NCBI RefSeq assembly: GCF_000195755.1
Contig: NC_002937.3
Span: 990,001 to 1,022,000 of the forward strand
DNA from: Nitratidesulfovibrio vulgaris str. Hildenborough
Lineage (GTDB): Bacteria; Desulfobacterota; Desulfovibrionia; Desulfovibrionales; Desulfovibrionaceae
Direction of reading: 5' to 3'
Length of the DNA stretch: 32,000 nt
Shown here one piece after another: positions 1-32,000 of this stretch. The number at the start of each line of letters is the position of its first letter. Positions within the stretch are counted from its first letter, which is position 1. The position numbers were made by a program, and so were the translations under genes. Under the pieces are notes generated by a model. It was not told the origin of the DNA, searched no databases, and saw only the letters and a list, made by a program, of their open reading frames with translations.

Positions 1-1203
1 AGCGATGTGCGGCGTGCCATCGCCCGGCTGCACCGTGCGGCCCCGGCTGCGGGTATCGTGGTGACCGGATGCGCGGCGCAGGTGCTGCGCGAGGAATTCG
101 CAGGACTGCCCGGCGTGGTGGCGGTGGTGCCGCAAGAGGCCAAGGCCACTCTCGCGGCGTACGACCCCGCAGCGGCCATCATGCCCCCCGTCTCGACGCA
201 TGCCGCTCACGGCGATGCCGCTACGGCGCAGGCGTCGAGTGCCACCTCTGGCGATGTCGTCCCTGCACAGGCGTCGGTCTTCCCGGACTTCCGCATCGAG
301 GGCTTTCGCCGTGCCCGCCCCGTGGTCAAGGTGCAGGATGGCTGTTCGCACCGCTGCACCTATTGCATCGTTCCGCTCACGCGGGGGGCTTCACGCAGCC
401 GCGAACCGGGTGAGGTCGTCGCAGAATTGCGTCGTCTGCTCGATGCCGGGTTCCGCGAGGTGATGCTGTCGGGCGTCAACCTGCGCCTGTACGGGCGCGA
501 CCTCTCCGGTGCGGGCGACTTCTGGGACCTGCTGCAACGGGTCGAACGCGAACTGGCCCCGGAGTGGGCCGGAAGGGCCCGCCTGCGCATCAGTTCCCTT
601 GAGCCTGGGCAACTCGGGGTACATGCCCTCGACGTGCTCGGCGGGAGCAGGCTCGTCTGCCCGCAGTTGCATCTTTCGTTGCAGAGTGGCAGCCCCGATG
701 TGCTTCGCCGTATGGGACGCGGGCACTACAGCCCTGCCCCCCTGCTTGATTTCTTGCGCGACCTCGGCGGAACATGGCCGGTCTTCGGCCTCGGTGCGGA
801 CATCCTGATGGGCTTTCCGGGCGAGAGCGAAGACGCATTCGCCGAGACGCTGGACTTCGTCCGTGCTTTGCCGCTCACATACGCCCACGTCTTTCCGTAT
901 TCGCGGCGTCCCGGCACTGTGGCGGCCTCTTTGCCGGAACACCTGCCGCAGGAGATACGCAAGGCACGTGCGGCGGCGGTACGTGACGTCGTGGCGCAGA
1001 AGCGGGCGGTCTTTGCCGAACGTCTTGCCGGGTTGCCTGCCCTTTCGGTGGTGCTTGACGGGGCGGGTGCACGCAAGGGAATATCAGAGTATTATGCCGA
1101 ATGCCGGGTGCGCCGTGTGCCGCACGGGCATGACCACCGGGCCGTGCTGACTGTTCGCCCGGTGGGAGTGGAAGCCGGCTGCGTGGTCACCGAAGCCGTA
1201 TAG
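1..1203 (+). CDS. Radical-SAM methylthiotransferase, MiaB/MtaB/RimO family (MtaB-like); 5' end cut by window edge
   Basis: The frame is open from base 1 (track ORF 7..1203). VQDGCSHRCTYCIVP carries the CxxxCxxC radical-SAM motif. An MTTase N-domain remnant (GIVVTGCAAQ) lies upstream and a TRAM-like C-terminus follows. Confidence 0.85.
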   Translation, partial: SDVRRAIARLHRAAPAAGIVVTGCAAQVLREEFAGLPGVVAVVPQEAKATLAAYDPAAAIMPPVSTHAAHGDAATAQASSATSGDVVPAQASVFPDFRIEGFRRARPVVKVQDGCSHRCTYCIVPLTRGASRSREPGEVVAELRRLLDAGFREVMLSGVNLRLYGRDLSGAGDFWDLLQRVERELAPEWAGRARLRISSLEPGQLGVHALDVLGGSRLVCPQLHLSLQSGSPDVLRRMGRGHYSPAPLLDFLRDLGGTWPVFGLGADILMGFPGESEDAFAETLDFVRALPLTYAHVFPYSRRPGTVAASLPEHLPQEIRKARAAAVRDVVAQKRAVFAERLAGLPALSVVLDGAGARKGISEYYAECRVRRVPHGHDHRAVLTVRPVGVEAGCVVTEAV

Positions 1204-1287
1204 GGCTCGTTCTCACGGCCCGGAGTATGCGCCGCTCCGTGCCGGATTCCATGGCGCGTGTCGTCATACGGCACTGGAGGATATGGT

Positions 1288-2169
1288 ATGCTGCGCAGCA
1301 TGACGGGCTTCGGCCGATGCTTCATTGAAGATGCGGGCTGGACGCAGACGTGGGAGGTTCGTAGCGTCAACGGGCGTCACCTCGATGTGAAGTGGCGTCT
1401 TCCCATGCTCCTGCGGGGGCTTGAGGCGCGTTTCGAGAAGGTGCTGCGCCGCTTCGGCACCCGTGGCAGGGTGGATGTGACCCTGTCGCTTCAGGCCCTC
1501 GGCGAGGGGATGCAGGGCGTGCGCTTCGACGCCGGACAGGCGGGTGCCATGCTCGACGCCCTGTCCGACCTTGCCGCCAGCCGGGGCGATACCTACGCGC
1601 CCGACTACAACCGGCTGCTGGGGCTGACCTTCCTGTGGGAGGACGCCGGGGCCGAACCCGATGAGGAGATGGTGGCTGCGCTCGAGGCGGGACTTGCCGC
1701 CGCGCTGGAGGACTGGAACGAATCGCGCGAGGCAGAGGCACGCGCCCTGTCGCGCGACATGGTGTCGCGGCTCATCCGCATGGACGAGTGGGTGTCGCGC
1801 ATCGAGGAACGTGCCCCCGACATCAAGGAAGAGCGTTTCACGCTGCTGCGCGACCGTCTCTCTGAAGCGCTCGAGGGCATGGGCTCATCGCTGGAGGAAG
1901 GGCGCTTCCTGCAGGAGATGACCTTGCTCGCCGACAAGCTTGATGTCAGCGAGGAACTCACGCGGTTGCGCGCCCACCTCGACCGCCTGCGTGAACTGCT
2001 CGATGGCGGCGGCGATGCGGGCAAGCGGCTCGATTTCACGTTGCAGGAGTGCTTCCGCGAGATCAACACGTGCGGCAACAAGATTCAGGACGCGCAGATT
2101 TCGCGCCTTGTGGTCGATTTCAAGAACGAACTCGAAAAGTGCCGCGAACAGGTACAGAACATCGAATGA
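1288..2169 (+). CDS. yicC: YicC-family protein
   Basis: N-terminus [10 protein letters not shown] and C-terminal [20 protein letters not shown] are typical of YicC. GGAGGA lies 6 nt upstream of ATG 1288. The track ORF starts at an upstream GTG at 1258. Confidence 0.85.
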
Positions 2170-2426
2170 CCATGCAGGGCAACAAGCTCGTCAATCTCGG
2201 TTTCGGCAACTTCGTGGTCGCCTCGCGCGTGGTGTCCATCGTGGACCCCGACTCATCGCCCATGAGGCGTCTGCGTGAGGATGCCCGCGACCAGGGGCGT
2301 CTCATCGACGTGACGCAGGGCCGCAAGACGCGCTCCATCATCATCACCGATTCGAATCATGTGATCCTCTCCGCCATACAGACGGAGACCATGGGCCAAC
2401 GCTTCACGCAGGAGGACGAAGACTGA
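2166..2426 (+). CDS. remA: DUF370 / RemA-family small regulatory protein
   Basis: [66 protein letters not shown] aligns closely by eye with Bacillus RemA. The ATG overlaps the yicC stop (ATGA). The yicC-remA-gmk order is conserved. Confidence 0.85.
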
Positions 2427-3049
2427 TGGGTCGAGAACGCTCCGGCATCGTGCTGGTGCTGTGCGCCCCTTCGGGGACCGGCAAGACCACCCTGACCAGA
2501 AGGCTGCTGACGGAGTTTCCGCGTTTCGCCTTCTCGGTCTCCTACACCACGCGTAAACCCCGCAATGGCGAGGTGGACGGCAAGGACTACCATTTTGTCA
2601 CCGTGGAGGCGTTCCTGCGCCTGCGCGACGCCGGATTCTTCGCCGAATGGGCCGAAGTGCACGGCAACTTCTACGGTACGCCCCTCAAAGCCACACTCGA
2701 CCTTCTTGATGAAGGCCGCGACGTACTCTTCGACATCGACGTGCAAGGTGCGCGGCAGTTGCGTGCAAGCCTGCAACGCGGGCGCTACGTCTTCATCATG
2801 CCGCCATCGCGCGACGAACTCGAGCACAGGCTGAGGGCGCGCGGCACCGACGACGAGGAGACCATAGCCCGCCGTCTCGCCAACGCGGCCAAGGAACTGC
2901 GCGAGGCGCGCCGCTTCGATGCGTGGATAGTCAACGACGACCTCGAACGCGCCTACGATGAGTTGCGTGCCGCCTACATCGAGGAGACGCTGTCCCCGGA
3001 ATGCCGTTCGGCGTTCCTTGACGGATTGCTGCAGGGGTGGAACGACTGA
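2426..3049 (+). CDS. gmk: Guanylate kinase
   Basis: P-loop [32 protein letters not shown] and typical length (207 aa). The start overlaps the remA stop (TGATG). Confidence 0.95.
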
Positions 3050-3756
3050 TGGCCGAACTCGTTGTCGCACTGGATTTTCCCGCCGCAGACGTGGCGGTGG
3101 ACATGGCAGGCAGACTCCGCGGCACCGCGCCGTGGATGAAGGTAGGCCTCGAACTCTTCTGCGCCGCAGGTCCCGATGTCGTGCGTGCCGTGGCAGACCT
3201 CGGCTTCAGGGTCTTTCTCGACCTCAAGTTCCACGACATCCCCAACACGGTGCGCGGTGCGGTGCGTTCGGCGGTGCGTTCCGGGGCGGACATGGTCAAC
3301 ATCCATCTCATGGGCGGCGAACGTATGGCCCGTGCCGCCGTGGAAGGTCTGCACGAGGGTGCCCAGACGACGGGTTCCGTACCGTTGCTCTTCGGGGTGA
3401 CCGTGCTCACCAGCACCGCACAGGGTGAACTGCCGGGCATTTCGACGGACATAGGCGAGTACGCCGCCTCTCTCGCGGCATCCGGTGCTGCGTGGGGCTT
3501 GAACGGGGTCGTCTGTTCGGGGTATGAAGTGGAGAGCATCAAGAAGCGTTGCGGCGCATCGTTCCTGTGCCTCACTCCGGGCATCCGTCCCGGTGGCGGG
3601 GCAGGGGGTGACGACCAGCGCCGGGTGATGACACCCGCACAGGCGGTGTCCGCCGGTTCTGACTACCTCGTTGTGGGCAGGCCCGTGACTGGGGCTGCCG
3701 ACCCCGCTGCCGCAGCGCGCGCCATCATGGCGGAGATGGCTGCGGTCAGGCGATAG
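3049..3756 (+). CDS. pyrF: Orotidine 5'-phosphate decarboxylase
   Basis: VALDFP..., the [11 protein letters not shown] signature and [14 protein letters not shown] 3049 overlaps the gmk stop (TGATG). The track ORF starts at GTG 3037. Confidence 0.9.
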
Positions 3757-3888
3757 CGGGCGATAGCAGGCGGGGCTGGCAGGGCATACCCGGTCGCGCA
3801 CAGGTCTGACGGTCTGCCCCGGATGCGGTTGCCGCGATGAAGACGCCGAACGAGTTGGTCACACACGTTGCCACGCAAGGAGCGCACA

Positions 3889-4746
3889 ATGACACAGACG
3901 CCCGTAACCCTTGACCAGAAGGTCGGTGAGAAGCGCGACCGCATGCGGGGTGTCTTCTCGACGCAGGAGATAAGGAAGGTCGGCACGGGCACCACAACCC
4001 GCAAGACCATCCAGAAGTCGTTCTGGTACGTCGACGAGGGTGACGACGGTGTCATCGAGGTGCAGCCGCTGAACAGCAACTACGTGCCCTCCGGCCCCAA
4101 GCGCAAGATCGACCGTGACGAACTGCTCGACAAGTTCGCACCCGAGCCCGAGTTCTATGTCCAGACGGTCTTCCCGAAGATGCGTGAGCTCAACAAGACC
4201 ATCGCCCGCGCCGACAGGCATCGCCAGAAGGGCGAGACGTTCAGTGCCGAGTTCGAATACAACAACGCCCTGAAGGTCGACGAGGAGAATGTACGCGCCA
4301 ACTTCGGCATCGGCCTCACGTATCTCGAGCGCGGCGAGACGGACAAGGCGGACAACATCTTCGAGCGGCTGGTCAAACTGGATGCGGCGTTCGAGGAAGA
4401 GCACAAGCACCTTTTCAACGAGTTCGGCATCAACCTGCGCAAGAGCAAGATGTACGATCAGGCCGTGGAATACTATGGCAGGGCGCTTGAACTCTCACAG
4501 GGTGACGAGAACCTGCACCTCAACGTCGCCCGCGCCTATCTGGAGAAACAGGACTTTCCACATTGCCTCGAGCACGTCCTGCGTGCCCTCATGATCAACC
4601 CCGCCCATGAGGCCGGGCTCAAGTTCCTCGCCTGGATGGAGGCCAAGAAGCTGGTGCCCGAAGACCAGCGCGCCGCCGTCGCCGAGGCGGTCGCCCGTGC
4701 CCGCTCCACTGGCGGGACTCCCGCGTCTGCAGCGAACGAGGGCTGA
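3889..4746 (+). CDS. TPR-repeat protein with uncharacterised N-terminal domain
   Basis: AAGGAG lies 6 nt upstream of ATG 3889. The C-terminal half has TPR-like helices (GIGLTYLERGETDKADNIFERLVKLD; AVEYYGRALELSQGDENLHLNVARAYLEK). Confidence 0.7.
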   Translation: MTQTPVTLDQKVGEKRDRMRGVFSTQEIRKVGTGTTTRKTIQKSFWYVDEGDDGVIEVQPLNSNYVPSGPKRKIDRDELLDKFAPEPEFYVQTVFPKMRELNKTIARADRHRQKGETFSAEFEYNNALKVDEENVRANFGIGLTYLERGETDKADNIFERLVKLDAAFEEEHKHLFNEFGINLRKSKMYDQAVEYYGRALELSQGDENLHLNVARAYLEKQDFPHCLEHVLRALMINPAHEAGLKFLAWMEAKKLVPEDQRAAVAEAVARARSTGGTPASAANEG

Positions 4747-4750
4747 AGCC

Positions 4751-5608
4751 ATGACCGATGCGCAGGGGTTTCTTGACGAACTGGCACGAAAGCCACCGAA
4801 GTTGCCGTTCGACCCGGGGTTGCTGCGCGAGGTGCTGAAGCTCACATCGGATGATTCCCGCGCCCCTGCCAACCGGCTGGCCGAAGTGGTGGGGCGCGAT
4901 CAGGCCCTTTCCACACGGCTGCTGCGCATGGCCAATTCGGCCTATTACGGGCTCCAGTCGGAGGTACCGTCGGTGCAGCGGGCCGTGGCGGTGCTGGGCA
5001 TGGCCGAGGTACGTGCCCTGATTCTCGCAGTGGCGGCCTCCGGCATCGCTGGCAGGCGCAATCTGCCAGCCACGTTCGACCTTTCCGGGTACTGGCGGCA
5101 TCAGCTGTGTGTGGCGGCCTGCTGTCGCATGTTAGCCCGGCGCGTGTCTCCCGGTGAGGCCGATGTGCTCTACACTGCGGGGCTACTGCACGATATCGGC
5201 AAGCTGCTCATGGCGGGGCTGTGTCCTGACGCGTGGCAGGCGGTGCAGGCGCTCATGGCTGAAGAGCACCTTGAGACTGCCGAGGCAGAAGAGCGCCACT
5301 GGGGACTCGATCATGGCGTCATCGGTGCAAGGCTGCTGTCATACTGGGATCTTCCGCCCGCACTGACAGAACCCGTCAACTGGCATCATGCCCCGCAGTA
5401 TGCGGGGGCTTACGAGCGCAACGCCCGGCTTCTCAACCTCGCCGACCGGCTTTTGCTGATGTACGAGCGCGGCGACGGGGTCATGCCTGTGACGCTGGCT
5501 GACGACCTTGCCACGTTCGGGCTCGATGCCCATGTCATGGCAGCGGACCTTTCGGTACTTCTCGAAGGCGAACGCATCGGGCAACTCGTCGCCCATCTCG
5601 CCGCATAA
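4751..5608 (+). CDS. HDOD-domain signalling protein
   Basis: LLRMANSAYYGL, SVQRAVAVLG and AGLLHDIGKLL are typical HDOD strings. ATG 4751 lies 4 nt after the TPR gene stop. The upstream part of track ORF 4607.. overlaps the TPR gene in another frame. Confidence 0.85.
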   Translation: MTDAQGFLDELARKPPKLPFDPGLLREVLKLTSDDSRAPANRLAEVVGRDQALSTRLLRMANSAYYGLQSEVPSVQRAVAVLGMAEVRALILAVAASGIAGRRNLPATFDLSGYWRHQLCVAACCRMLARRVSPGEADVLYTAGLLHDIGKLLMAGLCPDAWQAVQALMAEEHLETAEAEERHWGLDHGVIGARLLSYWDLPPALTEPVNWHHAPQYAGAYERNARLLNLADRLLLMYERGDGVMPVTLADDLATFGLDAHVMAADLSVLLEGERIGQLVAHLAA

Positions 5609-5637
5609 CGCACGTTCTCTTCACACCTTCCCGGTGC

Positions 5638-7380
5638 ATGGCATCGGCACATACATACGGACACATGAAACGCTGGATATACCGACCGGAGGTGGAAGGC
5701 GCACTGCCGCCATCCGCCTCTCTCGCCGAACGTCTCGGCATCTCGGACCTGCTGCTTCGCCTGTTGCTGCGGCGCGGCCTTTCATCCGTTCAGGATATGG
5801 ACGTCTACCTCAGCCCGCAGTTGCGCCACCTCGCCCCGCTGGAGGAATGGCCCGGCCTTGCTGAAGCGGCTGGCGTCATCACGGCGGGCATCACCGCCGG
5901 GATGCCCTTTGCCGTATGGGGCGACTATGACGTGGACGGGGTGACCTCCACAGCCCTTGTGCATGACGTACTCGAGTTCCATGGCGTGGATGTGCGCCAC
6001 CATCTCCCCGACCGGCGGGCCGAGGGCTACGGGCTGAATGTGGAGTGGATAGAGAGGCTCGCTGCCGATGGGGTGCGTCTGCTTCTCACGGTGGACTGCG
6101 GCATATCCGATGTCGTGCCCATCTCACGAGCCCGTGAACTGGGCATGACCGTGGTCGTCTCCGACCACCACCTGCCGCCGGAGGTCTTGCCGCCCGCCCA
6201 TGCCATCTGCAATCCGCGTCTCGCCTGTTGTCCGTGTCCGGCGCTGGCGGGCGTGGGGGTCGCGTTCTTCGTCATGGCGGCGGTCAATGCCGCATTGGGA
6301 GAACGCTCCGGCAGGCGTTACGACATGCGCGAGGTGCTCGACCTTGTGGCGTTGGGGACGCTGGCGGATGTGGTCGACCTCGGTGGTCAGAATCGCATCC
6401 TCGTCAAGAACGGACTCCTGAAAATAGCCGAAGCCCGCAGGCCGGGCATGGCGGCGCTCAAGGCGGTTGCGGGCTACAATCCATCGGCCTCGCTGGGGGC
6501 GGGGCAGGTGGTGTTCGGGCTTGCGCCGCGCATCAATGCGGCTGGTCGCCTTGGCGAGGCGGAGATGGCACTGCAACTGTTGCGTGCCCGCAAACATGGT
6601 GAGGCGGCGCAGCTTGCGCAGCGCCTTGACGCCATGAACACCGACCGCCGTGTGGAGGAGGACCGCATCCTCGAAGAGGCGAAACGGCAGGCCGAGTCGC
6701 AAGCCGCGTCGCGCATGGGGTTCGTGCTCCATGGCGAGGACTGGCACCCCGGCGTCATCGGCATCGTCGCCTCGCGCATCGTGGAGGCCTACTACAGGCC
6801 CACACTCATCCTGTGCACAGAAGGGGAGACGTTGAAGGGGTCGGGGCGTTCGGTGTCGGAATTCGACCTGCATGCAGGGCTTTCACAGTGCGCCGACCTG
6901 TTCCTTGGCTTCGGGGGGCACAGGCAGGCCGCCGGCATGAGCCTGAAGACCTCGGCGCTCGATGCATTGCGCGAACGGTTCGATACCGTGGTGCGTCAGG
7001 CCCTCGGCGATACGCCGTTGACGGCATCGCTGAAGCTGGATGGCGACCTCGGCTTCGAGCACGCTTCGGATTTCACGGTGCTCAAGGAACTCGAGATGTT
7101 GCAGCCTTTCGGCACAGGCAACGCCGAACCCGTCTTCGCGTCGCCTCCGCTTCTTGTGCGCGGGTTGCGACGCTTCGGCAAGGCACGGGAACATGTGGAA
7201 CTCGAACTCACCGACGAGTCGTGCGGGGTGACGCTGCATGCCAAGGCATGGCGGCAGTCCGGAGAATTCTCCGACAGGCTGCGTGGAACGCGGATACGCC
7301 TCGCCTACACGCCGCGCATCGACAGGTATTCCGGTGCGGCGTCCGTCGACTTGCGGATACGAGACTGGCAACCCGCGTGA
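5638..7380 (+). CDS. recJ: Single-stranded-DNA-specific exonuclease RecJ
   Basis: DHH-family motifs GDYDVDG, TVDCG, VVSDHH and FGGHRQAAG, with the expected length. The start is uncertain (ATG 5638 or ATG 5665). Confidence 0.9.
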   Translation: MASAHTYGHMKRWIYRPEVEGALPPSASLAERLGISDLLLRLLLRRGLSSVQDMDVYLSPQLRHLAPLEEWPGLAEAAGVITAGITAGMPFAVWGDYDVDGVTSTALVHDVLEFHGVDVRHHLPDRRAEGYGLNVEWIERLAADGVRLLLTVDCGISDVVPISRARELGMTVVVSDHHLPPEVLPPAHAICNPRLACCPCPALAGVGVAFFVMAAVNAALGERSGRRYDMREVLDLVALGTLADVVDLGGQNRILVKNGLLKIAEARRPGMAALKAVAGYNPSASLGAGQVVFGLAPRINAAGRLGEAEMALQLLRARKHGEAAQLAQRLDAMNTDRRVEEDRILEEAKRQAESQAASRMGFVLHGEDWHPGVIGIVASRIVEAYYRPTLILCTEGETLKGSGRSVSEFDLHAGLSQCADLFLGFGGHRQAAGMSLKTSALDALRERFDTVVRQALGDTPLTASLKLDGDLGFEHASDFTVLKELEMLQPFGTGNAEPVFASPPLLVRGLRRFGKAREHVELELTDESCGVTLHAKAWRQSGEFSDRLRGTRIRLAYTPRIDRYSGAASVDLRIRDWQPA

Positions 7381-7433
7381 TGCTGTCATGAGTACGGCTG
7401 GCTAGCTGGCCAATGGGCGGAAGGCCATCAATC

Positions 7434-7480
7434 CCCGGCGCACAGGCAGTCGATGCCGCGTGTGCCGGGTTTCTTTCTTC
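7434..7480 (+). terminator. Putative intrinsic terminator after recJ
   Basis: A 10-bp stem pairs 7434-7443 with 7460-7469 (one G-U). The loop is 16 nt and is followed by TTTCTTTCTTC. The element lies in the convergent recJ/lipA gap. Confidence 0.55.
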
Positions 7481-8375
7481 AGGCAGGTTCCGTGCGGAGG
7501 GTGCACAGGGCGTTATAGGCGCTTTCGGCGTTGTAGCTGCTACGCACCAGCGGTGCGGAGAACACGAAGGGAATGCCCATGCCCCGGCCACACGCGGCGA
7601 AGCTTTCGAAAGTATCAGGATGCACGTAGCGTTCGACGGGGGGATGCTGGCGCGAAGGGCGCATGTACTGCCCGATGGTGACGATGTCACAGCCGCAATC
7701 GGCGAGGTCGGCGAGAACCCCCTCGACCTCTGTGTCATTCTCGCCAAGGCCGACCATGAGTCCACTCTTGGCCACGCCACCTGCAGCCTTCACACGTCGC
7801 AGCAGTTCGAGGCTTTGCCTGTAGTCGGCCTGCGGGCGGATGCGGGCGTAGTGTGCGGGGGGGGTCTCCACATTGTGGTTCACGATATGCGGTGCAGCCG
7901 CCATGACAGTGCGCAAGGCTGCATGGTCGCCCCTGAAGTCGGGAATGAGGACTTCGACCGTGGCGGCGGGCAACGCTGCGCGAAGCCGTGTGATGGTGGC
8001 GGCGAAGTGTGCCGCCCCGCCATCGTCGAGGTCGTCGCGCGTCACGGACGTGACGACCACATGCCGCAGGGCGAGTCGTGCCGCAGCCTCGGCGACGCGC
8101 CGGGGTTCATCGGGGTCTGGCGGGGACACATGGCCCGGCGTGATGTTGCAGAACGCGCAGTTGCGGGTACAGACGTTGCCGAGGATGAGGAAGGTGGCCG
8201 TGCCCGACGAGAAGCACTCGAACATGTTCGGGCACTTGGCGCTGTTGCATACGGTGTTCAGCCCGAGCCCTTCGACCAGTGCGCGGGTGTCGGCAAAGGT
8301 GTGGCTACAGGGCAGCTTCACCCGCAGCCACGGCGGGATGCGTAAAGATGGCGAGGAATTGTCGGGTGAGGACAT
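7479..8375 (-). CDS. lipA: Lipoyl synthase
   Basis: Auxiliary-cluster motif [12 protein letters not shown] and radical-SAM motif [14 protein letters not shown] lies 6 nt upstream of ATG 8375. Confidence 0.95.
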
Positions 8376-8961
8376 CCTTGACCTCCTGCATGGTGACTGA
8401 GTCGTCGTCCAGTTCGCGGTGGAGTGATGTGGCCTCCGCGTCGGGAAGGCCGCAGAGCGTGATCAGATTGAAGAGGGACAGGTCGCGCCCCACGTTGAGG
8501 GCGAGACCGTGGTAGGTCGTCCAGCGGCGCACGGCGACGCCGATGGAGCAGATCTTGCGGTTGTCGATCCACACACCCGGGCGTCCCTCATGCCGTGAGG
8601 CCTCAAGGCCGAAGGTGTGAAGGGTTCGCAACACGACTTCTTCGAGGTCATGGAAGAAGCTGCGTAGTCCCCCCGGTCGTCTTTCGATGCGGAAGACCGG
8701 ATAGGCAACCAGTTGCCCCGGAAAATGGCAGGTGATGTTGCCACCTCGCGACGACTGGGCGAGTTCGATGCCCCGTTCGGCGAGAAAGCCACGCCCCGCG
8801 TGCAGGTTCTCAATGCCGCCGTTGCGGCCCAGCGTGATGACGGGCGGGTGTTCGACGAGATAGAGGGTGTCTTCGCCCCCTGTCGAAACCTCGCCGAGGC
8901 GGGCCGTCTGCACGGCCTCCGCCTCGGCGTAGGAAAGTGAACCGAGATCAATCGTCAGCAT
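8305..8961 (-). CDS. lipB: Octanoyl-[ACP]:protein N-octanoyltransferase
   Basis: [24 protein letters not shown] and KICSIGV are LipB-family strings. The preferred start is ATG 8961 ([11 protein letters not shown]); the alternative is ATG 8994. The 3' end overlaps lipA by 71 nt. Confidence 0.85.
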
Positions 8962-11887
8962 GGCCTTCGCCGTTACCACCGTTGCCGCCCTCATCGTCGC
9001 GTTTCATGCGTCGGTGAGGAGCACCGGCAGGGCCTTCGCCCTTACGGTGGGGTCTGGGCTGATGCTGCGAGAAGCGAGGCCCGCCGTGCCTGTCGCCGCC
9101 GAAGCCCTCTTTACGGAACGGGGGCTTGCGGTCACCGAAGCCACCCTTGCCACCGTCCCGGTCGCGCTGGGGACCGTTGCCCCCCTCGTCGCGGGGCTTG
9201 CGCCCGAAGCCGGAACCAAGCGGGTCATGCCTGAACGGGGGCTTGCGCACACCTTCGGCATCACCCTCGCGCCTGAAGGCGGGCTTGCGGTCCCTGAACC
9301 CACCTTCGCCGCCGCGGTCACGGTCGTCACGGCCTTCACGGCGGAAGCCGCCCTGCGGCCTGTCGCCGAATTCGCGGGGCTTGCGTCCGAAGTCGTCACC
9401 GTCCCTGCGGAAGGCGGGCTTGCGGTCGAAACCTTCGCCGCCCTCGCGCCTGAAGGCGGGCTTGCGGTCCCTGAACCCACCTTCGCCGCCGCGGTCACGG
9501 TCGTCACGGCCCTCACGGCGGAAGCCGCCTTGCGGCCTGTCGCCGAATTCGCGGGGCTTGCGTCCGAAGTCGTCACCGTCCCTGCGGAAGGCGGGCTTAC
9601 GGTCGAAACCTTCGCCGCCCTCGCGCCTGAAGGCGGGCTTGCGGTCCCTGAACCCACCCTCACCGCCACGGTCACGGTCGTCACGGCCTTCACGGCGGAA
9701 GCCGCCCTGCGGCCTGTCGCCGAATTCGCGGGGCTTGCGTCCGAAGTCGTCACCGTCCCTGCGGAAGGCGGGCTTACGGTCGAAACCTTCGCCACCCTCA
9801 CGCCTGAAGGCGGGCTTGCGGTCCCTGAACCCACCCTCGCCGCCGCGGTCCTCACGGCGGAAGCCGCCCTGCGGCCTGTCGCCGAATTCGCGGGGCTTGC
9901 GCCCGAAGTCGTCACCGTCCCTGCGGAAGGCGGGCTTACGGTCGAAACCTTCGCCGCCCTCGCGCCTGAAGGCGGGCTTGCGGTCCCTGAACCCACCTTC
10001 GCCGCCGCGGTCACGGTCGTCACGACCCTCACGGCGGAAACCGCCCTGCGGCCTGTCGCCGAATTCGCGGGGCTTGCGTCCGAAGTCGTCACCGTCCCTG
10101 CGGAAGGCAGGCTTGCGGTCGAAACCTTCGCCACCCTCACGCCTGAAGGCGGGCTTGCGGTCCCTGAACTCACCCTCGCCTCCGCGGTCACGGTCGTCAC
10201 GGCCCTCACGGCGGAAGCCGCCCTGCGGCCTGTCGCCGAATTCGCGGGGCTTGCGTCCGAAGTCGTCACCGTCCCTGCGGAAGGCGGGCTTACGGTCGAA
10301 CCCTTCGCCACCCTCGCGCCTGAAGGCGGGCTTGCGGTCCCTGAACCCACCCTCGCCGCCGCGGTCACGGTCGTCACGGCCCTCACGGCGGAAGCCGCCC
10401 TGCGGCCTGTCGCCGAATTCGCGGGGCTTGCGTCCGAAGTCGTCACCGTCCCTGCGGAAGGCGGGCTTACGGTCGAACCCTTCGCCACCCTCGCGCCTGA
10501 AGGCGGGCTTGCGGTCCCTGAACCCACCCTCACCGCCACGGTCACGGTCGTCACGGCCTTCACGGCGGAAGCCGCCCTGCGGCCTGTCGCCGAAGCTCCT
10601 GCGTTCGCCGCCTCCGCGCCGGTCGGAGCGTCCTTCGTCGTTGCGGGCGAAGTTCTTGGGAGTTCTCGAAAAGCCGACGCGCTCGCCGTCTGCGAAGGCC
10701 TCGTCATCAGAGCCCTCGGCGTTCGCCGCGTTCGGGGCAAGTCCCTGAACGACACCTTCGTCATCGACCCAACCCGCGAAAAGTCCGCCGGACTTGCCAT
10801 CGGTGCGCGGTTCTTCAGGCCATGCGGCCTTGACCAGCGCGCCGGAGATGAGCGGGCGCGCATCGTACAGCAGGGTCAGGCCTTCTGCGCTGCAACCGTA
10901 GCGTACGGGCTCGCGGCGTCCCGGAATGGGGAAGACGGCAGAGATGACACGCACCATGTCTCCTGCGGGCGGGGTGGTGGCGTGACTCAGGAACACGAAG
11001 CTGAGGCTCGCGGTGTCGCGTTCGAAGCCCGCTTCACGAGAAATGTCAGTGAGCCACTGCGGCGCGTCGTGCACGCTGAAGGTGAAGTGACACCAGCTCG
11101 ACCTTTTGGCGGCGAGCATGGGGCATTCATCATGATGCGGGCAGGGCGCTTCGGGCGCGAGTCCGTTCTCGATGGCTGCCTGACGGAGCATGGTCACCAG
11201 CTTGCCGCCAAGGCGGGACCCCGGTTCGACGAACAGAGCCTTGCCGCCGGGGGCGAGACTGTCGCGGAGTGCCTCGGCCACTTCGAAGAGCCTGTCTTCG
11301 AGCAGCTGGTCGGCGCGGGGTTGCAGTTCGTTAAGGACGTTGCCGCCCATGACGAGGATGTTCTTGCCATAGTTCTCGCGCAGGGCGTTCTCGACGGTGC
11401 CCCGCAGCGTGTGCAGCGTCCAAGGGCATTCTTCGCCCGCAATCTTGCGGAACAGGGCGCGTCCGACATCAAGCACGTGGGGCGAGATGTCGCCGCAGGT
11501 GAGCGTCAACGCGACAGTGCGCAATTCGGGGCGCGCAATCCACAGGGCGATGGGCAGGGTGAAGGGGCCGCTGCCCACGTCCAGCACATGCCCCCCGGCG
11601 CATTGTTCGGGGGTGGGCAGGTCGAGCGAGGGTAGCAGGCGGCCCAGCCGGAACACGTTCCAAGGCAGGAAGTGCCGAACATAGGCCGAGAAGAGGCGGG
11701 GCGAGGCCCAGTACGATTCCGAGAGATTGCCGCGCTCGGAGGTGAGCGAAGCCGAAAGTTCCTGTATGGCGTTGGGCAGGTCGCGGCGATGCGCGCTGCG
11801 CAGCGGCATGACGGCGTCGATGGCTTCGGGCAGGGCGTCCATCACCTTGCGAAGCTCGGCATCGAGCGGTTTGAAGAGTCTGTTCAT
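8948..11887 (-). CDS. Rsm22/METTL17-like SAM-dependent methyltransferase fused to a long Arg/Gly/Asp/Phe-rich tandem-repeat tail
   Basis: The N-terminal ~430 aa carry the SAM-binding loop VLDVGSGPF and the Rsm22-type CPHHDECP...WCHF motif. The C-terminal ~520 aa are repeats. ATG 11887 is preceded by GGAG with a 5-nt spacer. The track ORF extends upstream to 11986. Confidence 0.8.
9240..10595 (-). repeat. In-frame tandem repeat, 177-bp unit (59 aa), about 7.6 copies, one copy with a 15-bp deletion
   Basis: GCCTGAAGGCGGGCTTGCGG recurs at 9271, 9448, 9625, 9802, 9964, 10141, 10318 and 10495. The spacing is 177 nt, with one 162-nt interval. Copies 9271-9447 and 9448-9624 differ at 3 of 177 positions by hand alignment. 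Confidence 0.95.
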
Positions 11888-11898
11888 GGAAACTCCGT

Positions 11899-13530
11899 TC
11901 AGAAGTGGAAATGCATGTGCCGCAGGAAAGCGGCGGAAAAGTCGGGCGCAGCCGTCAGGTCGACGACAGTGCAGCCTTCGCGCCATGTGTTCAGGGTGTC
12001 GCGCAACGGGGGCGAGGTGAGCAGAAGTTCGGCCCCCCTGAGGGATGTGTTGCCCACCGCGCGCGTCCTTCCACCCGAACCGGGCGGGATGAAGCCGAGA
12101 CCTTCGAGGTCGGCGGGCAGCGCGTGCTGTCCCAATGCCCCTGCGAGGTGGATGCCCGAAAGGGCGTGTGAAGGCATCTGGGCCGTGGCGAGCAGGCGTT
12201 CGAATGCCAGCGAGAAGGCCGCCTTCACTTTGAGTATCTCTTCGATGTCTCTCGCAGCGAGGTAGAGGCCTCGCGCGAGTGGTAGACAGGGTTCGCCCCG
12301 GTGGCTGACGATGGAACGGGCCATACGTGCCGCCAGTGGGGAGGAGGGAGATTGGATGAAACGCCCGTCCACGTCAAGCAGTCCGGCACGCAGAAGGGCG
12401 TGTACGAGAGAAATATATCCCGTTCCGCTGATGCCGTCGGCCTCGCCGCCGTCAAGGACGTAGGGGACGAGCCCGCCGGGAGTGAGGGTGAAGGAGGTTA
12501 TGGCCCCCCTCTGCGCCACGGTGCCGAACGTGAGGCCGATGCCTTCAAGCGCGGGGCCGAGGGCTACGCTGGTGACAAGGGTGCGCTCAGGGGACAGCGC
12601 CAGCACGAACTCCCCGTTGGTGCCAAGGTCGGCCAGCACGAAGGGGAAGGCGGGGGCATGGTCGGTGAGCACTGCAAGGTAGCCCGCCGAAAGGTCGCCT
12701 CCTACGAACGGGGCGGGCAGGGGAGGAATCCATGCGGGCGGCAGCCCCGGCAAAGCCAGGGCGGTCCCCCCTCGCATCTCGAGACGGTAGGGCGCGGAAG
12801 CCAGCCCTTCGACGCTTTCATCGGCGAGGATGGCTGTCATGGCCGTGTTGCCCGCCACGCAGAGTTCCTCGACCCGGCTTTCGTATCCACAGGCGGTGGT
12901 TGGCTCGTCTCCTGAACCTGCCGGCGGCACAGCGTCGGCGGTTGCTGGCGTACCCTCCACATCGGCGACGATGCGTCGCAACGCCTGCAGCACCAACTCG
13001 CGCAGCCTGCCGCGTCCCTTGTCCGAACGTGCCATCGCTATGCGCGACATGACGTCGCTTCCCGCCCCCATTTGCGGGTTGGTTTCACTGCCCTGTGCGG
13101 CGACCGTGCCGTCGGGGGCAAGCAGACTCCATTGCAGTGAGGTCGTACCTAGGTCGACGGCGAGGCGGAACGGCCCGGGGTGTTTCGGGCGTGATGCATG
13201 CCGGTGAGGCATGACCGGGAGAGGCACATGCACCACCATGCCGTGGGCAGGCGCATGGCGACAGGCAAGCCGCCAGCCTGCGGAGATGTCTTCGGCGGAG
13301 AAGAACTCTCGGTCGTCTTCATGCGGTGCAGGTGCGGCTTCAGTGATGCGTACCCGGCAGCGACCGCAGCGTGCCAGCCCGGAGCATAGCGGGGGCGAGG
13401 CAAGTCCTGCATCCACCCATATCAGCCGGGCGAGAGTCGACGTCTCGCCGAGGGTCTGTCTGATGGAACGGTCGGTTGCATCGATGATGGTGCAAGATGT
13501 CACTGGCGTTGTCTCCGGATGGGGCTGCAT
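11899..13530 (-). CDS. DUF4445 / ASKHA-domain protein with N-terminal 2Fe-2S ferredoxin-like domain (RACo-like reductive activase family)
   Basis: Ferredoxin-like Cys pattern CSGLARCGRCRV...LACR. ASKHA phosphate-binding motifs AVDLGTTS and LADLGTNGE. The stop lies 11 nt upstream of the methyltransferase ATG. Confidence 0.75.
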   Translation of the reverse strand: MQPHPETTPVTSCTIIDATDRSIRQTLGETSTLARLIWVDAGLASPPLCSGLARCGRCRVRITEAAPAPHEDDREFFSAEDISAGWRLACRHAPAHGMVVHVPLPVMPHRHASRPKHPGPFRLAVDLGTTSLQWSLLAPDGTVAAQGSETNPQMGAGSDVMSRIAMARSDKGRGRLRELVLQALRRIVADVEGTPATADAVPPAGSGDEPTTACGYESRVEELCVAGNTAMTAILADESVEGLASAPYRLEMRGGTALALPGLPPAWIPPLPAPFVGGDLSAGYLAVLTDHAPAFPFVLADLGTNGEFVLALSPERTLVTSVALGPALEGIGLTFGTVAQRGAITSFTLTPGGLVPYVLDGGEADGISGTGYISLVHALLRAGLLDVDGRFIQSPSSPLAARMARSIVSHRGEPCLPLARGLYLAARDIEEILKVKAAFSLAFERLLATAQMPSHALSGIHLAGALGQHALPADLEGLGFIPPGSGGRTRAVGNTSLRGAELLLTSPPLRDTLNTWREGCTVVDLTAAPDFSAAFLRHMHFHF

Positions 13531-13644
13531 GAAGCGTAGATGCCTGTGGCGGCGTGCAGCTGAAGTGAATCATTGCCTAACATATGCCGATGATGTACCT
13601 TTCTGATATATGTACTAGTATATCCGCATAACGGGAATAGCGAC

Positions 13645-14091
13645 ATGCTCGGTTTTGGAATCTTCATCGGTTTCGTTCTGCTCATGGGCGGGTTGATGTA
13701 CACGCAGGCCCGCAGCGGACGGCGTGAGACTCTCCTGCAAGCCATGCGCGAACAGAAGCGTGTCGCTATGCTTGAATTGCGTACGGTGCAGGACAGCGTC
13801 GTGCAACTCAAGCAACTCGAACTGCAACTGCGTCGTCGTGTCGATGCCATCGAAGAAGAGCAGGACAGGTTGCAACGCATGGCCGAGGCCCGTTTGGGCG
13901 TATCACACGAAACACTCGTGGATGCATTGCTGGCCGATGGCGTGCTGAGCACCGATTCGCTGGCACGCCTCCGCGCCTATGCTTCCCAGACCGCTTCCGG
14001 GCAGGCATTGCCCGATATCGCCGTCATGCTTGGCCTGCTCACCCCGGAAGCCCTCTCCGCAGCGCGCCGCAAGTACCCCGGGCTCGAATAG
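13645..14091 (+). CDS. Hypothetical membrane-anchored coiled-coil protein
   Basis: N-terminal TM helix (GFGIFIGFVLLMGGLMY), then a heptad-like segment (LELRTVQDSVVQLKQLELQLRRRVDAIEEEQDRLQRM). I recognise no family. Confidence 0.55.
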   Translation: MLGFGIFIGFVLLMGGLMYTQARSGRRETLLQAMREQKRVAMLELRTVQDSVVQLKQLELQLRRRVDAIEEEQDRLQRMAEARLGVSHETLVDALLADGVLSTDSLARLRAYASQTASGQALPDIAVMLGLLTPEALSAARRKYPGLE

Positions 14092-14100
14092 CCAGTACAC

Positions 14101-14116
14101 TGGCCCCTATCTTGCA
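14101..14116 (+). promoter_or_regulatory. Sigma54-type -24/-12 promoter element upstream of fliM
   Basis: TGGCCCCTATCTTGCA matches TGGCAC-N5-TTGCW, with GG and GC at the canonical spacing. It lies 111 nt upstream of the fliM ATG. Confidence 0.5.
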
Positions 14117-14226
14117 ACGTAAAAGAGGGCGGCAGGATGCGCCCTTTCCTTGACCCGGAAGATGGCTGGCCCTATTCTACGTTCGTCGCATTGCGATTAT
14201 ACATGTCTTGGAGCTGACGTACCACC

Positions 14227-15207
14227 ATGAACAAGATTCTGGCACAGGACGAGGTAGACGCCCTTCTGCGCGGTCTCTCCGGCGGAGAGATCGAGAGCGA
14301 GACGGACATACAGCATGATGACTCGGGCATCGTGCCCTTCGACCTTGCGAATCAGGATCGTATCATCCGTGGACGGATGCCCGTCCTCGAGATCGTCAAC
14401 GACAGGTTCGCCCGGCTGTGCACCAATGCGCTCAGCAACGCGGTCCGCAAGCGTGTGGAACTGAATCCCATCTCCATCGACATGACCAAGTTCGGCGACT
14501 TCATGCGGTCGCTGCCCGTGCCCACCAGCATCAACATCTTCAAGATGGAACCGTTGCGCGGCAACGCCATCATCGTCGTCGACTCCCGGCTGGTGTTCGC
14601 ACTGGTCGAGAACTTCTTCGGCGGGTCCGGTAGCCAGCCCAAGATAGAGGGTCGCGAGTTCACGCGCATCGAGCAGGCCATCGTGGACAGGGTGATTCAT
14701 ATCGCCCTCGACAACATGGAAGAGTCGTGGCGCCCCGTGCATGACGTGCACCTTGAACTGGTGCGTTCCGAGATCAACCCGCAATTCGCCGCCATCGTGC
14801 CGCCCAGTGACGTGGTGGTGGTCATCACCTTCGAGGTGGAACTCGACAGCGCCATCGGGTCCATGGTCATCTGCCTGCCCTATGCCACCATCGAGCCCAT
14901 CCGTTCCAAGCTTCACGCCAGTTTCCAGACCGAACGCCTCGAAGTCGACCATGCATGGGTCGCCCGTCTGAAGGAACGCCTCATGGAGACGCCGGTGGAA
15001 CTCAAGGTGCGCTTCGGCGAGACCAAGATCACAGGCAACCAGTTGCTGCGGCTTCAGGTGGGTGATGTGCTGCTGCTCGATACCGACACCGACGACATGC
15101 TCGAGGTGACCATCGCGGGCGTCACCAAATTCTGGGGGCTTGGCGGCACGGTCAAGGCCAACAAGGCGTTCCAGATCGTCAAGGAAGAGGAACCCCGCTA
15201 CACGTGA
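14227..15207 (+). CDS. fliM: Flagellar motor switch protein FliM
   Basis: N-terminal LAQDEVDALL (CheY-P binding-type motif), a conserved middle domain and a C-terminal SpoA-like segment (LLRLQVGDVLLLD). Confidence 0.9.
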   Translation: MNKILAQDEVDALLRGLSGGEIESETDIQHDDSGIVPFDLANQDRIIRGRMPVLEIVNDRFARLCTNALSNAVRKRVELNPISIDMTKFGDFMRSLPVPTSINIFKMEPLRGNAIIVVDSRLVFALVENFFGGSGSQPKIEGREFTRIEQAIVDRVIHIALDNMEESWRPVHDVHLELVRSEINPQFAAIVPPSDVVVVITFEVELDSAIGSMVICLPYATIEPIRSKLHASFQTERLEVDHAWVARLKERLMETPVELKVRFGETKITGNQLLRLQVGDVLLLDTDTDDMLEVTIAGVTKFWGLGGTVKANKAFQIVKEEEPRYT

Positions 15208-15409
15208 TGCCGTGCGCAAAGGGGAGGCCTGCCCCCCGTCATGGGAATACCGGGCGGGACGAAAGGGCTTGCGCCGTCTTCGGAGCGCGACAGTGAGGCC
15301 TTGGCGACGCAGTCCCCCGACCATGGAACGTGGGTGCATATCCCCGATGCCTGATGGTGTCGGCAGTCAGTGACGGCAGTGGAGATCTTCTTTCCACGAC
15401 GCCTTCTTC

Positions 15410-15430
15410 AAAGCCCGTAAGGGCTTTTTT
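15410..15430 (+). terminator. Intrinsic terminator about 200 nt downstream of fliM
   Basis: AAAGCCC-GTAA-GGGCTTT hairpin followed by TTT; together with the stem this makes a run of six T. Confidence 0.6.
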
Positions 15431-15806
15431 CGCGTCCTGTGCCATGCGGCATGAACATGTTTCCATCTGGTTCCTGATGGGAAGCGAGCCTGGTCTTGAG
15501 TGCTGTTGGTTAGCCTTTAGGCCGGTGCTGGGCCGTTTCAATCCCATTCCTGCACCTGACGTACCGAAGGGCATCGTGCCGCCCCTCCTGTCGGACGGGC
15601 CGTGAACGCCAATGGGCACTCGGCGTGTCTGACGGGTGGACCACAGCTGCCTGCCAGCGGTATGGCCACATCCCGTGTAGGGCGGAGGTCTTCGCCCCCG
15701 AGGCTCGTGCAGGGGAGAAGGGGTGCGCAGAGGAGGCATGGGACGGCGATGCATCGTCCCTCGCAGATGGGGCCAGCGGGAAGAGGGGGGCGCGAAAAGG
15801 GTGACG

Positions 15807-16700
15807 TCAGCGGGCGTAGGGGTAGTCGCAAGGTGGATAATAGACTTCCGAAAGTGTGAGCCCACAGGCTGGCGCGGTGGCAGGGGCCCGCGAACGGTCG
15901 AGGGTCGCCATGATGCCCGGCACGTCATCGGCGGCGAGGGCACCGCGTCCTACAGCCACCAGCAGACCCATCATGTTGCGCACCATCTGCTTGAGGAACC
16001 CGTCCCCCTCGAAGGACCACACAAGCTCAAGCCCGATGCCCGCCAGCGGATGTCCAGCCGTTGCGGGAGGCTGGTCAGGGTGCGTGCCCGTGCATCGCCA
16101 TGAGGTGTATGGTTCGCTACACGTGAGCAGGGCCCCGGCTGGCAATGTCCCTGAGGGGCAGCGCCTGATGGCATGGACGGTTCGCACCGTCGAGGTGACG
16201 TCGGTCCCCTGATTCTGGAAGGCTGCGAAGTCGTGCGTGCCCGCAAGGTGGCGCGCCGCCCTGTCCATGGCATAGACGTCGAGGGGGCCGGTGGCCCACA
16301 CCTGACCGTGAAGCTTGGGGGGGATGAACCGGCGCGTCAGCCACAGCCTGTAGGTATAGCGTTTGCCAAGGGCATCGAAGCGGGCATGGAAGTCGTCGGC
16401 TGCGCGGCGCACATCGAGGATGCAGATGTCGTCAGGCAACTGGGCGTTGATGGCCTTCTGCCAGTCGACACCAAGCTTGTGGTCGGGGATGTCCACGTGC
16501 GCCACCTGCCCGTCGGCATGGACTCCCGCGTCGGTACGTCCTGCGGCATGGAGTCGGACCTGTTCACCTGCCATGCGCGAGACGATGGGTTCGAGCACTC
16601 CCTGAACGGTGCGGGGGCGCGGGCGTGTGGCATGTTCCTGAACTTGCCAGCCATGCAGGTCTGTGCCCTTGTAGGCGATGGTCAGTCTGAGGCGGGCCAT
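15807..16700 (-). CDS. truA: tRNA pseudouridine(38-40) synthase TruA
   Basis: [21 protein letters not shown] and [11 protein letters not shown] (catalytic Asp motif). ATG 16700 lies 1 nt after the upstream gene's stop. Track start 16709 is a TTG. Confidence 0.9.
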
Positions 16701-16701
16701 G

Positions 16702-17403
16702 CTATTCAAGCGGCAGTTGCATCCGGGTGAGGGCTTCGGAGAGACGGGCGGCTTTCTTGGCGTCCACGAACGTGAGAATCTCTCCCGCCTGTCTGCCTCG
16801 CATGCCCGCCAGTATCTTGACGGCGATGCGCTCGTCGAGCGTTTCGAGCACCGCAGCGGCCTGTTTGGCCTTCATGTTCGTGTACACATCGACAAGATGC
16901 CGGAACTTCTCATCCTTCATGCCTTGCGCTTCCTTGATCATGGCTTGCAGCTTCGATTCGAGCGATTGCAATTCCTCAAGGCGCGTGTCGACCTGATGTT
17001 GCAACTGGCGCAGTTCCTGCTCGCGGCGTGAAAGGTCTTCCTGCTTGCGCTGGAGCGTTTCGCGGTTCATGAGGTCGCCGGCGGGCGTCGGGATTTCGGG
17101 TTGCGTCGTTTGCGGAGGTGTCGCCTCGGCTGCCATGGCTACGCCCATGCCGGGCGCGGAAGCCTTTCCACGCGCAGCCGGTGCGTCGGCGGGTGGTGTC
17201 TGCGGGGCAGGTATCTCCTGGGCCTTATGGGGTGCCGTGAGCGATGCCACCGAGGTGAGAGCCTCTCCGAGAAGGGGCCGCAACATTTCCGGCAGGTCAA
17301 GGGCGAGACCGAGCAGCAGCGACAGCTTGATGGCTGCCACGAACACCAGCCAGCGGCAAAGCCTAGAAAGACGGAGCCCTGAACCGGAGGGTTGCCGTTT
17401 CAT
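16702..17403 (-). CDS. MotE/YlxF-like flagellar protein (MgtE_N-type C-terminal domain)
   Basis: N-terminal membrane anchor ([21 protein letters not shown]), a Pro/Ala linker and a coiled coil. The C-terminus is [41 protein letters not shown]. Its position after fliJ mirrors fliJ-ylxF in Bacillus. The start is uncertain (ATG 17403 or 17442). Confidence 0.6.
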
Positions 17404-17800
17404 CGTAGGTGCGCTGTTCGGCGAGCTTTTCTGCGCTGGCATGTCGTTCCGCCTGTTTGGTCTTGAGTTTTTCGAGCAGCTTGCGTTCCTGTGCGCGCTG
17501 CACGAGCAGCATTCGCGCATCCTCTCTTGCCTGGGCAAGCATCACGAGATTACGCAGCGCGGCGACGAGGTCGGACTTCAGGGCCGTGACGTAGTGGTCG
17601 AGAAGCCAGTGTTCGTTGGGAGAAGTGACGTTCTCGTACAGTTTCTTCTCATTTTCGGCAACCTGCGCGCGCAAGGCGTCCACTCTGGCTTCTGCGCGTT
17701 CGTGTTCGCGCTGGGCCTGTGCGAAGCGGAGTTTCGCCTGTTCTTCCAGCTGTGCCCGATAATCGAGGATTTGCTGAAGCTTGAAGTGAAACGGAGGCAT
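17363..17800 (-). CDS. fliJ: Flagellar export chaperone FliJ
   Basis: 145-aa all-coiled-coil protein with the FliJ-like start FHFKLQQILDYRAQLEEQAKLRFAQAQ. The genomic context is flagellar. Confidence 0.7.
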   Translation of the reverse strand: MPPFHFKLQQILDYRAQLEEQAKLRFAQAQREHERAEARVDALRAQVAENEKKLYENVTSPNEHWLLDHYVTALKSDLVAALRNLVMLAQAREDARMLLVQRAQERKLLEKLKTKQAERHASAEKLAEQRTYDETATLRFRAPSF

Positions 17801-17854
17801 CGGTCATCCTGTTGCTCATGGTGGGGACATATTCCCGACAGATGTCCGGACTAT

Positions 17855-17870
17855 AGCAAGGAACGGGCCG
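17855..17870 (-). promoter_or_regulatory. Sigma54-like -24/-12 element upstream of fliJ
   Basis: The minus strand reads CGGCCCGTTCCTTGCT, with GG-N10-GC at canonical spacing and TTGC at -12. It lies directly after the cobS stop and about 55 nt upstream of the fliJ ATG. The first base is C rather than T. Confidence 0.4.
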
Positions 17871-18608
17871 TTACCCCATGCTCGCGGCAAGAAGCACGGT
17901 GCCCTCGCATCCCGCGATGCATGCTCCCATGAAGTCACCGTTGATGCCGTCCTCGCGGCGCGCAAGGTGCGCCAGCGCCGTGACGATGGCACCGCATATG
18001 GCGATGGTCGTCACGGTCGTGATGGCGGGTGTCGTCAGCAGTAACGCGAGCATTCCGCATGTCGCGGCTACACCGATGGCTATCCTGTCTGCACCGGCAC
18101 AGGTCAGCCTTCCAAGTGTCGAGCGGCTGCCGGGGGGGACCAGCGCAGCAAGGATGACACATGCCCCGCGTCCGACAATAGGGGCGGCGATGAGAACCCC
18201 GAGCCTGCCAGATATGAAGATTTCATGGGCCCCGATGTATTGGCCGCCGAAGCCGAGCAGTAGCCCCATCACCCCGAATGCCCCGATGCGGCTGTCCTTG
18301 AGGATGTCCCAGAAGCGTTCGCCTGTGGCTGAGCTGCCCCATGCGTCGGCAAGGTCGGCGACTCCGTCCCAGTGCAGCCCACGTGTGACCCACAGGTTGA
18401 TGAGAACATAGAGCCATGCCTGAATGGCGGGATGGCTGGCGGCAAGCCCTAGCGCAAAGGGCAGCCAGCATGCGCCCCCGACGACGAGCCCCGCCAGGGG
18501 AAACCAGCGCACGGCAGCCGCCATGTCGTCGGCTGTCGCGACACGCGCCGGTACGAGTCGGGTAAGAAAGCCACAGGCAAGCAGGGCATGGTGAAGGAAC
18601 GTAGGCAT
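17871..18608 (-). CDS. cobS: Adenosylcobinamide-GDP ribazoletransferase (cobalamin synthase)
   Basis: GFLTRLP-type start (ACGFLTRLVP), WFPLAGLVVG, RGLHWDGVADLADA and DFMGA. Start ATG 18608 gives 245 aa. The 101-aa S/T/P-rich upstream extension in the track ORF is not CobS-like. Confidence 0.85.
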   Translation of the reverse strand: MPTFLHHALLACGFLTRLVPARVATADDMAAAVRWFPLAGLVVGGACWLPFALGLAASHPAIQAWLYVLINLWVTRGLHWDGVADLADAWGSSATGERFWDILKDSRIGAFGVMGLLLGFGGQYIGAHEIFISGRLGVLIAAPIVGRGACVILAALVPPGSRSTLGRLTCAGADRIAIGVAATCGMLALLLTTPAITTVTTIAICGAIVTALAHLARREDGINGDFMGACIAGCEGTVLLAASMG

Positions 18609-18635
18609 AGGCTGACTCGTGTGAGGTTGCGGTGA

Positions 18636-18706
18636 GGGGCTGGTGGCTTGGTTGTATCGGGGGCTGGTGCTTGGTCGTATCGGAGGGCTGGTGGCTGAGG
18701 TCGTCT
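18636..18706 (-). repeat. Three imperfect tandem copies of a 23-25 nt unit in the cobS leader
   Basis: Plus-strand units are GGGGCTGGTGGCTTGGTTGTATC, GGGGGCTGGTGCTTGGTCGTATC and GGAGGGCTGGTGGCTGAGGTCGTCT. On the transcribed minus strand the segment has 35 C and 11 G out of 71 nt. Confidence 0.85.
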
Positions 18707-18986
18707 GGCTTATGCTCATCGAAGTGTGGGCGTGCTCTTTCTGCCAGACCATGGATGGGACGAAGGCGCAATGCCATTCCATTTCGAAAGGTGTTTCAGT
18801 GGTGAAGAGGGTGGGGCGGTCGAGGCGCCACGTCGGCCTCGAATCCACGAGCATTCCACCTCTTGCACTCGAGTGCGAGACCTTATGGCACCCCCATGGA
18901 CGCCCTGCCATACGTTCGGTTCAGGATATGGTGTTCGCCCCATTGTCATGGCGGGCATCCACAAGTCTGGCGCGGGGCAGGGTGTG

Positions 18987-19775
18987 CTACTTCACGTCCG
19001 GGAATGTCACGCTATCCCCCGTGTGCAGGTCGAGCAGCGTAGCTGCCGAATCACGGTTGGCTGCAATCTCCCAGTATCCCTGACTTCCGCATAAAAGCCC
19101 GATGTGCCCCGTTGGTAGTGCCGCGTAATGGTCCACGGCCACCAGTGGAGTACGGCGTCCTTTGTGCCGCATCTCGTGCGCGGGCATGTCTGCGGCAGAC
19201 GGTATGTTCAGGATGCAATTGCCGAAGTGGTCGACATGAAGGATGCGGGCTACGAGTCCCGAATCCGTGGTTTCGGGGCGTATCCATACGGGGGAATGCA
19301 TGGCCGCCGTAGGCATCTCCTCGCCGAGGGCCTCGGGTGGCGTGCCCGTAGCCAGCTTTGCTGCGGCTGGGGCCATGATGTCACGGGCATGGAATGTGGC
19401 ACTCGGGTTGCCGGAGACGATGCCGGGGCGTAGTCGCCATACCCGTGCGTCTCCGTTGCCGTGTTGGGCAGCCGCAAGGCAGAGTAGCCCGTTGTCTGGC
19501 GCGATGAACGTCCGGTGCCCCATTCTGAGGCATAGTATGGCCCGTTGCGATCCCACGCCGGGATCGACAACGGCCAGACAGATGGCGTGGAAAGGTAGAT
19601 ATGGCACCGATGCGGCGAGGTACAGGGCCCCTGTCTCTACGCGGAAATGCGGCACGCCGTGCGAGAGGTCGATGCAGCCGCATCCCGGTGCAAGCTGGTG
19701 TAATACGCCCCTCAACTGACCGACATAAGGGTCGGCGAGCCCGAAATCGGTCAGAAGCACGAAGCAGGGGGGCAT
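18987..19775 (-). CDS. SAM hydrolase / SAM-dependent halogenase family protein (DUF62)
   Basis: LLTDFGLADPYVGQLRGV, AVVDPGVGS and FIAPDNGLL are DUF62 signatures. Confidence 0.8.
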   Translation of the reverse strand: MPPCFVLLTDFGLADPYVGQLRGVLHQLAPGCGCIDLSHGVPHFRVETGALYLAASVPYLPFHAICLAVVDPGVGSQRAILCLRMGHRTFIAPDNGLLCLAAAQHGNGDARVWRLRPGIVSGNPSATFHARDIMAPAAAKLATGTPPEALGEEMPTAAMHSPVWIRPETTDSGLVARILHVDHFGNCILNIPSAADMPAHEMRHKGRRTPLVAVDHYAALPTGHIGLLCGSQGYWEIAANRDSAATLLDLHTGDSVTFPDVK

Positions 19776-19808
19776 GGAAGCGGCTCCGTGGAGGCGTTCA
19801 CGCTCCAG

Positions 19809-20453
19809 CTATTTGTTGCGCGAGAACGTGATGTTGAACGAGAGCGCGTAGAGATGGTGGAAGAAGTCCACATACTCTACGAACACGTCGTCCGGCACCG
19901 AGATACGCGCAGGGGCGTAGTTGAGAATGCCCTTGATGCCCGCGTCCACAAGATGGTTCGCAGCACGCTGGGCCCGTTCGGGCGGGGTGGTGATGATGCC
20001 TATCTCGACATTGAGGTCTGCCACACGCTCTTTGAGACGTTTGGTGCAGATGACTTCAAGACCAGAGATTTCTTCGCCGATTTTGAAAGGGTCGCAGTCG
20101 AAGGCTCCGACGATGTGGAAACCCCGGAGTTTGAATTCCTTGTGGTTGAGCAGCGCCCTACCCAGGTTGCCCACGCCCACGAGCACCGTGCGCCATTCAC
20201 GGTTCACACCGAGGGCGCTGGTGATGGATTCGATGAGACTCTTGACGTAGTAGCCTACGCCACGCACCCCGAATTCGCCGAAATAGGCAAGGTCCTTACG
20301 TATCTGTGACGCATTGACGTTGCACGCCTTGGCGAGGGGTTCGGAGGAGATGACCTCCACCCCTTCACGTTGCAGGTTTTCGAGAACCTGCACGTACACC
20401 GCCAGACGCTGGATGGTGGCGCGTGGGATGTGTTCGCTTTTGATGTTGGTCAT
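19809..20453 (-). CDS. rex: Redox-sensing transcriptional repressor Rex
   Basis: Winged-helix segment IPRATIQRLAVYVQVL...ISSEPLAKACNVNASQIRKDLAYFGEFGVRGVGY, followed by the Rossmann loop VLVGVGNLGRALL. Confidence 0.9.
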   Translation of the reverse strand: MTNIKSEHIPRATIQRLAVYVQVLENLQREGVEVISSEPLAKACNVNASQIRKDLAYFGEFGVRGVGYYVKSLIESITSALGVNREWRTVLVGVGNLGRALLNHKEFKLRGFHIVGAFDCDPFKIGEEISGLEVICTKRLKERVADLNVEIGIITTPPERAQRAANHLVDAGIKGILNYAPARISVPDDVFVEYVDFFHHLYALSFNITFSRNK

Positions 20454-20506
20454 CGTTCGTTAACTTCACTTTTTGCAATGCACATGACACCGTTCTTATA
20501 ATGCAG

Positions 20507-20537
20507 AAAAAGGAGGCCGTTTGCAACGGCCTCCTTT
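20507..20537 (-). terminator. Intrinsic terminator between atpE and rex
   Basis: The minus strand reads AAAGGAGGCCG-TTGCAAA-CGGCCTCCTTT followed by TTCTGC. The stem is a perfect 9-11 bp. Confidence 0.75.
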
Positions 20538-20557
20538 CAGTCTGCCGGAAGTGTCCG

Positions 20558-20887
20558 TTAGCCCATGAAGGGGTTGGCGAACAGGAGGATCAGGTTGACG
20601 ACCAGGGCGTAGATCGCCAGGGATTCGACGAAGGCGAGGCCGAGGATCAGGGTAACCATGATCTTGCCGCCAGCTTCAGGGTTGCGGGCGGTGCCTTCGC
20701 ACGCGGCCTTGAGACCCATGCCCTGACCGATACCGCAACCGGCGGCGGCGATGGCCATACCGATGGCAGCGGCGAGGCAGGTGAGACCCAGAGCGCTGGA
20801 ATCCATCTTGCCGTCAGCGGCGAAAGCGAGGGCAGCGAAGGAAACCATGGCCACGGTGTTGAGGGCGATCATCAGAAACTTACGCAT
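20558..20887 (-). CDS. atpE: F0 ATP synthase subunit c with N-terminal signal-peptide-like extension
   Basis: GIGQGMG...[41 protein letters not shown] aligns without gaps to known c subunits. AAGGAG lies 7 nt upstream of ATG 20887. Confidence 0.9.
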
Positions 20888-20941
20888 GACTGAACTCCTT
20901 TAACTGTTATTAGTATCGGTCGTGAGACCATTCCCTTCGAT

Positions 20942-21643
20942 TTAGTGGGCGTGCTCGAATGCGCCCTTCAGGTACACCATCGTCAGCATGAAGAAGATGA
21001 AGGCCTGAAGAACCTTGCCGAGCAGGAACAGGAAGTAGACCGGCAGGGTGCCCACGATGGGAGCCATCAGGAAGAAGAGCACCATGACGATTTCTTCACC
21101 GCGAATGTTACCGAAAAGACGGAGCGTGAGAGAGAGCGGACGTGCGCAGTGGGAGATGATTTCCAGCGGCAGCATCAGCGGGGTGAGCCACGTCATGGGG
21201 CCCATGAAGTGCTTGATGTAGCCGGGACCCCAGCGCTTGAGGCCCTGATAGTTGTAGTAGCCGAAGACGAAAAGCGCCATGGCCGCGTTGGTGTTGACGT
21301 TGGCCGTAGGCGCGTCGCAACCGGGAACGAGGCCCAGAAGGTTCTGGAAGAGGATGAACAGGAAGATGCCACCGAGAAGCGGGAACACCTTGCGTCCATC
21401 TTCGCCTATGTTGCCGACGACGAAATCTTCAAGACCGCCGATGACGACCTCGAAGACATTCTGGAGGGCACCAGGGACGACCTTCAGGCTGCTGCGGACG
21501 ATGAGTCCCAGACTGAAGAGTATCGCCATGGCACACCACGTATAGAAAACGTGCTTGAATTCGACGGTCGCCCCGCCGATGGTAATCGTGTCCACATTCA
21601 GGAGCGTGGACCAGAGTACCGGATGCGGCAATCCACCTGCCAT
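20942..21643 (-). CDS. atpB: F0 ATP synthase subunit a
   Basis: The segment [15 protein letters not shown] contains the conserved Arg. The protein is multi-TM and 233 aa long. GGAGG lies upstream of ATG 21643. Confidence 0.9.
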
Positions 21644-21647
21644 TCCC

Positions 21648-22082
21648 TTACGCCTCCTTCACATTTTGTCCGGCGAGTCTGAGAAGTCCCCAGACCGCTA
21701 TGGCCGCCACGATCGTGGAAAGCCCTGCCACGAGAGCCGAGACGGAAACCTTGAGCCAGACGATAAGGCCGAACAGTATCAGCCCTGTAAGGCCAAGCCG
21801 CCCGTAGAACCTGAACAGCATACCGTACATCATGGAGCGGTCGTAAGGTTTGTACACGACCTGCTGTACGAATTTGGCCACGGCGTAGAAGTTGAAAGTA
21901 CTCAGCACGGCCCCCACGCCGAACCAGAACAACCAACCGTTGATCCAGCCTAGACCAAGACCCGCCAGGAGAGAGACAGCTGTGACCAGAAGCTGGTTGC
22001 GGAGCACCACACGTACCTCTTGGGCACGGAAGCCCCTTCGCCAGAGCATCTCATCGATCCTTCGGACCGAACTTCTCAGCAT
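21648..22082 (-). CDS. atpI: ATP synthase protein I (AtpI-like)
   Basis: Small four-helix hydrophobic protein immediately upstream of atpB. The start is uncertain (ATG 22082, or ATG 22049 which lies 1 nt after the atpZ stop). Confidence 0.65.
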
Positions 22083-22329
22083 CTTCCCTTTCCTGATCCC
22101 TGATGAGCTTCCGCGTGTCCAGATAGACGTTCTTGAACCCGGCAGCGACGCCGACGATCAAGAGTGCCACGGTAAGCCAAGGCCTTGTCCCCAACCAATC
22201 GTCCAGATAGTACCCGAAGATGCCACCTACGAAGGTGCCTGTAACCATGTGCAGGCCGATTGCGCTTGCCCGCGACAGGTTGTCCATGTACCTCTGGTCG
22301 TTGATTTTGAACCAGTTTTTAAAGAGCAT
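22051..22329 (-). CDS. AtpZ-like small membrane protein (ATPase_gene1 family)
   Basis: GLHMVTGTFVGGIFGYYLDDWLGTRPWLTVALLIVGVAAGFKNVY is typical of AtpZ-family proteins. ATG 22329 has GGGAGA 8 nt upstream. The upstream part of the track ORF is not protein-like. Confidence 0.6.
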   Translation of the reverse strand: MLFKNWFKINDQRYMDNLSRASAIGLHMVTGTFVGGIFGYYLDDWLGTRPWLTVALLIVGVAAGFKNVYLDTRKLIRDQEREDAEKFGPKDR

Positions 22330-22375
22330 AGCCGTCGTCTCCCTGCCGGAGCCCTTGGGTGGTCGGCGGCCTACT

Positions 22376-22393
22376 TCGTGCAATCGTTCACAA
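22376..22393. promoter_or_regulatory. Candidate Rex operator upstream of atpZ-atpI-atpB-atpE
   Basis: TCGTGCA-ATCG-TTCACAA compared with the generic Rex box TTGTGAA-N4-TTCACAA matches 12 of 14 specified positions. It lies about 50 nt upstream of the atpZ ATG. Confidence 0.4.
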
Positions 22394-22516
22394 GTGAAGC
22401 CGTGTCTACCACAGCCCGCGTGAGGCGTCAACGAAGCAGCGCCGTTTGGTCTCATTTTTTTGCGTTTTCCCCTGCGGTCAACGTGTTTGATTGTTTGAAC
22501 AAAAAACGAGGGTGTC

Positions 22517-22984
22517 ATGCGTCGTCAAGAGAGGATGATGGCTGAAGAGTCGATGGTGTGGCAGGTCGTGGAAGAGGCCCGCTGGATGGTGCTGTCGCTG
22601 GTCGAGGCGGCGAATCCCTATGCCGTGCCCGTTCTCTTCGCGACAGGTGAAGGCTGCCTTTATGTCCACGGGGCGCGAGAGGGGCGCAAGGCTGCGTTGC
22701 TCAGTCGCGGTGTCGCGTGCTGTTGCGTCTTCGTCGCGGAGGCGGAAGTCAGACCCGCCCCTGAAGGGGCACCGTGTTGTGCATTCTCTTTACGCTATCG
22801 CAGTGCCGTCGCCACGGGAAGGGCGGAAGCCGTCGACGACGCGGATGAGGCTGCGCGCATAGCAGGACTGTTCTGTGAACGGTACGGGGCGGGTGACCGG
22901 AGTCTGGGGGACGCCGCTGTCGATGCCACGATGTTCTGGCGTATCGCGGTCGACAGCCTCGTGGGCAAGAAAGCCAATTGCTAG
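22517..22984 (+). CDS. Pyridoxamine 5'-phosphate oxidase-family (NimA-like) FMN-binding protein
   Basis: MRRQER...PYAVPVLFATGEGCLYVHGAREGRKAALL follows the usual PNPOx-like N-terminal pattern. The gene is divergent from the atp cluster. Confidence 0.7.
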   Translation: MRRQERMMAEESMVWQVVEEARWMVLSLVEAANPYAVPVLFATGEGCLYVHGAREGRKAALLSRGVACCCVFVAEAEVRPAPEGAPCCAFSLRYRSAVATGRAEAVDDADEAARIAGLFCERYGAGDRSLGDAAVDATMFWRIAVDSLVGKKANC

Positions 22985-23026
22985 CGTGCGTGCGGGGTCT
23001 TCGCGTGCTTCAGTCTGCGGTGTCGA

Positions 23027-23509
23027 TCAGTGGGCGCCGCCTTGCAGCAATGGCTTGTAATTGAACGAGTTCACCCGTTCGGAGTTGTGGCATTCGGAGC
23101 AGGCGTCCATAGTCGGCTTGCTGATGAGGGTGGGGTCGCCCGTTCCGCTGTGTGCGCCCCCTGGACCATGGCATACCTCGCATCCTGCATCCGCAAGGTG
23201 GGGCGTTGTCTCGAAACTGACGAAGCCGCCGGGACGACCGTAGCCCGTGGTATGGCAGGCGAAGCACTCGGCCAGTTCCTGTGGGGAAAGCTTGTCGCTC
23301 ATGGTTTTGATGTGATCCGCTGAACGGGCTTTCTTGGCGTAGCGTTTGAAGTTGTCGTATTGCGACGGGTGACAGTCGGCGCAGGCGTCAGTGCCGACGT
23401 AGGTGGGCTGCCCTGCCTGCGGTGGCGAGGCTTCGGCTGTCGTCCCGCCATGTGGAGAGACAAAGGGCAGGACCAGCAGCAGAGTGATGGCTGGGAGGGC
23501 GCGTCGCAC
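23027..23509 (-). CDS. Tetraheme c-type cytochrome, secreted
   Basis: Four CxxCH motifs (CADCH, CFACH, CEVCH, CSECH). GTG 23509 is preceded by AGGAG with a 5-nt spacer and gives a signal-peptide-like start, VRRALPAITLLLVLPFVSP. The track start at 23584 lacks an SD. Confidence 0.8.
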   Translation of the reverse strand: MRRALPAITLLLVLPFVSPHGGTTAEASPPQAGQPTYVGTDACADCHPSQYDNFKRYAKKARSADHIKTMSDKLSPQELAECFACHTTGYGRPGGFVSFETTPHLADAGCEVCHGPGGAHSGTGDPTLISKPTMDACSECHNSERVNSFNYKPLLQGGAH

Positions 23510-24065
23510 GTGAACTCCTGTGTGGCAGAGGTTGACGATGCGCATACCCGTTCGGGACGGGTGCACGGAAACATGCTTCCCCATATAGCCGGATGGGGCG
23601 CTACGATGTGGCGACCATAGTCTGATGTCGCCTCTCCCGTCTACGGGATAATGAGCTAACAGAGTAATATCTTGAGGTGTTCTTGCCGGGTATGAGACGG
23701 TTGCCCTGTGCCGCTCGCGCGAAGCCCGGGCCCATGCGGCGTTTTGCCGCGCAGGGGGCAGCGGGCGATACAGCGACTCAGTCCGTGACAGCGGATGCTA
23801 TGCAGAAAAACCGGGAGCCCTCCCCCGGCGATCCGGTCTGCCGGTCGGTGTGTCAGGCAAGGTGCCGGGTGTCGGGAGGGAGGGCGCAGGTCTGTCGATG
23901 TGGAGAATGGACGGAAGGATAGCGAACGTCAGATGACTCCGGAAGGCCCACAGGGCATCACGCCAGGACGCAACATCATGTTGAAGAGGGCTTTCGAGGG
24001 CCTGTCAGGATGTGCTTCGGGGGCGGCCATGCGGGGCATCTCTGCCGAAGTCGTACGGATGGGCA

Positions 24066-24464
24066 TCAGTGCCCGGCAGCCCATACCTCTATCTCTATCT
24101 TGATCGTATCAAGGCCCAGAGCCGAGACGTAGGCAACAGTCATGGACGGGTGCACGTCACCGAAGAATTCGATGTAGATCTCGTCGAAGAACTCCCAGTC
24201 GATTTCCTCTGTGGACCAAATGTTGACCTTGATGACATCGTCAGCACCAAGTCCTACGCTCTTGAGCAGGTTCGATATGTTCTTGAACGTGTTGATGACC
24301 TGATGATTGAAGTCTTCAGGGATGTTTCCGTCAAGGTCAGCACCGATCTGGCCAGAAAACGTATAAAGTGTCGCATTCGGTTCGACTTTTGTGATGTGGC
24401 TATAATTGCCGACTGCTTTGCTTATCCCATTGGATGGCATTCTTGTGACGATAGCATTCTTCAT
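24066..24464 (-). CDS. RidA/YjgF/L-PSP family protein
   Basis: NYSHITKV...LYTFSGQIG...DDVIKVNIW...PSMTVAYVSAL...IEIEVWA follows the RidA fold pattern. GGAG lies 7 nt upstream of the ATG. GC content is markedly low. Confidence 0.8.
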   Translation of the reverse strand: MKNAIVTRMPSNGISKAVGNYSHITKVEPNATLYTFSGQIGADLDGNIPEDFNHQVINTFKNISNLLKSVGLGADDVIKVNIWSTEEIDWEFFDEIYIEFFGDVHPSMTVAYVSALGLDTIKIEIEVWAAGH

Positions 24465-24519
24465 GAGCGGGCTCCATTTTGATTGTAAACAGATGGTAAT
24501 AGGCCTTCATGGTAATATG

Positions 24520-25926
24520 CTATACAGTCGTGCTGATTGTGTCGTCTACTTCTTTGTTTGAGAGCAGGACAACCGTCTCGACGTGTGGCGTATGCGGAAA
24601 AAGGTCGACAGGGCGCGCTTCGTGCAGTGTATAGCGCTGCATGAGCAGGCCCACGTCACGAGCCATCGTCGCTGGATCGCATGATACATAGACGATGCGT
24701 GCCGGTGCCGTCTGAAGAAGTGCGTCTATCACATCAGGATGCATGCCGGCGCGAGGGGGGTCTGTGACCACCACGTCAGGGATGGGTTCTTGAGCTTTGC
24801 CTTTGCTGCGAGAACGGAGCAGTGCCCGTACATCCCCGGCGACGAAATCGCAGTGGGTGCAGCCTGCTGCCTGCGCGTTCCTTTGGGCTGCTTCGACGGA
24901 TGCAGGCGTCGCCTCCATGCCGCAGATTGTCGCTGCGTGTTCCGCCAGCCACAGGGCAATGGATCCCACACCGCAGTAGAGGTCCCAGACATGTTCGCGT
25001 CCGCTCAGGCCTGCCATGCGCTCCACTTCGCCATACAGGAGTTCTGTGGCGCGGGTGTTGGTCTGCAGGAAGGTGTCGTGCCCGAAGTCGAGTTCGATGG
25101 CGCCCAGCTTTTCTGTCAGTACAATCTCACCTTCGGTGAAGACGGTCGCGTCGCCGTAAGCCACTTGCGAGTTCTGCGAGCGGATGGAGTGGACGCAGCC
25201 CGTGACCTCCGGCACTGCCTGACGCAGGGCGGTGAAAAAGGCACGCGCGACATGTTCGGCCTCCGGGTGCGGGGCGGTGATGCACTGGACGAGGCACTGC
25301 CCCCCCCTTGCGGGCTCACGCACGACGAGAAAGCGCCAGAAGCCGCGATGAGCCGCGTCGTCCCAGCCGGGAAGACCCGATGCGCGTGCGATGTCACGTG
25401 CCGTCGTGACGACGCGGCAGGTTGTGGCAGTCTGAAGCCCGCACGACGTCACATCCACGACCTCGTGCCCCCCCCGCCGGCGCAGTCCCAGATGAAGCAT
25501 CTCCCGGTCATCCGTGGTGAAGGCGAACTCCATCTTGTTGCGAAAGCCCTGTTGCAGCGGCGAAGGGAGCGTGGGCAGTACATTGGGGGCTTCGATGCGC
25601 CCGATGCGTTGCAGGCTGTCACGGACGAAGCGTTCCTTCCACGCCAGTTGGGCCGGGTAGGGCAGGTTCTGCCATGTGCAGCCGCCACAGTCGCCGAAGT
25701 GCGGGCAGAACGGGTCGCACTCGTCTGCGGTGTGAGTGACAACGGCAAGGCATTCAGCCTCTGCGAAGCGTTTGCGCACAGTCGTGAGGCGGACATGAAG
25801 CTGCTGGCCAGGCAGACCGCGGTCGACGAAGATGACGCGCCCTTCATGGCGGCAGACGGCCTTGCCGCCCGGCGCGAGGGCATCGACCGTGACGTCGAGC
25901 GTCATGCCGTTTGCGAATGTTTCCAT
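24520..25926 (-). CDS. rlmD: 23S rRNA (uracil-5-)-methyltransferase, TrmA/RumA family
   Basis: N-terminal TRAM domain, Fe-S Cys cluster CPHFGDCGGCTWQ, SAM loop DLYCGVGSIAL and DPPRAG. The preferred start is ATG 25926 (METFANG...). The track ORF extends to 26247. Confidence 0.85.
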   Translation of the reverse strand: METFANGMTLDVTVDALAPGGKAVCRHEGRVIFVDRGLPGQQLHVRLTTVRKRFAEAECLAVVTHTADECDPFCPHFGDCGGCTWQNLPYPAQLAWKERFVRDSLQRIGRIEAPNVLPTLPSPLQQGFRNKMEFAFTTDDREMLHLGLRRRGGHEVVDVTSCGLQTATTCRVVTTARDIARASGLPGWDDAAHRGFWRFLVVREPARGGQCLVQCITAPHPEAEHVARAFFTALRQAVPEVTGCVHSIRSQNSQVAYGDATVFTEGEIVLTEKLGAIELDFGHDTFLQTNTRATELLYGEVERMAGLSGREHVWDLYCGVGSIALWLAEHAATICGMEATPASVEAAQRNAQAAGCTHCDFVAGDVRALLRSRSKGKAQEPIPDVVVTDPPRAGMHPDVIDALLQTAPARIVYVSCDPATMARDVGLLMQRYTLHEARPVDLFPHTPHVETVVLLSNKEVDDTISTTV

Positions 25927-26064
25927 GATACTATTTCCGTGCTGCGCCTCAAGGCGCGGCTGCTTGTGCCGTCCGTCACAAAAAGAGTCTTGACTTTTCC
26001 GGCAATTGAGGCAACTAGTTGCCCATCCGAGCACATACGTCAAGCCCAGCCAAGGAGCCGAGCG

Positions 26065-26211
26065 ATGATCAGCGAACTTATCGAGAACGCGATGCATTCG
26101 AGCCCGCAGGGATTCGTGGGCGTTTCCCTGATAGGCATCTACTTTTGCGTGATTGTGGCCACCGCCTTCTATCGCATCAGCAAGGGCGATCACCTCGGCG
26201 GGCACCACTAG
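26065..26211 (+). CDS. Candidate 48-aa membrane protein (below the ORF-track length threshold as a separate entry)
   Basis: AAGGAG lies 7 nt upstream of ATG 26065. The product is MISELIENAMHSSPQGFVGVSLIGIYFCVIVATAFYRISKGDHLGGHH, with one TM helix. Third-codon positions are mostly G/C, as in neighbouring genes. A strong terminator lies 46 nt downstream. Confidence 0.5.
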   Translation: MISELIENAMHSSPQGFVGVSLIGIYFCVIVATAFYRISKGDHLGGHH

Positions 26212-26256
26212 GCCGAGTCGTCGCGACGCCAGGCCGTCAGGCATCATGCATCATGC

Positions 26257-26292
26257 GGGGTCGCTCCTTTGGGAGCGACCCCGTTTCTGTTT
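26257..26292 (+). terminator. Intrinsic terminator
   Basis: Perfect 11-bp stem GGGGTCGCTCC / GGAGCGACCCC with loop TTTG, followed by GTTTCTGTTT. Confidence 0.7.
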
Positions 26293-26368
26293 ACGTCAGG
26301 GCGTGTGGCGTCTTGGCTGAGCCCATGTGGGCTGCCCGGCTACGACTGCCGGACGCATGTTCTCGAGG

Positions 26369-27277
26369 TCACAGGTCCGCGGCGCAGGTCACGCGCGCGC
26401 AGTCCACGGCCCGGTCATGCAGGATGTCCATGAGATACTGTCCGTAATCGTTCTTGAGCATGGGGGCAGCCAGACGCTCCAGTTCTGCGGCGTCGATGTA
26501 GCCCATTCGGTAGGCTATCTCCTCGAGGCACGAAATCTTGAGCCCCTGTCTATTCTGGACGGCGCGGACGAACGAGGACGCCTGATGGAGTGATTCGAAG
26601 GTGCCGGTGTCGAGCCATGCGATGCCACGCCCGAGGAACTCGACCTTGAGCCTGCCTTCACGCAGGTACAGGTTGTTCAGGTCGGTTATCTCGAGTTCGC
26701 CACGGGCAGAGGGCTTCAGCGTGGCTGCCATGTCGGCTACGGCACCATCATAGAAATAGAGACCTGTGACAGCGTAGCGCGACTTGGGCTTGGCGGGCTT
26801 CTCTTCGATGCTCAACACCCTACTGTCGGCATCGAACTCGACCACGCCGTACCGTTCAGGGTCGCGTACCTTGTAGCCGAACACCGTGCCGCCTTCGGTG
26901 AGGTTGGCGCAGCGGCGCAACAGGCTGGGCAGCCTGTCGCCGTAGAAGAGGTTGTCACCGAGAATGAGACAGCATGGTTCTCCGGCAAGGAAGTCGCGTG
27001 CCAGCAGGAAGGCTTGCGCCAGACCGTCGGGGCTTGGCTGTACGACATAGGTGAAGCAGACACCGAACTGGCTGCCGTCGCCAAGGAGCTCCTGAAAGCG
27101 CGGCTGGTCGCCGGGGGTGGTGATGATACATATGTCCCGGATGCCAGCCAGCAGAAGCATGGACAACGGGTAGTAGATCATGGGCTTGTCGTAGACGGGC
27201 ATCAGCTGTTTGCAGACACCACGTGTGATGGGGGCAAGGCGAGTGCCTGAACCTCCGGCAAGAACAATGCCTTTCAT
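26369..27277 (-). CDS. rfbA: Glucose-1-phosphate thymidylyltransferase
   Basis: [34 protein letters not shown] and LGDNLFYG. Start ATG 27277; the track ORF starts 27 nt upstream. Confidence 0.9.
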
Positions 27278-27351
27278 GCATACCTCGTGCAGAAGAATGG
27301 GCACACTCTAGCCGTAACAGGGCAGAAAGAAAAGGGCGGGGCGGATTGGTA

Positions 27352-27407
27352 GGTCCGGGGAGAACAGCCTTGGGGGAGGGCCTTGGTGCGGTGGTTCTCC
27401 CCGGACC
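27352..27407. repeat. Perfect 14-bp inverted repeat with 28-nt spacer
   Basis: GGTCCGGGGAGAAC (27352-27365) is the exact reverse complement of GTTCTCCCCGGACC (27394-27407). It lies 75 nt upstream of the rfbA ATG in the rfbA/rplU divergent region. Confidence 0.85.
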
Positions 27408-27799
27408 TGAGACGAGACACACTCAAGAGGGGATATACCCCCGCCGGAAAAAGATGTCTGTTAGATTTTTTCTTGGAATGGACATTCACTTCGGGAGAAC
27501 CCGCCTGCACCCTACCCTGGAGAGGAGGGGGGCGGGCGGGGGGATGCTATGCTATGGATGCTTGGGAATGTCGTGCGTTGCGACAGGTAGGGGGGGGCAA
27601 GCGGGTCGCGCGCTGGAGGCGTGTCCGGGGATGAGCCCCTTCCACATCGCCGCCGCTGCGTTTCTTCGTGAATCTTGTCAGATGGTTGTCTTGGAGTCGG
27701 CAGGTGCGGCAGTGCGTGGTGAAGATAGGGCTTGCCACGCGCGGGGCATGAGTGTAGGTAGAAACGCTTTCGCGATGAGGGTGCCGCTCTGGAAGGCGG

Positions 27800-27828
27800 T
27801 TGACTTTTCCTTTCGGAGGGGCTAAAAG
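27800..27828 (+). promoter_or_regulatory. Sigma70-like promoter for rplU-rpmA
   Basis: TTGACT, a 17-nt spacer, then TAAAAG. The -10 ends 26 nt upstream of the rplU ATG, and GGAGGT lies in between. Confidence 0.45.
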
Positions 27829-27854
27829 TGCCCTCTCTTTTTCTGGAGGTTACG

Positions 27855-28163
27855 ATGTACGCGATTATCGAAACGGGTGGCAAGCAGTTCCGCGTCGAGG
27901 AAGGCAGCAAGATCTTTGTCGAGAAGCTTGCGTCCGAAGCCGGCAGCGAGATCGTCATCGATAAGGTTCTGATGCTCGGCGGCGGCGACGTCAAAGTCGG
28001 CGCTCCTTATGTCGAGAATGCTAAGGTCACCGCCGAAGTGGTCGAACACGGCCGCGGCGAGAAGGTCGTCATTTTCAAGAAGTGGCGCCGCAACGACTCC
28101 CGCAAGAAGCAGGGGCATCGTCAGGACTTCACTGCCCTGAAGATCAAGGCTATCACGGCCTAG
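27855..28163 (+). CDS. rplU: 50S ribosomal protein L21
   Basis: MYAIIETGGKQFRVEEG. GGAGGT lies 3 nt upstream of ATG 27855. Confidence 0.95.
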   Translation: MYAIIETGGKQFRVEEGSKIFVEKLASEAGSEIVIDKVLMLGGGDVKVGAPYVENAKVTAEVVEHGRGEKVVIFKKWRRNDSRKKQGHRQDFTALKIKAITA

Positions 28164-28183
28164 CTATCAAGGAGTAATCTGTC

Positions 28184-28447
28184 ATGGCACATAAAAAAGC
28201 AGGCGGCAGCTCCCGCAACGGTCGCGACAGTCAGGGGCAGCGCCGTGGCGTGAAGCGCTTTGGCGGTCAGCTGGTTCTCGCTGGCAACATTCTTATCCGT
28301 CAGCTCGGCACCAAGGTGCACCCCGGCGAAAACGTCGGCATGGGCCGCGACTACACCCTGTTCGCCAAGGTGGACGGGACGGTGCGTTACGAGAAGTTCA
28401 CCCGCAAGCGCAAGGTGCTTACCCGGGTGCACATCGACGCCGTGTAG
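28184..28447 (+). CDS. rpmA: 50S ribosomal protein L27
   Basis: [29 protein letters not shown]. Confidence 0.95.
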
Positions 28448-28479
28448 GTTCGCCTGCACGCACAGCCTTACCAGCATGG

Positions 28480-28513
28480 GGGCGGAAGTCGCGCTGCGTC
28501 TTTCGCCCTTTTT
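28480..28513 (+). terminator. Possible terminator/attenuator between rpmA and obg
   Basis: 7-bp stem GGGCGGA / TTCGCCC (one G-U), a 15-nt loop, then TTTTT. Confidence 0.4.
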
Positions 28514-28595
28514 GCGTTCATGCGCCGTCTTGTGCGGCTCTTCAACGGCGGCTATAGTCGCCGGATAACCATAACGATTGCAAAGGCAGGCTCCC

Positions 28596-29696
28596 ATGCG
28601 CTTCGTAGACGAGGCGACCATCAATGTACGTGCGGGTAAAGGCGGCAATGGCTGTCTTTCGTTCCGGCGTGAGAAGTTCATCCCCCGCGGGGGGCCGGAC
28701 GGCGGTAACGGCGGCGATGGCGGCAGCGTCATCCTGCGGCCCACCAACAGGCTGCTCAGCCTGTACGACTTCCGGTTGCAGCGCAACTACGAAGCCCGCA
28801 ACGGGCAGTCGGGCATGGGCAGCCAGTGCGACGGGCGCAAGGGCGAGGACCTTGTCCTTGAACTGCCGCTGGGCACGCTCGTCTTTGAAGTCGATGACGA
28901 AGGGCACGAGCAGATGATCGCCGACCTGAGCGACCCGGACGGTGTGTTCGTGGTGGCACGGGGCGGTCGTGGCGGCAAGGGCAACGAGCATTTCAAGTCG
29001 TCCACCATGCGCGCTCCCCGTTTTGCCCAGAAGGGCGAACCGGGCGAGGAGCGGCGGCTCAGACTTGAGCTGAAGATACTCGCCGATGCCGGTCTGCTTG
29101 GCTTGCCCAACGCAGGCAAGTCCACGTTCATCTCGCGCATATCCGCGGCCCGGCCCAAGATCGCGGCGTATCCGTTCACCACGCTCACGCCCAACCTCGG
29201 CGTGATGATCGACGAGGTCGACCCCGACCGCCGCATGGTCATCGCCGACATCCCCGGTCTCATCGAAGGTGCCCATACCGGACAGGGACTCGGACACCGT
29301 TTTCTCAAGCACGTGGAGCGCACCCGCTTTCTCGTGCATATCCTCAGCATAGAGGATATCGACCCGGAGAATCCGTGGACGGGCTTCGACCTCATCAACG
29401 AGGAACTTGCACGATTCGACGAGGTGCTGCGCGAACGCGAGCAGATCGAGGTCGTCAACAAGATCGACCTGCGCACCCCGGAAGAGGTCGACGCGCTGCG
29501 CCAGCAGGCTGCGCAGCAGGGGCGGCGCATCTTCTTCATCTCTGCCATGCACGGTGAAGGTATCGAAGAGGTCGTGGATGCCATGTGGCGTCTGCGCGAC
29601 ACCATCGATATGCACGAACCGCTGGTGCACCTGCAGGAAGTCGAGGAAGAGGACGAGGAGTTCGAGGATATCGAGGTCGTATACACCCGCGAATAG
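28596..29696 (+). CDS. obg: GTPase ObgE/CgtA
   Basis: MRFVDEATINVRAGKGGNGCLSFRREKF, G1 motif GLPNAGKST, DIPGLIEGA and NKID. ATG 28596; the track ORF starts at TTG 28578. Confidence 0.95.
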   Translation: MRFVDEATINVRAGKGGNGCLSFRREKFIPRGGPDGGNGGDGGSVILRPTNRLLSLYDFRLQRNYEARNGQSGMGSQCDGRKGEDLVLELPLGTLVFEVDDEGHEQMIADLSDPDGVFVVARGGRGGKGNEHFKSSTMRAPRFAQKGEPGEERRLRLELKILADAGLLGLPNAGKSTFISRISAARPKIAAYPFTTLTPNLGVMIDEVDPDRRMVIADIPGLIEGAHTGQGLGHRFLKHVERTRFLVHILSIEDIDPENPWTGFDLINEELARFDEVLREREQIEVVNKIDLRTPEEVDALRQQAAQQGRRIFFISAMHGEGIEEVVDAMWRLRDTIDMHEPLVHLQEVEEEDEEFEDIEVVYTRE

Positions 29697-29713
29697 CGGG
29701 AGGAGCCATACCG

Positions 29714-30856
29714 ATGGAGTGGACGGAGGAACGCGCCGCAGCCCTGCGCGAGGCGCGTTGCGTAGTGGTCAAGGTGGGCAGTGCCGTGCTGACCACCGAA
29801 ACGGGCGTCAATCTTGCCGTCATCGACAGTCTCGCCGCCCAGCTTTCGGCCTTGCAGGAATCTGGCAAGCGGGTGGTGCTCGTCTCTTCGGGTGCTGTGG
29901 CTGCCGGGCGCAGTGCCTTGCGCGACTGCTGCGAGATTGCCGGAATGCCGCATAAGCAGGCGGCTTCGGCCGTAGGGCAAAGCCGTCTCATGCATCACTA
30001 TGACGAGGCGTTCGCCCGTTACGGGCATCTCTCGGCGCAAGTGCTTCTCACCCGGGACGACCTGCGGAACCGTGAGCGTTTTCTCAACGCACGCAACACG
30101 TTCCAGGCGCTTCTCGACTGGGGGGTCATCCCGGTCGTCAACGAGAACGACACCGTGGCGGTGCAGGAACTCAAGTTTGGCGACAACGACTGCCTTGCCA
30201 GCCTGCTGCTCAACGTCGTCGAGGGCGACCTGTACGTCAACCTCACCTCCGCGTCGGGTGTCTATGCCGACAACCCGCAGACCAATCCCGAAGCCGGTAT
30301 CCTGCCGTGCATCGAGGACGTGCACACGCTCGACCTCGATGTGATGTGCGGAGGCAAGACGTCTGTCGGTACCGGCGGCATGTACTCCAAGCTGCTGGCT
30401 GCAAGCCGCGCCGCACAACTGGGGGTGCCGACGCTCATTCTTCCGGGGCGTGAACCGCGCATCCTCGAACGTGCCTTCTCGGGTGAACCCGTGGGGACAT
30501 GGGTGCGCCCCGAGGCACGAGTCGTGTCGCGCCGCAAGTACTGGCTGGCGTACCAGTCCGAACCTTCGGGGACGGTGACGGTGGACGAGGGTGCGGCCCG
30601 TGCGCTGTTGCAGCAAGGTGGAAGCCTGCTTCCGGGCGGCGTCTGCGATGTCTCCGGCGCATTCGAACCCGGGGCGCTTGTGCGTATCGCCGGGCCGGAC
30701 GGAACCGTCATTGCCGTGGGTTTGTCGAATTACGGCGACCGTGACCTTGTGCGGATAAAGGGGCATCGACGTCACGAGGTGGCTGCCATTCTCGGTGATG
30801 CCCATTTCCCGGAAGTGGTGCACCGCGACAACATGCTTCTGGACGCCGTGGTATAG
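29714..30856 (+). CDS. proB: Glutamate 5-kinase (with PUA domain)
   Basis: VVVKVGSAVLT, VSSGAVAAG, VVNENDTV and a C-terminal PUA-like segment. AGGAG lies 8 nt upstream of ATG 29714. Confidence 0.9.
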   Translation: MEWTEERAAALREARCVVVKVGSAVLTTETGVNLAVIDSLAAQLSALQESGKRVVLVSSGAVAAGRSALRDCCEIAGMPHKQAASAVGQSRLMHHYDEAFARYGHLSAQVLLTRDDLRNRERFLNARNTFQALLDWGVIPVVNENDTVAVQELKFGDNDCLASLLLNVVEGDLYVNLTSASGVYADNPQTNPEAGILPCIEDVHTLDLDVMCGGKTSVGTGGMYSKLLAASRAAQLGVPTLILPGREPRILERAFSGEPVGTWVRPEARVVSRRKYWLAYQSEPSGTVTVDEGAARALLQQGGSLLPGGVCDVSGAFEPGALVRIAGPDGTVIAVGLSNYGDRDLVRIKGHRRHEVAAILGDAHFPEVVHRDNMLLDAVV

Positions 30857-30934
30857 CCCGCGAAACATCGACGTGTGGCACCCGTCGAAGGGTTTGCTGC
30901 TCACGTATGGATAGAGAAGGTTAGAGGAGCCGTC

Positions 30935-31741
30935 ATGACACATCCCCCTTGCATTCTCACCATCGCCGGTTCCGATTCGGGCGGTGGTGCCGGTATTCAG
31001 GCCGACCTCAAGACCATGACCGTGCTTGGTGGATTCGGCATGAGCGTCATTACCGCGCTCACGGCCCAGAACGGTCTTGGCGTGACGGGCATCCACGCCC
31101 CCGATGCGGATTTCGTTGGTCTGCAACTGTCCACGGTTCTCGAAGGTTTTCCGGTGGCCGCTGCCAAGACCGGTATGCTGTTCTCCGCCCCTATCATCGA
31201 GAAGATGGCTGAAGGGCTTGCCGGAAAGACCTTCCCGCTGGTGGTCGACCCCGTATCCATAAGTCAGAGTGGACATCGCCTGTTGCAGGAGGACGCAGTG
31301 GAGGCCCTTGTGCGACACATGCTGCCACTGGCAGACCTGCTGACCCCCAACCGGCCCGAAGCCGAGATGCTGGCCGGGATGCCCATCGATACGGCGACCG
31401 ACGTGCATACGGCCATCGACCGTATCCTCGCCAAGGGGCCGCGTGCCGTACTGCTCAAGGGGGGGCATTTCGAAGGCGACGGACAGTTGGTCGACTGGCT
31501 GGGCCTTCCGGGTGGAACGCCCGTGGCTTTGCCACAGCCGCGTGTGAACACCCCCAACAACCATGGCACCGGATGTACCCTTTCGGCGGCCATCGCCACA
31601 TTTCTTGGCCTTGGGCATCCGTTACGCGAGGCTGTCGTGGCTGCACAGCAGTACCTCAACCGCTGTCTGGCCGAGAGTTACACGCCCGGCAAGGGCTTCG
31701 GGCCGCCCAATCACGCGGCCCCCTGCCAGTGCCGCGGCTAG
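30935..31741 (+). CDS. thiD: Hydroxymethylpyrimidine/phosphomethylpyrimidine kinase
   Basis: ILTIAGSDSGGGAGIQADLKT and NNHGTGCTLSAAIA. AGAGGAG lies upstream of ATG 30935. The product is 268 aa. Confidence 0.9.
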   Translation: MTHPPCILTIAGSDSGGGAGIQADLKTMTVLGGFGMSVITALTAQNGLGVTGIHAPDADFVGLQLSTVLEGFPVAAAKTGMLFSAPIIEKMAEGLAGKTFPLVVDPVSISQSGHRLLQEDAVEALVRHMLPLADLLTPNRPEAEMLAGMPIDTATDVHTAIDRILAKGPRAVLLKGGHFEGDGQLVDWLGLPGGTPVALPQPRVNTPNNHGTGCTLSAAIATFLGLGHPLREAVVAAQQYLNRCLAESYTPGKGFGPPNHAAPCQCRG

Positions 31742-32000
31742 CGTGCCTCGACGGAACGCGTCGGCATGTTCTCCGAGGCGTCTCATGGATGGCCCTTGGA
31801 TGCTGCGCTGCGGCCTCGTCAGGTCGAGGCCGACGAATGCGTCTGCCGTGAGAAGCCGCGTTGGGGGCGTCGCACCGTCATTGTCGGGCCTATGCGCCAT
31901 CCGGTCATGATTCGCCGTGATGCCGTGCCGCACCTCTGGACGCAGGTGCACGTGCCATTGCAACTCGAGAGTCCCCGTCGCCTGCGCTCCGGGGACTCTG

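Follow-up and report, generated by a model that had tools for sequence, protein, structure and literature searches.

The 32,000-nucleotide stretch of the Nitratidesulfovibrio (Desulfovibrio) vulgaris Hildenborough genome analysed here (the window) contains a gene in which an array of near-identical repeats is joined to a methyltransferase-like domain, and this raises the question of what the repeat-built tail does for the protein that carries it. The array lies inside a single minus-strand open reading frame (8948-11986, 1012 aa). The most likely true start is residue 34 of this frame (MNRLF, coordinate 11887), because all homologues and the public gene call start there; the Rsm22/METTL17-family gene would then occupy 8948-11887 of the minus strand and encode 979 aa plus a stop, as indicated by the reading frame, the public gene call and the cluster names. 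Its product exactly matches a public gene call, namely AAS95387.1 / WP_010938206.1 / UniProt Q72DM2. From the gene order, with DVU0910 as fliM and DVU0908 as an "iron-sulfur cluster binding protein", the locus tag should be DVU0907. The D. vulgaris proteomics and RB-TnSeq literature, with its supplementary data covered in part, yielded no mention of DVU0907, Q72DM2 or a D. vulgaris Rsm22, and no fitness or proteomics value for them. On balance, we favour the reading that the gene encodes a cytoplasmic Rsm22/METTL17-family factor whose repeat-built disordered tail serves as a multivalent, sequence-nonspecific RNA tether.

The upstream neighbour (11899-13530, minus strand) is DVU0908, which encodes a RACo-like protein with a 2Fe-2S ferredoxin domain and an ASKHA ATPase (Pfam Fer2, Raco_middle, RACo_C_ter). 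The stop of this gene and the start of the Rsm22-like gene are 11 nt apart, no promoter- or terminator-like site was found between them, and the two genes are probably co-transcribed. Furthermore, a RACo-like gene was found directly upstream of the Rsm22-like gene in most of 80 related loci obtained from a genome scan, a set to which N. vulgaris itself does not belong. This conserved partner hints at redox chemistry, which the tether model leaves unexplained. Downstream, the Rsm22-like gene runs at its 3' end into the start of lipB (octanoyltransferase; 8305-8994, minus strand; Pfam LplA-B_cat and gene calls), and lipA follows after lipB (7479-8375; Pfam Radical_SAM/LIAS_N and gene calls).

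The N-terminal module (residues 1-385; 10733-11887, minus strand) was delimited with AlphaFold2, Pfam, Foldseek and profiles. It comprises an N-terminal helical region, then a predicted Rossmann fold of the class I SAM-methyltransferase type, and lastly an OB-like beta domain at its C-terminal end. The Pfam family PF09243 (Rsm22) matched residues 127-349 of the 1012-aa reading frame (E = 3.5 × 10−16; 59.9 bits, cut-off 23). With a profile built from 25 relatives, matches were obtained to the solved structures of METTL17 (1.1 × 10−13), yeast Rsm22 (2.8 × 10−11) and Trypanosoma brucei mt-SAF1 (1.2 × 10−6). The AlphaFold2 model of the module had a pLDDT of 90.4 and a pTM of 0.89, and confidence collapsed past about residue 390. 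In the Foldseek search, ranks 1-8 were all METTL17/Rsm22 chains (E from 2.7 × 10−14 to 3.7 × 10−11, TM 0.50-0.58, 372-452 columns), and generic methyltransferases with TM values of at most 0.36 came after them. The first-pass annotation, made from the DNA letters, had proposed an Rsm22/METTL17-type N-terminal domain; Pfam, the profile search of solved structures and the predicted fold all agree with it, and residues 1-385 can be modelled with confidence as a fold of this family.

The module shares with METTL17, Rsm22 and mt-SAF1 the sequence profile, the fold, the cysteine motif and the third and fourth cysteines. The cysteine-cluster motif (residues 247-268, A-P-C249-P-H-H-D-E-C255-P ... W-C266-H-F; 11084-11149, minus strand) supplies three of four predicted metal or [4Fe-4S] ligands. 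The fourth, C332 (R-Y-G-C-S; codon 10892-10894, minus strand), is identified by the family alignment as an invariant cysteine and comes from the C-terminal beta domain. C249, C255, C266, C332 and H267 were invariant in 52 of 52 family members. The motif has been described as a family signature (PMC8171064), and A-P-C-(P)-H-x-x-x-C-P corresponds to the METTL17 cluster ligands (PMC11046306). In addition, C332 is the counterpart of the OB-domain cysteine in Tb-Rsm22/METTL17 (PMC8171064, PMC11046306). By analogy with these proteins, the four-cysteine site probably holds a [4Fe-4S] cluster. Regarding the SAM motif, D103, G105, G107, D133 and E187 were invariant or nearly so among the 52 members. 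However, the motif reads G-S-G-P-F in N. vulgaris instead of G-x-G-x-G, and the position of the replaced third glycine is occupied by L in 41 and by G in 5 of the 52 members. Yeast Rsm22, in which the SAM motif is disrupted, binds no SAM (PMC11046306). Since the third glycine is likewise absent here, catalysis by the N. vulgaris protein is uncertain.

The repeat array follows this module after a non-repetitive linker (residues 386-431; 10595-10732, minus strand), which is predicted to be disordered from its pLDDT (<50-70) and composition. TRF reported a single array (9262-10594; period 177, 7.6 copies, 94% matches, score 2379) and no second large array in the 32-kb window. On the protein it corresponds to residues 432-875 (9263-10594, minus strand), which are units 1-7 and the first 36 conserved residues of unit 8. 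In protein register on the minus strand, units 1-4 lie at 10418-10594, 10241-10417, 10064-10240 and 9887-10063, and units 5-8 at 9725-9886 (54 aa), 9548-9724, 9371-9547 and 9194-9370. Seven units are the same in protein except for a single G-to-E change; the 54-aa unit is without GRDDR, and unit 8 departs from the consensus after residue 36. The translation ends in a degenerate tail (residues 876-979; 8951-9262, minus strand) made of the diverged second half of unit 8, more G-F-G-(D/R) modules and an acidic G/N/E/D tip, into which the array had already been said to run on. The copy starts listed in the first-pass annotation (9271, 9448, 9625, 9802, 9964, 10141, 10318 and 10495) are in register with the TRF array. 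Its 162-bp copy, shortened by an in-frame 15-bp deletion that removes GRDDR, is the one at 9802-9963; between the copies at 9271 and 9448 there are exactly 3 differences in 177 positions, as it had stated, and its 12-residue motif was again counted eight times in the protein. At the DNA level all eight units differ from one another, at 2-9 positions over all pairs. Moreover, two assemblies made independently encode the same 979-aa protein, and two other complete genomes have versions of 982 and 911 aa. As the units are all distinct and the identical protein was recovered from two independent assemblies, the array is not an assembly duplication.

The complete tail (residues 386-979, 594 aa) had residue fractions of 0.23 for R, 0.22 for G, 0.22 for D+E, 0.10 for F and 0.05 for K, in accordance with the quarter of Arg, quarter of Asp/Glu and fifth of Gly estimated earlier. 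Its net charge was +34, compared with -7 for the folded part; its NCPR was +0.06, its kappa about 0.11, its fraction of charged residues 0.50, and ILVM made up 0.7%. The aromatic residues were evenly spaced, with one every 8.9 ± 3.8 residues. Residues 386-979 are predicted to be disordered, and AlphaFold2 of the tail alone gave a pLDDT of 37 and no secondary structure, which, coming from a single-sequence run, is weak evidence for disorder. The likeness to RGG/FG-type regions that had been suggested held for composition but not for formal motifs: in the 594-aa tail, di- and tri-RGG and di- and tri-RG patterns (0-4-residue spacing) gave 0 matches each, and membership of the RGG/RG-motif class was rejected. 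The tail resembles eukaryotic RGG/RG regions (FUS, hnRNP, LAF-1 and DDX4-type) in overall Arg/Gly/aromatic composition and predicted disorder. Unlike them, it has one RGG per 59 residues (9 isolated RGG, about 59 residues apart), the words FRR[E/D], RKP and KPAFRR, and a high acidic content.

In its chemistry the tail comes closest to the disordered region at the C-terminus of E. coli DeaD/CsdA. DeaD IDR2 and the tail were similar in R (0.25 and 0.23, respectively), G (0.28 and 0.22), NCPR (+0.09 and +0.06) and kappa (about 0.13 and about 0.11), and this direct comparison bears out the earlier description of a disordered Arg-rich polyampholyte akin to the basic tails that bacterial RNA helicases carry. 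IDR1 and IDR2 of DeaD/CsdA, the extensions of Pseudomonas aeruginosa RhlE1/RhlE2 and the tail are all net-positive, well-mixed Arg/Gly/acidic polyampholytes with interspersed Phe, each joined to a known or putative ribosome- or RNA-remodelling enzyme, and the DeaD modules F-(G/S)-G-E-R-R-E-G-G-R resemble G-G-F-R-R-E-G-R of the tail. However, no homology to DeaD or RhlE was detectable. The tail is about eight times longer than DeaD IDR2, consists of repeats of exactly 59 aa, is twice as dense in aromatics, has more acidic residues, and is attached to a methyltransferase fold and not to a helicase. It is a terminal, predicted-disordered, net-positive Arg/Gly-rich extension of the DeaD/CsdA and RhlE type, which is a functional class and not a homology family. 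The disordered C-terminal extensions of RhlE strengthen RNA binding 7- to 65-fold and undergo phase separation with RNA (PMC11260450), and CsdA IDR2 has been reported to be the principal module for condensation in a ribosome-biogenesis compartment (bioRxiv 10.64898/2026.09.17.752289).

Extensions were also common in the family. Among the 80 related loci, a C-terminal tail of at least 40 aa was present in 49, a basic N-terminal extension took its place in 12, both occurred in 3 and neither in 16 (Fisher P = 1 × 10−4). Basic disordered extensions at the N- or C-terminus are thus a family trait. A function independent of the end that bears the extension would fit nonspecific RNA binding. Tail lengths ranged from 1 to 579 aa, and most members had tails of about 60 aa or none; as 16 of the 80 have no extension and lengths vary so widely, a long tail is not essential to the core function of the family. 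In the sister species (L003), the tail has 529 aa and a similar chemistry. Its alignment with the N. vulgaris tail was not significant (best E = 0.12), so that a shared ancestry of these long tails is unproven. When 258 tail residues were searched with HMMER against 1.84 billion representative proteins, two N. vulgaris clusters and one weak match (P0064, E = 1.7 × 10−4) were obtained, P0064 being the sole match outside N. vulgaris; the unit sequence is species-specific. P0064 comes from a metagenome, is uncharacterised and carries ERKPYVKREGGFSG about 14 times in tandem. Both proteins have the short module (D/E)-R-K-P-x-aromatic/V-(R/K)-R-E-G-G...F. However, the N-terminal domain of P0064 is unrelated to the Rsm22-like module and has no Pfam or NCBIfam match, its period is 14 aa and not 59 aa, and it is Lys/Tyr-rich whereas the N. 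vulgaris tail is Arg/Phe-rich. The likeness of the modules may reflect convergence or common origin, and the recurrence of (D/E)RKPx(F/Y)(R/K)R(E/D)GG in an unrelated protein could mean that it is a specific short linear motif, not generic composition. No other ORF with an RKPx[FY][RK] module or similar polyampholyte windows was found outside the gene in about 700 kb of Desulfovibrionaceae DNA and the whole window, and a general literature search found nothing specific on repeat-built bacterial disordered regions in ribosome biogenesis.

The model that we favour may be put as follows. Hierarchical duplication has led from a module of about 14 aa, G-F-x-R-K-P-x-F-R-R-(E/D)-G, to the 59-aa unit and then to the eight-unit array. 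The outcome is a well-mixed polyampholyte of about 594 residues, predicted to be disordered, with an aromatic residue at about every ninth position and almost no aliphatics. Such a tail would most likely bind RNA multivalently and without sequence specificity, on nascent 16S rRNA or pre-30S particles, and would let the folded factor hold its target with higher avidity and gather there at a higher local concentration. The high valency may in turn lead to RNA-dependent condensation. We infer RNA binding, ribosome association and condensation for the N. vulgaris protein, as we do its metal cluster and any catalytic activity. The modest NCPR and well-mixed charges of the tail count against this model, in that such chains are usually expanded coils and not strong self-associators.

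Condensation might, however, be the chief purpose of the tail and not a by-product. The eight-fold repeat would then mainly supply valency for RNA-dependent phase separation, nucleating a ribosome-biogenesis compartment, and the copy number would set the saturation threshold. Arg with evenly spaced aromatics resembles a sticker-and-spacer layout in a tail about eight-fold the length of DeaD IDR2, the CsdA and RhlE regions do condense with RNA, and identical repeats, kept at 7-8 units across strains, give a defined multivalency. However, the low kappa together with 22% acidic residues disfavours homotypic coacervation, and most family members have tails of about 60 aa or none. We consider this alternative unlikely, if the most serious of those weighed here.

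The evolution of the array was followed in three finished genomes (Hildenborough, DP4 and CP116246). Between the Hildenborough units, 14 synonymous and 1 non-synonymous variants were counted at codon level (P = 9 × 10−7), and the units of the three genomes gave 25 and 4, respectively (P = 1.4 × 10−9). All indels in the array were in frame (-5, +1, -3 and -14 aa). By this pattern the tail is translated in this frame and under purifying selection, and from the 25:4 ratio its amino-acid sequence is constrained. The near-identity of the copies had earlier been attributed to recent expansion or ongoing gene conversion. The units diverge at up to 5% of positions, compared with 0.5% between strains in the catalytic part, and silent-site divergence between units is about ten-fold that between strains. 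The copies thus predate the separation of the strains, and a very recent expansion was rejected on silent-site divergence. Likewise, the first and last units are orthologous across strains, the interior units are mosaic with several common to strains, and the last 312 nt show 0 differences between Hildenborough and DP4. The near-identity of the units at protein level is explained by purifying selection together with some conversion or shuffling.

As the first-pass annotation had anticipated, strains vary in copy number, the finished genomes having 8, 8 and 7 units, and short-read assemblies collapse or break the array. Versions with 1-3 units were confined to assemblies from short reads, metagenomes or the 454 era and resemble assembly collapses. 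Public assemblies of one species give 1 to 8 units, and the database lengths of 568-982 aa should not be taken as biology without long reads. These data bear on a neutral explanation, by which a disordered tail of low complexity was tolerated and grew by replication slippage or unequal crossing-over, its sequence and length being immaterial. The species-specific unit, matching N. vulgaris clusters among 1.84 billion representatives, the family tail lengths of 1 to 579 aa and the assemblies with 1-3 units would agree with it. However, the short versions stem from collapse-prone assemblies, the 25:4 ratio indicates a constrained sequence, 7-8 copies persist in three finished genomes although the array is recombinogenic, and the sister species has a tail of similar length and chemistry but other sequence. 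Neutral expansion is accordingly improbable in our estimation.

A more specific role can be derived from mitochondria. Mitochondrial members of the METTL17/Rsm22 family dock on immature small ribosomal subunits at the head-body interface, h31 and the mRNA channel (PMC11046306), and METTL17/Rsm22 occludes that channel in human and yeast assembly intermediates. In yeast Rsm22, an extension from the homologous C-terminal domain fills the channel (PMC11046306). The eukaryotic proteins also bear lineage-specific extensions, but the N. vulgaris tail, with about 590 residues of near-identical tandem repeats, is far longer and more regular than any described for the family. Moreover, the N. vulgaris protein is bacterial, cytoplasmic and paired with a RACo-like gene. 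We know of no characterised bacterial Rsm22-family member, and 30S association is therefore extrapolated from mitochondria. The tail, mainly its proximal part, might thread the 30S mRNA channel and block premature mRNA binding during assembly, with the remaining array dispensable. The yeast extension and the occluded channel in human and yeast intermediates favour such a plug. However, it would need tens of residues and not about 590, selection acts on all units, and 12 of 80 relatives bear the basic extension at the N-terminus instead, which is unlike one fixed geometric role. We regard the plug as no likelier than neutral expansion.

Less likely again is an RNA-independent role, in which the tail is an entropic bristle or protective polyampholyte that keeps an oxygen-labile Fe-S enzyme soluble or serves as a chaperone-like shield under stress. 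A charged fraction of 0.50 and low kappa predict an expanded, highly soluble coil, and the folded part is negative where the tail is strongly positive. In addition, METTL17 precipitates in air (PMC11046306). However, the family extensions are consistently basic. Moreover, it is nucleic-acid-binding regions, not solubilising ones, that typically show such a preference for Arg over Lys (0.23 against 0.05) and such regularly placed Phe. Mis-assembly of the array, or a long plus-strand antisense ORF (8960-11635 or 9126-10748) as the true coding frame, can practically be dismissed, and both were rejected: repeats are prone to collapse, and 13 of 15 variants are also synonymous in the wobble-coincident antisense frame, but all eight units are distinct, long versions of the protein occur in independent and complete assemblies, the antisense frame is confined to the array and is interrupted by 14 stops in L003 and by 5 in L063, and the sense frame runs on without a break into the conserved domain and the conserved C-terminus.

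Bacterial proteins seldom contain long intrinsically disordered regions. With its eight near-identical 59-residue repeats, kept by clear purifying selection, the tail offers a natural series of valencies in a sulfate-reducing bacterium that serves as a genetically tractable model, and the array is suited to asking how the length and valency of a disordered region affect RNA binding, ribosome assembly and condensates in a bacterium. A broader proposal, which we put forward as a long shot, is that this Fe-S METTL17 homologue scaffolds, in an anaerobe, an RNA-dependent, nucleolus-like 30S-biogenesis condensate whose threshold is tuned by repeat number, and that its [4Fe-4S] site, possibly serviced by the RACo-like partner, couples small-subunit assembly to redox or iron status. 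If that were true, bacteria would possess an equivalent of the "Fe-S checkpoint for translation" known from mitochondria. The finding brings the bacterial METTL17/Rsm22 branch to attention, and its four-cysteine site and RACo-like partner could reveal the ancestral function of that mitochondrial checkpoint.

The repeat array lies inside a minus-strand ORF (window positions 8948–11986), in which the start at MNRLF, common to all homologues and to the public gene call, gives a 979-aa gene at 8948–11887. The protein was identical to AAS95387.1 / WP_010938206.1 / UniProt Q72DM2 of Nitratidesulfovibrio (Desulfovibrio) vulgaris Hildenborough, named "small ribosomal subunit Rsm22 family protein" by NCBI and "conserved domain protein" by UniProt. 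The identical protein was present on two assemblies, a 3,570,858-bp chromosome and a 3,526,512-bp contig of GCA_902167245.1. The gene order is fliM, a 148-aa ORF, a RACo-like gene, the Rsm22-like gene, lipB, lipA, and recJ. Since fliM is DVU0910 (PMC10102598 supplement) and DVU0908 is an "iron-sulfur cluster binding protein" (PMC13043603), this order points to DVU0907 as the locus of the Rsm22-like gene.

The first-pass annotation had proposed an Rsm22/METTL17-like methyltransferase at the N-terminus, and the database searches agreed on the family. Pfam PF09243 (Rsm22) matched well over threshold (E = 3.5e-16), and no NCBIfam model matched the protein. A profile of relatives recovered the solved structures of human METTL17 (1.1e-13), yeast Rsm22 (2.8e-11), and T. 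brucei mt-SAF1 (1.2e-6), with the alignment extending across the APCPH...CP motif. AlphaFold2 with a 52-sequence alignment gave pLDDT 90.4 and pTM 0.89 for residues 1 to about 385, and the confidence fell away past about 390. In Foldseek against the PDB, the top eight matches were METTL17/Rsm22 chains of mitoribosome assembly intermediates (TM 0.50–0.58), followed by generic methyltransferases (TM at most 0.36). Furthermore, all 52 family members shared C249, C255, C266, and C332 without exception, together with H267 and the D103-x-G105-x-G107 motif. The four cysteines match the signature of the Rsm22 family (PMC8171064), and their equivalents in human METTL17 are the demonstrated ligands of a [4Fe-4S] cluster (PMC11046306; PMC9892005). 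Because the Pfam, profile, and fold matches and the invariant cysteines agree, membership of the Rsm22/METTL17 family is well supported. The third glycine of motif I is replaced by F or L in this clade, a replacement in common with the SAM-free yeast Rsm22. Two proteins clustered with P0001, namely P0061 and P0063, were truncated variants of 334 and 380 aa with unrelated residues after about 320 or 375; their contigs are short, and they are probably frameshift or contig-end artefacts.

Tandem Repeats Finder detected a single array at 9262–10594 (period 177, 7.6 copies, 94% matches, score 2379). The copy starts noted earlier, from 9271 to 10495, were in register with it; the shortened copy at 9802–9963 measured 162 bp, and the count of 3 differences in 177 positions between the copies at 9271 and 9448 was reproduced exactly. 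Full copies differed pairwise at 2–9 positions. Units 1–7, numbered in protein order, encode the same sequence apart from one G-to-E change and one unit without GRDDR, while unit 8 keeps 36 conserved residues and then diverges into a degenerate tail of the same flavour. The 12-residue motif was counted eight times in the protein, as reported, and two peptides of 22 and 11 residues each recur 7 times in one molecule. The 32-kb window held no second array except a small 24-bp repeat at 18636–18704 (2.8 copies, 86% matches), upstream of a cobS-like gene (ORF 17871–18911, minus) or in its 5′ ORF extension.

The substitution pattern indicates that the tail is translated and under purifying selection. 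Among the eight units of the window, 14 of the 15 variant sites were synonymous, where neutrality would give 31% (P = 9e-7). When the units of the window were pooled with those of strains DP4 and CP116246, the distinct variants numbered 25 synonymous to 4 non-synonymous (P = 1.4e-9). Moreover, all length variants of the array were in frame. In a six-frame control, 14 of 15 variants were synonymous in the gene frame and 13 of 15 in one antisense frame, which imitates the selection signature because its wobble positions coincide with those of the real frame. This antisense frame is the plus-strand ORF 9126–10748, which was rejected as a gene, being confined to the array and interrupted by 14 stops in the tail of one other species and by 5 in that of another. 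Spurious ORFs cross the array at 8960–11635 (+, 891 aa), 9126–10748 (+, 540 aa), and 9004–10863 (−, 619 aa), because the GC-rich repeat is without stop codons; the remaining long plus-strand ORFs are the usual high-GC shadows.

The copy number differed among finished genomes. Hildenborough had 8 units in 979 aa (one unit of 54 aa), DP4 had 8 units in 982 aa with +1 and −3 aa variants, and CP116246 had 7 units in 911 aa (one unit of 45 aa). The first and last units carried silent-site signatures common to all strains, and the interior units shared signatures in shifted or mosaic order, such as Hildenborough unit 4 with unit 3 of both DP4 and CP116246, and Hildenborough unit 7 with DP4 unit 6. 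Therefore, from these signatures, the array is older than the strains and changes through the gain, loss, and conversion of units. In addition, units diverge at up to 9 of 177 sites (5%). Between Hildenborough and DP4, the catalytic part shows only 7 differences over 1290 sites (0.5%), and the C-terminal end is identical over its 312 sites. By this measure the duplication long predates the separation of the strains, contrary to the recent expansion first suggested.

Shorter versions were found in other assemblies. The "complete" genome of strain RCH1 (CP002297, 1501–3393) encodes 630 aa with 2 units, which are exactly Hildenborough units 1 and 8; ENA assemblies gave 630, 689, and 616 aa; and a Logan assembly gave 568 aa with 1 unit, exactly DP4 unit 8, on a contig 99.2–99.5% identical to the window. 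These short arrays have the pattern of collapsed assembly, and a clean recombinational deletion would look alike; for RCH1, a near-identical strain, the reading is either collapse or the clean loss of six units. Assemblies also broke within the array in one MAG (P0058 and P0056), at the end of JGI contig L084 after five units, and at the start of L083, inside a unit. The predicted risk of short-read collapse was thus borne out, while the predicted copy-number polymorphism held for 7 against 8 units and small in-frame indels but not clearly for the versions of one or two units.

The composition of the tail (residues 386–979) was R 0.23, K 0.05, D 0.14, E 0.08, G 0.22, P 0.07, F 0.10, and ILVM 0.007, and the earlier figures for Arg, Asp/Glu, Gly, and Phe were correct on recomputation. 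The charged fraction was 0.50, the net charge +34 (NCPR +0.06), the charges were well mixed (approximate kappa 0.11), and aromatic residues occurred once per 8.9 ± 3.8 positions. AlphaFold2 on the tail alone gave pLDDT 37 without secondary structure, which is consistent with disorder, though weakly so because it was a single-sequence prediction. The unit is built of G-F-x-R-K-P-x-F-R-R-(E/D)-G-like modules, and the tail contains FRR[E/D] 23 times, RKP 25 times, and KPAFRR 15 times. The likeness to RGG regions and helicase tails proposed before was upheld in part: the chemistry is very similar to that of E. coli DeaD IDR2 (554–629; R 0.25, G 0.28, NCPR +0.09, kappa about 0.13), but no di- or tri-RGG or RG motifs were found in the tail under the standard spacing rule. 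Compared with DeaD IDR2, the tail is about 8 times longer, with twice the aromatic density.

Across 80 related loci, mostly Desulfovibrionaceae, the tail past the conserved KSGA end had a median of 59 aa (range 1–579 aa). A C-terminal tail of at least 40 aa alone was found in 49 loci, a basic N-terminal extension alone in 12, both in 3, and neither in 16, with N-terminal estimates based on longest-ORF starts. The two extensions were alternatives (Fisher P = 1e-4), and the same N-extension pattern was seen in the gene-called proteins P0005, P0011, P0028, P0041, and P0045. Very long tails were rare, and protein lengths were 370–623 aa in the best 120 of 477 strong relatives. The locus of the nearest other species (L003, 68% identity) had a 529-aa tail of R/D/G/P/F/Y modules such as ERRPFNxD and RPRFDG, and L063 (5113–6439) had a 442-aa tail with five copies of a 10-aa RGPRSDEAKx repeat; both tails are independently long. 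The degenerate modules of L003 (5150–6736) include a segment of about 40 aa present twice. The N. vulgaris and L003 tails gave no significant alignment (best E = 0.12), the best segment being GDRPQ(G/R)GF of unit 8 against the equivalent L003 position. Composition and length are thus conserved although the sequence is not, as is common among functional disordered regions.

An exhaustive HMMER search of 258 tail residues against 1.84 billion representative proteins returned only N. vulgaris clusters and one weak match, P0064 (E = 1.7e-4). This unrelated protein has about 14 tandem ERKPYVKREGGFSG units, which echo the 14-residue sub-repeat module of the tail and may mean that a short module recurs among the disordered tails of bacteria. 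It is an unannotated metagenomic protein (L089, 2355–4274) encoded between mutL and cmk/cold-shock genes.

The RACo-like gene (DVU0908; 11899–13530, minus; Pfam Fer2, Raco_middle, and RACo_C_ter) stops 11 nt upstream of the Rsm22-like start, the minus-strand lipB, identified by Pfam, starts within the 3′ end of the Rsm22-like gene, and lipA, also a Pfam assignment, follows lipB. No promoter-like or terminator-like site was found between these four genes, which lends weak support to one operon, and the lipB overlap suggests translational coupling within it. The overlap is 47 nt (8948–8994) if lipB begins at its first ATG and 14 nt if it begins where the gene calls of DP4 and CP116246 place it. 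The RACo-like gene, which encodes a 2Fe-2S ferredoxin domain and an ASKHA ATPase, was directly upstream in most of the 80 related loci (L003–L082), its stop usually about 10 nt before the Rsm22-like start. This conserved pairing hints that the RACo-like protein is a redox or activating partner of the four-cysteine site. DVU0908 was strongly down-regulated with sulfamethoxazole in one proteomics paper, and the literature search found no data on the DVU0907 protein.

On the best-supported reading, the tail would be a multivalent appendage that binds RNA without sequence specificity and so holds the Rsm22-like factor to nascent 16S rRNA or pre-30S particles. We infer this because the tail is retained under purifying selection, because basic extensions occur at either end throughout the family, because the chemistry matches that of DeaD/CsdA IDR2 and the RhlE extensions, and because there is a precedent in yeast Rsm22, in which an extension from the homologous C-terminal domain fills the mRNA channel. 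The RhlE extensions raise RNA affinity 7- to 65-fold. RNA-dependent condensation was measured both for them (PMC11260450) and for DeaD/CsdA IDR2 (bioRxiv 10.64898/2026.09.17.752289). Binding to rRNA, action on 30S, and condensation are each putative properties of this disordered, basic, selected tail. The rival readings weighed were a condensate scaffold as the primary role, a plug of the channel and nothing more, neutral expansion, an entropic or protective bristle, and an artefact.

The N-terminal assignment is already public, as the gene is annotated by its Pfam family. What appears to be undescribed is the tail, a tandem-repeat disordered region of about 590 residues that purifying selection maintains on a METTL17 homologue from a bacterium, and the protein is rated as a case of an Arg-rich disordered extension on an RNA-directed enzyme. 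The tail offers a natural, engineerable valency series in a model organism. It also gives a way into the bacterial branch of Rsm22, which is uncharacterised, and to the RACo-like partner conserved with it.
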